Assembly: GCA_947258985.1 (NCBI GenBank)
Contig: CAMYKI010000012.1
Span: forward strand, 43,392 to 107,391
Direction: 5' to 3'
DNA from: an uncultured Acidimicrobiaceae bacterium
Lineage (GTDB): Bacteria; Actinomycetota; Acidimicrobiia; Spongiisociales; UBA5794
Length of the DNA: 64,000 nucleotides
The notes under the pieces were generated by a model that was not told the origin of the DNA, ran no database searches, and saw only the letters and a list, made by a program, of their open reading frames with translations. The position numbers were made by a program, and so were the translations under genes. Below are positions 1 to 64,000 of this stretch, piece by piece; position 1 is the first letter of the stretch, and each line of letters begins with the position of its first letter.

Positions 1-400
1 TGAACGTTTCCGACATGACGTGTACCGGGAACCGCTTCGGGAAGATGCCTTCCTCGATGGCAATCCGTTTGAGCGCATAGAACAGGTCTGTGATTTGGAT
101 CTGGGCAGGGCAGCGCAATGTGCAGTGGTAGCAGGACGCACAGAGCCATATTGTGCGGCTTTCGAGCAGCTCCTCGATGGCCCCGGCTCGGAACATGCCG
201 ATGACCTGACGCGGGGTGATGTCCATTGCGTGGCTCACAGGACACGATGCGGTACAGGTGCCGCATTGGATGCATTGGTTGAGTCGCCCCCCGCCGGGGA
301 TGCGCTCGATCTCTTCGAGGAACGCTGTTCTCAGTTCATGTTCCTTCTTCGACAGCACGCCGGGCGCAATTGGTCCGGCCAACGGATCGAGCGTCTTCAT
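1..400 (-). CDS. hdrC: Heterodisulfide reductase subunit C-like 2x[4Fe-4S] protein (3' end runs off the window)
   Basis: Not in the ORF track. Manual translation from ATG at 400 gives MKTLDPLAGP...RLNQCIQCGTCTASCPVSHAMDITPRQVIGMFRAG...IWLCASCYHCTLRCPAQIQITDLFYALKRIA, with two CxxCxxCxxxCP motifs in the HdrC layout; starts 3 nt after the upstream stop. Confidence 0.85.
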   Translation of the reverse strand, partial: MKTLDPLAGPIAPGVLSKKEHELRTAFLEEIERIPGGGRLNQCIQCGTCTASCPVSHAMDITPRQVIGMFRAGAIEELLESRTIWLCASCYHCTLRCPAQIQITDLFYALKRIAIEEGIFPKRFPVHVMSETF

Positions 401-403
401 ATC

Positions 404-898
404 TCACTCCCTGGGCTGTGTTCCCTCCGCAGAGGGCGGTGTTAGGTACTCGATAACTTCAGATACGACCTGCTCGACTGTGTCGGCTACGGGCGGCGAG
501 AGGGTCTCGGAGAAGATGTCTGCCGTTCCCGCCTCGATGCCCCAGATGGCGATCGAGTCGGGCATTGCCCATCCAATCTCCCGACCAAGCGCCATCACCG
601 TTGGGTAGCTGATGTCGTGAAAGGAATTGAGGCGGACCGATCCTGCCAGGTCCGTTTCGTCGAGGTGAACGATGGTGCCGGGCGGGTGCGAACCGGTCAC
701 CAGGCAGTCGATGATGGCGGCACGACGGCGGTCGCGAACGACGTCGAGAAGAGCAAAGCCGGCCCACGGCAGAGCGACCACATCAATGTCGGATCGCTCG
801 GCAACCGCGGTTTCGAGGCGTCGGGCCGCAGCGATTCCTACGCCATCGTCTCCTGCGATGTCATTGCCCAGACCCACCACGATGTTGGGGGCCGGCAC
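404..898 (-). CDS. [NiFe]-hydrogenase maturation protease (HyaD/HycI family)
   Basis: GLGNDIAGDDGVG motif, IIDC and SFHD (Ni-ligand His); probable GTG start at 898 (ORF track extends to 1000). Confidence 0.9.
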   Translation of the reverse strand: MPAPNIVVGLGNDIAGDDGVGIAAARRLETAVAERSDIDVVALPWAGFALLDVVRDRRRAAIIDCLVTGSHPPGTIVHLDETDLAGSVRLNSFHDISYPTVMALGREIGWAMPDSIAIWGIEAGTADIFSETLSPPVADTVEQVVSEVIEYLTPPSAEGTQPRE

Positions 899-1048
899 GA
901 AATCAGGATGAGGTGAAGTAAGGAAAACCTGGCCACTCTCACGGTGCTGAGTAGTTGATCCCATCTTGGATCCGATCAGACCGTGCGAGGTCACGCGCAA
1001 GATCTTGCCCGGCGTATGGCCCCGCCTTTGCCTTACCTCTCCATACTA

Positions 1049-1064
1049 TGTGAAAGTTTTCACG
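1049..1064 (-). promoter_or_regulatory. Putative Rex (NADH/NAD+ sensor) operator abutting a -10 box of the protease-hdrC operon
   Basis: TGTGAA-AGTT-TTCACG versus Rex consensus TGTGAA-N4-TTCACA; TAGTAT follows immediately on the minus strand. Confidence 0.65.
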
Positions 1065-1343
1065 AGCGGTAGGTGTTCTTTCCGGTTCTTGCGGATCTGG
1101 ATCGACACAAGGCGGCCGATGTCCGCAAGAGCGGGGGAGCGAGGGCCATCGACCGAGCTTATTGGGCCGGCGACGGTCTTGAGGGAACTACGCCCCGGTA
1201 CCGTCTGGCTCCGATCGGGTCGCGTTGCTAGTCCACCCACCGTCGTTGGGGCCCCGATTCGCGGCGGCTCGGCGTTCTCACCGTTTCCCGAGGATTCGGG
1301 TGTGTGTGCGGACGCCACCGTGGTACGGAAAAGACGAAACTCG

Positions 1344-2357
1344 TCAGTCGGGATAACCGTCGGGGTTGTGCGACTGCCAGCGCCAAACGTCGGCGACCAT
1401 CTCATCGAGGTCACGGGTTGCGGTCCAGCCGAGAATCCGCGCGGCCTTGGAGGCGTCGGCCCAACTTGCCGGGCCGTCACCTGGGCGACGGCCGACCACC
1501 TCTGTGGGAATGGGCACGCCGGCGACCTGCTCGAACGCCGCAACCAGTTCGAGAACGGAGACCCCGTTGCCGGTTCCGAGATTGATCACGTCGAAGCCGG
1601 GACTCTGCTGCAGGTGCTCGACAGCAGCGACATGGCCCTCGGCAAGATCGAGGACATGGATGTAGTCCCGGACGCCGGTCCCGTCCGGCGTTGGGTAGTC
1701 GTCGCCGAAGATGTGCAGCGAGGGGCGCCTACCTACCGCAACCTGTGCCAGGAATGGCATCAGATTCGCCGGCACTCCCTGCGGGTCTTCGCCGATCAAA
1801 CCCGACGGGTGGGCCCCCACCGGGTTGAAATAGCGCAGAGCAATGACGTTCCAGCGAGGGTCGGACTGGTGGAGGTCGGCGAGGATCTCTTCGCACATCA
1901 GTTTGGTTCGGCCATAGGGGTTGATCACCTCGGTAGGCGCGTCCTCCTGCAGCGGCAAGTCGTCCGACATGCCGTAGACGGTGGCCGACGAGCTGTACAC
2001 GACATTGCGCACGTCATGCCGCTCCATCGCCTGAAGTAGGGCCACTGTTCCCGCGACCCCGTTCTTGTAGTAGTGCAGAGGGCGAGCAATGGACTCGCCC
2101 ACGGCCTTCGGGGCAGCGAAGTGAATCGCACCGTCGAACGCCCGCTCGTTGAGCACGCGGTCGAGCGCAGCTGCGTCGGTGACGTCGGCTTCGTAGAAGT
2201 CCATGGTTACGCCGGTGATCTCACGCAGCCTGTCGAGGACGGCCGGCTTCGAGTTCGAGAAGTTGTCGAACAGAGTGACCTCGTGCCCGGCATCGATGAG
2301 GGCAATGGCGGTGTGGCTCCCGATGTATCCGGTGCCTCCGGTGAGCAGGATTCTCAT
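1344..2357 (-). CDS. galE: UDP-glucose 4-epimerase
   Basis: TGGTGYIGSHT, YSSSATVYG, YGRTK (YxxxK), LRYFNPVGAHPSG, DGTGVRDYIHV. Confidence 0.97.
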   Translation of the reverse strand: MRILLTGGTGYIGSHTAIALIDAGHEVTLFDNFSNSKPAVLDRLREITGVTMDFYEADVTDAAALDRVLNERAFDGAIHFAAPKAVGESIARPLHYYKNGVAGTVALLQAMERHDVRNVVYSSSATVYGMSDDLPLQEDAPTEVINPYGRTKLMCEEILADLHQSDPRWNVIALRYFNPVGAHPSGLIGEDPQGVPANLMPFLAQVAVGRRPSLHIFGDDYPTPDGTGVRDYIHVLDLAEGHVAAVEHLQQSPGFDVINLGTGNGVSVLELVAAFEQVAGVPIPTEVVGRRPGDGPASWADASKAARILGWTATRDLDEMVADVWRWQSHNPDGYPD

Positions 2358-3701
2358 CTACGAACCTCCCGAGCTGACAAAGGTTTCGACTGGCGACTCT
2401 GCCAGGAGTTCCCGGGTTACCGCGAGCCCCCAGTCGTCGAGGTCGGCGATGCGGTCGCTGCTGCCCCGTAATCCTCCGTAGCGGCGTACATGCTCGGCCC
2501 ATTCCTTCCGACCTTCGACCGCGGGGCGGGCGATCAGGTCGTCTGGGTCGTTGATCCAGAATCGGCCCTGCTGGAACGCACGGCCCCGCCCGGTGAGCAT
2601 TGCGGCGCTCACCGAAGGCTGGCTGAGGTCACCGCCGGCCGGCAGATATTGCGGTTCGGTGTCCGGGCTGACCCTCATGGCATCGACGAGACCGACGGTG
2701 GGAAGTATCGGTGCTCCGCATCCCAGGAAGTACGAATCGCCCATGGCCTCCCGCAGTTGCTGCATGCCAGAGCGGTAGGCGGCAATTGGCGACATATCTT
2801 GATGACGAGGCCCGGGGAGCGCCGCGGCGTACACAAAGTCGACTTTGAAGAAGTCGTAACCCCACCCGTGCATCGTCGAGAAGACCTCGGCGATCCATTC
2901 CATCGCCTCCGGATGCGTCGTGTCGAGGGCAAAGAGATCCCGGTTCCAGTTGTGGCCACCGTGCACCGGCTTGTCCGGGCCCCCGATCAGCCATTGAGGA
3001 TGGCGCCGCGCCAGCTCTGATTCGGGGAAGACGAGGAAGGGAGCAACCCAGATGCCGGCGCGGCGCCCAAAGGATCTGATGCGATCGGCGATTCCCTGCA
3101 GGGAGCCGAAACGATCTGTGAGAGTGAGCCAATCACCGTGGGCCGTTTGATAGCCGTCATCGAGCTGGATCACGTCGACGGGGAGATCGAGGCGTTCGAT
3201 GGCGTCGATGTTCTCGATCATGTCGGCTTCGGTGACGTCGGTGAAGTACTGGTACCAGGAGCACCAGATGGTGGGGGCGCGGCGCATCTCGCCAACGCCG
3301 ACCGAGGCGGCAAAGCCGTCGGCCCAACGGGCCAGGGCATTCTCGAGACTCCCCGGGCCCTGATCGAGCGTGGTCGCGACCGGACCGTCGCTGGATACGA
3401 CAATGCGGTTGCCCTTGACCTCCGCGTGAATGCTCGGCACCGTTTCGGTGGCGTTTGCCACTGCATAGATGCGGACGCCGGAACCATCCCCGGGATCGAT
3501 CGCCAGTAGTCCCTCGCCCCAATACACGTCGGCGGAGGGATTGGACTCCGGGCGGTAGCAGAGGAATCGGTTGCGTTCGTTGACCGGCCGATGGGGGCGG
3601 TCGCCGATTCCGTACGTTGTTGTCGGACTCCACGACTGCCAGCCGTGCTCATAGACGGCCGCATGGGTCGCGTCGATCGTGACCTCGTCGATGGCGTGCA
3701 T
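2358..3701 (-). CDS. Alpha-galactosidase, glycoside hydrolase family 36
   Basis: WCSWYQYF, IQLDDGYQ, GIWVAPF, FFKVDF (nucleophile), MRVSPD, WINDPD. Confidence 0.88.
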   Translation of the reverse strand: MHAIDEVTIDATHAAVYEHGWQSWSPTTTYGIGDRPHRPVNERNRFLCYRPESNPSADVYWGEGLLAIDPGDGSGVRIYAVANATETVPSIHAEVKGNRIVVSSDGPVATTLDQGPGSLENALARWADGFAASVGVGEMRRAPTIWCSWYQYFTDVTEADMIENIDAIERLDLPVDVIQLDDGYQTAHGDWLTLTDRFGSLQGIADRIRSFGRRAGIWVAPFLVFPESELARRHPQWLIGGPDKPVHGGHNWNRDLFALDTTHPEAMEWIAEVFSTMHGWGYDFFKVDFVYAAALPGPRHQDMSPIAAYRSGMQQLREAMGDSYFLGCGAPILPTVGLVDAMRVSPDTEPQYLPAGGDLSQPSVSAAMLTGRGRAFQQGRFWINDPDDLIARPAVEGRKEWAEHVRRYGGLRGSSDRIADLDDWGLAVTRELLAESPVETFVSSGGS

Positions 3702-3726
3702 TGCGGCTCCCGGTGGAACTTGCTGG

Positions 3727-4629
3727 TTACCCCTTGGTTGACCCGAGTGTCAGGCCGGCCACGAACTGTCTCTGCAGGACCGCAAAGACAACCAGAGTGG
3801 GGATGGCCGCGAGTAGAGATCCCGCCGCCACCAGGTTGTTGTTGGTAAAGAACGTGCCGTTGAGGTTCTGCAGCGCCGAGGTGATCGGCCGTTGGTCGCC
3901 GGTCACCATCAGTACTAACGCCCAGAAGAAATCGTTGTAGATCCAGGTGAACATCAGCACCGCCAGTGCGGCCAATGGAGGCCGGGTCAATGGGAGGATG
4001 ATGTTCCAGTACTGGCGCCACACCGAGGCCCCGTCCACGAAGGCTGCCTCGTTGAGATCACCCGGCAGGGCCTTCATGTAGTTGGAGAGCACGAACGTGG
4101 CGAACCCCATCTGGAAGGCAACATGGATGGTGATGATCCCGAAGTAGCTGTCGTAGAACACTCCGCTCGGCGACAGGAACTCGGGAAGCGGCAACGCCAG
4201 GAACATGCGATACAGCGGCGTGATGATCACCTGCTGGGGGAGCAGGTTGCCCGCCGTGAAGATCATGAGCAACAACAGGTTGAACCTGAAGCTGAACCGC
4301 GACAGCGCAAAGGCGGCCATTGACGCAAAGAACAGGATCAGAATGACAGCCGGGATGGTGATCCACATCGTGTTGATGAAGAACTTGAGCATCTCGGAGT
4401 CGGTCCACGCCTGGGTGTAGTTGTCGAAGTTGTAGGTGCCGCCGATGGACACGTAGCCACGCTCGGCGGTGTCGGAGAACGGCCGCAGCGATGTGTAGAA
4501 CGCCCAGAGCAACGGGACCAGCCAGACAAATGCGGTAATAGCCAGGAACGCTTGCAGGCCGCGTCTGCGCCACTTGTCCATGACCTGAGGCGTGGCCGTC
4601 TTGCCTTGGGTATCGGGTGCAGCAGTCAT
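3727..4629 (-). CDS. Carbohydrate ABC transporter permease (MalG-like)
   Basis: Multiple TM segments; EAA loop EAAFVDGAS; C-terminal QRQFVAGLTLGSTKG. Confidence 0.95.
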   Translation of the reverse strand: MTAAPDTQGKTATPQVMDKWRRRGLQAFLAITAFVWLVPLLWAFYTSLRPFSDTAERGYVSIGGTYNFDNYTQAWTDSEMLKFFINTMWITIPAVILILFFASMAAFALSRFSFRFNLLLLMIFTAGNLLPQQVIITPLYRMFLALPLPEFLSPSGVFYDSYFGIITIHVAFQMGFATFVLSNYMKALPGDLNEAAFVDGASVWRQYWNIILPLTRPPLAALAVLMFTWIYNDFFWALVLMVTGDQRPITSALQNLNGTFFTNNNLVAAGSLLAAIPTLVVFAVLQRQFVAGLTLGSTKG

Positions 4630-5579
4630 GCGGCCACCTCATCTGCTCGGAAGGTTCTCCATAGGTAAGGAATGATGATTCCCAATGAAACAATCAGGAG
4701 GATCACCGCAAGCGCCGAGCCAAACCCGATCCGGCTGGCCTCGCCGATGATGTTGTTGGTCACCGCGACCGATAACAACTCGAGCCCGTTAGTCCCCTTG
4801 TTGGTCACATACACAATGTCGAACGCTCGCAGCGACTCGATGATCGTGATGACGAGGATGACGATATTGATGGGCTTGAGGACCGGGAAGACAACGTGGA
4901 AGAAGGTCTGGCGGCTGGTAGCGCCGTCGATAGCTGCAGCTTCTTTGAGCGCAGGATCGACGCTCTTAAGTCCCGCCAGATAGAGGATCATGATGTAGCC
5001 AACGTGGCGCCAGCTGGCGGCAATGAGGATCATCCACAGGTTGATGCTGGGGTTGCCCAGCCAGTCGATCAGGTTCTCCGGATCGGTTCGCCCGAGCACA
5101 TTGTTGATCAACCCTTGCTCCGGCGAGTAGATCAGCTGCCAGATGAATCCGACGAGTGCCAGAGAGAGAACCACCGGCACGTAGAGAGCGTTCTGATAGA
5201 ACTTGGAGCCTTTCATCTCCTTGTCGAGCTGGACCGCCAGGAACATACCAAAAGGCGTGGCGATGAGAATGAAGAACCCGAGCCAAATCAGGTTGTGGAC
5301 AACGGCCGGCCAGAACGGCGGGTAGATAGTGGCGACTTGCTCATAGTTTGTGAGCCCGATCCATTCGATTGCTTCGACGCCGCCGATACCGTCCCAACGG
5401 CTGAACGACAGCAGAATCGAAAGCAGTGCCGGGACCCACACGAAGAAGACGTGGATAAGGGCAGGCAGACCAAGCATGAATACGAGAACACCCAAATCAC
5501 GGTTGGTCAATAGTCGAAAGCGTTTCCGCTTGGTTCGTTCTCGCGCTACCGCGACTTCGACTTCGCTTCTCGTGCTCAT
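4626..5579 (-). CDS. Carbohydrate ABC transporter permease (MalF-like)
   Basis: TM segments; EAAAIDGAT EAA loop; overlaps next gene by 4 nt. Confidence 0.95.
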   Translation of the reverse strand: MSTRSEVEVAVARERTKRKRFRLLTNRDLGVLVFMLGLPALIHVFFVWVPALLSILLSFSRWDGIGGVEAIEWIGLTNYEQVATIYPPFWPAVVHNLIWLGFFILIATPFGMFLAVQLDKEMKGSKFYQNALYVPVVLSLALVGFIWQLIYSPEQGLINNVLGRTDPENLIDWLGNPSINLWMILIAASWRHVGYIMILYLAGLKSVDPALKEAAAIDGATSRQTFFHVVFPVLKPINIVILVITIIESLRAFDIVYVTNKGTNGLELLSVAVTNNIIGEASRIGFGSALAVILLIVSLGIIIPYLWRTFRADEVAA

Positions 5580-5635
5580 GCTCCCTCACTCCGCCACGAT
5601 TTGAACTCGGATCTGATTACCACCCAATGGCTGGA

Positions 5636-5664
5636 TCGTGCGGGACCGCCAAGGTCCCGCACGA
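5636..5664 (-). terminator. Intercistronic stem-loop after the substrate-binding protein gene (partial terminator or mRNA stabiliser)
   Basis: Perfect 12-bp inverted repeat TCGTGCGGGACC-GCCAA-GGTCCCGCACGA. Confidence 0.6.
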
Positions 5665-5689
5665 CATGCCGGTTGGGAGGGGCTTACTT

Positions 5690-7060
5690 CTACTCCGTGA
5701 AGATTGCCACTGCCTGCTCTTCCATCGAATCCGTCAACCCGTTGATGTCCTCGGGGTTGTTGAGGAATGTCTGGATAGAAGGCAGCACAACCGTCGATGC
5801 GAAGTCCGGCCGGGTATCCCGGTCGAGGAACTGCGCAATGTTGCTGGCCGATGCGATGAGCTCAGCACCCTTGTTCTGCAGTGCGTCGTAGCCGCTCGTG
5901 TCGGCGTCGTTGGCGGTAGCCAGCCAATTCGAGTTGGCATCGGTGTAGAACTTCTGGGCCTCACCGGTGCCGATGAACTTCAGCAACTCCTTGGCGCCGT
6001 CGATATTCTCCGGTGCCTTCGAGATCATGAAGCCATCGATCGGGGCATCGACCGAATCCTGTCCGTGATCCGGGTTGATCTCCGGGAAGGCGAAGAAGTC
6101 GAGATCGTCCCTGGCCTCTTGCGAGACCTCCTGGAACTGCTCGCCGACAAACATGCCGAGCAGATACATGCCGGCTTCTTTGTTCGCCACCGTCTGGGCG
6201 GCGTCCTGCCATGTCCGGCCGAGGGCGCCAGGCTGGTGATAGGGAAGCAACTCGGCCCAGGTCGCAAAGACCTGCTTGGTGCGGTCGTCGTTCCACTTCT
6301 CACGGTGGGCCATGAGATCGACGTGGTACTGATAGCCGTTGACACGCATGTTCAAGTAGTCGAACGTGCCCATTGCCGGCCAGCCGTCCTTGTCACCGAA
6401 GGCAATGGGAACAAAGCCGTCGGCCATCATTCCCTCTGACAGAGTCTTCAGCTCGTCGATGGTGGTCGGGATCGTGTAGCCGTTGTCCGCAAAGAAGCTC
6501 TTGCGATAGAAGAGCGCCCACGGGTAGGTGATGAATGGGACGAAATACTGGTTTCCGTCTAGGCCGGTAGAAGCCTGCTTGAACGAGCTGGCGTAGTTCG
6601 CGCCGATGGTGTCCCACACATCGTTTATCGATGTAGACAGGCCCTTGTCGGCGAAGAACTGCATCCGGTATCCGGCGAACCAGGTGAACGCATCGTCGGG
6701 ACGTCCTTGCAGATACGTGTTGATCTGCTCCTGGAACGTGTTGTGATCGACGGTGTTGATGGCCAGCGTGACATCCGGGTTCTTCTCCTCGAACCTGGCG
6801 AACATCGCTGCGTATGCGTCCTTGGTCAGCGGATCGGAAGCGTTGGAACCAACAGAGACGGTGCCGCTTGCCATGGGGGCTTCGGTATCACCGCCACTCG
6901 CTGCTGCTGCTGTGGTTGTCGCCGCTTCGTCGTCGTCGCCACATGCTGCCAACAGGGCAGGTGCGGCCAGCACACCGGCTCCGGCGGCAACACCCTTCAG
7001 CAGGTTACGACGAGAGATTTGCGTACCGCTCGTGTCGAGCGGCTCTTCGGGGTGCGTCAT
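5690..7060 (-). CDS. Sugar ABC transporter substrate-binding lipoprotein (Tat signal)
   Basis: ATG at 7060 after GAGGAGGAG RBS; SRRNLLK twin-arginine motif, LLAAC lipobox, family-1 SBP features. Confidence 0.92.
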   Translation of the reverse strand: MTHPEEPLDTSGTQISRRNLLKGVAAGAGVLAAPALLAACGDDDEAATTTAAAASGGDTEAPMASGTVSVGSNASDPLTKDAYAAMFARFEEKNPDVTLAINTVDHNTFQEQINTYLQGRPDDAFTWFAGYRMQFFADKGLSTSINDVWDTIGANYASSFKQASTGLDGNQYFVPFITYPWALFYRKSFFADNGYTIPTTIDELKTLSEGMMADGFVPIAFGDKDGWPAMGTFDYLNMRVNGYQYHVDLMAHREKWNDDRTKQVFATWAELLPYHQPGALGRTWQDAAQTVANKEAGMYLLGMFVGEQFQEVSQEARDDLDFFAFPEINPDHGQDSVDAPIDGFMISKAPENIDGAKELLKFIGTGEAQKFYTDANSNWLATANDADTSGYDALQNKGAELIASASNIAQFLDRDTRPDFASTVVLPSIQTFLNNPEDINGLTDSMEEQAVAIFTE

Positions 7061-7088
7061 GCTCCTCCTCCTCAGTTTGAGGGTCCGA

Positions 7089-7109
7089 TTGTTTGACCTA
7101 ATCAAACAA
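7089..7109. promoter_or_regulatory. Candidate repressor operator in the divergent gal promoter region
   Basis: Perfect palindrome TTGTTTGA-CCTAA-TCAAACAA in an AT-rich intergenic region; related TGTTG repeats at 7238-7252; TTGACA (minus, 7156-7161) and TTGACT (plus, 7250-7255) -35-like boxes. Confidence 0.55.
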
Positions 7110-7285
7110 AAATCAACAGAACCTCGTGCCCTATTTGACCCCCAATTCGCCGCGATGTCAACCCCTAAATAGTGGAATTCGTGCCACTCTTGTGCAGCAC
7201 CCGCAATAATGAGCAGCAGATTGGTGTGCTCTTCTTCTGTTGGAATGTGTTGACTTATTTCCGATCCTGATGCAAGCTCTCTGAT

Positions 7286-9289
7286 ATGGGTGGCATGAGC
7301 ATGAAGGCACCCCGGATACGGTTCGGGGCCGACTACAACCCGGAACAGTGGGATCGCACCGTCTGGGCCCAGGACTTCGCACTCATGAACGAGGCAGGCG
7401 TCAACCTGGTCAGCGTCGGCATCTTCTCCTGGGCAGAACTCGAGCCATGCACTGGCGAGTATCGCTTCGACTGGCTCGATGAAGTCATGGACGGGCTCGC
7501 CGCTGCGGGAGTGATGGCGAATCTGGCCAATGCCACCGCCAACCCGCCTCCCTGGTTCTCGGCGTGCTACCCCGATGCTCTCCCGATGCTCAGCGACGGG
7601 AGCCGTCTCTGGCCGGGTGCCCGGCAGGCTTTCTGCCCCAGTTCTCCGGTCTATCGGAAGCACGCTCTGCGGATCACCCGCAAGATCGCGGAGCGCTACA
7701 GCGGCCACCCGGCGCTGGAGATGTGGCATGTCAGCAACGAAATCGGCAACCACAATGCCCTCTGCTATTGCGATGCGAGCGCCGCGGCCTTTCGTACGTG
7801 GCTCGAGGACCGTTACGGCAGCCTCGAAGAGCTGAATCGAGCTTGGGGCACGACGTTCTGGGGACAGCGATATTCCGAGTGGGAGCAGATCCTCCCGCCG
7901 CGACAGACAACATCGTTCGGCAATCCCACCCAGGATCTCGACTTCCGGCGCTTCTCCTCGGAGGCCTGTCTCGAGATCTATCGGGCGGAGCGTGATCTTC
8001 TGCGAGAGATCACCCCGGAGATCCCGATCACCACCAACCTGACGCCGAATCATCTCGAACTCGATTACTGGTCCTGGGCTCCCGAATTGGACACCATTGC
8101 CGTCGATCACTATCTGAAGGCCAACGATCCCGACGGCCACATCGAACTCAGTTTTGTCGCCGACCTCTCCCGGGGCCTTGCGGGGGGTGCGCCCTGGATG
8201 CTGATGGAGCATTCGACGAGCGCCGTCAACTGGCAGCCGCGCAATATTGCCAAGCGACCAGGGGAGATGGTCCGCAACAGTTTGCAGCATGTTGCCCGTG
8301 GCGCCGATGCGATCATGTTCTTTCAATGGCGGGCTTCCCGATTTGGTGCAGAGAAGTATCACTCAGCAATGGTTCCGCACGCCGGAACGGACTCGAAGAT
8401 CTGGCGCGAGGTCGTCGAGTTGGGAGAGGTCCTCGACCGGATGGGCGAGGTCGCAAACACGACCCTCGATGCCGATGTCGCTCTCGTCTTTGATTGGGAG
8501 TCGTGGTGGGCGCTCGAGGCCAGGTCGCATCCCAGCGCCGACGTGCGCTACCTCGACCGGGTGCACGCTCTCTATCGGGCCCTCTGGGAGACGGGCATCA
8601 CGGTCGAAGTGGTATCGCAGAATGTCGACCCATCGGGGTACCGCCTCATTGTGATCCCTTCGTTGTACATCGCCGATGCGGAGATTGCCGACCGTGTGAA
8701 TCAGTTCGTCTCTGCCGGCGGATGTGCCGTCGTGACCTACCTCAGCGGAACCGTCGACGAGAATCTCCACATCGGCGCGCCTGGGCTCTCCGGCGCCTTC
8801 CATGACTCTCTTGGAGTGCGGGTTGAGGAGTACTTCCCGCTGCGTGAGGGCGAAGAGGTGGCGCTCGACGACGATTCGCTTGCGGCGGTGTGGACCGAGA
8901 TGGTGCATCTCGAAGGCGCGGATGCGCTGGTGACCTACAAAGACGGCCCCCTTCCCGGGGTGCCGGCCGTCACCCGATACCGGTACGGGGAGGGGACCGT
9001 CTGGTACATGGCGACTCGCCTGGACCGGGAGACCGTGGGAAGAGTTCTCAAGGAAGCTGTGAAGACCGCGGGTATCAAGCCGCCGATCCCGATGGTGACT
9101 GCACCTTCCGGGCTGGAGGTAACACGACGTAGCGGTGAGTCGGGGTCCTATCTCTTTCTGATAAACCATGGGACCGACACTGCACATGTGCGTGCCGAGG
9201 GCCGCGACCTCGTAGCCGATAGAGACGTTGGGGGAACGCTGAGCCTGCTTCCCGGTAGAGCCGCTGTCGTGCGCGAGGAGAGCGGCTGA
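7286..9289 (+). CDS. Beta-galactosidase, glycoside hydrolase family 42
   Basis: FGADYNPEQW, GIFSWAELEP, WHVSNE (acid/base), LMEH (nucleophile), FFQWRASRFGAEKYHSA. Confidence 0.95.
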   Translation: MGGMSMKAPRIRFGADYNPEQWDRTVWAQDFALMNEAGVNLVSVGIFSWAELEPCTGEYRFDWLDEVMDGLAAAGVMANLANATANPPPWFSACYPDALPMLSDGSRLWPGARQAFCPSSPVYRKHALRITRKIAERYSGHPALEMWHVSNEIGNHNALCYCDASAAAFRTWLEDRYGSLEELNRAWGTTFWGQRYSEWEQILPPRQTTSFGNPTQDLDFRRFSSEACLEIYRAERDLLREITPEIPITTNLTPNHLELDYWSWAPELDTIAVDHYLKANDPDGHIELSFVADLSRGLAGGAPWMLMEHSTSAVNWQPRNIAKRPGEMVRNSLQHVARGADAIMFFQWRASRFGAEKYHSAMVPHAGTDSKIWREVVELGEVLDRMGEVANTTLDADVALVFDWESWWALEARSHPSADVRYLDRVHALYRALWETGITVEVVSQNVDPSGYRLIVIPSLYIADAEIADRVNQFVSAGGCAVVTYLSGTVDENLHIGAPGLSGAFHDSLGVRVEEYFPLREGEEVALDDDSLAAVWTEMVHLEGADALVTYKDGPLPGVPAVTRYRYGEGTVWYMATRLDRETVGRVLKEAVKTAGIKPPIPMVTAPSGLEVTRRSGESGSYLFLINHGTDTAHVRAEGRDLVADRDVGGTLSLLPGRAAVVREESG

Positions 9290-9290
9290 G

Positions 9291-10088
9291 ATGCTTGCCG
9301 AGCAACGCCAGGGGCACATCCTCGAGTTGGTTCGAAGAGACGGGGCTGTACGCGTATCTGACCTCGTACGGGATCTTGGCGTTTCCGACATGACTATTCG
9401 CCGGGATCTCGGGGTCTTGGCGGCATCGGGACTTGTGCAGAAGGTCCATGGCGGGGCGACTCTGGTTGCCGACAGCGCTTCCTACGAGCCCAGCTTCACC
9501 GCAAAGTCCACGTTGGAGCAACAGGAGAAACGTACGATCGCCAGGGAGGCGGCGGAGCTGGTTGTACCGGGAACCGCCATCGCCATGAGCGCCGGCACCA
9601 CCACCCACGCTGTCGCCGGTGAACTGCTCGATGTTCCCGGCCTGACGGTGGTAACCAATTCGGTCCACATTGCCGACCTGCTTTATCAGCACGGCAGGAG
9701 CGATCAGACTGTTCTCTTGACCGGGGGGCTGCGCACCCCATCGGACGCCTATGTCGGCCCGCTGGCGGTGAACGCGCTGATCTCGATTCACGTCGACCTG
9801 GTCTTCATGGGTGTGCACGGAATGACCCTGGAGACCGGTTTCACCACGCCAAACATGCTGGAAGCAGAAACCGATCGGGCGCTGGTCGACGCCGGACGAC
9901 GCCTGGTGGTTTGCGCCGACCACACTAAGTGGGGTGTCGTTGGCATCAGTTCCTTTGCCCGGCTCGATGAGGCAGACATCCTGATCACCGATTCCGCGCT
10001 CGAGCCCGCCGCTGCAGCCGTGTTGGAGGAGACAGTCGGCGAGCTCGTGCTCACTGGTCACGATTCACAAGACAGGACGACCGTATGA
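9291..10088 (+). CDS. DeoR/GlpR family transcriptional regulator
   Basis: VSDMTIRRDL...KVHGGA HTH; sugar-phosphate-sensing C-terminal domain. Confidence 0.95.
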   Translation: MLAEQRQGHILELVRRDGAVRVSDLVRDLGVSDMTIRRDLGVLAASGLVQKVHGGATLVADSASYEPSFTAKSTLEQQEKRTIAREAAELVVPGTAIAMSAGTTTHAVAGELLDVPGLTVVTNSVHIADLLYQHGRSDQTVLLTGGLRTPSDAYVGPLAVNALISIHVDLVFMGVHGMTLETGFTTPNMLEAETDRALVDAGRRLVVCADHTKWGVVGISSFARLDEADILITDSALEPAAAAVLEETVGELVLTGHDSQDRTTV

Positions 10089-11173
10089 AAAAGACACCAA
10101 CAAAGATGGCCGACGGTCGCGAGCTCATCTACTACGACGAGGATGAGTCGGCGATTCGCGAAACCTCGGATCTGCGTGACCTTCCCGACCTCCAGGTCAC
10201 GTCGGAGGTCCGTCACGACCCGATTCTGGATGAGTGGGTCGTGGTTGCCTCCCACCGGCAGACGCGCACCTTCCTGCCTCCGACGAACCAGTGCCCACTC
10301 TGTGCCACCAACGCGGACAATGCGACCGAGATCCCGGCCGACGACTACGACGTCGTTGTGTTCGAGAACCGTTTCCCGAGCCTGGCCCTCAATGCGCTCG
10401 ACGTGGATCCCAAGGTCCCGGTCGATTCCGATCTTGTGGAGCGCCGCCCGGCTCGGGGCCGCTGCGAGGTGGTGGTCTTCACCAGCAACCATGACAGGTC
10501 CTTCTCCCAGCTCCCCGTCGAGCGGGTCCGGACTGTCCTGGACGTTTGGGCAGATCGCACCGCCGAACTGAGTGCGATGCCGGGAATCGAGCAGGTGTTC
10601 CCGTTCGAGAACTGTGGTGTGGAGATAGGTGTCACGCTGAGCCACCCCCACGGCCAGATCTACTCGTATCCGTTTGTGACGCCGAAGACCAACCGCATGC
10701 TGCGTAGCGCCAGGCGCCACATGGAGGAAACCGGTCGGAATCTCTTCGCCGACGTGCTTGCTGCGGAGCGTAGGCTGAAGGCGAGAGTGGTCGCAGAGAA
10801 CGACAACTGGACGGCGTTCGTGCCTTCGGCGGCGCGCTGGCCGATCGATCTCCACATCTACCCCCACCGCCGGATGGCCGATATGACGCAACTGACCGAA
10901 GCCGAGCGGGATGACTTCGCCGAGATGTACCTGGGGATTCTCCAGAAGCTCGACTCTCTCTACGGCAAGCCGCTTCCGTACATTGCGGGCTGGCACCAGG
11001 CTCCGGTCAATCGAGATCGAGATCTTGCGTACCTGCATCTGGAGTTGCTCTCGGTGCAACGATCCGCCGACAAGCTGAAGTACCTTGCCGGCTCCGAGTC
11101 TGGCATGGCAGTCTGGATCAACGACGCCACGCCAGAGCGGATCGCCGAGATGCTGCGTGAGGCGGGGACGTGA
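10085..11173 (+). CDS. galT: Galactose-1-phosphate uridylyltransferase
   Basis: CPLC, FENRFP, GVTLSHPHGQ (HxHxQ), KLKYLAGSE. Confidence 0.96.
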   Translation: MKKTPTKMADGRELIYYDEDESAIRETSDLRDLPDLQVTSEVRHDPILDEWVVVASHRQTRTFLPPTNQCPLCATNADNATEIPADDYDVVVFENRFPSLALNALDVDPKVPVDSDLVERRPARGRCEVVVFTSNHDRSFSQLPVERVRTVLDVWADRTAELSAMPGIEQVFPFENCGVEIGVTLSHPHGQIYSYPFVTPKTNRMLRSARRHMEETGRNLFADVLAAERRLKARVVAENDNWTAFVPSAARWPIDLHIYPHRRMADMTQLTEAERDDFAEMYLGILQKLDSLYGKPLPYIAGWHQAPVNRDRDLAYLHLELLSVQRSADKLKYLAGSESGMAVWINDATPERIAEMLREAGT

Positions 11174-12303
11174 ACGGTGCGGCCAGACTCTTTCGGTGGA
11201 TATACGAATCCGAGCCGGATGGTGTCTGGGCTGCACCCGGGAGAGTCAACCTGATCGGTGAGCACACCGACTACAACGATGGCCTCGTGCTTCCCTTCGC
11301 CCTGCAGGAACGCACCTTGGCAGCTATCAAGCAGCGAGACGATGGGCTCATCCGGATCTGCTCTTCACAGAATCCCAATGAAATCATCGGCATACCGACC
11401 AAGGAACTTGCTCCAGGCTGGCCCGCTGGATGGTCGGGCTACGTTGCGGGAGTCCCGTGGGCGTTGGAGACCGACATCGGGTTTGATGTCGCCATCGACA
11501 GCTCGGTACCGGTGGGATCTGGGCTTTCGTCTTCGGCCGCCCTGATTTGCGCCGTGGGTCTCGGACTGAACGAGCTCTTCGGTCTCGGCTTCAGCCGGCG
11601 TGAGCTGGCCCGTCGCACCCATTTGACTGAGAACGAGTACGTCGGTGCTCCCACCGGCGGTATGGATCAGATCGCATCGCTGTTGTGCATCGAAGGGCAT
11701 GCCATCTTGTACGACGTTCGGGCCGACTCAGTGGACCAAATCCATTTTGATCCGATCGGCGCCGGTTTCGAGGTTGTGGTCGTTGACACCATGGTGCGTC
11801 ACGGCCACGCCGGCGGCGAGTATGCCGCTCGCCGTGAGGACTGTGAGCTTTCCGCGGCGAAGCTGGGTGTCGCCACCTTGCGCGACGTGGCGTATGCCGA
11901 TCTCGACTCGGCCTTGGACAAGCTCGGAGATGAGCAATTGATCAAGCGGACCCGGCATGTCGTGACAGAGAACCAGCGGGTGCTGGACACTGCTGCCGCT
12001 CTCGATGCCGACGACTGGCCGGCAGTAGGTGAGTTGCTGACGGCGGCACACACCTCGATACGCGATGATTTCGAAGCCAGTTGCGTAGAACTCGACATCG
12101 CCGTCGACATGCTGCTCGACTCCGGCGCCCTCGGGGCGAGAATGACGGGCGGCGGATTTGGAGGCGCCGCTATTGCTCTCGTAGCCACCGAAAAGTCCGA
12201 GTCGGCCCGCCGCACTGTGCGGTCGGTGTTTGCCGACAACGGCTTCGTTCCACCTCACATTTTCACGGTTGTGCCTTCGGCCGGGGCAACCCGGATCGCC
12301 TGA
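11170..12303 (+). CDS. galK: Galactokinase
   Basis: APGRVNLIGEHTDYN, PVGSGLSSSAA, GARMTGGGFGG. Confidence 0.97.
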   Translation: MNGAARLFRWIYESEPDGVWAAPGRVNLIGEHTDYNDGLVLPFALQERTLAAIKQRDDGLIRICSSQNPNEIIGIPTKELAPGWPAGWSGYVAGVPWALETDIGFDVAIDSSVPVGSGLSSSAALICAVGLGLNELFGLGFSRRELARRTHLTENEYVGAPTGGMDQIASLLCIEGHAILYDVRADSVDQIHFDPIGAGFEVVVVDTMVRHGHAGGEYAARREDCELSAAKLGVATLRDVAYADLDSALDKLGDEQLIKRTRHVVTENQRVLDTAAALDADDWPAVGELLTAAHTSIRDDFEASCVELDIAVDMLLDSGALGARMTGGGFGGAAIALVATEKSESARRTVRSVFADNGFVPPHIFTVVPSAGATRIA

Positions 12304-12320
12304 AATCGCAAGGAGCGGCA

Positions 12321-13847
12321 ATGGACAGTAAGCGGTTCTCGCTTTATGGGAACACGATCACGCCTGCGCAGGATCGCAAGGCGTTGAAGTGGCAGGACAT
12401 GTTCGTCAAGCAGTTTGGGTTTGACCCCGACGAACACTACGAGCTCAGTGTTCACGACAACTCCTACCTGGGTGATGTGCTCGGGATACGTGATATCAGG
12501 CGTGACGGCAGTGGGGACCCGATCGATCCCGAGACCGGGGTGATCATCTCGACGATCAGGATGGGTTTTGGCCACTACCGCATCGCCATGGCAGGCGCTT
12601 CGGCTGCACGGGCGATGGGGTTCACACCTCTATGGCTGGACCTGCTCGGAATCCCGGGCGTCCCTTCTGACGTGATCAACTGGTGGAACACCAACTACAG
12701 CAAGTACTCCCGGGTATCGCAGCGGTCGAAGCTGTTCAACAAGTACGTGTGGGAATCGGTGACTTCCGGTGATCGCACCCTTCCCGGACTCAACTGGGCG
12801 CTCAACAACTATGCGATCGGGTGGCCTTGGCGTTTCCTCAAAGCCAACGCTCGTGACTATCGCAAGAGTGAGCTGTTCGCACCGCTGCACAAGGCCCTCC
12901 CATCCGAGATGCCGATCCTGACCGCACATATGTGGAACTGCATGGGGGCGGTGTCGGGCGGGATGACCAATGTCGTAGACATGATGTTCGACAACTGGCC
13001 GATGGCGTTCCAGTTGACGGAAGGCGCCACCCATGCCGTGCAGTCACCCTCGGGGTACTACGGCTTCCGCATCATGAACCAGTTTGATGAGAAGGATCGG
13101 CTGCTCAACCCGACGCCGGCGGATGCGATCGAATTTGTCGGCCACCACGTTGACCACGAGCTGGTGGAGAACATCGAAGTGGATTGTGAGGCCCGGATGA
13201 GCCGCATGAGCGATGGTGAGCCGCGACGCTTCCTCCTCACGATGGGCGGCGCCGGAGCGCAGCGGGAGCTCTTCAAGGCCATCGTCGATCACTGTCTGCC
13301 CATGATCGAGCGAGGCGAACTGACGCTGTTCGTCAACCTGGGCGATCACGCCGACAACTGGGATTGGCTCGAAGGCGAGCTGGGGACGACTCCGGTCACG
13401 ACACATTTCGATTGGGAGGAAACCAGGACTTTTGCTGATGGGATCAGGGACGGTTCGACCAGCGGGTTGCATGTGTTCTTGTACGACAACACCTTTCACG
13501 GCGTTTACGCCAGCAACTATCTGATGCGCGTATCGGATGTCTTGATCACGAAACCATCGGAGCTGGCGTTCTACCCGATTCCCAAAATCTTCAACGAGCG
13601 AGTGGGTGCCCATGAGGCATGGGGGGCAATCCGCAGCGCGGAACTGGGCGATGGGACCATCGAGACCCGCACCATCCCGCGCACCTTGCAGGCGATCGAT
13701 CTGATGACCAAGGAGCAGGATCTGATGACGATGTTCTGCGACATGATCGTCAAGAACAAGGGCATTGGGATCTACGACGGCGCCTACAAGTGCGTTGAGC
13801 TGGCGACCGGGAAGAGGTTCGCCCGGGAGGAACTGGTCAGCTCTTAG
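12321..13847 (+). CDS. Uncharacterised GT-B-fold (GT28/MGDG-synthase-like) protein
   Basis: ATG at 12321 after AAGGAG; motifs TIRMGFGHYRIA, LLTMGGAGAQ, SDVLITKPSEL resemble GT28 glycine loops. Confidence 0.6.
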   Translation: MDSKRFSLYGNTITPAQDRKALKWQDMFVKQFGFDPDEHYELSVHDNSYLGDVLGIRDIRRDGSGDPIDPETGVIISTIRMGFGHYRIAMAGASAARAMGFTPLWLDLLGIPGVPSDVINWWNTNYSKYSRVSQRSKLFNKYVWESVTSGDRTLPGLNWALNNYAIGWPWRFLKANARDYRKSELFAPLHKALPSEMPILTAHMWNCMGAVSGGMTNVVDMMFDNWPMAFQLTEGATHAVQSPSGYYGFRIMNQFDEKDRLLNPTPADAIEFVGHHVDHELVENIEVDCEARMSRMSDGEPRRFLLTMGGAGAQRELFKAIVDHCLPMIERGELTLFVNLGDHADNWDWLEGELGTTPVTTHFDWEETRTFADGIRDGSTSGLHVFLYDNTFHGVYASNYLMRVSDVLITKPSELAFYPIPKIFNERVGAHEAWGAIRSAELGDGTIETRTIPRTLQAIDLMTKEQDLMTMFCDMIVKNKGIGIYDGAYKCVELATGKRFAREELVSS

Positions 13848-16800
13848 TGGGGAGTTCCAAGCCGACGTATTTGGCGGCGTAGGCGACAATCCGCTCGAAC
13901 GACATTGTCGATCCCTCGTTGCGCGCCCGGTCGAACCGATCGCCCAAGACCGCACGCATGACCCCGGTCCGCTTCTCGAGCTGTTGTCGCTGCCACACCA
14001 TCGTGACGATGCCGCATTGTTCATATCCAGCGAGCGCCGCGGAATACAGGAGGGCCGCAGCCTCGTAGTCCGTCATCGAAAACGCGGCGTCGGCAACGAT
14101 GTAGACCACTTCGGCTGTGTCGGCAAGAGACTCATATCCGATGCTCATCTCCATCGACCGGCGGAGGAACGCCAGTGCCGTATTGATGTCACCCACGGCG
14201 ATGCTGTACATCGCCTGCATCGTCGCCACGTCTCTCCTCAGACCCGGCGAACCGGTCGCGTCGACACACCTGTCGATCTCTGCAAGGGCGAGCAGCGCCC
14301 TCTCCGGTTCGCCCTTGGCAATCGCGGTCAGGAATCTAACAAGGTGATACATGAACAGCTCACTGGCGCCGAACTGGATGACGTACTGGTCTTCGTTGGC
14401 GAGCATCCGCTCCGCTTCGGCGAGATTTCCGGCGCATTGCTCGATCCACGCCCCGTACAAGTTGGCCGTGTAGTCGACAAAGCGATGGTCGGCCTTCGGA
14501 TCTTGCCCTGCAAGCTCCCTCATTCGCTCGAGAACGCCGCGGGCCGTCGAGAAGCTCCCGGACCGAGCCAGCTGGAATGCGTAGAGGCCGAGCACATCTG
14601 TTGCCCGAGGATCGGCGGAGGAAACCAGGAGCTCACAGGACTCTTCGAAAAGGGGGAGCGCGCTCGACATATTGCCGGCCCGGACGGCGGCCATAGCTTC
14701 GTAGCCTCGTGCAACTCCCATGGTCCCGAAGTCCTCCGCTTCGGCGGCCTCCTCGAACAGAGACCCGGCCATATCGCGAGCTGCCGCATAGTCACCAAAC
14801 ATCATGAGATCACCAACCTGCATCCAGCGCAGTAGTCGGCGCCGATGCGATCGTTCGCCATCGAGTTCGTCGAGGGCTCGTGCAACAGTCGAACCGGCCT
14901 CCACGTTCAGGTTTGACGCGTTTAGGTAGCCGCGGAACTCGATTGTGGTGTCAGCGCAGACGTCAGCATCGTGCGCCTCGCGCGACCACTCCAGGACGGC
15001 CCGAAAGGTGGCTTGTTCGTTGTGGCGCCACTGGTACCAGGCTTGATAGTCGGCGCGTGGATAGCCGTCTTCCGACTCAGGTCCATGTGCGTTCAGAAAC
15101 GTGGCCAGCCGTCTCATCGTTGAAGTCATCTCGCCGCTGTTGTCGAGGTGAGTCTCCGCGTAAGACCGAATCGTCTCCAACATGCGGAATCGATCGCTCG
15201 ACGGTTCGGGTAGTTCAATCAGCGAAGCATCAACGAGCTGATCCAGGCAGGACGTGACATGCTCGGGTTTGAGCGGCTCGAACCCGCAGACATGGCGGGC
15301 TCCAGCCACGGTGAAGCTTCCAGCAAACGCAGCAAGGCGTCTGAATACCGCGCGCTCTTCACCTGTGAGAAGGTCGTGGCTCCAGTCCACCATGGCGCGC
15401 AACGTCTGATGACGGCGGGGGGCTGTGCGTGCCCCTCGGGTGAGCAGCTCGTATCGGTCGCCTATGCCGTCGGCGATCCGGTCAAGGGCCATCGTGCTCA
15501 TGCGGGCAGCCGCCAGCTCAATTGCGAGGGGTATGCCGTCGAGCTGTCTGCAGATGGTTGCGATGTGTTCGCTGTTGGCATCGGCCAGCCCGAATTGCGG
15601 ATTCAGCAGCCTGGCTCGATCGACAAACAAGCGCACTGCCTCGGAGGCTGCAAACTCCCCATGGTCGGGAAGGGTCAGCGGGGGTACACGCATCAGAGCC
15701 TCGCCCGCAACGCCAAGCGGTTCCCGGCTTGTTGCCAGGATGCTGACATCCGGAGCAGCCAGCAGAATCGACTGGGCAAACTCAGCCGCACCGTCGATGA
15801 GGTGCTCACAGTTGTCGAGCACCATCAGCACCATCTGATCTCGCAGGCAGCCGGCAACTGCCTCGAGTGGGTCCTGACGCGGGCTCATGCTTGCGCCGAT
15901 GACTCCGGCCGCGGTGCCGGGGATGAGAGTCCCTTCGGCCAGCGGTGCCAGGTCGAGCCACCAGATACCGTCCGGGAACACATCCGCCAGCTCCGTAGCC
16001 ACGCGTATTCCGAGACTCGTCTTCCCGATGCCGCCTGTACCGGTCAGCGTCACGAGACGGTGCCCCGAGAGTCGGTGTGCCACAGCGTCGATTTCCGTCT
16101 CGCGCCCCACAAAGGACGACAGACGTTGCGGCAGATTGCTTGGTGTTCGGGCGGCACGTGTTGGCTTGCCGACGCCGGGATCCTCGGTGAGGATCTTGGC
16201 TTCGAGAGCGGTCAGCATGGCGCTCGGTTCGAGCCCGGTTTCCTCTCCAATCTGGCGCCGGTATTCCTCGAAACAATGCAACGCCTCGGGCTGACGGTCA
16301 CACCGGTAGAGCGCCAGCATTAGTTGACCGAGGAGGCGCTCCCGCTGCGGATGTTGTGCCACCAGTGACTCCAGCTCGGCCGTCACCTCACAGTGCCTTC
16401 CCAGCTCGAGTTCGCAGTCGATACGGTCTTCCGTTGCTGCCAGTCGCGCTTCTTCGAGATGAACCCGTTCTGCGGTGACGGCGGGACCGTCCCCGGCGCC
16501 CGACAACGCCGTGCCCCGCCACATGGCTATAGCTTCCCGCAGCAGCGCCGCCGAGTGGCCATGGTTGTCCGTTGCCTGCGCCCGGTGAACCAGTGCTCGA
16601 AATCGGTCCCAGTCGAGTTCGTCCTTGTCGACACGAAGGACGTAACCGCCGGGTTGTGTGGTCAGTCGGGTTTCGTCCTCCAGCGCCCTCCGGAGGCGTG
16701 AGATGTACTGCTGGACGATGTTCTTTGCCGACGAGGGTGGATCGTCACCCCACAATTCGTCGATGAGCCGCCCCATGGACACCGGCTCGTTGGCCAGACA

Positions 16801-16899
16801 AAGCAACACCGCGAAGAGATGACGTTCCGCCGGTCCCCCCAGCGGTAGCTCCCGGCCCCCGTGCTCCACTTGGAGCGGTCCCAGAATCCGGAACTCCAT
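13837..16899 (-). CDS. AfsR/SARP-family regulator (wHTH-BTAD-NB-ARC-TPR)
   Basis: MEFRILGPL start, BTAD (RERLLGQLMLALYRCDRQPEAL), P-loop GTGGIGKT, VLDNCEHL, LDGIPLAIELAA. Confidence 0.92.
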   Translation of the reverse strand: MEFRILGPLQVEHGGRELPLGGPAERHLFAVLLCLANEPVSMGRLIDELWGDDPPSSAKNIVQQYISRLRRALEDETRLTTQPGGYVLRVDKDELDWDRFRALVHRAQATDNHGHSAALLREAIAMWRGTALSGAGDGPAVTAERVHLEEARLAATEDRIDCELELGRHCEVTAELESLVAQHPQRERLLGQLMLALYRCDRQPEALHCFEEYRRQIGEETGLEPSAMLTALEAKILTEDPGVGKPTRAARTPSNLPQRLSSFVGRETEIDAVAHRLSGHRLVTLTGTGGIGKTSLGIRVATELADVFPDGIWWLDLAPLAEGTLIPGTAAGVIGASMSPRQDPLEAVAGCLRDQMVLMVLDNCEHLIDGAAEFAQSILLAAPDVSILATSREPLGVAGEALMRVPPLTLPDHGEFAASEAVRLFVDRARLLNPQFGLADANSEHIATICRQLDGIPLAIELAAARMSTMALDRIADGIGDRYELLTRGARTAPRRHQTLRAMVDWSHDLLTGEERAVFRRLAAFAGSFTVAGARHVCGFEPLKPEHVTSCLDQLVDASLIELPEPSSDRFRMLETIRSYAETHLDNSGEMTSTMRRLATFLNAHGPESEDGYPRADYQAWYQWRHNEQATFRAVLEWSREAHDADVCADTTIEFRGYLNASNLNVEAGSTVARALDELDGERSHRRRLLRWMQVGDLMMFGDYAAARDMAGSLFEEAAEAEDFGTMGVARGYEAMAAVRAGNMSSALPLFEESCELLVSSADPRATDVLGLYAFQLARSGSFSTARGVLERMRELAGQDPKADHRFVDYTANLYGAWIEQCAGNLAEAERMLANEDQYVIQFGASELFMYHLVRFLTAIAKGEPERALLALAEIDRCVDATGSPGLRRDVATMQAMYSIAVGDINTALAFLRRSMEMSIGYESLADTAEVVYIVADAAFSMTDYEAAALLYSAALAGYEQCGIVTMVWQRQQLEKRTGVMRAVLGDRFDRARNEGSTMSFERIVAYAAKYVGLELPTKS

Positions 16900-17011
16900 A
16901 CACAGATCGTACGCGGTATCCCCGGCTGCGGGAACCCGCAGATTGAGGCCGTTCAGCGTTCCTAAAGCGGCCGCCACCATCCTGAAGAAACCGATCGGAA
17001 AGGAGGACGAA

Positions 17012-17503
17012 ATGTCGAAGAATCAGACAACCGAAAAAGCTGGAACCGTGGTTGTCGTCTGTGAGAGCCAGCGGGGTCGTGCGGCTGCAGTCACCGAGGC
17101 GGCGCGGGATGCGATCAGGGAGCGGGGCTACGACGCCACGGTCGGTGTCATCGACGATCTGGCGTCGTCGACTATTGCATCGGCCGATGCCCTGATCGCG
17201 GGATGCTGGATGCCCGGCAAGGCGCCGTTCGGGGACGAGCCGATGCAGCGCATGGTGAGGTGGATCGACTCGCTGGAGCCGTTGGACGGAAAGCCGATCG
17301 GCGTATTCTGCACGTATCGGTTCTTCCCGCACACGTTTGCGGACACGGCAACACGGACGGCCGAGACCGAATATCTGCTGCAGGCCAAGTTCGAAGAGAA
17401 GGGCGGCAAGGTCGCCTCGAAGCGGGCGATCCACGTCAACTCCATCGAGGAAGACACCGCTGCACTTGTCGACACCGTGATGGAACACATACCGGCGGCA
17501 TGA
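17012..17503 (+). CDS. Flavodoxin-like protein
   Basis: AAGGAGG RBS; ESQRGRAAAV degenerate FMN loop, ADALIAG, LDGKPIGVFCTY. Confidence 0.6.
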   Translation: MSKNQTTEKAGTVVVVCESQRGRAAAVTEAARDAIRERGYDATVGVIDDLASSTIASADALIAGCWMPGKAPFGDEPMQRMVRWIDSLEPLDGKPIGVFCTYRFFPHTFADTATRTAETEYLLQAKFEEKGGKVASKRAIHVNSIEEDTAALVDTVMEHIPAA

Positions 17504-17504
17504 C

Positions 17505-18101
17505 ATGTTTCGCCTGAGACGCTGCAGCGTGTTGGTCGGCGTGATTGCGCTGGCGGGATCGAGTTGCGGCGGTGATGGATCGGCGACGCCCGCCGAACCG
17601 GTGGTAGGCGGTGACTTGGTTCTGGTGATGCAGCCGGGGGAAGGCAGCGCCACCAATACAGGCCGGTACTTCGTGGAGTTGTTTGATTGGGAGGGCAACT
17701 GGGGTGTGAAGGAGGGGACCGCGAATCACGTCGGTTGGATCGAGGCCAGGTACGGTCCGAGACACGTCGTGACGTTCACAGCGGCTCGTGATAACCCGCG
17801 AGGCGGCGAGCCGGAGTTCTGTTTCATTGTCTTTCCCGGTGGCGGCGGATGCGGGCTCGATCCCACCGAGGCGGCCATCTACGGGTGGGGCGAGGATTCG
17901 GCGGAACTCTTCGCTGGGTCTACTGGTGCCGAAGCTGTAATCACCACCGAGGCCGGAAGAACGGTTTCGATCTTGACCGTCGAAGGCTACGCCGTTGCCG
18001 AATGGCCGGGTGACTGGGGTGGACCGGAGTCCGTCAGCTATTACGCCGCCGATGGAGAGCTTTTGACGACTCTCGAGTTTCAGCCCGACCTTGGGGAGTA
18101 G
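17505..18101 (+). CDS. Hypothetical lipoprotein
   Basis: Hydrophobic signal ending LAGSSC; operon-like spacing. Confidence 0.55.
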   Translation: MFRLRRCSVLVGVIALAGSSCGGDGSATPAEPVVGGDLVLVMQPGEGSATNTGRYFVELFDWEGNWGVKEGTANHVGWIEARYGPRHVVTFTAARDNPRGGEPEFCFIVFPGGGGCGLDPTEAAIYGWGEDSAELFAGSTGAEAVITTEAGRTVSILTVEGYAVAEWPGDWGGPESVSYYAADGELLTTLEFQPDLGE

Positions 18102-18105
18102 AGAG

Positions 18106-18666
18106 ATGCGGGTCTTGCTGGTCGCCGTGGTTCTGGTAGTAGGCGCTTGCAGCGACGCAGGCAGTTCCGATGATGCGGCTCATCTTACGGACGGCGCGGT
18201 CGTGACGCTCACCTTCGACGGGACGGGTTGCCACTACGACGGCCCGGAAAAGGTGCCGGAGGGCACCGTCGACTTACGATTCTCCAACACATCGGACCAG
18301 CCCTTTGCCGTAGCTGCGATGTCGGTCAATGAATATGCGCTCGCGGACTTCTTGCGTGAAGGGCAGGTTGGAACCGATTGGGACATACCCACGGGCCATC
18401 CCCGCTCCGGCGGCCTCGAGTGGCACAACCGGTGGCCCCTCGTACCCGTAGGAGAGTCTCATGAGTTCAGCTGGCTGCTGCCGGCGGGGACGTACTACTT
18501 CGACTGTGTACTCAACCTCGACCAGGTGTGGCGGGTAGCGCAGCTCGAAGTGGAGGCCGTAGCGAGCGGGGCGACGGGTGTCACCACCCCGCCGACCCAC
18601 AACGCGGGTGGTGGTCTGCTGCTCGCCATGGAACGGGCTCAGGACCCGGTGTCGAAGCTGAGATGA
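18106..18666 (+). CDS. Hypothetical lipoprotein, possible cupredoxin-like beta fold
   Basis: VVGAC lipobox; GPEKVPEGTVDLRFSN and LPAGTYYFDC patterns. Confidence 0.55.
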   Translation: MRVLLVAVVLVVGACSDAGSSDDAAHLTDGAVVTLTFDGTGCHYDGPEKVPEGTVDLRFSNTSDQPFAVAAMSVNEYALADFLREGQVGTDWDIPTGHPRSGGLEWHNRWPLVPVGESHEFSWLLPAGTYYFDCVLNLDQVWRVAQLEVEAVASGATGVTTPPTHNAGGGLLLAMERAQDPVSKLR

Positions 18667-18791
18667 TGCTGGGGCCGACGGCCAACCGTGCAGCCTTGCG
18701 ACGGTTCTCGAGCCAATCGCTTGACCTCGGAACGCCCCCCGTCGTGGCTGAGCCTGCCGGTATCGTTGAGGCAGTCGGGTGAGGAGAGTCA

Positions 18792-19271
18792 ATGCGAGTG
18801 CTGGTGGCTTATGGGTCGAAGATGGGCGGTACCCGGGGTGTGGCAGAGATGCTCGGTGCCGACCTGGCTGACCTGGGCTACGAGGTTGACGTCCGTCCCG
18901 CCAAGGAAACTACCGATATTGAGCCGTACGAGGCCGTCATCGTCGGCGGTGCCCTCTACTACTTCGTGTCCTGGCACAAGGACGCCCGAGCCTTCCTGAA
19001 ACGGCATCGGGCCGCTCTCCGGCAACGCCCGGTGTGGCTGTTCAGCAGCGGGCCGCTCGACGAGTCGGCTACGCAGAAAGAGATCCCGCCGGTCCGTTCG
19101 GTGCGCAAGGAGATCGACCATGTAGGTGCACGTGGTCACGTCACCTTCGGGGGCCGTCTCGAGGAAAAGAGTGGGAGCCTCCCCCTTGGCGACTGGCGGG
19201 ATCCCGAGCATGTTCGCCGGTGGGCGGAAGCCATCGCAGGGGAGCTGGCCGCCTCTGGATCGGTTGACTGA
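18792..19271 (+). CDS. Flavodoxin-domain protein (HemG-like)
   Basis: AYGSKMGGTRGVAE, AVIVGGALY, PVWLFSSGPL, GDWRD. Confidence 0.88.
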   Translation: MRVLVAYGSKMGGTRGVAEMLGADLADLGYEVDVRPAKETTDIEPYEAVIVGGALYYFVSWHKDARAFLKRHRAALRQRPVWLFSSGPLDESATQKEIPPVRSVRKEIDHVGARGHVTFGGRLEEKSGSLPLGDWRDPEHVRRWAEAIAGELAASGSVD

Positions 19272-19316
19272 CCAACCGGTGTGGAGCCTCGGTACCCGTC
19301 GCCTACAGTTGCTCCC

Positions 19317-20297
19317 ATGACCGAAACGCTGCACCCGTTCACCTTGACCCCGGTCCTCTCTGCGCGACCGTGGGGGGGACGTCGCCTCGAGGAATACGGC
19401 AAGCATCTTCCCGATGGTGTGTTGATCGGCGAGAGCTGGGAGGTGGCCGACCTTCCGGATCACGTCGCCCCCTACATCGATGACCCGAGATCGCGGGTCT
19501 CGTCGGGACCGCTGGTTGAGCTGTCCCTGTCTGAGGTGATCGAAGGGTATGGCGAGGAATTGCTCGGGCCGATTCCGCCCACAGCTGAAGGCCGGTTCCC
19601 GCTTCTTGTCAAGTTGCTCGATGCCAGAGAGAATCTCTCGGTCCAGGTCCACCCCCACGAGGGCTACGTTGCCGAGCACCCCGACACCCGGCTGAAGGTG
19701 GAGTCGTGGTACGTGATGGAAGCGAGGCTCGGTGCGGCGATGTTCCACGGCTTCAAGCCGGGGCTGAGCCACCAGCAAATCGCCGCGAAGACTGGTACAA
19801 GGGACGTGGTGTCGACATTGAGGGCGAGCAGGCCTCTGCCTGGGAGCTTCCACAACGTCCCTCCCGGTCTCGTCCATTCGCTCGGTGCGGGTTTGATGGT
19901 CGCCGAGATCCAGACACCGTCGGACACGACTTACCGGCTGTATGACTGGGCGGTGGAGTACGGCCGAGAGCCTCGCCAACTCCATGCCGAGGAGGGTGCC
20001 GCCAGCATTCTGCTGGACCCCGTCGATGCCGGCAGCTTGCCTCCCGCAACGGGCCGGGGTGTGCGATTGCTCACCTCGAACAGCCACTACTGGATCCGCG
20101 AGCATCGCACCCATGCCGGGATCGAGTTGTCCAACCTGCCGGGGCCTCGAGTCATGATGGTGATTCGAGGGGATCTGTCTGTTGGAGATCTGACCCTTGC
20201 GCAAGGCGGGACTGCCATCATCCCGGCCTGTGCCGTCGGCACTCCCGTTGCCGCCCGGCGCCCGTCGACGATCCTGGAGATCGGGCTGGCCGGCTAG
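19317..20297 (+). CDS. manA: Type I phosphomannose isomerase
   Basis: PWGG, IGESWE, FPLLVKLLDARENLSVQVHP, VHSLG, EIQTPSDTTYRLYDW. Confidence 0.88.
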   Translation: MTETLHPFTLTPVLSARPWGGRRLEEYGKHLPDGVLIGESWEVADLPDHVAPYIDDPRSRVSSGPLVELSLSEVIEGYGEELLGPIPPTAEGRFPLLVKLLDARENLSVQVHPHEGYVAEHPDTRLKVESWYVMEARLGAAMFHGFKPGLSHQQIAAKTGTRDVVSTLRASRPLPGSFHNVPPGLVHSLGAGLMVAEIQTPSDTTYRLYDWAVEYGREPRQLHAEEGAASILLDPVDAGSLPPATGRGVRLLTSNSHYWIREHRTHAGIELSNLPGPRVMMVIRGDLSVGDLTLAQGGTAIIPACAVGTPVAARRPSTILEIGLAG

Positions 20298-21178
20298 CTC
20301 TCTGCTGCGTCCATCGCCAGAGCGATGGCGCCTATCAACCCGGCATCCTGACCGAACGCGGGGGCGACCACGTAGTCTTCGACGGAGCCGCGGAGCAGGT
20401 CATGGGTCGTGTACCCGTTGAGTTGATTGACCAGCTTGCTTCGTACGAGATCGATGAGGCCGTCCTGTTGCATGACCCCGCCGCCCAGCAGGATGCGTTC
20501 CGGGGCGGCGACGTAGGTAAATGTCCGGAGAGCCTGCGCCAGGTACGTCGCCTCGAGGTTCCACACCTCGGGTCGGTTGCCGAGTTCGGCGCTGGGAGCG
20601 CCCCATCGGTCGCCGATCGCAGGGCCGGCGGCCATACCTTCGAGACAGGCACCGTGGAACGGGCAATTTCCGGGATAGTCGTCGCCGGGGACCCGCTCCA
20701 ACGCGATGTGCCCCATCTCCGGATGACCCATTCCGTGGTGGACCTTGCCATCGATGAACAGGCCGGCTCCGAAACCCGTTCCGACAGTGATGTAGATGAA
20801 GTGCCGCAGGCCTTGCGCTGCACCCCATCGCCATTCCCCGAGGGCCGCACCGCCGACATCGACCTCGATCGCCGCCGGGATACCAAGCTCGCTACGCACG
20901 GCGTCGAGCACCGGCACGTTGCTCCAGCCCGGCTTGGGTGTCTGCGTCACGGAACCGTAGGAAGGGGATGTCGGCTCGAGGTCAAGCGGGCCGAAACAAG
21001 CGATACCGGCGGCGTCCACATCCCCCCAGCTCCGAATGAAATCGATGGCTGCCCCAAGCGTTTCGTCCGGCGCGGTCGTTGGAATGGTGGTGTCGGCGAC
21101 GATGTCGCGGCCGCGGGCGACTGCCACCCTGAACTTGGTTCCGCCCGCCTCGATGGCTGCGTAGTGCTGCTCGTTCAC
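20294..21178 (-). CDS. ROK-family sugar kinase (fructokinase-like)
   Basis: IEAGGTKF, ACFGPLDL, TPKPGW, YITVGTGFG, HPEMGH, CPFHGACLEGMAAG. Confidence 0.92.
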   Translation of the reverse strand: MNEQHYAAIEAGGTKFRVAVARGRDIVADTTIPTTAPDETLGAAIDFIRSWGDVDAAGIACFGPLDLEPTSPSYGSVTQTPKPGWSNVPVLDAVRSELGIPAAIEVDVGGAALGEWRWGAAQGLRHFIYITVGTGFGAGLFIDGKVHHGMGHPEMGHIALERVPGDDYPGNCPFHGACLEGMAAGPAIGDRWGAPSAELGNRPEVWNLEATYLAQALRTFTYVAAPERILLGGGVMQQDGLIDLVRSKLVNQLNGYTTHDLLRGSVEDYVVAPAFGQDAGLIGAIALAMDAAES

Positions 21179-21205
21179 AGGGGAAACGATAGAGCCCCAC
21201 CAGTG

Positions 21206-21253
21206 CTTCTTGCGCAGATGGTGCCGGTATACCGGCCTGAGTTACGCCGGAAG
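21206..21253. repeat. REP-like palindromic element, copy 1 (inverted relative to the 42.3-kb copies)
   Basis: CTTCTTGCGCAGATGGTGCCGGTATACCGGCCTGAGTTACGCCGGAAG; reverse complement aligns with 42329-42376. Confidence 0.75.
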
Positions 21254-21296
21254 CGGAGGGGGGCAGCCCCCTTGTTCCCGCGGAGGCGGCGTCGTC

Positions 21297-23834
21297 CTAG
21301 AAGCTGCCGCTCAGGTACTGATTCACCGTCTCTCTCGAGAAGACGGTCTCGCAAGGGATGCCGTTATTATCGGCATCCATGCGCGCCGGTGCACCCTCGA
21401 GCATCCAGTAGGCAACGGCCACCTCATACTCGAACACATCGTCGGCGAGCCCGAGATCGGCGCATAGTTGCCCGCTCGGCAGCCCGACAGCCGCGTTGAG
21501 GAACGACTCATAGTCCTCGGGGAACACGGTCTCGCACGGTATGCCGTTGCCGTCGGCGTCCATCCGATCCGGGGCCCCTTCGGCCAGCCAGTAAGGGACC
21601 GCAGTCCAGAACGCGTAGCCCATGTCCCGCAGATCGCGGCACAGCAGCCCCGCCTCGATCCCGGTCTTGTTGCGTGGTGCGGGCGCTTCACCCGCCAGGA
21701 ATATCTGCTGCCATTCGGGCCGTGGCGGATTGGTTGCCGAATCGAGTTGGGCGCGCCACTCATCATCTGTCAGCCGCTGCCCGGTGTTCCAGAACTCGTA
21801 GTAGGAGTAGACCCCACCGCTCGCCACCTGGAAGTTGCCGTCGTCGTCGGGCACGAGCACGAAGATGTTGTCCACGTATCCGGTGCCGAGTTCCAACACC
21901 GCCACGGCATTGCTCATCACATCGGCGATCAGGGCCGCATGCGAGTCGGGTCCGTTCTCCCAATCGAGGTCGGCATCCGAGGTCTGCACCCAATAGCCCT
22001 CGAGTTGGCCGCCGATCCAGCTGAGCTCCTCGTTGTCCTCCTCGCTGATGGGTAGGCCGGCGAGCTCGTCGCGGGCAATGCCTCCCAACCAGTTGTAGAA
22101 GCGTTCCAGGTCGGTTAGCAGGAGGGAGTACGCCTCCGGCAGAAGCCCACGGTCCTCGAGACCGCGCCGCATCAAAGTCGCCACCGAAGCGAGACGTTCG
22201 AATGCGACCGGATCCGGCTCCACCCAGTGACGGGGTGGTGGCGGGAGCGCTTCTCCGCCGCCTTCGGCCACGGCTTGCTTGGTGTAGAGAATCGTGTCGT
22301 GTTTCAGTTCTGTGTAGGAGCTGAAGCCTGTCTGGTGAGACTTGGCGTCCCAGGCGGCCGTCTGCATGAAGTCCGGGTACTCGGCACCCCTTTCCTGCCA
22401 CATCGGCTGCACCGCCCACAACCAGGCGTCGTACACGGTCGATCCCCAGTCGGCTTCGTCGCGTCCTGCGATGAGGTCCTGCATTGCGGCGAGCTGCTCG
22501 TCGTAGCCGTCGAAGTCGGTGCCACCAAGCTCCTCCTGGGTGGCCAGCGCCCAATCGGAGCCAAATGCGGCGGCGAGATCCAGCGGCGAAGCCTCGAACC
22601 GCTGATTCACATTGGGCATGACCAGCTGGTCGAAGATGTAGGAGTCGATGACCAGCCGGGCGCCCATGATGCGTACCGACGCCGCCTCCGGGTTGATCTC
22701 GACCGGTCGCATGGCAAGCAATCCCTGGCCGACGGCATCAACGGTCGCCGGAGCGGCGAACACGGTGAGGTCACTCCAGCCCGACGGGACCACCTGCTCG
22801 ACCACGGCGCCCACCTCGAGCGGCGTGTAGTCGTCGGCGGCTCCGACCAACCAGGCCGTGGGTTCGTAGATGAGCTGCCACTGCTCTACCACCTGCGGGT
22901 CCGCCAGCATCACCCGGCTCGCCAGGATGCCAAGCAGGAGTCCGTCGTCGACGAGGAAGGCGTTGTTGCCGAGCTGAGACATGCCGCGGAAGAAGCGCTC
23001 GAGCTCCTCGCTGCGGGTGTAGTGACCGCGCGGGCGGAACAGCGAGTAATCGATCTTGGTGGTGATGAACCCTGAGTTGGCGTCACCGCCGGTGGTCGGA
23101 GACAGAGTTCGTTCGGTGGCTGCCATGATCAGATCCACTTCCGCCTGGGCGAGTGGTCCTATCGGACCGACATCGAGTTCCAGCACGGTGGCGGCAGCTT
23201 CGTAGAACTGGGTCACCCGGCCGGCGGCTTCGGCGAGATCTGTCCCGGCGAGTTCGTTCTCCTGAGCGCGAGCGAGTTCTACGAGACGCAGCACCATGTC
23301 TTCCAGAACCGGGAGCAGGGTCTGCTGCTCGGTCTCGCGCAGGATCTTGTCGAACGCCAGGTGCCATACGTGATAGGCCGTGTCGGTGGTGAGAAAGATG
23401 GGCCAGCCGCCGTATTCGGCTCCCTCGTATATGTGGTGAAAGTGGCGGGTCGTGCCCGGGACAACAACGAAGCCATTTGCCGCCAACTGGCCCTTGGCAT
23501 CGTTGTTTTCGAGGTAGTCGCCGATCCAGTCCGCCACAAAGACACCGCCGAGGCTGCCGGGTGTAGCGGGGCCGGCATAGGCGGGCCCGTCCGACAGGAG
23601 CGGGATCGAGGCGAGTTGGCCGAACGCTGTCCTTTCGCCCGCGGGGGAGACGATGGGGGGCAGAGTTGTGGTGTCGGTCTGCGGGAAAGAGGTCGTCGTG
23701 GTCGGTTCGGCCGCGGTGGTGGTCGGTTGCTCGGCCGTCGTCGGCGCCGGCGTTGGGGCGGGTTCCTCGTCGGACGTGCAGGCAGCCGCAAGGAGTGCGA
23801 ATGCGGCCAGGGAGATGAACAAGCGTTTCACCAC
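21297..23834 (-). CDS. DUF3160-like lipoprotein with two C-terminal DxDxNG-CE repeats
   Basis: LLAAAC lipobox, Thr/Pro linker, DYSLFRPRGHYT, SYTELKHDTILYTKQ, GGVYSYYEF, RLTDDEWR; GGAGG RBS. Confidence 0.85.
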   Translation of the reverse strand: MVKRLFISLAAFALLAAACTSDEEPAPTPAPTTAEQPTTTAAEPTTTTSFPQTDTTTLPPIVSPAGERTAFGQLASIPLLSDGPAYAGPATPGSLGGVFVADWIGDYLENNDAKGQLAANGFVVVPGTTRHFHHIYEGAEYGGWPIFLTTDTAYHVWHLAFDKILRETEQQTLLPVLEDMVLRLVELARAQENELAGTDLAEAAGRVTQFYEAAATVLELDVGPIGPLAQAEVDLIMAATERTLSPTTGGDANSGFITTKIDYSLFRPRGHYTRSEELERFFRGMSQLGNNAFLVDDGLLLGILASRVMLADPQVVEQWQLIYEPTAWLVGAADDYTPLEVGAVVEQVVPSGWSDLTVFAAPATVDAVGQGLLAMRPVEINPEAASVRIMGARLVIDSYIFDQLVMPNVNQRFEASPLDLAAAFGSDWALATQEELGGTDFDGYDEQLAAMQDLIAGRDEADWGSTVYDAWLWAVQPMWQERGAEYPDFMQTAAWDAKSHQTGFSSYTELKHDTILYTKQAVAEGGGEALPPPPRHWVEPDPVAFERLASVATLMRRGLEDRGLLPEAYSLLLTDLERFYNWLGGIARDELAGLPISEEDNEELSWIGGQLEGYWVQTSDADLDWENGPDSHAALIADVMSNAVAVLELGTGYVDNIFVLVPDDDGNFQVASGGVYSYYEFWNTGQRLTDDEWRAQLDSATNPPRPEWQQIFLAGEAPAPRNKTGIEAGLLCRDLRDMGYAFWTAVPYWLAEGAPDRMDADGNGIPCETVFPEDYESFLNAAVGLPSGQLCADLGLADDVFEYEVAVAYWMLEGAPARMDADNNGIPCETVFSRETVNQYLSGSF

Positions 23835-25314
23835 GACCTCCGCTGTTGAGTGATCCTAAGGCTAGGACCCATCGGTCGAAGCCCCTAGCCAAGAAACGTT
23901 CGAACTGCCCCCGCGGTTTCCGGGTTTTGGGGATGTCCGGCGCCGTGTCGAAACCGAAGCCGTTCCATTCCCACGCGCCACCGGCGACCACGGTTGGGTG
24001 GTCGAGCTGGTCGTGTACGACGGCGATGGACCCGTCACAAACCACTAATCCGGCGACGGGCATCACGACCGTCCCCGCTACCCAGATCTCGGTGAAGTCG
24101 TCCGGGTCGTAGACGCCGACATGGGCACTACGCCCGGCGGCATCGGACCACTGCACATCGGGGCGAAGCTCGTTGAGAGGGGTTGGCTGGAAGGGCCGCC
24201 GAAACGAAACAACGAGATTGGTGCTCCCATCGCCGGTCACATCACCCCCGGCGACCGCCTGCAAGTCGCCATACGAAAACTCAGCGACATCGACGGGCTC
24301 AATTGGCTGCGCGACTGCATCCCGGGCGAGATTCCACCAGGAACCATGCAGCCACACGGCGTCCTGCTCGGGCGGCAGCCACTGAACGAATTCGACACGC
24401 CGATCGGGGTGCTCGGTCAAGCCGACGCGGTAGGCGATGACCCCGTTGCGGCCTGCCATGACCTCGAGGATCGCTCCTTCGGTTCGGTCCCGACCGGACT
24501 GATCAAACAAGAAGTTGCCCAGCGAGGTGGCCGCGATCATCGGGCGCGCCTCGAGTAGGCGCACCGGCTGCACGACGTGAGCTCCGTGTCCCCAAACCAC
24601 GTCGGCTCCCGCGGTGTCGAGGGCTTCCGAGATCTCAACCATGCCCGGATCACTCACAGGGAGGTATTCAGTTCCGCCGTGGACCGAAACCACCACGACG
24701 TCGACCCTCGGCCGCAGATGGCGCACCGCAGCAATGGCTTCCGCTTCGTCCCAGTTGGCAACTCCTGGGCCCGTCCCCGCAGGTGTGCCGACTCCTGTGG
24801 CGTCAAAGGCGAGGAACCCCACTGAGAGATCACTCCTCACGATGGTTGGGGCGACCGCGTCGCGATGTGTAGCCCCCGCCCCGACGGTCTTCATCCCGGC
24901 ACCCTCGACAGCGGTGATCGTGTCGAGCAACCCCGCCGGTCCGGCGTCCGTGCTGTGATTGTTGGGCAGCGACATGACATCGAACCCCGCCGCTGCCAGC
25001 ACCGCCGCAGTCGAGGGATCCGCTTCCAGCATGTTCTCGTTTGGCGACGTATGGGGTTCATCGGTCAACGGTGACTCGAGGTTGGCGCCGACGACATCGG
25101 CCGCATCGAGAAGATGCCGCACTCCGGCGAAGACCCCGTCAGGGTCGGCCTGCATCACCCCGGCCACTCCGCGCCCGGTCATGACATCACCCACGAGCAG
25201 AATCCGCACAGTCGGCCCTTCGACCGGAGGAGGCTGGGTCACCGGCATCTGATTGATCTTGCCGCAACCCGCCACCAGCAACAGGCTGCAAAGGAGTCCG
25301 CTCAGAGTCCGCAT
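23083..25314 (-). CDS. CapA/PgsA-family (poly-gamma-glutamate synthesis-like) metallophosphoesterase lipoprotein; recognisable part ends near 23930 but the frame has no stop until 23083
   Basis: LVAGC lipobox; VGDVMTGR, ANLESPL, LPNNHSTDAG, SVHGGTEY, WGHGAHVVQ, SLGNFLFDQ; FG-GAP-like GDVTGDG. Confidence 0.75.
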   Translation of the reverse strand: MRTLSGLLCSLLLVAGCGKINQMPVTQPPPVEGPTVRILLVGDVMTGRGVAGVMQADPDGVFAGVRHLLDAADVVGANLESPLTDEPHTSPNENMLEADPSTAAVLAAAGFDVMSLPNNHSTDAGPAGLLDTITAVEGAGMKTVGAGATHRDAVAPTIVRSDLSVGFLAFDATGVGTPAGTGPGVANWDEAEAIAAVRHLRPRVDVVVVSVHGGTEYLPVSDPGMVEISEALDTAGADVVWGHGAHVVQPVRLLEARPMIAATSLGNFLFDQSGRDRTEGAILEVMAGRNGVIAYRVGLTEHPDRRVEFVQWLPPEQDAVWLHGSWWNLARDAVAQPIEPVDVAEFSYGDLQAVAGGDVTGDGSTNLVVSFRRPFQPTPLNELRPDVQWSDAAGRSAHVGVYDPDDFTEIWVAGTVVMPVAGLVVCDGSIAVVHDQLDHPTVVAGGAWEWNGFGFDTAPDIPKTRKPRGQFERFLARGFDRWVLALGSLNSGGRGETLVHLPGRIRTPCGCLHVRRGTRPNAGADDGRATDHHRGRTDHDDLFPADRHHNSAPHRLPRGRKDSVRPTRLDPAPVGRARLCRPRYTRQPRRCLCGGLDRRLPRKQRCQGPVGGKWLRCCPGHDPPLSPHIRGSRIRRLAHLSHHRHGLSRMAPGVRQDPARDRAADPAPGSGRHGAASRRTRSRSGERTRRDRSRRSRRPGDPVLRSCRHRAGTRCRSDRTTRPGGSGSDHGSHRTNSVSDHRR

Positions 25315-25381
25315 CAGTCCATTGTCGCCGACGCAGCGCCCTAGCCGCTGTGATCCGTCGGCCGTCGTGAGATACTCGCGT

Positions 25382-26353
25382 ATGCGATTAGTTGTCTATG
25401 GAGCCGGTGCGGTCGGCGGTGTTGTTGGCGTCCAACTCCATCGAGCCGGGTACGACGTCACCCTCGTAGCCAGAGGTCCGCACCTGCAGGCGATGCAGCA
25501 GGGCGGGCTGGTGCTCGAAACGCCAATGGAACGAGTGACCGTCGACATCCCCGCCGTCGACCGCATCTCGAGGGCGGGAGTCGATCGGGACACCGTTGTT
25601 CTGTTGACGATGAAATCGCAAGACACGGCCGACGCTCTCGACGAACTGCGTCAGGTTGCCGGGCGTACGACCCCGGTGGTCTGCATCCAGAACGGCGTCG
25701 AAAACGAGCGCATGGCTCTTCGTTGTTTTCCGAACGTCTACGGCGTCTCTGTGATGTGTCCGTGTGCGTTCCTCGAGCCGGGGATCGTTCAGGCCTACTC
25801 CGCACCTGTGACGGGAATCCTGGACATCGGCAGGTACCCAGCGGGTACAGACGAAACCTGTGAGGCGGTCGCCGTCGCGTTATCCGAGGCCACCTTCGTT
25901 TCCGAGGCAAGGCCCGACATCATGCGCTGGAAGTACGGCAAGCTGATCCGCAATCTACGCAACGCCATCGAGGCGGCGTGTGGTCCGCAGGCCAGGGATG
26001 GACGCATCCGTGAGATGGTGACTCAAGAGGCAGAACAGGTCCTTGCGGCAGCCGGGATCGACTACATCTCCGAGGATGAAGACCGGGCCCGGCGCGGCGA
26101 CATTCTTACGCCCGGAAGCATCGCCGGTGCCAAACGACCCGGTGGCTCGGTATGGCAGAGCATTGCCAGGAACGTCGGTTCTGTCGAGACCGACTACCTC
26201 AGCGGCCACATCGTTCTGCTGGGGCGGCTCACCGGGATCGCAACGCCGGCCAACGCCATCCTTCAGCAGCTGGGCGCCGAGCTGGCGGCGGGCACTCGAG
26301 CCCCACGCAGTGTCGATGAGGCGGGCTTTCTCGAGATCCTCGCAGGGCGGTGA
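25382..26353 (+). CDS. Ketopantoate reductase (PanE/ApbA) family protein
   Basis: YGAGAVGG, VARGPHL, TMKSQDT, IQNGVENE, WKYGKL, ETDYLSG. Confidence 0.9.
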   Translation: MRLVVYGAGAVGGVVGVQLHRAGYDVTLVARGPHLQAMQQGGLVLETPMERVTVDIPAVDRISRAGVDRDTVVLLTMKSQDTADALDELRQVAGRTTPVVCIQNGVENERMALRCFPNVYGVSVMCPCAFLEPGIVQAYSAPVTGILDIGRYPAGTDETCEAVAVALSEATFVSEARPDIMRWKYGKLIRNLRNAIEAACGPQARDGRIREMVTQEAEQVLAAAGIDYISEDEDRARRGDILTPGSIAGAKRPGGSVWQSIARNVGSVETDYLSGHIVLLGRLTGIATPANAILQQLGAELAAGTRAPRSVDEAGFLEILAGR

Positions 26354-26360
26354 GCGCGCC

Positions 26361-27113
26361 GTGTCGTTTCCCGAGGCGACATACAGGTTCTTCGGAGACT
26401 TGATCGACCTCCTCAACGACCAACCTCCCTCCGGGATCGTCGTCCGTACCTTCGACGAGTCACCCGGGGTGAAGGATCAGATAGAGGCCTGCGGGGTGCC
26501 GCACACGGAGGTCGACTTGATCCTTGCCAACGGCGAGCCTGTCGGGTTCGACCATCGGGTTGTGAACGGTGATGTGATCAGCGTGTACCCGCGCTTCGAG
26601 TCGCTGGATATCTCGACGGTGTCGCGGGTGCGCTCCGAACCGCTGCCCGAGACATTGTTTCTGGTCGACATCAACCTCGGCAAACTCGCCAAGTACCTTC
26701 GGCTGCTCGGGTTTGATGCGCTGGCCGACGGGAATCTCGAGGATGCCGAGCTTGCCACGACCTCGGTCGAGCAGGGTCGCATCTTGCTCACAAGGGATCG
26801 GCCGCTGCTGAAACGGGCCATCGTGACCCACGGCTACCTGGTGCGCTCTACTGAACCTGCGAGACAGATTGTCGAGGTTCTCCGACGATTCGACCTCGCA
26901 GGTTCCGTCGATCCGTTCTCGCGATGTATGGAATGCAACGGCTTAGTCCGCTCTGTGGAGAAGCGAGACATTGAGCATCTGCTCGAACCGCTCACCCGCA
27001 AGCATTTCAACGACTTCACCCAGTGCGAAGGCTGCGGACGGGTCTTCTGGCGCGGGTCACACTTCAACCGGCTGCGCAACGTCATCGATGAGACCCTGGC
27101 GAACTTGGCCTGA
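26361..27113 (+). CDS. Mut7-C RNase (PIN-like) with N-terminal ubiquitin-like domain
   Basis: VKDQIEACGVPHTEVDLILANG (Ub-like), FLVDINLGKLAKYLRLLGFD, RILLTRD, zinc ribbon CMECN...CEGCGRVFWRGSH. Confidence 0.9.
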   Translation: MSFPEATYRFFGDLIDLLNDQPPSGIVVRTFDESPGVKDQIEACGVPHTEVDLILANGEPVGFDHRVVNGDVISVYPRFESLDISTVSRVRSEPLPETLFLVDINLGKLAKYLRLLGFDALADGNLEDAELATTSVEQGRILLTRDRPLLKRAIVTHGYLVRSTEPARQIVEVLRRFDLAGSVDPFSRCMECNGLVRSVEKRDIEHLLEPLTRKHFNDFTQCEGCGRVFWRGSHFNRLRNVIDETLANLA

Positions 27114-27158
27114 TCCAGGACTGCGATACTGGTTCCGTCGGCCCTAAGGAACAGCGCA

Positions 27159-27869
27159 GTGGACGTGAGTATCGCCGGTTCGCGCGGAGACATGCCGCTC
27201 TATGTCGGCGTTCCAGATGGCGAAGGCCCGTGGCCCGGGGTGGTGGTTGTCTCCGACGCCCTGGGGATGACGACCGATCTCTGCAATCAGGTGGATTGGC
27301 TGGCGGGTGAGGGCTACCTGGCCGCGGCACCGAACCTCTACTACTGGGGTGGCCGGGGACGTTGCCTGTTCACCACGATGCGTCAGTTCCTCTCCGGCGA
27401 GGGCCAGGTGTACGACGATCTCGAAGCGGTGCGGCGTTGGCTACTAGAACACGATATGTGTAGCAGCAAGGTCGGGGTCATCGGTTTCTGCCTCGGCGGC
27501 GGCTTTGCTTTGCTTCTTGCCGGCATGGGTGGATACGACGCGGCAAGCGCCAACTACGGCGGGCTCACCAAAAAGTCGCTGGCGACTCTTGCCAACGCCT
27601 GCCCGGTTGTCGGCAGCTACGGCGCCCTCGACAAGGCTCTGAGCAAAGAGCCGAGGCGGATCGCAGACACGCTGTCGGCCAACTCGATTCCCTATGACGT
27701 GAAGGTCTACGCCAATGCCGGGCACGGGTTTCTCAGCGATCACGTGGACGAGGAGGTCCCGGCCTGGGCGATGATCATGGGCAAGCTCTCCACCAATGAA
27801 TATCACGAGCCGTCGGCGACGGATGCGAGGGGCCGTATCGTGGCGTTCTTCAACGAGCACTTGGCCTGA
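27159..27869 (+). CDS. Dienelactone hydrolase family protein
   Basis: GPWPGVVV, GFCLGG nucleophile elbow, YANAGHGF. Confidence 0.92.
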   Translation: MDVSIAGSRGDMPLYVGVPDGEGPWPGVVVVSDALGMTTDLCNQVDWLAGEGYLAAAPNLYYWGGRGRCLFTTMRQFLSGEGQVYDDLEAVRRWLLEHDMCSSKVGVIGFCLGGGFALLLAGMGGYDAASANYGGLTKKSLATLANACPVVGSYGALDKALSKEPRRIADTLSANSIPYDVKVYANAGHGFLSDHVDEEVPAWAMIMGKLSTNEYHEPSATDARGRIVAFFNEHLA

Positions 27870-27884
27870 GAGAGGGTTGCAGGG

Positions 27885-28886
27885 GTGACGACGAAGCTCG
27901 GCGTGATCGACTGGCTGCTCGAGAGTGAGGAGCCGTGGACTCGGTATCGCACGCTGATTGATATTGCCGACCGTCCCGACGACGACCCCGAGGTGATCGA
28001 CGCCCGCCACGAGATGCTCGAGCATCCCGCAGTACTCGGGCTGATCCGGCAGTCTGCTTCCTGGCCCGCCTACCCGCTGAAGCGACACAACGATGCCGCT
28101 CATCCGCTGTACGCGATCAGCACGCTGGCCGACTTCGGCCTCCAGCGGGAGGATCTCGAAATCGCTGAGATAGCCGGATTGGTGATGGCGCACTTCGACG
28201 GCGACGGCTTCGAGACGCTGCTCTGGCTGCCTCGATTCCTCACCAAACAAGAAGACGTCGAAGCATGGAGTTGGATGTTGTGTGACTCTCCGACACTGCT
28301 GCACTCCTTGCTCGCCTTCGGCTACGGAGACGAACCATCGGTCCGACAAGCTGTGACCGCCCTCGCCGGCAGAGTCGCCGACAACGGATGGCGATGCGGC
28401 GCAGCCGAAGGCTTGCCCAAATTCTCAGGACCCGGGCGAAAGGACGACACGTGTCCCATCGCCACCATCTACTCGCTCAAGGCGCTCTCGATGGTCCCGG
28501 AATTGCGCGACTCGACAATCACGGCCAGCGGCATCGAGGCAATCCTCTCCCACTGGGAACATCAGCAGGAACTCAAGCTGAGATTGTTCGGGATCGGCAC
28601 CGACTTCCGCAAGCTCAAATATCCCTACGTCTGGTACGACATCCTGCACGTCAGTGACGTCATCAGCCGTTTCCCGGCCGGCCGCAACGACGACAGGTTC
28701 GCCGAGATGGTGAGTCAGATCGAGGTGCAGGCCGATGAAGATGGTCGCTACACCGCAGGTTCGATGTATCGAGCATGGAAAGGGTGGAGCTTCGCCGAAA
28801 AGAGCGTGCCGTCGCCGTTCCTCACCATGCTGGTGAAGCGCATCCAGGCTCGGATGGCCTCGGGGACCGCTGGACCAATGTCGTGA
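27885..28886 (+). CDS. Conserved hypothetical protein, alpha/alpha-barrel (prenyltransferase-repeat-like)
   Basis: WLLESEEPWTRYRTL, DNGWRC, FGIGTDFRKLKYPYVWYDILHV. Confidence 0.65.
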   Translation: MTTKLGVIDWLLESEEPWTRYRTLIDIADRPDDDPEVIDARHEMLEHPAVLGLIRQSASWPAYPLKRHNDAAHPLYAISTLADFGLQREDLEIAEIAGLVMAHFDGDGFETLLWLPRFLTKQEDVEAWSWMLCDSPTLLHSLLAFGYGDEPSVRQAVTALAGRVADNGWRCGAAEGLPKFSGPGRKDDTCPIATIYSLKALSMVPELRDSTITASGIEAILSHWEHQQELKLRLFGIGTDFRKLKYPYVWYDILHVSDVISRFPAGRNDDRFAEMVSQIEVQADEDGRYTAGSMYRAWKGWSFAEKSVPSPFLTMLVKRIQARMASGTAGPMS

Positions 28887-28971
28887 GGGCTCAGCACTAC
28901 AACCAGGGCTAGGTGGTCTTTCAGGGTGATTCCCCATGGCGCGACCCGACCGTGGTGTCGATCATTGCCCC

Positions 28972-29973
28972 ATGAACCGCACTACCGCGATCCGTCGGAC
29001 GAGAACTGCCGCCTTTGTGTTCCTCTCGGCGTTGCTGATGGTGACTGCCTCGGAACGCGTTTACTGGTACCTGGGCGGAGCGAATCTCGAGTCGATCTTC
29101 GCTATCGCCGGGTTCTACGTACTGCCGACGCTCGCTGCCCTCTGGGCAATCGGAAGCGGGCCATCGAACCGGCTCCACCAGATGATCCTTGCCGGAGCCA
29201 TATTCGGCTTCGTAGTGGAAGGCGTGCTCACACCGGTGATCTACGAGGACGGTCCGCTACCCGTCATGGCCGCCCTCTTCGTCGGCTGGCATGGCTTGTT
29301 CAGTGTCGTCGGGTTCTGGTATCTGACCAGGCGGTGGCTGCTTGCCGGGCGGCGTCGCCTCCTCGCGGCGAGCGCAACTGCGATGGGCGCCTATTGGGGC
29401 GTCTGGTCGCTGGGATATCGCCTGCCGAGCGCCTTCGAGGATTTTGAGGAGCCGTTTGAGGTCATGGGACCGGGCGACTTCGCTGTGTATGCGCTCACCG
29501 TTGGTGGCGTCTTCGCTCTCGGCCACTATCTGATCGGTTTTGTGTGGCCGGAGAGATTTGCTCCCGGCAAGTGGGGGAGACGGAGCATTGCGCTGTTGCT
29601 TCTGGGGTACGGCGCACTTGCGGTTCTTCCTGTGGTCCCCTGGGCGCCGGTCAAGTTTGCGATTCTGGTTGGGGGATCCGTCTGGTTGTTACGGCGCAGC
29701 CGGGGAGCTACCCCGGGTGAGCCGACTGCGATCGAGGCGTTGCAGGGCCACGCAAGCCCCCGTGACTTTGCTCTACTCATGCTCATGCCGGTAGCTGCCG
29801 CGGTGTCCTATGCGGTCGGGTGGTCGTTTGACCCCGGTGACACGCTCGTCGAAGGGATCTTCACGACGTTCTCGATCGGGCAGGTGATTGCCGGGCTGGT
29901 CGCGTTTGTCTGGGCGGCTCGTCGGTCGTTGCGGCGTACCAACCAGGAGCCGGCATTCTCAAACGTCGAGTAG
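28972..29973 (+). CDS. Hypothetical multi-pass membrane protein
   Basis: About 9 hydrophobic segments; FGFVVEGV and WHGLFSV. Confidence 0.75.
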   Translation: MNRTTAIRRTRTAAFVFLSALLMVTASERVYWYLGGANLESIFAIAGFYVLPTLAALWAIGSGPSNRLHQMILAGAIFGFVVEGVLTPVIYEDGPLPVMAALFVGWHGLFSVVGFWYLTRRWLLAGRRRLLAASATAMGAYWGVWSLGYRLPSAFEDFEEPFEVMGPGDFAVYALTVGGVFALGHYLIGFVWPERFAPGKWGRRSIALLLLGYGALAVLPVVPWAPVKFAILVGGSVWLLRRSRGATPGEPTAIEALQGHASPRDFALLMLMPVAAAVSYAVGWSFDPGDTLVEGIFTTFSIGQVIAGLVAFVWAARRSLRRTNQEPAFSNVE

Positions 29974-30816
29974 CCAGCGCGCCGTCTCGATGTGCCGGGG
30001 CAGCATGTTGCCGCGCTCGAAGCCCCAAGCGACGGCCTGGCCAAACGCCCAGAGACGAGCACGATCTCGATCTAGCCCCAACTCGCCGGTCAATCGATCG
30101 AGGCGGCGGACCACCGCATCCCGGCTGTGGCCAAACTCGTACGAGCGGATGATCGGGCTCAGCCCGAACTCGCGCTCCCCGATGAGGGGCTTGGGGTCGA
30201 TCGCCAACCAGGGCTCCCGCCGGGCCCGCAGTACGTTGTCGCCGTGCAGATCCTGGTGCAGCAGCACCTGTTCTCCCTGAGAGCCGGCCAACCCGACCAG
30301 CGTGTCGATCGCCTCGCTGAGCAGCAAGTGCTCGAACGGCTCACCTGCCCGTTCCCATTCCTCCGGAAGGTTGTGCACCCAACGGGCGACCTCGTCCTCG
30401 AGCGACCCGAAGGGTGCAGACGCCGCAACCCACAGCCTTGGCAAGAGGTCGATCATTGCGCCTAGGCCCACCTGAGCGGCGGTCGTTGATAGGTGCGTTC
30501 CGGGGTCGCACCGTTCCACGAGAAGGGCGTTGGCTTCGGCGTCGTGGTCGATCAGCCGGATTGCCCCGTTGCCTCCCCACCGCGCAAGAGCCGCTGCTTC
30601 GTGCTCACTCTCCCGATGTGGGTACTGGATCTTCAACACGATTTGCTCCCTGGCTCGGTTGACCGGAACGACCAGCGACACGTACGAGGCGTCGTACGGG
30701 GCGCCGAGATCCAGGTTCCATCGATCGGCACAGGCGGCCAGGGTGGCCGGGAGAGAGCCGAGCCAGGTCCTGCCTGCTTCGGAGTCCCGCAACCAGTCGA
30801 GGCCGGCCGGGATCAC
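29959..30816 (-). CDS. Aminoglycoside/hydroxyurea phosphotransferase family kinase (APH(6)-like)
   Basis: VLKI, HEAAALARWGGNGAIRL, LLHQDLHGDNVL, WLAIDPKPLIGE; start uncertain (30816-30894). Confidence 0.85.
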   Translation of the reverse strand: MIPAGLDWLRDSEAGRTWLGSLPATLAACADRWNLDLGAPYDASYVSLVVPVNRAREQIVLKIQYPHRESEHEAAALARWGGNGAIRLIDHDAEANALLVERCDPGTHLSTTAAQVGLGAMIDLLPRLWVAASAPFGSLEDEVARWVHNLPEEWERAGEPFEHLLLSEAIDTLVGLAGSQGEQVLLHQDLHGDNVLRARREPWLAIDPKPLIGEREFGLSPIIRSYEFGHSRDAVVRRLDRLTGELGLDRDRARLWAFGQAVAWGFERGNMLPRHIETARWLLDV

Positions 30817-30842
30817 GGTCGGAGGGAATGCACGTCGACCAC

Positions 30843-32255
30843 TCAGCTCTTGTTCACCGAAGCTGCGAGCGCGTTGATCCCATCCACGAAGCACTCGATG
30901 GGTGCTTCAACCAGACCGGCGCCGACCATTCCGGTTCCCGGGACCTTGCCGGCGACACCCGTGTTGATCTGCGGCAAGACGCCGGTGCGGACAACACGCC
31001 CCGCATCGATTCCGGTTGGCGTGCCCCGGAACTCCAACATCGGGATCTGGTACGACGGATGCTCGGCCAGGGTGATCTCGTACATCGCCAACGTGCGCCG
31101 CACTGCTCCGGCGGCTGTTCCGCCGACGAACCCAACGATGGCCGGCGCTGCCGCCATGGCGAAGCCGCCCAACCCAACGGTTTCGGTGATCGTCGAATCA
31201 CCGATGTCGGGGCTGGCGTCCTCCTCGGTGAATGCCCCGAGATACAGCCCAGCGACCGGTGGGGCTGGGGCGGTGAACCACTCGTCCCCGGTGCCGGAGA
31301 GGCGCACGCCAAAGTCGGTGCCGTTGCGAGCCATGACCGTCACCAGGCTGGATGCGGTCACACCGGCTGCGGCATCCGAGCCGAGCTTGCCTGCCGCCAT
31401 CACCAGATTGAGCATGAAGTGATCGTTGCCGTCGACGAACTTGAATACCTCGAGGCGTTGATCGACGGGGGCGTCGGCACCCTCGACCAGGGCAGCGCCG
31501 ATCTCTCGAAGGAACAACGAGGTCACCGCTCGATTGCGATTGTGCCCGTCGTCACCCATCTGCAGCGCCTGTGCAATCAGCGACTGCAGGTCGACCGGCC
31601 CCCGGCTGCGCAGAGCCGCTCCAAGCACCGGTCCCAGCACACGGTCCATCCACTGCAAGCGCTCGATGACCTCGGGAGCAAATGCCCCGTAGCGGAGCAC
31701 CTTCCCTAGGCCCTCATTGAGTGTCGAATACGAAACTCCACTCCCGGCGCCGTCTTCGATGACCGCAACGGGCATAGACGGCGACGTGACGCCGGCCATC
31801 GGTCCGACCGCACCGTGATGGTGACACGGAGACAGCTCAATTTCGCCCCGAGCCGCTCTGGCTGTGGCGTCGTCCGGATCGGAGGCCAGGCCCTCATAGA
31901 GCATCGCCCCGATGATGGCTCCCCGCATCGGTCCGCTGGCGCGCTCCCACTCGATCGGAGGCCCGGCGTGGAACAGTGTGCGCTCACTCATGCCGGCAAA
32001 GACATCCCGGGCGATACGCACGTCAACGAGATGGGGCCGAACCGCCAGCAGCCTGTCGACGGCAGCTGCGTTGGCTTCCGCCATCCGACCGTCTGTGGCC
32101 AGCCGGGCCAGCGCCGCCGCCGTGTCGGGGTGAGGCGGCTGCCAGTCGGCGCGAAACACAGTCGATCCCTGCTGTTCTATCGAGTCGGCAAGCATGTCGG
32201 TCCCCGCTGTTGCGACGACCGGATCGTTATCGAGAAGTGGGCTGAGATCAGTCAT
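30843..32255 (-). CDS. DUF1116 (YlbE/AllG-like) carbamoyltransferase subunit
   Basis: HAGPPIEW, PCHHHGAVGPMAG, NEGLGKVLRYGA, ALQMGDDGHNRN, MARNGTDFG, PDIGDSTITET, PQINTGVA. Confidence 0.9.
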   Translation of the reverse strand: MTDLSPLLDNDPVVATAGTDMLADSIEQQGSTVFRADWQPPHPDTAAALARLATDGRMAEANAAAVDRLLAVRPHLVDVRIARDVFAGMSERTLFHAGPPIEWERASGPMRGAIIGAMLYEGLASDPDDATARAARGEIELSPCHHHGAVGPMAGVTSPSMPVAVIEDGAGSGVSYSTLNEGLGKVLRYGAFAPEVIERLQWMDRVLGPVLGAALRSRGPVDLQSLIAQALQMGDDGHNRNRAVTSLFLREIGAALVEGADAPVDQRLEVFKFVDGNDHFMLNLVMAAGKLGSDAAAGVTASSLVTVMARNGTDFGVRLSGTGDEWFTAPAPPVAGLYLGAFTEEDASPDIGDSTITETVGLGGFAMAAAPAIVGFVGGTAAGAVRRTLAMYEITLAEHPSYQIPMLEFRGTPTGIDAGRVVRTGVLPQINTGVAGKVPGTGMVGAGLVEAPIECFVDGINALAASVNKS

Positions 32256-33682
32256 ACCGCCGTCCTTGTCGTAGCCAGGCGAGCCGCTTCCATCGCTGCG
32301 GCCGCGTTCGAGAGCCACACCGACGCCCCCGCAGCGTGGAGAGCGCTGGCCTGAGCGTCCCGGTTCTGGGGGTCACCGCGGGTCCCGCACAGCGAGACCA
32401 CGACGGCGGATCCTGCGCTAATCGCCTCTTCGATTACTGGTGCCAATTCGGCCGCGGGGTCGGCATTGGAGCCGAAGCCGAGGACGACGTCCATAAGAAT
32501 CACCCCGATCGACGGATCGGCGGCCGCCGCGGCAAGTCGCTCGATGCGAACGGTCTGGTCGATCATCGGGTGAGCGCGGCCCTGGGTGTACTCATCATCG
32601 CCGTAGTCGATGAAGGTGTGGCCGGAGTCTCCCTCACGCTTGCCGATGTCGCCGAGCAGGGGCATCGCCACGAAGTGGGCCTCATCTCGGAGGGTTCCTC
32701 CCGAAAAGAGCCCCCGGACTGTGCCGCCACGGTGATCGTCCTGCGATACCTCCCACGAGGCGTAGCGGACCGACGGCTTGCCCAGTTTGGCGAGGACCTC
32801 CCCGGCGCCTTCCTCGAGGGTGGTCTCGCCCATGAAGGTGATGACGACCGGTTTGATGCACTCGGCCGCTGCCGCCCGCACCCGGGCCGCGACCGGCAGA
32901 GCAGGAGGCTTGCTGATGACCGATATGACATCTACCGATGGATCGGCGTCGAGGGCTGCGAGCCCCTGCAGGGTCGAGATGGCGCCGATGTCCTCCGACA
33001 GATCGTGGCTCCCGGTTCCCAAGGCGTGCCTGACGCCCACACCGGCGTCGTCGAGCAGGCAGAGCATCTGCTGGATACCGGTGCCGGAAGCGCCGACGAT
33101 GCCGACCGGCCCCGGTGGCACGGCGTTGGCAAAACCCAGCCCGAGCCCGTTGACGACGGCGGTGCCACAGTCCGGTCCCATCACGAGCAGGTCGTGGTCG
33201 GCTCCGAATTGCTTCAGGAGCAGTTCCTGTTCGACGGGTACGTTGTCGCTGAAGATCATGACATGCCGACCGGTGTGCAGCGCCTCCATTGCCTCAACGA
33301 AGGCATGTTCGCCGGGGACCGAGAGAAGCACGATGTTGGCCTCGCCGGCGTCGGCCGCGGTACCTACGGTCTTCGGATCCGGGGCGTCGAGTCCGCCGGA
33401 CGGTGCTGCTTTGTGACTCAATGCATCCTCGAGAACCTGGTGGGCAAGCGTGATGGCCTCCTCCCCTTCGCCCCGCAGCGCCAGCAATAGGTCGTTGGTG
33501 CCGGCGCCGGCGACCGCGGCCATATCGAAGGCCATGTCTTCGAGCAGGCTCAGGTTGAGCTCTGTTGCCATCGCAACCAGGGCGTCGTCGATCCCGGGGA
33601 CGTCCTGTAGCGCCCGGCTGGCCTGCATCAGCCGCACCGAATCGTGGTAGCGGCCGGGGAATAGCTCAACCCGAGAGATCAT
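32252..33682 (-). CDS. fdrA: FdrA (AllF-like) acyl-CoA-synthetase-fold protein
   Basis: YHDSVRLM, FSDNVP, MGPDCGT, VGASGTGIQ, GLFSGGTL, DYGDDEYTQGRAHPMID. Confidence 0.92.
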   Translation of the reverse strand: MISRVELFPGRYHDSVRLMQASRALQDVPGIDDALVAMATELNLSLLEDMAFDMAAVAGAGTNDLLLALRGEGEEAITLAHQVLEDALSHKAAPSGGLDAPDPKTVGTAADAGEANIVLLSVPGEHAFVEAMEALHTGRHVMIFSDNVPVEQELLLKQFGADHDLLVMGPDCGTAVVNGLGLGFANAVPPGPVGIVGASGTGIQQMLCLLDDAGVGVRHALGTGSHDLSEDIGAISTLQGLAALDADPSVDVISVISKPPALPVAARVRAAAAECIKPVVITFMGETTLEEGAGEVLAKLGKPSVRYASWEVSQDDHRGGTVRGLFSGGTLRDEAHFVAMPLLGDIGKREGDSGHTFIDYGDDEYTQGRAHPMIDQTVRIERLAAAAADPSIGVILMDVVLGFGSNADPAAELAPVIEEAISAGSAVVVSLCGTRGDPQNRDAQASALHAAGASVWLSNAAAAMEAARLATTRTAV

Positions 33683-34563
33683 GTCTGGCTCCGATCTGAA
33701 TCTGAATTGTCTTGGATCAACGCCTCGGCTGCGCAGACGATGCCGGCAGCGAGGGCGGGACCTGAACTATGCCCGACGCTCTGGAGGCGGGCGTGTGACT
33801 GTGTGATGTCGCCCCTGCCGGTGAGCGCCCTCAGGAAGGCTCCGGCCGGTTCGGCGACCTCGCCGCGCAAGGCATGCCGGATGAGGGCGGCGGAGAAGGT
33901 AGTGGTGCGGGCATCGGCGATGAGCGTCATCGGCAGGGCACATTGGTCAAGCATCTCGATAGCGGGTCGGTGGCATAGGGATCTGCTCAACGTTCTGACT
34001 CCGGCGATGACACCCGCCATGTAGTCATCGCCCTCGGGTGTCAGTCCGGGCCCCCTCCCGATGTGCGGCTCGGCCGCGGCGATGAAAGCCGCCGGGGACC
34101 AGACGACGAGAGCATCTCGGAGTGTTGCGGCTTCTATGGTGGGCACGGCTGCCGGGAACCCTTGTATCGCCGTTCCCAATTGCTCGGGGGTGACTGTGGG
34201 CAACACCGGAACGGGATCCCACCAGCGGGCCACCCTGACTGTGAGACCTCCGAAGGCGACTCGTCCGACACCAATCTCGACGGCTTCTCCGTGATTAAGA
34301 ACGCCAAGTGGGCCGTCGGTGGAGTTGGCCGCCATCTCGACGGCGTTGGGGAGACGGGTAGCGTCCCGCGTCGAAATCACGATGACGGTGTCGCCGACGA
34401 GCAGCCAGGCAGCGTAGTCGGAAGCGCCCAGGACCGTTGCGGTCCCGGGCACGGTGAGCAGGTCGCGGACGGCGACACTGGCGACTGCGGTCACCCTCAC
34501 GGGTGCCTGAGTCGAACGGACTTCAATCGCCGTGTGGCGCGTCCCAACCGCAGATGCGGCCAT
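33679..34563 (-). CDS. DUF2877 (YlbF/AllH-like) protein
   Basis: GRGPGLTPEGDD and VGHSSG motifs, RTTTFS. Confidence 0.88.
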   Translation of the reverse strand: MAASAVGTRHTAIEVRSTQAPVRVTAVASVAVRDLLTVPGTATVLGASDYAAWLLVGDTVIVISTRDATRLPNAVEMAANSTDGPLGVLNHGEAVEIGVGRVAFGGLTVRVARWWDPVPVLPTVTPEQLGTAIQGFPAAVPTIEAATLRDALVVWSPAAFIAAAEPHIGRGPGLTPEGDDYMAGVIAGVRTLSRSLCHRPAIEMLDQCALPMTLIADARTTTFSAALIRHALRGEVAEPAGAFLRALTGRGDITQSHARLQSVGHSSGPALAAGIVCAAEALIQDNSDSDRSQT

Positions 34564-34565
34564 GG

Positions 34566-35663
34566 CTACCCGACGTCGACGATGGCAGCGACCGGTCCGC
34601 CTCCACTCGGCCCCTGGTGAAGAGCCGCCACGGAAACAAAGACTGCAGCGTCGTTCACCGCGGCGCCCACGACACCACCGACGGCTCCCTTGATGTGTCT
34701 GTGGTGATGGACGTCCGAGTCGTCGAGTGCGACCTGCCGCCTGCCGCGCAACCGTGAGGTCGGATCCGCCTCACACTTCACGAAAACATTGACGAGTTTG
34801 TCGCCGAGATCCTGATAGACGGCGCGTTCTGGGAGATCAAGGCCGGCATCGCGGATTGCCCGGTAGACGCCTTCCTGGTCGAGGGCGTCGTTCATGACGT
34901 CGTGGCCGATGCGATAACGGCCACCTGCTCCGGGGGCGTTGCCGACGACGACAGTCTGAGCCTGGTCGAGTTCGACACCAGAGGAGCAGGATGCCACCGA
35001 CGAGAAGAGACTCAGATCATGACCGATCTGTTCGGCGGTCGGCATGTCGATCTCTCCAAGCGCAACCGCAATCCCGAGTGCCGAGGTGCCGTTGGAGACG
35101 TTCATCGACTCGAGCGGATCCTCCGTGAACACTGTATGCCCGCGTGACTTGGCATCGTTGATGGTGTCCATGACGAGAAGAGGAGTCTTCGTTTGCACAT
35201 AGTGGACGTCGGCCGGGTCTTCGATTCCGGCCTCGGCCATGGCACGGCGCACGCCTTCGGCCACCTTGGTGACCATCTCCGGCCTGCCGATGTCCTCGGG
35301 CAGGATTACATCGCTCATCGCATAGCCGACTGCCAGCCGGGGCTCATCCGTCGCCGGGCCCTCGTCTTCGACCTTGGCAAAGACGGTCGCGTGCGGGCAG
35401 AGGATCCCGTCCGTCCCACCGGACCAGACCATTGGAATCTCTTTCACCACGTCGTATGGCCTGGTTCCCTTGTCCATGAGAACCTTGCGGAATGCCTGGT
35501 CGGCCAGGATTCGGGTGAAGTCGTTGACTCCGCCGTTGCCCTCGGTCTTGCCGACGACCGCCACGACACCATCGGCGTCGAATGCGCCCTCTTCGATCAG
35601 GGCTGCCAGCCCGGATGCATCACTAACACTTTCGAGAACGACCTTCCGTACCTCGATGGCCAT
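34566..35663 (-). CDS. Ring-opening amidohydrolase of the AtzD/barbiturase (Toblerone-fold) family, barbiturase-like
   Basis: [57 protein letters not shown]. Confidence 0.9.
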
Positions 35664-35826
35664 GGTTCCCACTTCCTTTCCTCGCCGAAGCCTTCGACTC
35701 GATGCACCGTTGCGCCGCGGTGCGAATAATCCATCATCGGATCAACCACCTTTCGAGACTAGGGACGAACGGCCCTCAGTGGGCGGCAGATCGGGAGACA
35801 CTGGTGGCGCTGCGTACACTGGCCGA

Positions 35827-36597
35827 ATGAGATCAATTGCGATTGTGCGTGGTGTGCCGGATTCCTTTGCCGATGCGCTGGTGATTGGGGAAACGCCGAC
35901 GATCGATGTCGATCGCGCTCGGGAACAGCACGCCGTATATACGGAATTCCTGGCAGCCAACGGCTACGAGCTAACGATGCTCGAATCGGATGAGGCCCTG
36001 CCGGACTGTCCGTTCGTCGAAGACACCGCAGTGATACTCGATACCGTGGCGGTCCTCACCAGGCCGGGGGCCGAGGCGAGGCGTGGCGAGGTGAGAGCAA
36101 TGGCCGGGGCCCTCGAAGCCCTGATGCCCACTCGCAACATCACCCGCCCGGGAACGCTCGACGGAGGCGATGTGCTCCGCCTCGGCCGAACCGTCTACGT
36201 CGGATTGTCGGCACGCACCAACAGAGACGGGATCAACCAGCTTGCCGGCATCGCTGCACAAGGTGGACTCGAGACCGTCGCCGTCCCGGTTGGCGACGTG
36301 CTTCATCTCAAATCAGCCGTCGCCAGACTCGACGAAGAGACTGTTCTGCTCGCACCGAGTTGTGTCGACCGGAACCTGTTCTCCGGATACCGCATCATCG
36401 AAAAGGTCCCCGAGGAGGCTCACCTTGCGAGCGTGCTCACCCTGGGCAATGGTTCCATGGCGGCGACGACAACGGCACCGCAGACTTTGGATCGTCTCCG
36501 CCATTCTGGATATGACCCGGTTCTTGTCGATTCGTCGGAGTTTCAGGCCGCAGACGGCGGGTTGACGTGCCTGTCGGTGTTGATTGATTCACCCTGA
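35827..36597 (+). CDS. Dimethylarginine dimethylaminohydrolase / amidinotransferase family
   Basis: PDCPFVEDTA, RPGAEARRGE, LDGGDVL, RTN, LHLKS, DGGLTCLS. Confidence 0.9.
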   Translation: MRSIAIVRGVPDSFADALVIGETPTIDVDRAREQHAVYTEFLAANGYELTMLESDEALPDCPFVEDTAVILDTVAVLTRPGAEARRGEVRAMAGALEALMPTRNITRPGTLDGGDVLRLGRTVYVGLSARTNRDGINQLAGIAAQGGLETVAVPVGDVLHLKSAVARLDEETVLLAPSCVDRNLFSGYRIIEKVPEEAHLASVLTLGNGSMAATTTAPQTLDRLRHSGYDPVLVDSSEFQAADGGLTCLSVLIDSP

Positions 36598-36659
36598 TGA
36601 CGCTCTCGGCTCCCGCGGTGTCTCTCAAGACCGGATCGTTTGGCGTCGAATAGGAAACC

Positions 36660-38015
36660 ATGCAAGACCAGGTCAACGCGCGTTCGCTGCGTCGGTCCGC
36701 CGCATCCCGCGGAGGACTCGCCGTAATGGCAGCCATAGTCCCTCTCGCGTTCATTCGTGAGGCGGGCAATACGGCGGCCGGTATTTCCACGATCGCCGCG
36801 ATCGCGCTCGTCGTGGCAGGCGCCTTTCTAGGGATAGGGAAGGGAGACCGGGTCTTCAATGGGCGACAAGTCGGGTGGTTCGTGGTCGCCGCTCTCGTCG
36901 CCTTTCTGGCGGGGTCGGTGGCAACCATCAACATCGCGCTTGCCTACTCCGGGCTTCTAGCCGCCTTCGGTGGCCTTGGGATATGGACGCTGGTTGAGTG
37001 GCAGCCTCTGGACCGTGTCCGACGCTGGATCCTCGCTGGGATAACCCTGGCGATACTTGCGGTATTGGCGTCGGCTGCCCTGGTTGCCCTAGATGCGCCC
37101 CGAGTCGACGTGATTGTCGGAACGGAAGCTGCGGCCGATGCCCTGGCGCGTGGCGACAATCCCTATTCGACTGTCACCATTCCCAACAGCGACCCATTCG
37201 CACCGCCAGGATCAACGTTCGACGGATACTTCTATCCGCCGGTGGCGCTAGTCGTCTACTCGATTTCGGATTGGCTGTTCGGCGATATCCGGTGGGCCAA
37301 TGTCATCGCGATTGCCGCCTTCCTGATCCTCCTGGTACGGCCATGGCGAGCCATCTCTGGTTCGGCCAGAACGGTTGCCGCAGGCGGAGCGCTTGCGTTT
37401 GTTTTGCTTCCGTTTCTTTCGATATTGCTGCGCTACGGATGGACCGAACCTCTTTCGATGTCACTTCTGGCTGGATCTGCTCTCAGCTGGCGCAAGCGCC
37501 CGTTGCTGGCTGCCGTATTGCTCGGTTTCGCTGTCGCTTCCAAACAGTATTTCGTCCTCCTGGCGCCTCTATTGCTGTTGTGGAATGACGAGTACCGCTG
37601 GAAGCGTGTCGCGGTTGTTGGAGGAGTTGTTGCGGTGACGATGCTTCCGTTTGCGCTCATGGATCCGCAGGCCTTCTGGGATGCAACGATTGGTGCCCAG
37701 TTCGGCCGGTCCCCTCGCCCCGATTCGACCAATATCATCGCGCTCGGGCTGACCCCGCCCTCCTGGGTGCCGGCTCTGGTTGCAACCACGGTTGCCGTAC
37801 TCCTGGGCCGTCGGGGAGGGGCGGGAGCAGAGTTCGCGGTTGCTGCGGCGGCCGTGCTTGGTCTCGCCTTCCTTCTGGGATACCAGGCATTCTCGAACTA
37901 CTGGGTCCTCATTGTGGGGTTGTGCGTAGTTGCCATTTCCGAGGCCGCGGCGACACCACCAGTCGGGTCGGAATCCGAGGAACCCGATGGTGCTCTCGAG
38001 GCCCACATTCGCTGA
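36660..38015 (+). CDS. GT-C (GT87-like) membrane glycosyltransferase
   Basis: GDNPY, YFYPP, GDIRW, ASKQY; many TM helices. Confidence 0.7.
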   Translation: MQDQVNARSLRRSAASRGGLAVMAAIVPLAFIREAGNTAAGISTIAAIALVVAGAFLGIGKGDRVFNGRQVGWFVVAALVAFLAGSVATINIALAYSGLLAAFGGLGIWTLVEWQPLDRVRRWILAGITLAILAVLASAALVALDAPRVDVIVGTEAAADALARGDNPYSTVTIPNSDPFAPPGSTFDGYFYPPVALVVYSISDWLFGDIRWANVIAIAAFLILLVRPWRAISGSARTVAAGGALAFVLLPFLSILLRYGWTEPLSMSLLAGSALSWRKRPLLAAVLLGFAVASKQYFVLLAPLLLLWNDEYRWKRVAVVGGVVAVTMLPFALMDPQAFWDATIGAQFGRSPRPDSTNIIALGLTPPSWVPALVATTVAVLLGRRGGAGAEFAVAAAAVLGLAFLLGYQAFSNYWVLIVGLCVVAISEAAATPPVGSESEEPDGALEAHIR

Positions 38016-38046
38016 AGGAGTCGACGATGCGAATAGTCTGTCGCAC

Positions 38047-39249
38047 GTGATTGCCGCAGCGTTCCTGTTCATACTCAGCCTGTTGGGCTTGATCGGCGCC
38101 GTCAATGCCCTACGAGGACCGGCGACCCACCGCCGGCCCCACCTACGGCCACCATTCCTCCCGGCGATTCTCACGGCAGAAGCGGTGCCGCTGCGGGTGG
38201 CGGTACACGCATTGGCAATGGTGTTGTTGATTTGGGCGGGTGCCCTCGACCACCCGGCAGGTAAGGCAGGTCTCTTGCTCGCCGTGGTCACCTGGATCGG
38301 CTACGCCGCAATTCAGTGGAGAGCCGCCACCACCAAGCGGGTCGTGAGGGAGTCCCTGGAGGAGGTGGACATCGGATCCGATGGATTCGCCCATGTCGAT
38401 TGGCGCCGGGTGCTCACGGTCTACCCGTATCGGCTGCCAAAGGGTACGGAGCGGGTTGAGGATATCGAGTATGCGCCGGGTCTGATGCTCGATGTCTATC
38501 GGCGCCGCGATCTCGGAGGCGACGTACGCCCTGCACTGCTCTACGTTCACGGTGGTTCGTGGCGGGGTGGGAATCGTCGCCAGCAGGGTCGGCCGCTACT
38601 GCACCGGCTGTCAACGGAAGGATGGGTGTGTGTCTCAGCGTCCTACCCGCTGGTACCTGAAGCGACTTTCCCCGATCAGTTGGTGGCTCTCAAGCGTGCG
38701 CTTCATTGGATGAGATGCGAAGGCGGGGAGTACGGCATCGACCCGGGGTCGATCGCTATCTGCGGCGGATCTGCCGGGGGTCACCTTGCCGCCCTGACGG
38801 CTCTGACCGCGGGGCGTCCCGAGTACCAACCGGGCTTCGAGGATGCGGATACATCGGTCCAAGCAGCGGTCCCCGTGTACGGCGTCTACGACTTCCTCAA
38901 CCGCAATCTCACCAGGGATGACTGGCCGATCATTCCTCGCCACGTGATGAAGGCAAATCTACGAGACGACGAGGAGCTGTTCCGCCGGGCGTCACCGCTC
39001 GATCAAGTACATGCGGCGGCGCCTCCGTTCATGGTCATCCACGGCCAGGCCGATTCCGTGGTGCCGACAGCCGAGGCGCATCAGTTCGTGGCAGCGCTGC
39101 GTGCCGTCTCCGCAAATGCGGTTGCCTACGTCGAAGTCCCCGGCGCCAATCATGCGTTCGATGTCATGGACTCGTTACGCACCCACTACGTCATAAGCGG
39201 AATCCACCGTTTCCTCGAGTCGGTCCGAGTGCCGGCCGATCGGGCCTAG
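38047..39249 (+). CDS. Membrane-anchored alpha/beta hydrolase (HSL-like carboxylesterase)
   Basis: YVHGGSW, GGSAGGHL, IHGQADSVVP, ANHAFD. Confidence 0.9.
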   Translation: MIAAAFLFILSLLGLIGAVNALRGPATHRRPHLRPPFLPAILTAEAVPLRVAVHALAMVLLIWAGALDHPAGKAGLLLAVVTWIGYAAIQWRAATTKRVVRESLEEVDIGSDGFAHVDWRRVLTVYPYRLPKGTERVEDIEYAPGLMLDVYRRRDLGGDVRPALLYVHGGSWRGGNRRQQGRPLLHRLSTEGWVCVSASYPLVPEATFPDQLVALKRALHWMRCEGGEYGIDPGSIAICGGSAGGHLAALTALTAGRPEYQPGFEDADTSVQAAVPVYGVYDFLNRNLTRDDWPIIPRHVMKANLRDDEELFRRASPLDQVHAAAPPFMVIHGQADSVVPTAEAHQFVAALRAVSANAVAYVEVPGANHAFDVMDSLRTHYVISGIHRFLESVRVPADRA

Positions 39250-39277
39250 CATCGTCGGGAGTAGCGAAGGGCCCCCG

Positions 39278-39697
39278 ATGCATGAACTGGCGCTTGCAGA
39301 TGCAGTTATGAAAGCGGCCGTCCAGGCCGCCGACGACGCCGGCATGGCGCGGATCGACAAGCTTGTGGTGAAGGTGGGTGAGTTGCAGCAGATAGAGAAG
39401 GATCTGTTCGAGTTCTCCCTGGCGAACGTTCTCGCAGGTCAGGATCCCCGACTCCGGGAGGCAACATTCGACGTATCGCTGGAACCTGTGCGCTTCGAAT
39501 GCAATTCGTGTCATCACGGCTACGGAAGGCAGGACGTCTCGCTCGACGATGGTGACGGGGGAGAGGCGATTCACTTCATCCCCGAGTTGTCGCATGCGTT
39601 TGCCCGGTGTCCGAAATGCGGCAGCCCGGATTTCGAGATTCTGGCGGGCCGTGGCATAACGCTCGAACGGCTGGAGGGAAGCGGGCCGGATGAGTAA
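39278..39697 (+). CDS. hypA: Hydrogenase nickel incorporation protein HypA
   Basis: MHE N-terminus, GELQ, CNSC...CPKC zinc site, IHFIPELSHAF insert, DFEILAGRG. Confidence 0.95.
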   Translation: MHELALADAVMKAAVQAADDAGMARIDKLVVKVGELQQIEKDLFEFSLANVLAGQDPRLREATFDVSLEPVRFECNSCHHGYGRQDVSLDDGDGGEAIHFIPELSHAFARCPKCGSPDFEILAGRGITLERLEGSGPDE

Positions 39698-40436
39698 CTC
39701 GGTCGACCCGCGCCCATTTGCTATTGCCGACCGCCTCGCCGGAGTCGGCCGGATCGTTGGCGTGAGCGGTAGCAAGGGGGGGATCGGGAAGAGCGTCGTC
39801 GCCTCGACGATGGCGCTTGCGCTCGCCGATGCCGGGTCTCGCGTTGGCCTGTTCGATCTGGACTTCACGTCGCCAAGCGACCACGTCGTGCTGGGTGTTG
39901 AGCGGTCGTTTCCCGATGAGCAGTTCGGCATAGACCCTCACGAGGCCCACGGCGTGCAGATGATGTCGATCGCCTTCTTCGCAGGCGAGGCTGCTGTTCC
40001 GCTGCGCGGGGCAGCCACGACGAACGCTCTTCTGGAGTTGCTGGCGATTACCCGATGGGGTGATCTCGACGTGTTGATCCTCGATATGCCTCCCGGTCTT
40101 GGGGACACGAGTCTCGATGTCATCAACCTGCTGCCCCGGCTCGAGTTTCTACTCGTCGGCAATGGATCCCGGGTCGTCATCGAGAGTGTGCGCAGAGCCC
40201 TGTCGCTGCTGGCGGAACTCGATGTGCCGTTGGTGGGCCTCCTCGAGAACATACAGCGAGTGGCCGACGGCGCGGTGGCATCTCTTGCAGCAGAGTTCGA
40301 CGTTGCCTACCTCGGTCCGATCCCGTTTGATCCCGGCTTCGAGGCCGCGCTGGGCGACATCCGATTGCTGCGGGAGACCGCCGTGTACCGGGAGTTGGCA
40401 CGAATGCTGGCGCCGGGATTGCCGGCCACCAAGTAG
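39690..40436 (+). CDS. Mrp/MinD-type P-loop ATPase, probable ATPase-type HypB
   Basis: KGGIGKS, DLDFTSPSDHVVLG, PLRG, LLAITRWGDLDVLILDMPPGLGD; no Fe-S CxxC; overlaps hypA. Confidence 0.8.
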   Translation: MSNSVDPRPFAIADRLAGVGRIVGVSGSKGGIGKSVVASTMALALADAGSRVGLFDLDFTSPSDHVVLGVERSFPDEQFGIDPHEAHGVQMMSIAFFAGEAAVPLRGAATTNALLELLAITRWGDLDVLILDMPPGLGDTSLDVINLLPRLEFLLVGNGSRVVIESVRRALSLLAELDVPLVGLLENIQRVADGAVASLAAEFDVAYLGPIPFDPGFEAALGDIRLLRETAVYRELARMLAPGLPATK

Positions 40437-40493
40437 CACGCAGTCCCGAAGCCGAAGGGGCTACGGTTGCGAAGACCGACGACGGAGGATGCG

Positions 40494-41186
40494 TTGAAGA
40501 CAATCGGCTTGCTCGGCGGCATGAGCTGGGAATCGTCTGTCGAATACGAGCGCATCATCAACACCGAGGTACGGAACCGTCTTGGCGGAGTCCATTCCGC
40601 CGACCTGATCGTTCGTTCGTACGACTTCGATGCGATCGAGAAGCTCCAGGCGGCCGGAGATTGGGATGGTGCGGGTGAGCTGCTTGCCGCCGACGCCCGC
40701 AGGCTCCAGGATGCCGGTGCCGAGATCCTCGTGCTGTGCACGAACACTATGCATCTGGTCGCTCCTGCCATCGAAGCCGCGACCGATGTTCCGTTCCTGC
40801 ACCTTGCGGACGCAACGGCCGCTGCAGTTATTGCCACCGGCATTGAGGCGGTGGCCCTGCTGGGAACACGTTTCACCATGGAAGAGGACTTCTACTCGGG
40901 TCGGCTCGAGTCGCACGGGCTTGAAGTGGTGGTGCCCGAGGCCGCAAACCGCACGGTCATCAACGACGTCATCTACAACGAGCTCGTGCAGGGCCAGATT
41001 CGTGACGAATCACGAGACCGTTACCTGGAGGTCATCGACAGGCTCGTTGTTGCCGGGGCGCAAGGCGTCATTGCCGGCTGCACCGAGATCGAACTGCTGG
41101 TTACGCCCGATGCCGTGACCATTCCCTACTTCCCTACAACGCGGATCCATGCCATGGCGGCCGTCGAGGCAGCGCTGGCCGGCTAG
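40494..41186 (+). CDS. Aspartate/glutamate racemase family protein
   Basis: KTIGLLGGMSWES, LCTNTMH, LGTRFTME, AGCTEI. Confidence 0.93.
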   Translation: MKTIGLLGGMSWESSVEYERIINTEVRNRLGGVHSADLIVRSYDFDAIEKLQAAGDWDGAGELLAADARRLQDAGAEILVLCTNTMHLVAPAIEAATDVPFLHLADATAAAVIATGIEAVALLGTRFTMEEDFYSGRLESHGLEVVVPEAANRTVINDVIYNELVQGQIRDESRDRYLEVIDRLVVAGAQGVIAGCTEIELLVTPDAVTIPYFPTTRIHAMAAVEAALAG

Positions 41187-41386
41187 CAACCGACGCCCGA
41201 GCACCCCGTCGACGGCAAGGTGGCGATCGGTGTTCCATGGCCGCCGGCGACGTGAGTGTCGCCCCGGTCTCCTGGAGCATTCCGCCGACTTCGTTGGGAT
41301 CGCCTCCTGCGGTGTCGAGCCTCTTGCCAAGACGCTTCATTTGAGTAGCAACGACACCGAAGTCCTCGGCGATCCTGCCGAACCCC

Positions 41387-41812
41387 TCATTTCCTTTCGT
41401 GGCTCAAGATGACGACCGGAATCTCCCGGTCAGTACGAGACTCGTACGCCTGATATCCGTCGTACGCGGCAAGGACTTCCGGCCAGAGCCGCTTCCTACG
41501 TTCCGCCCCGGCCGTTGTTGCGCTTACGGAGGAACGTCGACCATTGATTTGGGCGATCGCTCTGGGTTCGGCCTGCAGATTGAGATACCACTCGGGGTGC
41601 CGGTCGCGACCACCCCACGACGCTATGACGACGAGGTCCTGCCCATCACGCAGGTAGAGCAACGGGACTGTGTGCGTCCTGCCGGTGTGTCTCCCGGCGG
41701 TCGAGAGAAGCAAGATGTCGTTGTCCACCAGCCTGCGACCGATCCTGCCCCGGGTCGTCCTGTAGAGGAGCGTGTGCAGGGTGGAAAGATGTCTGGCTGT
41801 CCGGTCGCGCAT
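41387..41812 (-). CDS. Deazaflavin (F420)-dependent nitroreductase family protein
   Basis: LLLSTAGRHTG, VIASWGG...HPEWYLNL, YESRTDREIPVV. Confidence 0.9.
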   Translation of the reverse strand: MRDRTARHLSTLHTLLYRTTRGRIGRRLVDNDILLLSTAGRHTGRTHTVPLLYLRDGQDLVVIASWGGRDRHPEWYLNLQAEPRAIAQINGRRSSVSATTAGAERRKRLWPEVLAAYDGYQAYESRTDREIPVVILSHERK

Positions 41813-41901
41813 TCCGGCAGCCTAGGTGGCCTGATATTCCACAACTGGTCCGCAATGTCGACACGGGGTCAGATACGGGTGGCATCTTCTACCATGCAGG
41901 G

Positions 41902-42315
41902 GTGTCTGTCGATGATGTTGTGCGAGCGGTCGCCGAGTCTGCGCTGAGCGTGGACGAACGGCTGGGTTTCCTCGAGCTATGCGAAGCGCGCAGCGCCGAG
42001 GAGTTGCTGGCCGACCGGGATCGGGTCGAGGCGCATCGCCGATCGATCGAATCCGCGGTCGGGTCCGGTGCGGATATCGAAGGCGAGCTGGCCGATCGCA
42101 TCGCCCATGCGCTTGGGTTCTTGCTCACCGACGCCGCGCGGTGGTCGTTTGTCGAGCGTCGGGTTCTTGCGGGAGCCGTCGAGTACTTCATCCAGAGCGA
42201 CGATGCAGACGGCGACTTGCGGTCGGACCACGGTCTCGAGGACGACGCCCGTGTTGTCGCCGCAGTCTGTGACGCACTGGATCGCAACGACCTCGCTACC
42301 CGCCTCAGGCCGTAG
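41902..42315 (+). CDS. Hypothetical protein (DUF1232/YkvA-like)
   Basis: GAVEYFIQSDDA...GLEDDARV; TACCAT -10 six nt before GTG. Confidence 0.6.
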   Translation: MSVDDVVRAVAESALSVDERLGFLELCEARSAEELLADRDRVEAHRRSIESAVGSGADIEGELADRIAHALGFLLTDAARWSFVERRVLAGAVEYFIQSDDADGDLRSDHGLEDDARVVAAVCDALDRNDLATRLRP

Positions 42316-42318
42316 CGC

Positions 42319-42446
42319 CCCCTCCCCCCTTCCGGCGTACAGCCTGCCGGGATACCGGCACCATCAACGCAAGAACCAAAAGGAGCTACCCCTCCCTCCT
42401 TCCGGCGTACAGCCTGCCGGGATACCGGCAGCATCTACGCAAGAAC
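42319..42446. repeat. Two tandem copies (70-bp period) of the REP-like palindrome between convergent genes
   Basis: CTTCCGGCGTACAGCCTGCCGGGATACCGGCA(C/G)CATC(A/T)ACGCAAGAAC at 42329-42376 and 42399-42446. Confidence 0.85.
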
Positions 42447-42467
42447 GGGAGGGGTGGGGAATGGGGG

Positions 42468-42953
42468 TTAGATAATCTTGTCGTCCGTCCCCGCCACCTG
42501 GCGCAGGATCTCTGTCTGCCCCGTGTGATAGGTGTCGTGGAAGTAATCGAAGTGGAGTAGGGCTGCTCGGGTGATTGTGCGACCGTCCTCCTCGAGTTCG
42601 GTGGCAAACACCTCGTCATCCATCTGCCCGAGCGATCGGTCGATGGCCTCCTGACTGCTCTCGATGGCGGAGACCAAATGGTCCAACGACAGCACGCCGG
42701 GCCCATCCTGCTCTATGGGTTCCGATTCGCGCCGGTACCGATCGAGCTCTCCGGACTCGAATTGAGGGGATGCTCCGCTTCTTGTCAATACCCGATCGCG
42801 ATACACCAGGATGTGGCCGAGAGTCCAGTTGAGGCAGTTGATGTTGTACGGAGTCTGCAAGAGCGAATCGGTGTGAGAGAGGCCCGCGGTCTGCATAGTC
42901 AGGATTGCGGTATTGCGGCCGAATGCCTTGGCCAGTTGGGGTGCGTCGATCAT
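42468..42953 (-). CDS. DinB family protein
   Basis: NCLNWTLGHI and FHDTYHTGQ metal-binding His pattern. Confidence 0.88.
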   Translation of the reverse strand: MIDAPQLAKAFGRNTAILTMQTAGLSHTDSLLQTPYNINCLNWTLGHILVYRDRVLTRSGASPQFESGELDRYRRESEPIEQDGPGVLSLDHLVSAIESSQEAIDRSLGQMDDEVFATELEEDGRTITRAALLHFDYFHDTYHTGQTEILRQVAGTDDKII

Positions 42954-42982
42954 GGGATCTACCTCCAGGTCCGGGGGCTAGG

Positions 42983-44434
42983 TCAGCGTCGCCATAGCTC
43001 TCTGGTGAACAGAAGGATGACCGGGAAGATTTCCAGCCGTCCGACAATCATCAAGAACGAAAGCAGCCACTTTCCGGCATCGGGGACTAGGGCGTAATTG
43101 GAGGTGGGGCCGACCGCTCCCAAGCCCGGACCGACATTCCCGACGGAAGATGCAACCGCGGAAGCCGACGTGATGATATCGAAGCCTGCTCCTGCGATGT
43201 CGTTGATGATTCCGAATGCCAGCGTGCCCGTCATGAAGATGAACATGTAGAGCAGGAAGAAGGACTGTACCGACTGCACGATTTGATCGGGCACAACGTC
43301 CCTGCCGAGACGCACTACGAAGATGCCTTTCGGGTGGATGACTTTGCGGAGATCGGCTTTCGACGCCTGGTAGAGAACCCCAAGCCGATAGGGCTTCATC
43401 GACCCACCGGTCGAACCTGCCATACCGCCGACAAACATGAGACCCAGCACCATGATCTGCAGCGATGTCGGCCAGATCCCGAAGTCCGCTGTGCCGTATC
43501 CGGTGGTCGTCACGAGCGATGTGATGGTGAACAGGGAGTCGCGCAGTATGTCGACGATCGCGCCGGACCAGGTCCCAATGACCGCCACCAGGGTGGCGAC
43601 GATGATGATGCCGCCATAGAGCCGGAATTCAGCGTTCCGCAAGTAGTCCTTCGGCCGGGCAATCGACCTGAAATGCAGCGCAAAGGAGGCTCCGGCCAGA
43701 AACATGAAAACGATGACTACCCACTGGGCATACGGACTGAAAGCCGCCATCGAGCGGGCATCGGTTCCGAAGCCGCCCGTCGACATGGTCGTGAACGAGT
43801 GGGCGATGGCCTCGAACAGCGTCATGTCGCCGATCCACAGCAGCACGGCTTCGATCACGGTGAACGCCAGATAGACAAACCAGAGCCGCTTAGCGGTCTC
43901 GCGGAAACGGGGGGTCAGGCGATCCGGGGTCGGACCGGGCGACTCGGCCCGTGCCAGTTCAACACCACCCACACCAAGCAACGGCAGAATGGCGATCGAG
44001 AGGACGATGATCCCCATGCCTCCCAACCACTGCGACAGAGCCCTCCAAATCAGGACTCCTTTCGCCAGCTCTCCAGGGTCCGGGACTATGGAGGCTCCCG
44101 TGGTGGAGAACCCGGCAGCCGTCTCGAAGAAAGCGTCGCTGAAATCGGCGATGGCTCCCGAGAACAGGTAGGGCAAAGTGCCGAAGAACGTCATCGCGAT
44201 CCAGGCCAGGCCGACTATCGCAAAGCCTTCACGCGCCGTGAGTTGAGTGTTGTCAGACCTGCCGAAGTGCCACGCCCACCCGCCGGCACCGACGGTGACG
44301 AGGGCTGCCAGGGTCATCTGCCACGCATCGCCGAACTCGCGGTAGATAAGGGCAGTGACAACGGGAACGAGCATCGCAACACCGACGGCTCCGACGACCG
44401 CTCCAATGACCCTAAGAAGACGGCGGATCGACAT
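42983..44434 (-). CDS. trkH: Trk potassium uptake membrane protein
   Basis: FETAAGFSTTGAS, QWLGGMGII, STGGF, TTTGYG, GMAGSTGGS, GNVGPG, GRLEIF. Confidence 0.95.
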   Translation of the reverse strand: MSIRRLLRVIGAVVGAVGVAMLVPVVTALIYREFGDAWQMTLAALVTVGAGGWAWHFGRSDNTQLTAREGFAIVGLAWIAMTFFGTLPYLFSGAIADFSDAFFETAAGFSTTGASIVPDPGELAKGVLIWRALSQWLGGMGIIVLSIAILPLLGVGGVELARAESPGPTPDRLTPRFRETAKRLWFVYLAFTVIEAVLLWIGDMTLFEAIAHSFTTMSTGGFGTDARSMAAFSPYAQWVVIVFMFLAGASFALHFRSIARPKDYLRNAEFRLYGGIIIVATLVAVIGTWSGAIVDILRDSLFTITSLVTTTGYGTADFGIWPTSLQIMVLGLMFVGGMAGSTGGSMKPYRLGVLYQASKADLRKVIHPKGIFVVRLGRDVVPDQIVQSVQSFFLLYMFIFMTGTLAFGIINDIAGAGFDIITSASAVASSVGNVGPGLGAVGPTSNYALVPDAGKWLLSFLMIVGRLEIFPVILLFTRELWRR

Positions 44435-45762
44435 CAGCCGGAGAGTTCGCCGACAAGTTGGATGGCGTCGGGAGTTGCGATGACTATCAGTCGGTCACCT
44501 TCTTCGATCTTGGTCTGGCCTCGTGGCACGAACGCCTTCTTGCCCCGGATGATGCCTCCAACGATCACATCGCTAGGCAACTCCATTTCACGCAACGTCT
44601 TGCCGACGATATCGCTCGATTCGGCCACCTCGACTTCGAGAGCCTCTGCTTCGCTGTCCTGGAAGGTGACAACTGAGTGGATCCGGCCCCTGCGCACAAA
44701 CCGGAGGATTTCGTTTGCCGCAGACAACCGGGACGAAACCGCTCCGTCGATGCCGACGCCGGCCAGCAGGTTCACGAGGTCGAGACGGTGGAATCTGGAG
44801 ACCGCAGTTGGAATCCCAACGGCCTTTGCCACAAGGGAACCGAGGATGTTGATTTCGTCCCAGCCGGTGAGCGCGAGAGCGGCATCTGCCGTGTCCAGAC
44901 CTTCGCTGTGGAACAGTTTCGGATCCGTGGGGTCTCCGCATACCGCCACCACCCTGGGGTTCTCGGTGGCAATATGGCGTACACGATCCGGATCGGGATC
45001 GACGAGGACTGTTTGGATGTTCTGGCTGCAAAGCCGCTTTGCAGTTAGCTCGGCGACCCGAGTAGAGCCAAAGATCACCACCTTGCGAGCGGGGTCGAGG
45101 TGCAGCCCCAACATGTCGAGAGCGGCATCGGCCTTGTCGGTCTCGACCATGCACAACACGTGGTCACCGGGCAGGATCCTGGTGCCGCCGCGGGCGATGA
45201 TGGTCTCGCCGTGTCGGATGATTGCCGCAACCAGCCACGACCACCCCTCCACCATGCCGCGCAGCTCCGTCAACGCCAGGCCGGCCGCCGGTGCGTCCGG
45301 GCCGATGTAGCCGCCGATCAGTTCGAGCTTGCCGTCGGCGAACTCTCGCACCTCAGACACTCCACGCTGGCGCACGAGGAGTTCGAGTTCCCGGGCGGTT
45401 GCATCGCCGGGGTCGATCAGCAGGTCGACGCCAAGAGCCGCCGCACCGGAGCGCAGCTGAGGATCCTCGACACGGGCGATCCTGCGCGGTGTCCCGATCT
45501 TGGCGGCGGCGTGGGCGGAGAGCACGTTCACCGCATCTGAGGAAGTAACGGCGATAAAGAGGTCGGCTCGGTCCGCCCCGGCTTGCTCGAGCACTTCCTG
45601 GCTAGACCCGTTGCCGTGGATGACGAGGCAGTCGATCTGCTCCTGGACATCCTGAGCGGTGGCGGGGTTGGATTCGACGACTACGACGTCCTGGCCCTCT
45701 ACCGAGAGCCGCTCGGCGAGGTGCGAACCCACGGCCCCGGCCCCAATTACAACAATGCGCAT
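44434..45762 (-). CDS. trkA: Trk potassium uptake NAD-binding protein
   Basis: IGAGAVG, two RCK N/C domain pairs; coupled to trkH. Confidence 0.93.
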   Translation of the reverse strand: MRIVVIGAGAVGSHLAERLSVEGQDVVVVESNPATAQDVQEQIDCLVIHGNGSSQEVLEQAGADRADLFIAVTSSDAVNVLSAHAAAKIGTPRRIARVEDPQLRSGAAALGVDLLIDPGDATARELELLVRQRGVSEVREFADGKLELIGGYIGPDAPAAGLALTELRGMVEGWSWLVAAIIRHGETIIARGGTRILPGDHVLCMVETDKADAALDMLGLHLDPARKVVIFGSTRVAELTAKRLCSQNIQTVLVDPDPDRVRHIATENPRVVAVCGDPTDPKLFHSEGLDTADAALALTGWDEINILGSLVAKAVGIPTAVSRFHRLDLVNLLAGVGIDGAVSSRLSAANEILRFVRRGRIHSVVTFQDSEAEALEVEVAESSDIVGKTLREMELPSDVIVGGIIRGKKAFVPRGQTKIEEGDRLIVIATPDAIQLVGELSG

Positions 45763-45830
45763 AAGTGCCTGTCCGTTCTGCGGCCTCTCAGGATAATCGT
45801 CCCGGACGGCCCTCCACAGATCGGGGGAGC

Positions 45831-47096
45831 CTATCCCCCGGAGGCCTGCACGATCGCATGAATGATGAGCCCGACCAGTCCGCCGACCAGAGTCCCGTTG
45901 ATTCGAATGAACTGGAGATCCCTACCTACCTGCAGCTCGAGCCGACGGCTTGTTTCGTCGGCATCCCAGCGTTCCACGGTCGTGGCAATGAGGGAGGCCA
46001 CCTCAGAACCGGATCTCTCTGCCAGATGTGCGGCGAGGTTCCCCACCCAGGCGTCGACGGTCCGGCGGAGTTCCGGATCCGTGCGGAGTCTCTCTCCGGT
46101 GGTGAGGGCGATCTGCTCGAGGCGGCGTCGCAGATCCGAGTCCGGATCCTCAGCTGCGGTGACCAGGCTCGCCTTCAGGCCGTCCCAGATGCCGTCGGTC
46201 CACTCTCGGAAATCTGGATGTTCGAGTATCTGCTTCTTGATTGCCTCCCCCCGCCTCTGCATTTCGTCCGAGGTCTTCAGTTCAAGGGCGGCGTTCTGCA
46301 ACCGCTCATTGAGGATGCGCCGGATTTCGTGGTCGGGGTTGTTGGTGACCTCACCGACAAAGCGCAGCAGGCTGACATAGAGCTTGTCGAATACGGCGTC
46401 GTCTACCGGTTCGGGAACCCACCAAGGCGATTCCTCTCTTATCCGGCTGCGCAGGAGCTCCCGGTTGTCGGATATGGCGTTGCTAAGGCCCCGAAGCCCG
46501 GCGGTCACGAGCGCCTCGTGTTGGCCACCCTCAATCGCCCGGTCGATGATCGATCCGAGCAGCGGAGCAGCGTCGATCGCCGCGATGCGGGCCGCAACGA
46601 CGTCGCGTACGCTTTCCTGGATCTCTTCATCCCTCATCGTTTCGGCAACAGCAGCGATCACTCCTGCTGTTTGGCGGGCGGCTGCCGCGGCGTTCTCCGG
46701 CTGGCCCAGCCATTCACCAAGCCGGCCTGCCGGATCTGCTTCCTGGATTCTCTCGACGAGAGATTCGGGGTTCATGAAGTTCCTGTGGACGAAATCTCCC
46801 AGACCCTTGCCGATTGCATCCTTGCCCTTCGGAATAAGCGCGGTATGAGGGATGGGGATGCCCAGGGGATGCCGGAACAGAGCTGTAACGGCGAACCAGT
46901 CGGCAACCCCGCCGATCATGGCGGCCTCGGACGCAGCACGCACATACCCTGCCCAACCCGTTCCGTCGGTGAAAGCGAAAGTGGCGATGAATATGGCCGC
47001 GGCGAGTACGAGTAGCCCCGCGGCGTTCCTCTTCATAGTGCGGAGGCGCCGGGCTCGTGTCTCGTCGAACGATGCCAGAAGATCCGGTGTGCTCAT
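45831..47096 (-). CDS. DUF445 family membrane protein
   Basis: EAAMIGGVADWFAVTALFRHPLGIPIPHTA and VGRDLQFIRINGTLVGG. Confidence 0.92.
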   Translation of the reverse strand: MSTPDLLASFDETRARRLRTMKRNAAGLLVLAAAIFIATFAFTDGTGWAGYVRAASEAAMIGGVADWFAVTALFRHPLGIPIPHTALIPKGKDAIGKGLGDFVHRNFMNPESLVERIQEADPAGRLGEWLGQPENAAAAARQTAGVIAAVAETMRDEEIQESVRDVVAARIAAIDAAPLLGSIIDRAIEGGQHEALVTAGLRGLSNAISDNRELLRSRIREESPWWVPEPVDDAVFDKLYVSLLRFVGEVTNNPDHEIRRILNERLQNAALELKTSDEMQRRGEAIKKQILEHPDFREWTDGIWDGLKASLVTAAEDPDSDLRRRLEQIALTTGERLRTDPELRRTVDAWVGNLAAHLAERSGSEVASLIATTVERWDADETSRRLELQVGRDLQFIRINGTLVGGLVGLIIHAIVQASGG

Positions 47097-47214
47097 CAAC
47101 AGCCAGAGTAGGGAATCCCTGCTCTAGCTTTGACCCCTTCGGCACCAGCGAGTTCCGCTGAGAGCGCATGATGATCCGTGGTTAAGGTGGCGGCTTGCTC
47201 GAGCGGATGGGTCC

Positions 47215-47913
47215 ATGGAAAATGCAGCGACGCGGTCCGGTCTGAGGGACGGCGGGCGCGTCGTGTTACCTCTCCTGCTCGCCATCGTGCCCTTTGGCCT
47301 CGTTCTCGGGGTGACCGCCGCCGCTTCCGAGGTGGTCGGTGGAACACTCGGCATCGCTACCTCGTTCATCATCTTTGCCGGCGCCGCGCAGTTGGTGACC
47401 GTGCAGTTGCTCGATGCCGGAAGCAGCCTGGTTGTCATCGTGGTGACGGCACTCATCGTGAACGTTCGCCACCTGATGTACAGCGCGGCGATGGCTCCCC
47501 ACTTCAGCGAGTTTCCCCGTCGATCCCGGTACGTTCTTCCGTACCTGCTCACCGATCAGGCGTTCGCGGTGTCGATGCTTCGCTACGAGACAACGGAGGA
47601 CCCTGAGTACAAGCGGTGGTACTTCATCGGTAGCGGGATGACGCTGTGGGTGTCGTGGCAACTGTCCACGATCGCCGGAGTAGCTCTCGGCGCTCAGATT
47701 CCCGAATCGCTAGGTCTTGACTTTGCGATCCCTCTTGTGTTCCTAGTGCTCTTGATCCCGGCCGTGCAGACCCGCCCCGGGCTGGTGGCGGCGATCTTCG
47801 GTGGCTTGATCGCGGTTGCAGCTTCGGGGGCGCCGTACAGTCTCGGCCTGGTGATCGGCGCACTTTCGGGCGTCGCCGCCGGGGTGGCCGCCGAACGACT
47901 GGCGGAACGCTGA
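47215..47913 (+). CDS. azlC: AzlC family branched-chain amino acid exporter
   Basis: IFAGAAQL, VNVRHLMYSA, LLTDQAFA, GLDFA. Confidence 0.9.
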   Translation: MENAATRSGLRDGGRVVLPLLLAIVPFGLVLGVTAAASEVVGGTLGIATSFIIFAGAAQLVTVQLLDAGSSLVVIVVTALIVNVRHLMYSAAMAPHFSEFPRRSRYVLPYLLTDQAFAVSMLRYETTEDPEYKRWYFIGSGMTLWVSWQLSTIAGVALGAQIPESLGLDFAIPLVFLVLLIPAVQTRPGLVAAIFGGLIAVAASGAPYSLGLVIGALSGVAAGVAAERLAER

Positions 47914-48224
47914 TGTGGGGCGCCGTCATCGTTATCGGGCTCGGAACCTACCTGACCCGGCTGTCCTTCATCGGGGCGTTCGGCGAACGGCAGATGCCGC
48001 CCTGGTTGGGGCGTCCGCTCCGGTACGTGGCGCCTGCGGTCCTCGGAGCGATTGTGTTGCCGGCGGTCGTTATGCCGGACGGAGTGGTTGACTTTTCTCC
48101 CGCCACAAACCCGCGCTTTGTCGCCGGGCTGATCGCCATGGCGGTTGCGATTCGGTTTCGCAACGTCACCGTTGTGATAGCGGTCGGCATGGCAGCATTG
48201 TGGATACTCGACGCGCTTCTGTAG
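47913..48224 (+). CDS. azlD: AzlD family protein
   Basis: GTYLTRLSF, LRYVAPAVL; coupled to azlC. Confidence 0.88.
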   Translation: MWGAVIVIGLGTYLTRLSFIGAFGERQMPPWLGRPLRYVAPAVLGAIVLPAVVMPDGVVDFSPATNPRFVAGLIAMAVAIRFRNVTVVIAVGMAALWILDALL

Positions 48225-48467
48225 CCCGGCGCTGGGCAGCGAGAGCTTCGGTGCGCCCGCTCCCGTCGGGAACCCCGTTGGCTGGACCCGGCATTCGCCA
48301 TCGCTGCGCTCCTCATAGCTCTCGGCTCGGCGATCACCGGTGCGATGCCGCGCATGCTGAAGAGAGGACTGCCGGCCAGTCAAAGCGCCACCTTGGCCGA
48401 TCGATTGGATTGCTCCCCGACGCCTGCCAAGCTGTGGTCGGTATTCGTCGCTGTCGGGAGAGGGACA

Positions 48468-49220
48468 TTGAAGAAGATCGTCGATTGGATATTCACCATC
48501 CCCTTCCTCATCACGTTCGGTCTGACTCTCGCCGTCTTCGAGCCGATAGCCCGCGTCGCTCGCCTTTTCGGCCTCCGTCCCATGGAGGTCACCATGGGGG
48601 TGATGCAGCGCATTCTCCTGGTTGTCTTCCGCATCGGAGGGACCAGCCTGCGGGTCGACAGGTCTCCGCTGGTCCTACCGTCTACCGCCTACATCCTGGT
48701 GTCGAATCACCAGAGCCTGTTCGACATCCCAATCTTCGGGGGGCTGCTATTCAGCAACTACCCGAAGTACGTGTCGAAGCGAGAGCTGGGGAGATGGCTT
48801 CCATCGATCTCATTCAATCTGACGCACGGCGGGAATGCACTGATCGACCGCGGAGACCCCGTGCAAGCGCGTCAAGCTATCCGGGAACTTGCGGTGACGT
48901 CAGCGGCACGTGATGTTGCCGTTGTCATTTTCCCCGAGGGGACGCGTTCACGGGATGGTCGTCTCAAGCCCTTTCGCACCGGCGGGCTGAAGGAACTGCT
49001 CGACGCTGCCCCCGACCTACCCGTTATCCCCACGACTGTCGACGGCGCGTGGAAGTTGCTCCGCAACAACCTATTCCCGGTCCCTTTCGGTACGACGGTC
49101 CGTGTTCGCTTCTCGGATCCGCTGGCGCGCAATGTTGGAGAGGACTACGAGGAGCTGATCGCCCGGGCCCGCGATGTGATAGAGGGAACGCTCCTCGAGT
49201 GGAGAGCCATCGATGTTTGA
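48468..49220 (+). CDS. Lysophospholipid acyltransferase (PlsC family)
   Basis: NHQSLFD, IDRGD, IFPEGTRSRDG; probable TTG start after GGAGAGG. Confidence 0.9.
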   Translation: MKKIVDWIFTIPFLITFGLTLAVFEPIARVARLFGLRPMEVTMGVMQRILLVVFRIGGTSLRVDRSPLVLPSTAYILVSNHQSLFDIPIFGGLLFSNYPKYVSKRELGRWLPSISFNLTHGGNALIDRGDPVQARQAIRELAVTSAARDVAVVIFPEGTRSRDGRLKPFRTGGLKELLDAAPDLPVIPTTVDGAWKLLRNNLFPVPFGTTVRVRFSDPLARNVGEDYEELIARARDVIEGTLLEWRAIDV

Positions 49221-49602
49221 CACTTGTGTGTGTTTTGCGGAGGTGGCCCGGCTCCACGATTTCTTCGATGGATGGTTTCGAGGGGCTCTGGCACCGGAGG
49301 CATTTAGCCAATGCGAAGCGGCGCTCGCCGAGGGTTTTGTCATCGTCACCCCGGGGGGAGAGGCGGTGCAACGTGATGAGTTGCTGGCAGCTCTGCAGCG
49401 TCACCGCGGGAGGGAACCCGACAACTTCGCCATTGAGACGGTGGGCCGCCGCTGTCACCGGGTGAACGACGTCCACCTGGTGACATACGAGGAACGTCAG
49501 TCGGGACCGCGTCCAAACATCAGGCTGTCGACCGCCGCTATTGCCGCAGTCGGTGATAGCTTCGTCTGGCACCACGTGCACGAGACCTGGGTCACCGTCT
49601 GA
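49213..49602 (+). CDS. NTF2-like (DUF4440-type) protein
   Basis: LHDFFDGWF, VTYEERQ, WHHVHETW. Confidence 0.75.
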   Translation: MFDTCVCFAEVARLHDFFDGWFRGALAPEAFSQCEAALAEGFVIVTPGGEAVQRDELLAALQRHRGREPDNFAIETVGRRCHRVNDVHLVTYEERQSGPRPNIRLSTAAIAAVGDSFVWHHVHETWVTV

Positions 49603-49607
49603 CACCA

Positions 49608-49696
49608 GACGACCAGTACCTGGTCGTCGCCCGCAGTCTCCTCAGAAGACCACGGGGTGCTGCCGATTCCGCTTTGAGCCGTTCGGGGCACGGCTC
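49608..49696. terminator. Two hairpins between convergent genes, possible bidirectional terminator
   Basis: GACGACCAG-TAC-CTGGTCGTC (49608-49628) and GAGCCGT-N7-ACGGCTC (49676-49696); no U-tracts. Confidence 0.4.
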
Positions 49697-49708
49697 GTCC
49701 TCAGGCAA

Positions 49709-52390
49709 TCACAGTTCCTTCCACACGTACTCGATGCCGGGATCGCCCTTGCTTCGCTCAATCTGGAAGTCCATGGAGCGGACGAGGTCGAGCATGCGAT
49801 GGTTGGCCGTGAGTACTTCGCCCTCGATGCGGTCGAGACCGCGCGATCGTGCGATTTCCATCAGCCGCTTCAGCATCCGTTGCCCGATGCCGTGACCCTG
49901 GAAATCGTCGGAGACGACCAGAGCAAACTCGCAGCTGTTGAGGTCCGGATTGGTCACATAGCGGGTCACCCCGTGCTCGACCTCGTGCCCGTCCTCTTCA
50001 GTCACTGCGATCAACGCCATCTCCCGGTCGTAGTCGATCTGGGTGAACCGCACCAACATCTCCGGGGTCAGCTCGTGGACGGCATGCATGAACCGGAAGT
50101 ACTTCGTCTCATCAGACAGACTGCGGATGAAGTCCTGCTCGATTTCTGCGTCCTCGGGCCGGATCGGACGGATGGTCACGTCCCGGCCGTCGGGTAGCTG
50201 AAAGCTCGTCTCGAGGTCGGACGGATAAGGATGGATTGCCATGTGGGCGTATGCATCGGTCGACGGTTTGGGAATGCCGACAACGATGCGGGCGTCCACG
50301 GCCATTGCCCCTTCCTCGTCGAGAATCAGGGGGTTGATGTCCATCTCCTGGATCCAGGGGAGTTCGCACGCCATGTTGGAAACACGCAACAGCACGTCAA
50401 CCAGCGAGTCGGTGTTCGCCGCCGGCATGTTGCGGAACTCCTCGAGGCTCTTGGCGATCTTGGTCCGCCGGATGAGGTTGCGTGCGAGTCGCTCGTTGAG
50501 CGGGGGCAGGGCAATCGCGGCATCCTGGAGAACCTCGACCCAGGTACCTCCGGCGCCAAAGCTGATCACCGGCCCGAAGACCGGGTCGTTGATCACTCCG
50601 ATCATCACTTCGCGACCGTTGGTGGTGCGGTGCATCTGCTCGACGGTCACACCCTGGAGGTCGGCGTCCGGACGCTTCCTCTGGACACGTTCTATGAGTT
50701 CGCGGTAGTTACCGCGGACGTCGGCTGCATTGCGGATATTCAGCTTGACGCCGCCGACGTCAGACTTGTGCGAGATGTCCTCTGAGTAGATCTTCATCGC
50801 GACAGGGAACCCCATCGACACAGCCAGCACGAGGGCTTCCTCCGGGTTGCGGGCGATGCCGTTGCGGACCGTCGGCACATGGAAGGCTTCGAGCAACGCG
50901 ATCGATTCCGGTTCGGTCAGAACGTCACGCTTCTCGTTGAGCGCGGCCTCGATGATCAGTCGTGCGGCCTCGATGTTCGGCTCTTCATGCTCTAGCGGAA
51001 GACGTCCAGGAGTCTGCAGCAGCAGCGTTTGATTTGCCTTGTACGCGGCCAGGTAGTGGAAGGCGTCAATGGCCGCTTCCGGTGTGTTGAACGTCGGGAT
51101 GCCGGCCTGGCGGAACAATGAGCGCGCTTCATTCACCTGCTTGCCGCCCATCCAAGAAGTGATGATCGGCTTCCGGTTCTTTTGCGAGGCTTCTACGACC
51201 GCCTCGGCAACCTCCATCGGTTTTGTCATGGCTTGCGGGGTGAGGATGACGAGCACGCCGTCCACTTCGTCATCGTTGAGGCAGATGTCAATCGCCTCGC
51301 GATACCGCTCGGGCGGGGCGTCCCCGATGATGTCCACCGGGTTGCGATGCGACCACGTGTCCGGAAGTGCCCCGTTGAGGGCTTCGATGGTCGCGTCGCC
51401 GAGTTTTGCCAGGTTCAGGCTCACCTCGGGTACGTGGTCGGCGGCGAGCACTGCAGGACCGCCGGCATTGGTGACGATGGCGATCCTGTCGCCACTCGAC
51501 TTGTATTTGGATGAGAGAGTTCCGGCGGCGGCAAAGACCTGGCTGATGGTCTCCACCCGGACGACACCCGACCGTGCAAGCGCAGCCGTGAAGGCTTCGT
51601 CGCCCCCGACGAGAGCTCCCGTATGAGACATCGAGGCGGCCGCACCCTCCGAGTGACGTCCGGCCTTGATGGCTATGACCGGTTTGATGCGGGCAGCTGC
51701 ACGGAGGCCGCTCATGAAACGCCTGGAGTCGGTGAGTCCCTCGATATAGAGGATGATGCTTTCCGTTTTCGGGTCGGATGCCAGATAGTCCAGGATGTCA
51801 CCGAAATCGAGATCGGCCGCGATTCCTGTTGACACGACTGCGGAGAAGCCGACATCTCGGTTCTCGGCCCAGTCGAGGATGGAAGTACACAGCGCACCGG
51901 ATTGCGACACGAGGGCGATGCCGCCTTCCGCCGCCTTGTTGTTGCCGAAGGTTGCGTTGAGGCCGATGCTGGGGCGGATGAGGCCCAGGCAGTTGGGTCC
52001 CATGAATCGGATGCCGTGAGAGCGGGCCGCGTCCTTGACCTTCTCCTCGATGGCGCGTCCGGTCTCGCCGATCTCACGGAATCCGGCCGAAAGGATGATC
52101 ATCGACTTGATTCCGTAGTTGCCGCACTGCTCGACGATTCCTGGGACCGTGCGGGCGGGTGTTGCCACGATGGCAAGGTCGATGTCCTCACCGATTGCGT
52201 CGAGGTCGGGATACGCCTTCTGGCCTTGGACCTGCTCTCGCTTCGGATTGATGGCATAGATCTCGCCGTCAAACTCGCCTTCCAGCAGGTTCTTGAACAC
52301 AACCTGGCCGACGGAATCGGGGGTATCGCTCGCTCCGAACATCGCCACCGAGCCGGGGCTGAATAGGGCACTCAAATAATGCGGACGCAT
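49709..52390 (-). CDS. Acyl-CoA-synthetase(NDP-forming)-like / GNAT protein acetyltransferase (Pat/YfiQ type)
   Basis: GPNCLG, SQSGAL, SHTGALVG, NPVDIIGDA, HKSDVGGV, DINPL, C-terminal GNAT (IRPIRPED, TQIDYDREMA, QGHGIG). Confidence 0.93.
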   Translation of the reverse strand: MRPHYLSALFSPGSVAMFGASDTPDSVGQVVFKNLLEGEFDGEIYAINPKREQVQGQKAYPDLDAIGEDIDLAIVATPARTVPGIVEQCGNYGIKSMIILSAGFREIGETGRAIEEKVKDAARSHGIRFMGPNCLGLIRPSIGLNATFGNNKAAEGGIALVSQSGALCTSILDWAENRDVGFSAVVSTGIAADLDFGDILDYLASDPKTESIILYIEGLTDSRRFMSGLRAAARIKPVIAIKAGRHSEGAAASMSHTGALVGGDEAFTAALARSGVVRVETISQVFAAAGTLSSKYKSSGDRIAIVTNAGGPAVLAADHVPEVSLNLAKLGDATIEALNGALPDTWSHRNPVDIIGDAPPERYREAIDICLNDDEVDGVLVILTPQAMTKPMEVAEAVVEASQKNRKPIITSWMGGKQVNEARSLFRQAGIPTFNTPEAAIDAFHYLAAYKANQTLLLQTPGRLPLEHEEPNIEAARLIIEAALNEKRDVLTEPESIALLEAFHVPTVRNGIARNPEEALVLAVSMGFPVAMKIYSEDISHKSDVGGVKLNIRNAADVRGNYRELIERVQRKRPDADLQGVTVEQMHRTTNGREVMIGVINDPVFGPVISFGAGGTWVEVLQDAAIALPPLNERLARNLIRRTKIAKSLEEFRNMPAANTDSLVDVLLRVSNMACELPWIQEMDINPLILDEEGAMAVDARIVVGIPKPSTDAYAHMAIHPYPSDLETSFQLPDGRDVTIRPIRPEDAEIEQDFIRSLSDETKYFRFMHAVHELTPEMLVRFTQIDYDREMALIAVTEEDGHEVEHGVTRYVTNPDLNSCEFALVVSDDFQGHGIGQRMLKRLMEIARSRGLDRIEGEVLTANHRMLDLVRSMDFQIERSKGDPGIEYVWKEL

Positions 52391-52627
52391 TTGAATCGGC
52401 CTCCTAGGACCTTTTGATGTCACCTTCGCTGCTGTCCAATGGGGCAACTAGGGTCTCGCGGCCCCTGAACCATGCCAGCCGACCCCGAGTCGATCGGCAT
52501 GCGTCTCTGACGGCCGGGGCCCTTGTCGCGGGACGATGGTCCCGGTGTCCGGGGACCTCGGGCGCAGCGCTCACTATCGGGGATGGGCGACCTGAACCAA
52601 GCCGGGGTGCCGATAGCATACGGGGCC

Positions 52628-53158
52628 ATGGACAACGACACATCAGAAACTGCTAGAGCCGCCCATGCCGAATGGCGCCGGGTGCGGGACGAGTTCTTCA
52701 AGCACCATTACGCATCGCCGTTGCCGGAAGAGACGATGGAGGTCTTTGAGCGCATCGAGTACTTCCCATTCAACCCGGACATGGTTTTTGAGACGACCCT
52801 GCAACCTCTAGCCACAGATGCAGTGGAGATCCTCTCATCTACGGGTTCTCGCTCGGCCTACCCGGCGGCGGGCGAAGTCACGATCTCATTCCCCGACGGC
52901 GAGAAGTTGCTGATTGTGCTGCAGGGCGAGGAGGACGAGGTGTTCATCCCGTTCAGCGACGCCACCTGCGGCGTCGACTCCTATGGCGGAGGACGGTATG
53001 TGAGCCCGATCGCAGGGCCAGAAGGCAAGCTGGTCGTCGATTTCAATCGAACAATCAACCCATATTGTGTGTACGACCCCGATTTCTCGTGCCCGCTTCC
53101 GCCGGCCCAGAACCGTCTCACGATGAGAATCGAAGCCGGAGAGAAGGACTTCTGCTGA
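52628..53158 (+). CDS. DUF1684 family protein
   Basis: FIPFSDATCGVDSYGGGRY, DFNRTINPYCVY, CPLPPAQNRL, IEAGEK. Confidence 0.9.
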   Translation: MDNDTSETARAAHAEWRRVRDEFFKHHYASPLPEETMEVFERIEYFPFNPDMVFETTLQPLATDAVEILSSTGSRSAYPAAGEVTISFPDGEKLLIVLQGEEDEVFIPFSDATCGVDSYGGGRYVSPIAGPEGKLVVDFNRTINPYCVYDPDFSCPLPPAQNRLTMRIEAGEKDFC

Positions 53159-53214
53159 GGGTCGCGAGCTGCCGAACCTCAAGAAACCCAGGCAGCTGCC
53201 GATCTCGATAACTC

Positions 53215-54915
53215 ATGGGATCGCAGACCACATCAAGCGGCATGCGCTCGGATCCCGTCCTCGAGCTTGCCCGGAGAGGCGCCGTGCAGCTTGCGGTCGG
53301 TGGAGGAGTGGTTTTGTCGATCACGTCGCTCGTCCAGGTACTGCTGGGTGAGCCGGCGGCGGCGATAACCCTCGTTGCGGCAATTCCCACAACGGTCATC
53401 GCGTTGGGGATGCTGGGACAAGAGCGCCCCAACGTCATTGCGCTTCTGTCTCTCATAACGGGGTTCGCCCTTGCGGCCGAGGTCTTCGCCGCTGTTCGCG
53501 GTGAAACCGCCTACGTCGCCGGCATTGGTGCTGAGGTCGTGGTATTCGGTCTGGGGATGTTGGCGGTGTTCGTTGCCAGGAAGCACCCTGTAGTCGTCGG
53601 TGCCGGCTTCCTGATGGCTGCTCTTGCCATAGTCCTCGTTGCCCAGGTTCATCTCAACGGGCCCACGTTGGAGATTGTCAGCGACATATTTGTGATGCTG
53701 GCGGTTCTGGGGACGTTGATGTACCTGGTCATCCGAGTCATGCAGTCCCTTTCGCAATCCAGAGCCCGGTACGTCGATCTGGCGAAAGTCATCCCGGTGG
53801 CGACTTTCGAGCTGGATGCTTCCCGGGTGCTGAGACGACTCGGCGAACTCACCGGGCCCGAGTTTGCTGCGCTCGCTTCATCCCACGCACAGAACGAGCT
53901 CTACGCCGAGCTCATGGGTTTGGTCAGAATCTCATACACCAACGAAGCCGCGGACAACCTCGTCGACGATCTCGGGGTCTGGAGCGAGTTTTTGGCGGGC
54001 CCAAACGGCAAGGCGTTCAGAGCTGAGGCGACCTCGGTGTTGGTTGCCGTGTGGCGGGGTGTCGGCTCCGGTTCGGGAGAGGTCTCACTGGTACGCCGGG
54101 ATGGGTCCCAACAGGAATTCATCTACAGGTGGGCTCTCGGACAGATCGATGGCCGCGATCTGCCGGGGACTCTTGTATTCGCCGCAACCGATGTGACCCG
54201 GCTTCGCGAGACCGAACACGAACTAGCGAGGCAGCTCGAAGAGCGCGAACAGTTTGTTGCATCGGTGAGCCATGAGCTGCGCACTCCTCTCACGTCGATA
54301 GTGGGCTTGACGGAAGAGTTGGTTGATCGCCCCCAGGCCTTTGGTGACGCCGAACAGGCCGAGTTGCTCGGCATAGTTGCCGCCGAGGCACGCGACGTCG
54401 CAGACATCGTCGAGGATCTTCTGGTCACTGCCAGAGCGGAGGCTGGCCAACTCAACGTCAATCCTGCTCCTTGTGAACTCGGGAGCGAAGCGCGCCGGGT
54501 TGCCGATCTCCTTGGTGGCGTGGACATGGTGACAGAGGAGTCCTGGACCAATGCCGATCCGGTGCGGCTCCGTCAGATCATGCGCAATCTCCTGTCGAAC
54601 GCCGGTCGTCACGGCGGTCCCGATGTCCGCGCGGTGGTCCGTTGCGAAGAGGGTATGGCGACCTTCGAGGTCTTCGATAATGGCCCTCCGCTTCCCTACG
54701 ACGAGAGAGAACGGATCTTCATGCCGTATGAGCGCGTTGGCAGCGGTGGCGTTGTCGAGTCCGTCGGACTGGGTCTTCATGTGGCCCGGGTTCTCGCTCG
54801 CCTCATGGGCGGCGATCTCACCTACGATCACGATGGCCGGGAGTCGGTGTTTCGCCTCGAACTAATGACGATTGCCGAACCCTCGAGGGGAATCGACGGC
54901 GCTGCCGCCATGTGA
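53215..54915 (+). CDS. Membrane sensor histidine kinase (orphan)
   Basis: About 5-6 N-terminal TMs, VSHELRTPLT H-box, RQIMRNLLSNA N-box, GLGL G-box. Confidence 0.9.
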   Translation: MGSQTTSSGMRSDPVLELARRGAVQLAVGGGVVLSITSLVQVLLGEPAAAITLVAAIPTTVIALGMLGQERPNVIALLSLITGFALAAEVFAAVRGETAYVAGIGAEVVVFGLGMLAVFVARKHPVVVGAGFLMAALAIVLVAQVHLNGPTLEIVSDIFVMLAVLGTLMYLVIRVMQSLSQSRARYVDLAKVIPVATFELDASRVLRRLGELTGPEFAALASSHAQNELYAELMGLVRISYTNEAADNLVDDLGVWSEFLAGPNGKAFRAEATSVLVAVWRGVGSGSGEVSLVRRDGSQQEFIYRWALGQIDGRDLPGTLVFAATDVTRLRETEHELARQLEEREQFVASVSHELRTPLTSIVGLTEELVDRPQAFGDAEQAELLGIVAAEARDVADIVEDLLVTARAEAGQLNVNPAPCELGSEARRVADLLGGVDMVTEESWTNADPVRLRQIMRNLLSNAGRHGGPDVRAVVRCEEGMATFEVFDNGPPLPYDERERIFMPYERVGSGGVVESVGLGLHVARVLARLMGGDLTYDHDGRESVFRLELMTIAEPSRGIDGAAAM

Positions 54916-54951
54916 CCCAATCGGCCTGTGGCGACGGCTACTGTGGCCGCC

Positions 54952-55932
54952 ATGAGATTCGGAGCATTCACCCCCCAAGGCTGGCGGCTCGACCTAGTCG
55001 GGATCGAAACTGCAGAACAGTGGCCCACCATCCTCTCGGTAGCCAAGACAATCGAGGCGGCCGGATACGAGTCGGTGTGGGTTTACGACCATTTCCACAC
55101 CGTTCCCGTGCCGACTCAGGAGGTCACCTACGAAGCGTGGACCCTGATGGCGGCCCTGGCAGCGGCCACCGATACGGTACGGCTCGGCCAGATGTGCACC
55201 TGTAACGGGTACCGTTCACCCGCGTATCTGGCGAAGGTTGCGGCATCAATCGACGCCATATCGGGAGGCCGTCTCGAAATGGGTATCGGGGCCGGATGGT
55301 ACGCCCACGAGTATCACGGGTACGGATACCCGTTCCCCAAGGCGTCGGTTCGTATCGGCGAGCTGCGCGAGGCGGTCGAGATCATGCAGCGGATGTGGAC
55401 GGAGGACGAGGTCCACTTCCAGGGGAAGTACTACAAACTCGACGGAGCGATCTGTCAGCCGAAGCCTTTGCAGGATCCGCACATCCCGTTCTGGGTTGCC
55501 GGTGGTGGCGAGAAGCTGACACTCAACGTGGCTGCCAGGTATGCCAAGTACACCAACTTCGCGTCAAGCGTCGAAGAGTTCGAGCACAAGTCGAACGTGT
55601 TGCGCGGCCACTGCGAGGATGTAGGGACGGACTTTGATGCCATCGTCCGCTCGACCAACTTCAATGTGGTGTGTGCAGCTACCGAAGCGGAGGTGGAAGA
55701 GCGGATCGGCGATATCAGGGACCGCTACAGCCCATACGTTTCCGAGGATCGGCTCGATCGTGTTGAGCAGTTGTTCCGCAGCACGTCGGGCACTCCAGCG
55801 CAGATCGTCGAGAAGATGAGGCCCTGGGCCGACGCCGGTCTGGCGTACGGGATCGTTTACTTCCAGGAGGCGGCCTACGACACCTCCGGATTGGAACTCT
55901 TCGCATCCGAGGTCATCCCTGCGCTGATCTGA
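54952..55932 (+). CDS. LLM-class F420-dependent oxidoreductase
   Basis: WVYDHFH, EAWTLMAALA, LGQMCTCNGYR, SGGRLEMGIGAGW, AGGGEKLTL. Confidence 0.92.
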   Translation: MRFGAFTPQGWRLDLVGIETAEQWPTILSVAKTIEAAGYESVWVYDHFHTVPVPTQEVTYEAWTLMAALAAATDTVRLGQMCTCNGYRSPAYLAKVAASIDAISGGRLEMGIGAGWYAHEYHGYGYPFPKASVRIGELREAVEIMQRMWTEDEVHFQGKYYKLDGAICQPKPLQDPHIPFWVAGGGEKLTLNVAARYAKYTNFASSVEEFEHKSNVLRGHCEDVGTDFDAIVRSTNFNVVCAATEAEVEERIGDIRDRYSPYVSEDRLDRVEQLFRSTSGTPAQIVEKMRPWADAGLAYGIVYFQEAAYDTSGLELFASEVIPALI

Positions 55933-55969
55933 TCCGAACCAGGATTGATATTCAAAATGAGGTTGCTCA

Positions 55970-56872
55970 GTGTCGGTCGTTGGTGAGATACAAAGACGCA
56001 TAGTCGGCACCACTACGGGGCTATTTGCGCATGCGCCCTATCCGCTCGAGGAGTCGATGCGGTACCGGGGAGATCCCGGGTTGTTCGGACCCGAATCGAT
56101 CACCTGGCCCGTTATTGGCGATGTGGCGGCTTTTGTCGGTGGTATCCGGGCTCTGTTGGTCCAGGCCGCCCATCAGGAGGTTGCGGCCGGCGTGGCGGAC
56201 CACTCGCGCTACCAGGACGACCCGCTCGGGCGTTTGTCGCGCACCTCGGCCTATGTGACTGCCACTGCATTCGGTGCGGGGCCGGAGGTCGCACACGCAG
56301 TCGATCTGGTGAGGCGGGCCCATCGTCCGGTTTCCGGGGAATCTCACAGAGGTCGTTCATATTCCGCAGATCGACCGTCTCAGGCCGCCTGGGTGCACAA
56401 CGTGCTCACCGACTCATTCTTGGTTGCCTACCGCGTATTTGGCAGGCAGGAAATCAGCGACCAGGACGCTGACAGATTCGTCAACGAGCAGACCTCCGTC
56501 GGGAAGCTGCTCGATGCGGATCCATTGCCGGAGACTGCGGCGGAACTGAGTGAATGGGTCGCCGGTCATCCTGCCATCGGCCGCTCGCCGGGGATGGACG
56601 GAGCGATCGGTTTCTTGAAATCCCCGCCGCTGCCGCTGCGGGTCAAGATCGGATATCGGATTCTCTATTCGGCGGCGGCCGCGACCATACCGCCCGAGCT
56701 GCGGAGGGTCCTGGGAGTGAATCGGATCCCCGGAGCGATCCTCGCAGGAAAGGCGACCATCCTGTTCCTTCGTTGGGCTCTGGGATCTTCACCCTCGTGG
56801 TACATCGCGCTGCGTCGGGTAGGGGCGCCGCTGCCGCAAGGCCACCGGTTCCGCACAGAACCATTTAGCTAG
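55970..56872 (+). CDS. MpaB/DUF2236 oxygenase family protein
   Basis: GDPGLFGPES, GGIRALLVQAAH, DHSRY..DPLGRLSRT, AWVH. Confidence 0.88.
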   Translation: MSVVGEIQRRIVGTTTGLFAHAPYPLEESMRYRGDPGLFGPESITWPVIGDVAAFVGGIRALLVQAAHQEVAAGVADHSRYQDDPLGRLSRTSAYVTATAFGAGPEVAHAVDLVRRAHRPVSGESHRGRSYSADRPSQAAWVHNVLTDSFLVAYRVFGRQEISDQDADRFVNEQTSVGKLLDADPLPETAAELSEWVAGHPAIGRSPGMDGAIGFLKSPPLPLRVKIGYRILYSAAAATIPPELRRVLGVNRIPGAILAGKATILFLRWALGSSPSWYIALRRVGAPLPQGHRFRTEPFS

Positions 56873-56878
56873 CCGGTG

Positions 56879-56968
56879 GTTCTTGCGTAACTGCCGCCGC
56901 CCGGGTTGGCCGGCCTGAGTTCTTGCGTAGATGCGGTCGGATATGCGACCTGAGGTACGCAAGAAACT
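56879..56968. repeat. One partial and one complete REP-like palindrome between convergent genes
   Basis: GAGTTCTTGCGTA...TACGCAAGAACTC (13-bp arms, 56917-56968) with inner GGTCG-GATATG-CGACC; extra GTTCTTGCGTA at 56879. Confidence 0.8.
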
Positions 56969-56975
56969 CTGTGCG

Positions 56976-57929
56976 TCACCTTTTGCCGGGGAGCCAGGAG
57001 AGGTCGGTGTTGCCTCCGCTGATGATGACGCCGATGTTCTTGCCGGCCAGTTCATCGGCCATGGTACGAAGGGCAGCCAGACCTACGGCACCCGAAGGTT
57101 CAACAAGCATCTTCATCCTGTGTAGATGGAAGAGTGCGGCATCGATGATGGTCGTTTCCTCAACCCTGACGATCTCAACACCCGCCCAGCTCAAGGTGGC
57201 GAACGTGAGGCTTCCCAGCGCCGTGAGCAGTCCGTCGGCAACCGTATCGGGATTGGCCACCTGCGGCTGGATCTCGCCATTCTCGAGGGACCGAAAGGCG
57301 TCGTCGACCGCATAAGGTTCGGCGCCGACGATACGGGCCTCGGGGAGGAGGGCCCGGGTCGTGATCGCAGTCCCCGACATCAGCCCACCGCCGCCGATTG
57401 GGGCGACCACAATGTCGAGGTCGCCGACCTCCTCGATCAATTCCAAAGCGGCAGTTCCCTGGCCGGCGATGACTGCGGCGTTGTTGTACGGATGAACCAT
57501 GGTCGCCCCGGTCTCCTGAACGATCCGTGCAGTTGCGCTTTCCCTCTCCAGGTGCTCGACCATCTCGATCTCAGCTCCGTATCCGCGCACCGCATCGATC
57601 TTCACCTGCGGGGCATGATTCGGCATTACCACAGTGCACCGGATGCCTCGGATCGAGGCAGCGTAGGCGAGGGCGGCGCCATGGTTCCCGGAGGAGTGAG
57701 TGATTACCCCGCGCCCGGCGGCATCATCATCGAGTGATAGCACCGCGTTGAGAGCTCCCCTCGCTTTGAAGGCCCCCACCTTTTGCAGGTTCTCGCATTT
57801 GAAGAACACATCCGCTCCGATTTCTCTACGGAGCGTTGTCGAGGTTGCGATCGGGGTGCGGTGGGCGTGGGGCGAAACACGTCGTGCCGCGGCGAGAACG
57901 TCGTCAAAAGAAGCGGCAGGTTGCGGCAC
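56976..57929 (-). CDS. PLP-dependent threonine/serine dehydratase (serine racemase-like)
   Basis: KCENLQKVGAFKARGA, HSSGNHG, GGGGLMSG, VEPSGA, ISGGN. Confidence 0.92.
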   Translation of the reverse strand: MPQPAASFDDVLAAARRVSPHAHRTPIATSTTLRREIGADVFFKCENLQKVGAFKARGALNAVLSLDDDAAGRGVITHSSGNHGAALAYAASIRGIRCTVVMPNHAPQVKIDAVRGYGAEIEMVEHLERESATARIVQETGATMVHPYNNAAVIAGQGTAALELIEEVGDLDIVVAPIGGGGLMSGTAITTRALLPEARIVGAEPYAVDDAFRSLENGEIQPQVANPDTVADGLLTALGSLTFATLSWAGVEIVRVEETTIIDAALFHLHRMKMLVEPSGAVGLAALRTMADELAGKNIGVIISGGNTDLSWLPGKR

Positions 57930-57963
57930 AGAAGCTCCACTGGGATCGGATCCGGCGAGTGTA

Positions 57964-59787
57964 TCAGCGCTGTTTCGCCCGCTTGCGATCGCTCTCGACG
58001 AGCAGCCGCTTCCTCACCCGGATCGCGGTCGGTGTTGCTTCAACCAGTTCGTCTTCCGCAATCCACTCGATTGCGGTTTCAAGAGTCAGTTGTTTGTGAG
58101 GCTTCAGCTTGATGGCTTCGTCGCTGCTGTGGGTGCGGATGTTGGTGAGCTGTTTGCCTTTGGTCGGATTGACCACCATGTTCTGCGGTCGCGATGCTTC
58201 ACCGATGATCATGCCTTCGTAGACCTCGACTCCGGGTCCCAAAAAGAGTTCGCCGCGCTGTTGCAGGTTGTCGAGAGCAAACCCGGTCGTCTTGCCCTTA
58301 CGGTCGGCGATCATTGCTCCACCGGTCCGGTGGGGGAGGTCACCGGCCCAGGGCATCCAGCCGGCGTGGTGCTGGTGTATCAGTGCCGTACCCCTGGTTG
58401 CCGTCATCAAGAGGGAACGAAAGCCAAGCAGCCCTCGCGCCGGGGCTTCCAGGGTGACGATGGCGCGTCCGGTGTCACCGGGACGCAGATCGGTGACCTT
58501 GCCCTTGCGGGGCGCCACCGTCTGGGTTACGACACCAACGTGCTCGTCGGGCACATCGACCACGGCGCGCTCGACTGGTTCGTGGGGTGACCCGTCGATT
58601 GCCCGAATGATGACCTCAGGCCTGCTTACCTGGAGCTCGTATCCTTCACGTCGCATCGATTCGATCAGTACCGCAAGCTGCAGCTCGCCCCGACCGGCCA
58701 CTTCGATGATCTCCGGTGATGGCGTTGAGCCGATTCGGATCGACACGTTGCCCAGTACTTCCCGCTCCAGCCGGTTCCTGATCTGACGCGACGTCAGGTA
58801 CTTCCCTTCGCGCCCTGCGAGAGGCGAAGTGTTGACGCCAAAAGTCATGCGGAGCACAGGCTCATCGATCTCGATGCGGGGCAGCGGAATCGGATTATCG
58901 GCGTCCGCAAGAGTGTCGCCGATTTCCACCTCGGGGAAGCCCGCAACTACAAAGAGATCGCCGGCGACTCGTTCGTCGATCTCGGCCCGTTCCAGACCGG
59001 AGAAGCCCATGAGCTGGGTGAGTTTCCGCCGCAGCGGAGGTTCCTCGTCGTTCGAGTGACAGAGGACAACCTGGGTCCCGCTGCGCATCGTGCCCTCTAC
59101 GACACGACCGATGGCGAGCCGCCCCAGGTAGTCGGAGGCATCAAGATTGGTCACCAATGCTTGCAGCGGGGCTTCCGGATCACCCGACGGTGCCGGGATC
59201 GTCTCGAGGATCGTGTCGAGCAACGGACTGAGATCGGCGTCCAACTCAGGGATTCCGGTGCCGGCAATAGCGCGTCCTTCGCGGGCGACCGTCGAGATGA
59301 TGGGAAACTCTATGTGGTGATCCTCGGCGTCGAGGTCGAAGAAGAGCTGGTACACCTCATCTGCAACTTCAGCGAGCCGGGAGTCTGGACGATCGACCTT
59401 GTTGATCACCACCACGGCCGGCAGGCCGCGGGCGAGTGCCTTGGACAACACGTAGCGGGTCTGCGGCATCGGCCCTTCGGCGGCATCGACGAGAAGTAGT
59501 ACGCCGTCGACCAGGGTGAGCGCCCTCTCTACCTCGCCGCCAAAGTCGGCATGGCCGGGTGTGTCGACCAGGTTGATCCGGGTGCCTTGCCAGTCGATCG
59601 ACGCGGCCTTTGCCAGGATCGTGATTCCTCGCTCGCGTTCTTGGTCGTTGGAATCCATCACCCTGTCTACGAGCGCTTCGTGGGACTCGAAGACGCCGGT
59701 GGCGCGCAGCATGGCGTCGACCAGGGTTGTCTTGCCGTGGTCGACGTGCGCGATCAAAGCGATGTTGCGGAAGGGAGTGCGGGACAT
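57964..59787 (-). CDS. typA: Translational GTPase TypA/BipA
   Basis: [51 protein letters not shown]. Confidence 0.97.
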
Positions 59788-60064
59788 AGCGGCGACGATG
59801 GTAACCGCAATCCGATGCCTCTGGTTTCACAGCGGCAAGATTGGGGTACGTTGAGGCCATCCGATTCGCCGTATTGCTGCTCGCGATCGTTGGAATCGGC
59901 ATGGCCGGGATTCAAGATGCTGTGGTGTTGGGGCTGGAGGCCACGAAGGCCTAGGGAGGCTGCCCAACAGATGCCGTGGAGGCTCGTCCCTGTCGCGAAG
60001 AATTGGGTCTTCGTGGTGTGGAAGAGCCGTAACCAGCATTATTGGGAAGACTCCCAAGCAGCAC

Positions 60065-61051
60065 TCAGGCGTGCGGGAACCGGTCGAGAGCCAGGTCGTT
60101 GATGACGCCGGCCATCTGTTTTCTCGTAGCCGGGCCAACCGGCATGCCGACCCCGTCGGCGATGCGGTTCATCATCTCGAAGTTGCCGATCACCGCGGCC
60201 GCATCCACCGCGGCCTCCGGCCCGAGGGCCGTCACGACCGCCTGGCGCGCCGGTGCGATGTCATGACCGGAGAGCGTGGCGTTGACATAGGCGATAAGTT
60301 CGGTTCCGCCGGGGATGAGCGGGTTGCCTTCCCCGGTTGCGATCGGGAGCAACTCGACGCTGGCGCTGGTTTCTTCGATGCTCCAACTGAGCATCCTCAC
60401 GTGCGCCAGAGTTCAGAAGAAGCACTCGTTGATCGATGACGTGCGTGAGGCGACGAGCTCGATCTGTGCTCTGCTCAGCCCCTTTGTGATCGCCGGATCA
60501 CCCATTTCCTGAAAGGTCAGGTAGGCGGGGCCGTGGAGAGCTTCAAGCGCCTCCATCTCGGCTGGGACGGCCGAGAGCGAGGTCGGGATCATGGGTGGTC
60601 CCACCATCGGTACCCAGGCCTTGGTAAGCGTCGGTGCCGGGTCCGGGATGGCTCGGCTGGGCTCGCCGGGTTCCGCCCGGGGGAGGGGTTCGACCGGGAT
60701 CCCCATGGCGCGGTGGAAGGTGTCGACGGCGGTGACCTGGGAGACGACACCGATCAGCTCGACGTAACCGTACGAGTCGAGACCCCCGTTCTTCCATTGT
60801 GCGATGAGTCCGGGGGTAACTGCCGAGGGCTTGGCGGATAACTGGGCTGCTGCGGCTGCCGCGGGCTCCGAGAGGTTCGGTTGGGTTCCGGGTTCTCCGC
60901 CGTCGTATGCGGCCCGGGCGACCGAAGCGATGGCGATGCGCTGCTCGCCGCGCCACCAGGTGCCGGGGGCGGCAAGGCGGCCCCAGACATCACGGAACGC
61001 GTCGGCGAGGTCTGGGCGGACCAATAGCGTCGAGGTGGTGAAGTCGAACAC
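60065..61051 (-). CDS. Alkylhydroperoxidase (AhpD/CMD)-related selenoprotein, Sec at the in-frame TGA 60413-60415
   Basis: ORFs 60413..61051 and 60065..60400 are in one frame and read INECFF-U-TLAHVRML, a CxxU version of the AhpD CxxCxxxH site; SECIS-like hairpin follows. Confidence 0.82.
60357..60412 (-). promoter_or_regulatory. Putative bacterial SECIS element
   Basis: Lower stem CUGGCGC/GCGCCAG, upper stem GAUGCUC/GAGCAUC, loop AGUUG starting at the 25th nt after UGA. Confidence 0.72.
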
Positions 61052-61206
61052 GACGACGAGGCTAGCTTGGTCGTGGTCTCAGCATGTCCCTGGCAGTGCG
61101 GGATTGGCCGGTGTCCTGCCAACAAGTTCCAGCTCGGGACGCGAGTCCCTGTTCCGTGTGCTTTCCGGCCCTACAGGCGGGGACACATCGGCGCGATAGT
61201 CGCCAT

Positions 61207-61497
61207 ATGACTTCAACGGTTTTTGAATCAATGACGCTTGAAGTGAGGTCTGGCCTCTTCTCTGCCCTCGGCGATCCAATCCGCTTGCAGATTCTCGACG
61301 AGCTTGGCGGATGCAAGACCTGTGTCTGCGATCTCCAGCAGACAATGGGCATCGCTCCGAACCTGCTGTCCTATCACCTGCGGGTATTGCGCGAGGTTGG
61401 GTTGATTGAAGCAACCCGGCGGGGCCGTTGGGTCGATTATGAGCTGGCGTCAGCCGCGGCCGACCTCATCGGCGCGGCGTCGCCGTTCGAATCGTGA
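61207..61497 (+). CDS. ArsR/SmtB family metalloid-sensing repressor
   Basis: ALGDPIRLQIL, CVCDL box, LSYHLRVLREVGLI, RRGRWVDY; alternative start 61231. Confidence 0.92.
   Translation: MTSTVFESMTLEVRSGLFSALGDPIRLQILDELGGCKTCVCDLQQTMGIAPNLLSYHLRVLREVGLIEATRRGRWVDYELASAAADLIGAASPFES
61212..61227. promoter_or_regulatory. Candidate ArsR operator
   Basis: TTCAA-CGGTTT-TTGAA palindrome at the 5' end of arsR. Confidence 0.5.
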
Positions 61498-62543
61498 CAA
61501 TCGAGCTGCAAGCGGTTGGGCGCGAGCGGTTGCGTCTCTGGGGCGGGCTTGGTGTGGCGGTCGTGGTTTGGGCGTTGCTCTACTCCCTCAACAAGCCTTT
61601 CTGGGACTGGCTCCTGTTCGATTGGCTCGGCCTGGATCCGCAGACTCACCTCGGTTCGGCCATCGAATTCTTCTTCTACGACACCCTCAAGATTGCCCTC
61701 CTCCTTACCGGGATCATCTTTGCGGTGACGGTGCTGCGCAGTTTCATGAGCGTGGAAAGGACCCGGGCGCTGCTCGGCGGAAGGCGAGAAGGGGTCGGCA
61801 ACGTGGCCGCAGCCGGGCTTGGAGTTCTAACACCGTTCTGCTCATGCAGCGCCGTTCCCGGATTCATCGGGTTTGTTGCCGCCGGTGTTCCCCTCGGCAT
61901 CACGATGAGCTTCCTCATTGCCAGCCCGATGGTCAATGAAGTTGCGATTGTCCTGCTGTACGGGTTGTTCGGCTGGAAGGTGGCTGCCACCTACGTGGGG
62001 GCCGGCTTGGTGCTGGCTGTTCTTGCCGGCTGGGTCATCGGCCGATTACGACTCGAGCGGCATGTCGAGCCGTTCGTATTCGAGACGACCCTGCGCGGTC
62101 AACCAATCGACCTCTCAGCAAAGCTGAGCTGGGAGGATCGGTTTGCGATGGGTCGCGAGGAGGTGGCCTCCATCCTTCGCAAGATCTGGCCCTACCTGGT
62201 GATCGGGATCGGCATCGGAGCCGCCATCCACGGCTGGGTGCCGGAAGACTTCTTCGTCGACGCGGCCGGTCCGGACAACCCGCTGGCCGTGCCGGTGGCG
62301 GTTGGTATCGGGGTGCCCCTGTACTCCAACGCAGCTGGGGTGCTTCCGCTGGTCGAGGCCTTGCACGCCAAGGGTTTGGCGATGGGGACAGTGCTGGCGT
62401 TCATGATGTCGGTCGTTGCACTGTCGGTGCCGGAGATCGTGCTGCTGCGCCGGGTGCTCAAGCCGAGGCTGCTCGTGGTATTCGTCGGCGTCGTCGCCGC
62501 CGGGATCCTGTCGGTGGGTGTTCTGTTCAATCTGGTTCTGTAA
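61494..62543 (+). CDS. DUF318 / ArsP-like permease
   Basis: FFFYDTLKI, TPFCSCSAVP, FLIASPMVNE, GVPLYSNAAG, ALSVPE. Confidence 0.9.
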   Translation: MTIELQAVGRERLRLWGGLGVAVVVWALLYSLNKPFWDWLLFDWLGLDPQTHLGSAIEFFFYDTLKIALLLTGIIFAVTVLRSFMSVERTRALLGGRREGVGNVAAAGLGVLTPFCSCSAVPGFIGFVAAGVPLGITMSFLIASPMVNEVAIVLLYGLFGWKVAATYVGAGLVLAVLAGWVIGRLRLERHVEPFVFETTLRGQPIDLSAKLSWEDRFAMGREEVASILRKIWPYLVIGIGIGAAIHGWVPEDFFVDAAGPDNPLAVPVAVGIGVPLYSNAAGVLPLVEALHAKGLAMGTVLAFMMSVVALSVPEIVLLRRVLKPRLLVVFVGVVAAGILSVGVLFNLVL

Positions 62544-62553
62544 GGGAGTAGTA

Positions 62554-62790
62554 ATGAAGATCAAAGTCCTCGGACCGGGGTGTGCCAATTGCGCAACGCT
62601 CGAAAAGCGAACTAGCGATGCGTTGGCCGCGACAGGGGTGTCGGCGACGGTCGAGAAGGTCACCGACTTCGCCGAAATCGCATCGTACGGCGTCATGTCG
62701 ACACCAGCGCTGGTGATCGATGAACAGGTGGTGGTGTCGGGTCGGGTGCCCAAGGTGGATGAGATCGGGGCGCTATTGACGCGGTCGTGA
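62554..62790 (+). CDS. Small redox-active disulfide protein (MTH895-type thioredoxin-like)
   Basis: MKIKVLGPGCANC, YGVMSTPALVIDE..VVSGRVP. Confidence 0.92.
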   Translation: MKIKVLGPGCANCATLEKRTSDALAATGVSATVEKVTDFAEIASYGVMSTPALVIDEQVVVSGRVPKVDEIGALLTRS

Positions 62791-63145
62791 TCTCTGGAGT
62801 TCGCTTGAGTCCAGGCGTGACCGGCGACGCCCGATACGTTCGGGATGGCGCTCGGTGGGTCCCGAGCGGTTTGAGGACTGGATGAAGTGGACTACCTACG
62901 CACCTGCGGTGCGGACGGCACTCACCGAAAAGGGCGGGCAATAGGGGTTCCGCCGGTGGCGAATATCGCACCAACGGCTCGACGGCAGGCCCGGAGGTGA
63001 GTCAGCCTGTGTGGCGCCTAGGGCGCAAGGCCTCCAACAATTCGCACCTTCCGCAACCGCGCTGGCGATGAGTTGCGTGCCAGCACCTCGACGAACGTGA
63101 TGCGCTTCCGTACTACGGTCAATGGCAGCGCGAACAGGAGGAAGA

Positions 63146-63832
63146 GTGACGGAGGAGAACTACGACAGGGACCTGGCACGGGTCATCGACCACACGCTGC
63201 TCAGAACGGACGCAAAGAAGGAAGATTTCGACCGGGTATGCGAGGAGGCGAAGCGGTATCACTTCAGGTCGGTATGCGTGTTCTCAGGCGATGTTGAGTA
63301 CGTCGCCGGGAGACTCGAAGGCTCGGACGTGATTCCCATAGCCGTCGTCGGTTTCCCACACGGCCAGATGACACCCGTCGCCAAGGCCTTCGAAGCTCAC
63401 GACGCCATCACAAATCGCGGGGCTCAAGAGATCGACATGGTGATCCACGTAAGCGCCATCAAGAGCAAGCACTACATCCTTGTCTTCGAAGACATCCAGC
63501 AAGTCGTCAAGGCCTGTGGGGACGTGCCCGTGAAGGTCATTATCGAAACGGCACTTCTCACGGACACGGAGAAGATTGCTGCTTGCACCCTCGCAAAGAC
63601 CGCTGGAGCGCGTTTCATCAAGACGTCCACCGGCAAGGAGGAGGGCGGAGCGACCGTCGAGGATGTGCGGCTCATGCGCGAGGTCGTCGGTGACGAGGTC
63701 CTCATCAAGGCCAGCGGAGGGATCAACTCGAGGGAGTTCGCCTATGAGCTCATCGAGGCCGGCGCCGACCGCATCGGCACGAGCAACGGGGTCGCCTTCG
63801 TGGCAGGGGGAACCGCTGCAGGCGGATACTGA
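63146..63832 (+). CDS. deoC: Deoxyribose-phosphate aldolase
   Basis: IDHTLL, VVGFPHG, EIDMV, VKVIIETALL, FIKTSTG, IKASGGI, RIGTS; AGGAGG RBS. Confidence 0.96.
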   Translation: MTEENYDRDLARVIDHTLLRTDAKKEDFDRVCEEAKRYHFRSVCVFSGDVEYVAGRLEGSDVIPIAVVGFPHGQMTPVAKAFEAHDAITNRGAQEIDMVIHVSAIKSKHYILVFEDIQQVVKACGDVPVKVIIETALLTDTEKIAACTLAKTAGARFIKTSTGKEEGGATVEDVRLMREVVGDEVLIKASGGINSREFAYELIEAGADRIGTSNGVAFVAGGTAAGGY

Positions 63833-64000
63833 GGTCGTGGACCAAGCCCAGCTCTGTCGATCCGGCGACCTCTGACGGACGCCAATTCACAGGCGTCGTG
63901 AATCGCGGTGGGACCCGGAAGGTTGGTTGGGCCGAGCGTGACGCCGCCATCCGGCCCGCCGATTGCCAGGGCGTTCAGGCGAAGTGGGCCACCTCGCCTG

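Follow-up and report, generated by a model that had tools for sequence, protein, structure and literature searches.

A barbiturase–AllFGH-type gene cluster of Actinomycetota as a candidate phosphorolytic route of pyrimidine catabolism

Described pathways of ureide cleavage

To our knowledge, barbiturase alone among the enzymes of the oxidative pyrimidine pathway has an assigned gene, and ureidomalonase is an orphan enzyme. In Rhodococcus erythropolis, the pathway is reported to comprise uracil/thymine dehydrogenase, barbiturase (PDB 5hwe) and ureidomalonase (Soong et al., 2001, 2002, cited in PMC3758960 and PMC4051656), the last of which is described as a hydrolytic enzyme yielding urea and malonate (PMC3758960). 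The closest described counterpart of the remaining genes considered here is found in E. coli, in which the oxamate carbamoyltransferase AllF-AllG-AllH, accompanied by the carbamate kinase AllK (Kim & Kim, 2024; PMC11326118), comprises the same three families, likewise encoded together. According to that report, the chemistry of E. coli AllFGH on oxalurate, an N-acylurea homologous to ureidomalonate, is established, and the purified enzyme transfers the carbamoyl group between carbamoyl phosphate and oxamate in an assay described as containing no CoA (PMC11326118).

Two further systems invite comparison. In comammox bacteria and ammonia-oxidizing archaea, allFGHK is reported to adjoin biuret and triuret hydrolase genes (mSystems 2025; PMC12625717); the module is interpreted there as serving oxalurate degradation, the nitrifier genomes are reported to lack the cyanuric acid hydrolase gene atzD, and the term ‘barbitur’ is absent from the text. 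A precedent for the existence of both hydrolytic and phosphorolytic enzymes for ureido cleavage is offered by UacY and YgeW, respectively, in the account given of reductive uric acid degradation (bioRxiv 10.1101/2025.05.19.654654). The pairing of YgeW/YqeA versus UacY shares the logic of the scheme proposed below, in that the phosphorolytic variant feeds carbamate kinase for ATP; YgeW, described as a transcarbamylase with the classical OTCase fold whose substrate is an N-carbamoyl amino acid, is unrelated to AllFGH.

The operon and its products

Four minus-strand genes at 30843-35672 of the window (the whole 64-kb stretch of DNA analysed, from an uncultured actinobacterium) are intact, with no internal stops in any of the four long ORFs, and are translationally coupled:

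35672..34566, minus strand: barbiturase-type ring-opening amidohydrolase, 368 aa from GTG 35672 (PF09663, TIGR02714, 5hwe)
34563..33679, minus strand: AllH / DUF2877 subunit, 294 aa (PF11392)
33682..32252, minus strand: AllF / FdrA-like subunit, 476 aa (PF00549 and PF02629)
32255..30843, minus strand: AllG / DUF1116 subunit, 470 aa (PF06545)

The tight coupling of hydrolase, DUF2877, FdrA and DUF1116 genes described in an earlier note on this DNA was confirmed by the ORFs and by Pfam, the hydrolase stop being separated from allH by a gap of 2 nt and the allH/allF and allF/allG junctions each consisting of a 4-nt ATGA overlap. Because homologues align from residue 4, the hydrolase is likely to start at ATG 35663 (365 aa) rather than at GTG 35672.

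The hydrolase matches PF09663 (Amido_AtzD_TrzD) over the entire profile (480.7 bits, positions 1-358 of 358) and TIGR02714 with 503.6 bits. Its top PDB match is the Rhodococcus barbiturase 5hwe with 524.6 bits, whereas the cyanuric acid hydrolases 5t13, 6bum, 6dhj, 4bvq and 4nq3 score 239-310 bits (highest 309.6). The residues that the earlier note had taken to be of barbiturase type, namely QTKTPLL (160-166), Asn194 in VSNGTS and SCSSG (228-232), are indeed present, and in the PDB alignments all three features are shared with the 5hwe chain, while the cyanuric acid hydrolases carry QVKCPLL, SRGAS and STSAG at the same sites. Asn194 aligns with Asn in 5hwe and with the Arg of SRGAS, that is, the site of the second substrate-binding Arg (Arg188, A. 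caulinodans numbering) of cyanuric acid hydrolases. The universal dyad is retained, Lys162 (QTK) and the serines of SCSSG aligning with the corresponding Lys and Ser, and all 97 of 97 barbiturase-clade sequences keep QTKTPLL, S-N-G/S and SCSSG. Judged by its sequence, the hydrolase groups with the characterized barbiturase and not with cyanuric acid hydrolase, the outcome that the earlier note had anticipated from such a comparison. There is a conflicting label, in that the NCBIfam equivalog NF052395 ‘cyanuric acid amidohydrolase’ was also passed (462.7 bits versus a cut-off of 360). The text of PMC4051656 gives glutamine as the barbiturase-subgroup residue at the Arg188-equivalent site, a mismatch with the Asn seen in our alignment.

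The remaining three products correspond to the three subunits of the AllFGH oxamate carbamoyltransferase, FdrA-like, DUF1116 and DUF2877 proteins being encoded on three overlapping genes. AllH matches PF11392 (AllH) with 74.3 bits over residues 168-278 and E. coli YlbF with 30% identity over 105 aa, and has no match in NCBIfam or in PDB. AllF contains Ligase_CoA (PF00549, 96.3 bits) and CoA_binding (PF02629, 32.2 bits) domains, is 38% identical to E. coli FdrA, matches the FdrA structure 3dmy with 230 bits and scores 395.6 bits, under the cut-off of 433, against NF004760 (FdrA). AllG, the only one found in this genome, matches PF06545 (AllG) with 301.1 bits and PDB 3clq with 382 bits, and is 46% identical to E. 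coli YlbE. In an AllG tree made by quick search, the 25 sequences that stem from barbiturase genomes group as a single clade (SH-aLRT 98) with E. coli YlbE outside it; this placement, the levels of identity and the sub-threshold NF004760 score do not indicate orthology of the trio to the E. coli proteins.

The organization also differs from that in E. coli. The genes run in the order H-F-G instead of F-G-H, and the trio is partnered by a barbiturase rather than by allantoin enzymes. AllF lacks the C-terminal ~60 aa of E. coli FdrA, and the N-terminal 62 aa of AllG (as a profile from 68 loci) match E. coli FdrA residues 509-551 with 17-22 bits, so that a tail of ~45 aa of E. coli FdrA is here located on the AllG N terminus. 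In contrast to the linkage of AllK in E. coli, carbamate kinase is absent from the operon, although it is linked in many relatives. Compared with the nitrifier allFGHK genes as reported, the likeness lies in an AllFGH-type module and carbamate kinase beside enzymes that make small ureides or acylureas from nitrogen-rich rings, and the difference in the barbiturase partner and a separate AllG clade.

Conservation and genomic context

Synteny was counted in the best 80 of 487 related loci, using for each gene only loci with enough flank. Downstream of the hydrolase, AllF is present in 62/68 loci whose flank reaches 2.3 kb or more, AllG in 56/60 whose flank is at least 3.7 kb and a molybdenum subunit in 38/45 whose flank is at least 7.6 kb. 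The four-gene cluster, whose conservation the earlier note had proposed as a check, is therefore widely kept among these loci, and its synteny extends across Actinomycetota families. In a sample of 401 Actinomycetota genomes, AllG occurs in all 17 barbiturase-clade genomes and in 35 of the 384 others; the pairing of hydrolase and AllFGH is not due to chance. The usual layout in this sample is Bar-permease-carbamate kinase-AllH-AllF-AllG-hydroxylase, and PucR-type (purine catabolism) regulators flank many of the clusters. Some relatives have Bar without AllF and AllG, as Bar-AllH-hydroxylase (L027) or Bar-AllH (L030); AllG was not found in the two large Bar-bearing genomes behind L051 and L072, and in Nonomuraea Bar stands alone within 14 kb on either side.

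The hydroxylase that follows AllG in relatives has three subunits (FAD, 2Fe-2S and molybdenum, by Pfam) and passes no NCBIfam equivalog model. Its ortholog in this genome (88% identical) is located on the same contig, 59 kb from the operon (G000:C12:13081-15636), and downstream of it lies a permease that, among NCBIfam models, best matches uracil permease (339 bits, below cut-off); a uracil-type permease is linked to the cluster in relatives too. Hydroxylase and permease would fit a conversion of uracil to barbiturate, and they may correspond to the oxidative route of Rhodococcus erythropolis, with which the operon shares an orthologous barbiturase.

The absence of carbamate kinase from the window, pointed out in the earlier note, was upheld by a search of the genome (completeness 92.9%), which matched contigs C1 and C37 only, the window being part of C12. 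The carbamate kinase on C1 (TIGR00746, 377 bits) is encoded in a YgeW-like operon together with OTCase-family and PLP enzymes. Of the 16 other barbiturase-clade genomes in the sample, at least 12 have carbamate kinase in the vicinity of Bar or AllFGH. In relatives it often adjoins the cluster, directly after Bar in eight Acidimicrobiales loci and directly before it in L097, L103 and Embleya. With this co-occurrence, all computational checks that had been proposed turned out in favour of the earlier interpretation.

In Acidimicrobiia the cluster runs on with three genes, encoding a 252-aa protein, a thiolase-like protein and a DUF35 OB-fold protein. The 252-aa protein has no Pfam match; it is nearest to GNAT-like clusters in the Atlas, which we note as a lead only. 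A conserved candidate for the disposal of malonamate did not emerge across the Actinomycetota clusters.

A candidate phosphorolytic pathway and its alternatives

What we observe is the identity of the genes, their arrangement as an operon, the preserved synteny, the co-occurrence and the distinct AllG clade; what each of the three enzyme systems acts on, and a phosphorolytic chemistry on ureidomalonate, we infer. Our working hypothesis, to which we give a probability of about 60%, is that the operon supplies the central steps of an oxidative route of uracil/thymine catabolism. The base would be oxidized to barbiturate by the molybdenum hydroxylase, encoded at a distance here and in the same operon in most relatives, and the barbiturase homologue would open the ring to give ureidomalonate (N-malonylurea). 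AllH-AllF-AllG, as a paralogue of the E. coli oxamate carbamoyltransferase, would then use phosphate to cleave ureidomalonate, which is oxalurate plus one CH2, into malonamate and carbamoyl phosphate, the presumed chemistry (phosphorolysis of an N-acylurea to an amide and carbamoyl phosphate) being that reported for the E. coli enzyme. Carbamate kinase, here encoded on another contig, could convert carbamoyl phosphate to ATP, NH3 and CO2. The AllFGH-type enzyme would thus replace the urea-releasing ureidomalonase, so that the third step would be phosphorolytic where that of Rhodococcus is hydrolytic. The lack of carbamate kinase in the operon and the distance of the hydroxylase genes weigh against this pathway, as do the relatives that have Bar but not AllF and AllG, the NF052395 match, the missing candidate for malonamate disposal and the hydrolytic character of the Rhodococcus route. 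The genome also encodes a full-length homologue of urease alpha (602.8 bits, below cut-off), and there is therefore no obvious selective reason for avoiding urea. Our literature search found no paper describing phosphorolysis of ureidomalonate by an AllFGH-type enzyme in pyrimidine breakdown, and the specificity of AllFGH is, as far as we know, established for oxalurate only.

The hydrolase might instead open a related tri-oxo ring (for instance cyanuric acid, the 5-methylbarbiturate derived from thymine, or some other hydroxylated N-heterocycle), in which case the AllFGH-type enzyme would phosphorolyse the matching acylurea, e.g. carboxybiuret or biuret. The NF052395 match is in keeping with this, as are a cyanuric acid-type hydrolase (45% identical) followed by AllF and AllG in L104, an isochorismatase-family gene between AllH and AllF in L112, and the biuret and triuret hydrolase genes reported beside nitrifier allFGHK. 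We nevertheless consider it rather unlikely, because the solved barbiturase outscores the cyanuric acid hydrolases in the comparison (524 versus at most 310 bits), Asn takes the place of the Arg by which the latter bind the third ring carbonyl, hydroxylase and permease suit uracil, and barbiturase is reportedly inactive on cyanuric acid (PMC4051656). A little less credible still is a different chemistry for the coupled genes, with the FdrA-like subunit forming a thioester of ureidomalonate or malonamate by means of CoA or ATP, or with the complex simply hydrolysing the ureide. That subunit, with its CoA_binding and Ligase_CoA domains, resembles succinyl-CoA synthetase alpha, and the three extra Acidimicrobiia genes would fit acyl-CoA handling. 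However, no thiolase or DUF35 gene was found in the other Actinomycetota clusters, the E. coli enzyme is reported to transfer carbamoyl without CoA, and the carbamate kinase genes within many barbiturase clusters are understandable only if carbamoyl phosphate or carbamate is formed.

That the trio is an oxamate carbamoyltransferase of the usual, oxalurate-specific kind, serving purine/allantoin breakdown and merely located beside a barbiturase gene, appears very improbable. Its homology to the E. coli subunits and the PucR-type regulators would agree with such a function, as would an Ldh_2 protein on contig C84, the sole AllD-like protein of the genome (30% identical to AllD). Yet the trio is translationally coupled to the barbiturase gene, with synteny across families, AllG in every barbiturase-clade genome and an AllG clade separate from YlbE, and the genome shows no evident allantoin route to oxalurate: AllE was not found with the E. 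coli query at the completeness given above, and the best allantoinase match scored 279 bits against a cut-off of 358. In line with the earlier note, the 10 neighbouring ORFs scanned include no allantoin-pathway gene.

If ureidomalonate is indeed phosphorolysed, this would be an undescribed breakdown of uracil-type rings in which carbamoyl phosphate is recovered rather than urea released. It would provide a second substrate for the AllFGH transcarbamylase family, newly identified in 2024, explain AllFGH homologues located far from allantoin genes, and offer abundant environmental Actinomycetota a route to nitrogen and some ATP from nucleobases. The conserved cluster supplies testable candidates for uracil dehydrogenase and for a replacement of ureidomalonase and, as the enzymes are soluble and the substrates commercial or easily made, the claim is directly testable. 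More tentatively, and at not quite even odds, AllFGH-type enzymes may constitute a general ‘acylurea phosphorylase’ module joined to varied ring-opening enzymes, the barbiturase-linked clade marking a complete and hitherto unassigned group of genes by which uracil and thymine are oxidatively catabolized (molybdenum uracil dehydrogenase, barbiturase, ureidomalonate carbamoyltransferase and carbamate kinase). Such a gene set would give one ATP per ring through substrate-level phosphorylation and bypass urea. The partners seen with the module are barbiturase, cyanuric acid-type hydrolases, hydantoinase A/B and isochorismatase-type biuret hydrolases.

Gene content of the operon and identity of its hydrolase

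The four-gene finding is real. All four genes described in the earlier note are long minus-strand ORFs, free of internal stop codons and arranged head to tail, and the tight coupling claimed for them was found as a 2-nt gap followed by two 4-nt ATGA overlaps.

Genes of the operon (window coordinates)
35672..34566, minus: hydrolase (Bar), 368 aa; PF09663, 480.7 bits
34563..33679, minus: AllH/DUF2877, 294 aa; PF11392, 74.3 bits
33682..32252, minus: AllF/FdrA, 476 aa; PF00549 + PF02629
32255..30843, minus: AllG/DUF1116, 470 aa; PF06545, 301.1 bits

Because homologue alignments begin at residue 4, the hydrolase is likely to start at the ATG at 35663, the coordinate originally assigned. A scan of 29800-36100 gave no promoter-like sites (0.6 in shuffled sequence) and four terminator-like sites (2.7 in shuffled sequence), and nothing usable emerged. 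Three metatranscriptome runs from one study contained a fraction of 0.08-0.15 of the sampled words and yielded short contigs of 165-591 nt that fall on allG, allF and allH with 0-12 mismatched positions, one of which, of 508 nt, bridged the allF/allG junction. As such libraries can contain DNA, these contigs are only a weak hint of expression, and the bridging contig is not proof of a single transcript; stretches with no contig on them are uninformative.

The assignment of the hydrolase to the characterised barbiturases was upheld when all PDB chains were searched: the Rhodococcus enzyme (5hwe) was the best match at 524.6 bits, with cyanuric acid hydrolases at 239-310 bits. In the PDB alignments, the hydrolase and 5hwe have in common the barbiturase-type residues QTKTPLL, Asn and SCSSG, where cyanuric acid hydrolases carry QVKCPLL, SRGAS and STSAG, the Asn aligning with the Arg of SRGAS. 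In an alignment of 100 homologues from the stored loci, the barbiturase-type motifs were kept in all 97 sequences that share 65 % identity or more with the hydrolase, and motifs of the cyanuric acid hydrolase type were present in two of the three distant ones. Cho et al. (PMC4051656) describe a barbiturase subgroup carrying glutamine at the position where Arg is replaced; however, both the solved chain 5hwe and the hydrolase have Asn. The hydrolase also scores above the cut-off of the NCBIfam equivalog model for cyanuric acid amidohydrolase, so that automatic annotation would probably mislabel the gene.

Synteny in close relatives and the remainder of the proposed pathway

A scan of species-representative genomes identified relatives of the hydrolase in 487 stretches, of which the best 80 (72-94 % identity), nearly all titled Acidimicrobiia or Actinomycetota MAGs, were kept. 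Conservation of the four-gene cluster was clear among these 80 loci (loci carry L-numbers throughout): where there was enough flank, AllF lay downstream of the hydrolase in 62/68 loci, AllG in 56/60 and AllH, which is divergent and hence under-detected by tblastn, in 58/75. In most loci the operon continues with the FAD (PF00941), 2Fe-2S (PF01799) and molybdopterin (PF02738 + PF20256) subunits of a hydroxylase, the last present in 38 of the 45 loci whose flank spans 7.6 kb or more, and with genes for a 252-aa protein that matches no Pfam family, for thiolase-like (PF22691) and DUF35 OB-fold proteins, and for a permease. Eight Acidimicrobiales loci carry a carbamate kinase gene directly downstream of Bar. 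Two exceptions, L027 (133-5841; Bar, AllH and hydroxylase, without AllF and AllG) and L030 (4511-6451; Bar and AllH only), look like natural deletion variants that have lost AllF/AllG, and would be useful for probing what AllH does alone.

Two further loci of the genome that contains the window (G000; the window is C12:43392-107391) are relevant.

Loci of the proposed pathway elsewhere in G000
G000:C12:8860-16822 (= L088 4860-12822), outside the window: XDH-family hydroxylase and neighbours, the second half-cluster
G000:C1:99985-106479 (= L089 3985-10479): carbamate kinase locus, with a GntR regulator and second OTCase-family gene divergent

On the contig of the window, at G000:C12:13081-15636 and thus approximately 59 kb away from the barbiturase operon, lies an ortholog of the molybdenum subunit with 88 % identity. 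Its operon encodes all three hydroxylase subunits, the 252-aa, thiolase-like and DUF35 OB-fold proteins and an NCS2 permease, for which the best NCBIfam model is uracil permease (339 bits against a cut-off of 477), the RutG and xanthine permease models scoring lower. The location of the hydroxylase half therefore indicates that one ancestral cluster was split in two in the G000 lineage. An ORF at the edge of this half-cluster, ‘p162’ (L088:4860-5348), was dropped as probably not a gene, being of low complexity, without a family and matched in 0/80 of the best loci.

There is a single copy of AllG in G000. The earlier note had found no carbamate kinase in the window, and the only one in G000 above the arcC cut-off is indeed on contig C1. 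Its operon also encodes two OTCase-family proteins, two PLP enzymes and a GntR regulator, a layout resembling that of YgeW/YgeX/YqeA in reductive uric acid degradation. AllE was not found in G000 with the E. coli query, nor was any allantoinase above cut-off. The notion that a urease-negative organism would gain by bypassing urea was rejected, as G000 encodes a full-length urease alpha homologue.

The AllF-AllG-AllH proteins and their distribution

Purified FdrA/YlbE/YlbF of E. coli constitute an oxamic transcarbamylase that interconverts oxalurate plus Pi and oxamate plus carbamoyl phosphate, and are encoded with the carbamate kinase AllK, according to Kim & Kim (PMC11326118). Compared with these proteins (K-12 record), AllF, AllG and AllH are 38, 46 and 30 % identical, respectively (AllH over 105 aa); FdrA is approximately 80 aa shorter here and AllG approximately 50 aa longer. 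When the AllG N termini of 68 loci were combined into a profile, this matched residues 509-551 of E. coli FdrA with 17-22 bits in a three-sequence search, although BLASTP with this N terminus gave no match. The N-terminal ~45 aa of AllG thus have their counterpart in the C-terminal tail of the E. coli protein FdrA, and the allF/allG boundary is therefore placed differently; either the boundary may have shifted or a former fusion may have been cut elsewhere.

A quick IQ-TREE search was made with 41 AllG proteins. These represent all stored loci in which AllG matched over nearly its whole length, except that the 80 close loci were reduced to 13 on the basis of identity and duplicates from the own genome were left out. 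One clade (SH-aLRT 98) united the 25 proteins whose loci or genomes carry barbiturase, with E. coli YlbE outside it, grouping with L114; as close kin carry the same labels and only a quick search was made, the tree shows a distinct subfamily and nothing more.

In a sample of 401 Actinomycetota genomes, a hydrolase 69-73 % identical to the query was present in 17, G000 included, and a distant one (42-46 %) in four. AllG was found in 52 of the 401, namely in 17/17 of the barbiturase clade (16/16 when G268, flagged as unpublished, is omitted) and 35/384 of the others. Loci were examined from 15 of the 16 other barbiturase-clade genomes: AllF and AllG lay within about 10 kb of Bar in eight, a ninth had AllF at the locus edge and AllG just beyond, in four more AllG was further off, at 17, 28 and 44 kb on the contig of Bar or on a different contig, and two were on contigs of less than 8 kb. 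A typical cluster runs from Bar through NCS2 permease, carbamate kinase, AllH, AllF and AllG to the hydroxylase, with a PucR-type regulator alongside. The expected association with carbamate kinase was also seen, the gene being in the neighbourhood of Bar or AllFGH in 12 or more of the 16 genomes besides G000; in L097, L103 and Embleya sp. NBC_00888 it immediately precedes Bar. The clustered kinases score 329-357 bits on TIGR00746 and exceed the NF009007 carbamate kinase cut-off. As the family is common (166/401 genomes at E <= 1e-60, 17/17 in the barbiturase clade), it is adjacency rather than co-occurrence that is informative.

AllG was not found in the two large Bar-carrying genomes behind L051 and L072, and in Nonomuraea Bar stands alone within 14 kb on either side. 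No gene was common to the Bar neighbourhoods of L051, L061 and L072, which are without AllFGH, and these yielded no ureidomalonase candidate. L080 comes from genome G401 of another phylum; of 301 genomes of that phylum, G401 alone carried a barbiturase-clade gene, with no wider pattern.

The AllF/AllG pair also occurs with other partners. In Actinomycetota without barbiturase, L110 (349-11966), L111 and L115 have AllF and AllG after genes for hydantoinase A/B and an XDH-family hydroxylase, so that the module is here combined with a ring-opening partner of another kind; in L110 an M29 peptidase follows AllG. L112 (5164-10940) has carbamate kinase, AllH, an isochorismatase-family gene, AllF and AllG in a row, L116 has AllF/AllG with a permease and cyclase, and in L104 the pair follows a hydrolase of the cyanuric acid type. 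In PMC12625717, allFGHK is reported as collocated with biuret and triuret hydrolase genes in nitrifiers, and the row in L112 resembles this biuH-allFGHK arrangement. These varied contexts, in agreement with that report, suggest a module serving several ureide-producing routes.

Predicted ureidomalonate phosphorolysis and neighbouring genes

With the gene-family identities, translational coupling, synteny with hydroxylase, uracil-type permease and carbamate kinase, and dedicated AllG clade established, the operon appears to be two known systems joined, and AllFGH-type cleavage of ureidomalonate, as the earlier note proposed, is the best-supported prediction at the level of comparative genomics. 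Barbiturase converts barbiturate to ureidomalonate, which Rhodococcus then hydrolyses to urea and malonate (summarised in PMC3758960). Ureidomalonate is oxalurate plus one CH2. In the proposed pathway, a base would be taken up by the permease, hydroxylated to barbiturate by the molybdenum enzyme and ring-opened by the barbiturase homologue; AllH-AllF-AllG would then transfer the carbamoyl group of ureidomalonate to phosphate, leaving malonamate, and carbamate kinase would yield ATP, NH3 and CO2. In Acidimicrobiia, malonamate may be handled as a CoA ester by the GNAT-like, thiolase-like and DUF35 proteins; the 252-aa protein is GNAT-like by Atlas placement, which is a lead only. Malonyl-CoA decarboxylase has a GNAT fold. 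No conserved malonamate amidase was found in the Actinomycetota clusters, where ketol-acid reductoisomerase, the only extra family common to six genomes, is probably plain synteny; a CN_hydrolase gene adjoins the hydroxylase in Embleya, a single occurrence.

It is possible that the hydrolase acts on another ring, such as cyanurate, 5-methylbarbiturate or another hydroxylated heterocycle, but its barbiturase-type residues and the uracil-type permease lower the weight of this explanation. CoA- or ATP-based chemistry of the trio is suggested by the FdrA fold, yet would leave the embedded carbamate kinase unexplained. That the trio is an ordinary oxalurate enzyme beside Bar by chance is contradicted by the translational coupling, the conserved synteny and the presence of AllG throughout the barbiturase clade, as well as by the separate AllG clade and by G000 having no evident route for allantoin. 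A full-text search, covering main texts and few subscription journals, found nothing linking barbiturase or barbiturate catabolism with AllFGH/FdrA/DUF1116 or carbamate kinase, so that the link may have been mentioned in print before.

Neighbouring genes in the window
29959-30894, minus: APH(6)/hydroxyurea-resistance-kinase family gene directly after allG; PF04655, 95.8 bits
35800-36597, plus: amidinotransferase/arginine-deiminase-fold gene, divergent, upstream of the hydrolase; PF02274, 38.9 bits
40467-41186, plus: Asp/Glu/hydantoin racemase family gene, 4.8 kb upstream of the operon; PF01177, 135 bits
26043-27113, plus: Mut7-C RNase domain gene with a ubiquitin-like Ub-Mut7C domain ahead, unrelated to the operon

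The APH(6)-family gene occupies the position at which most relatives have the hydroxylase; a similar gene directly follows AllG in the nearest relatives of the window (L003, L004, L014 and L017) and is also matched in L030. Where other relatives have a gene at the position of the amidinotransferase-fold gene, upstream of the hydrolase, it encodes a PucR-type regulator (13 of the best 80 of 487 loci). The racemase superfamily includes arylmalonate decarboxylases.
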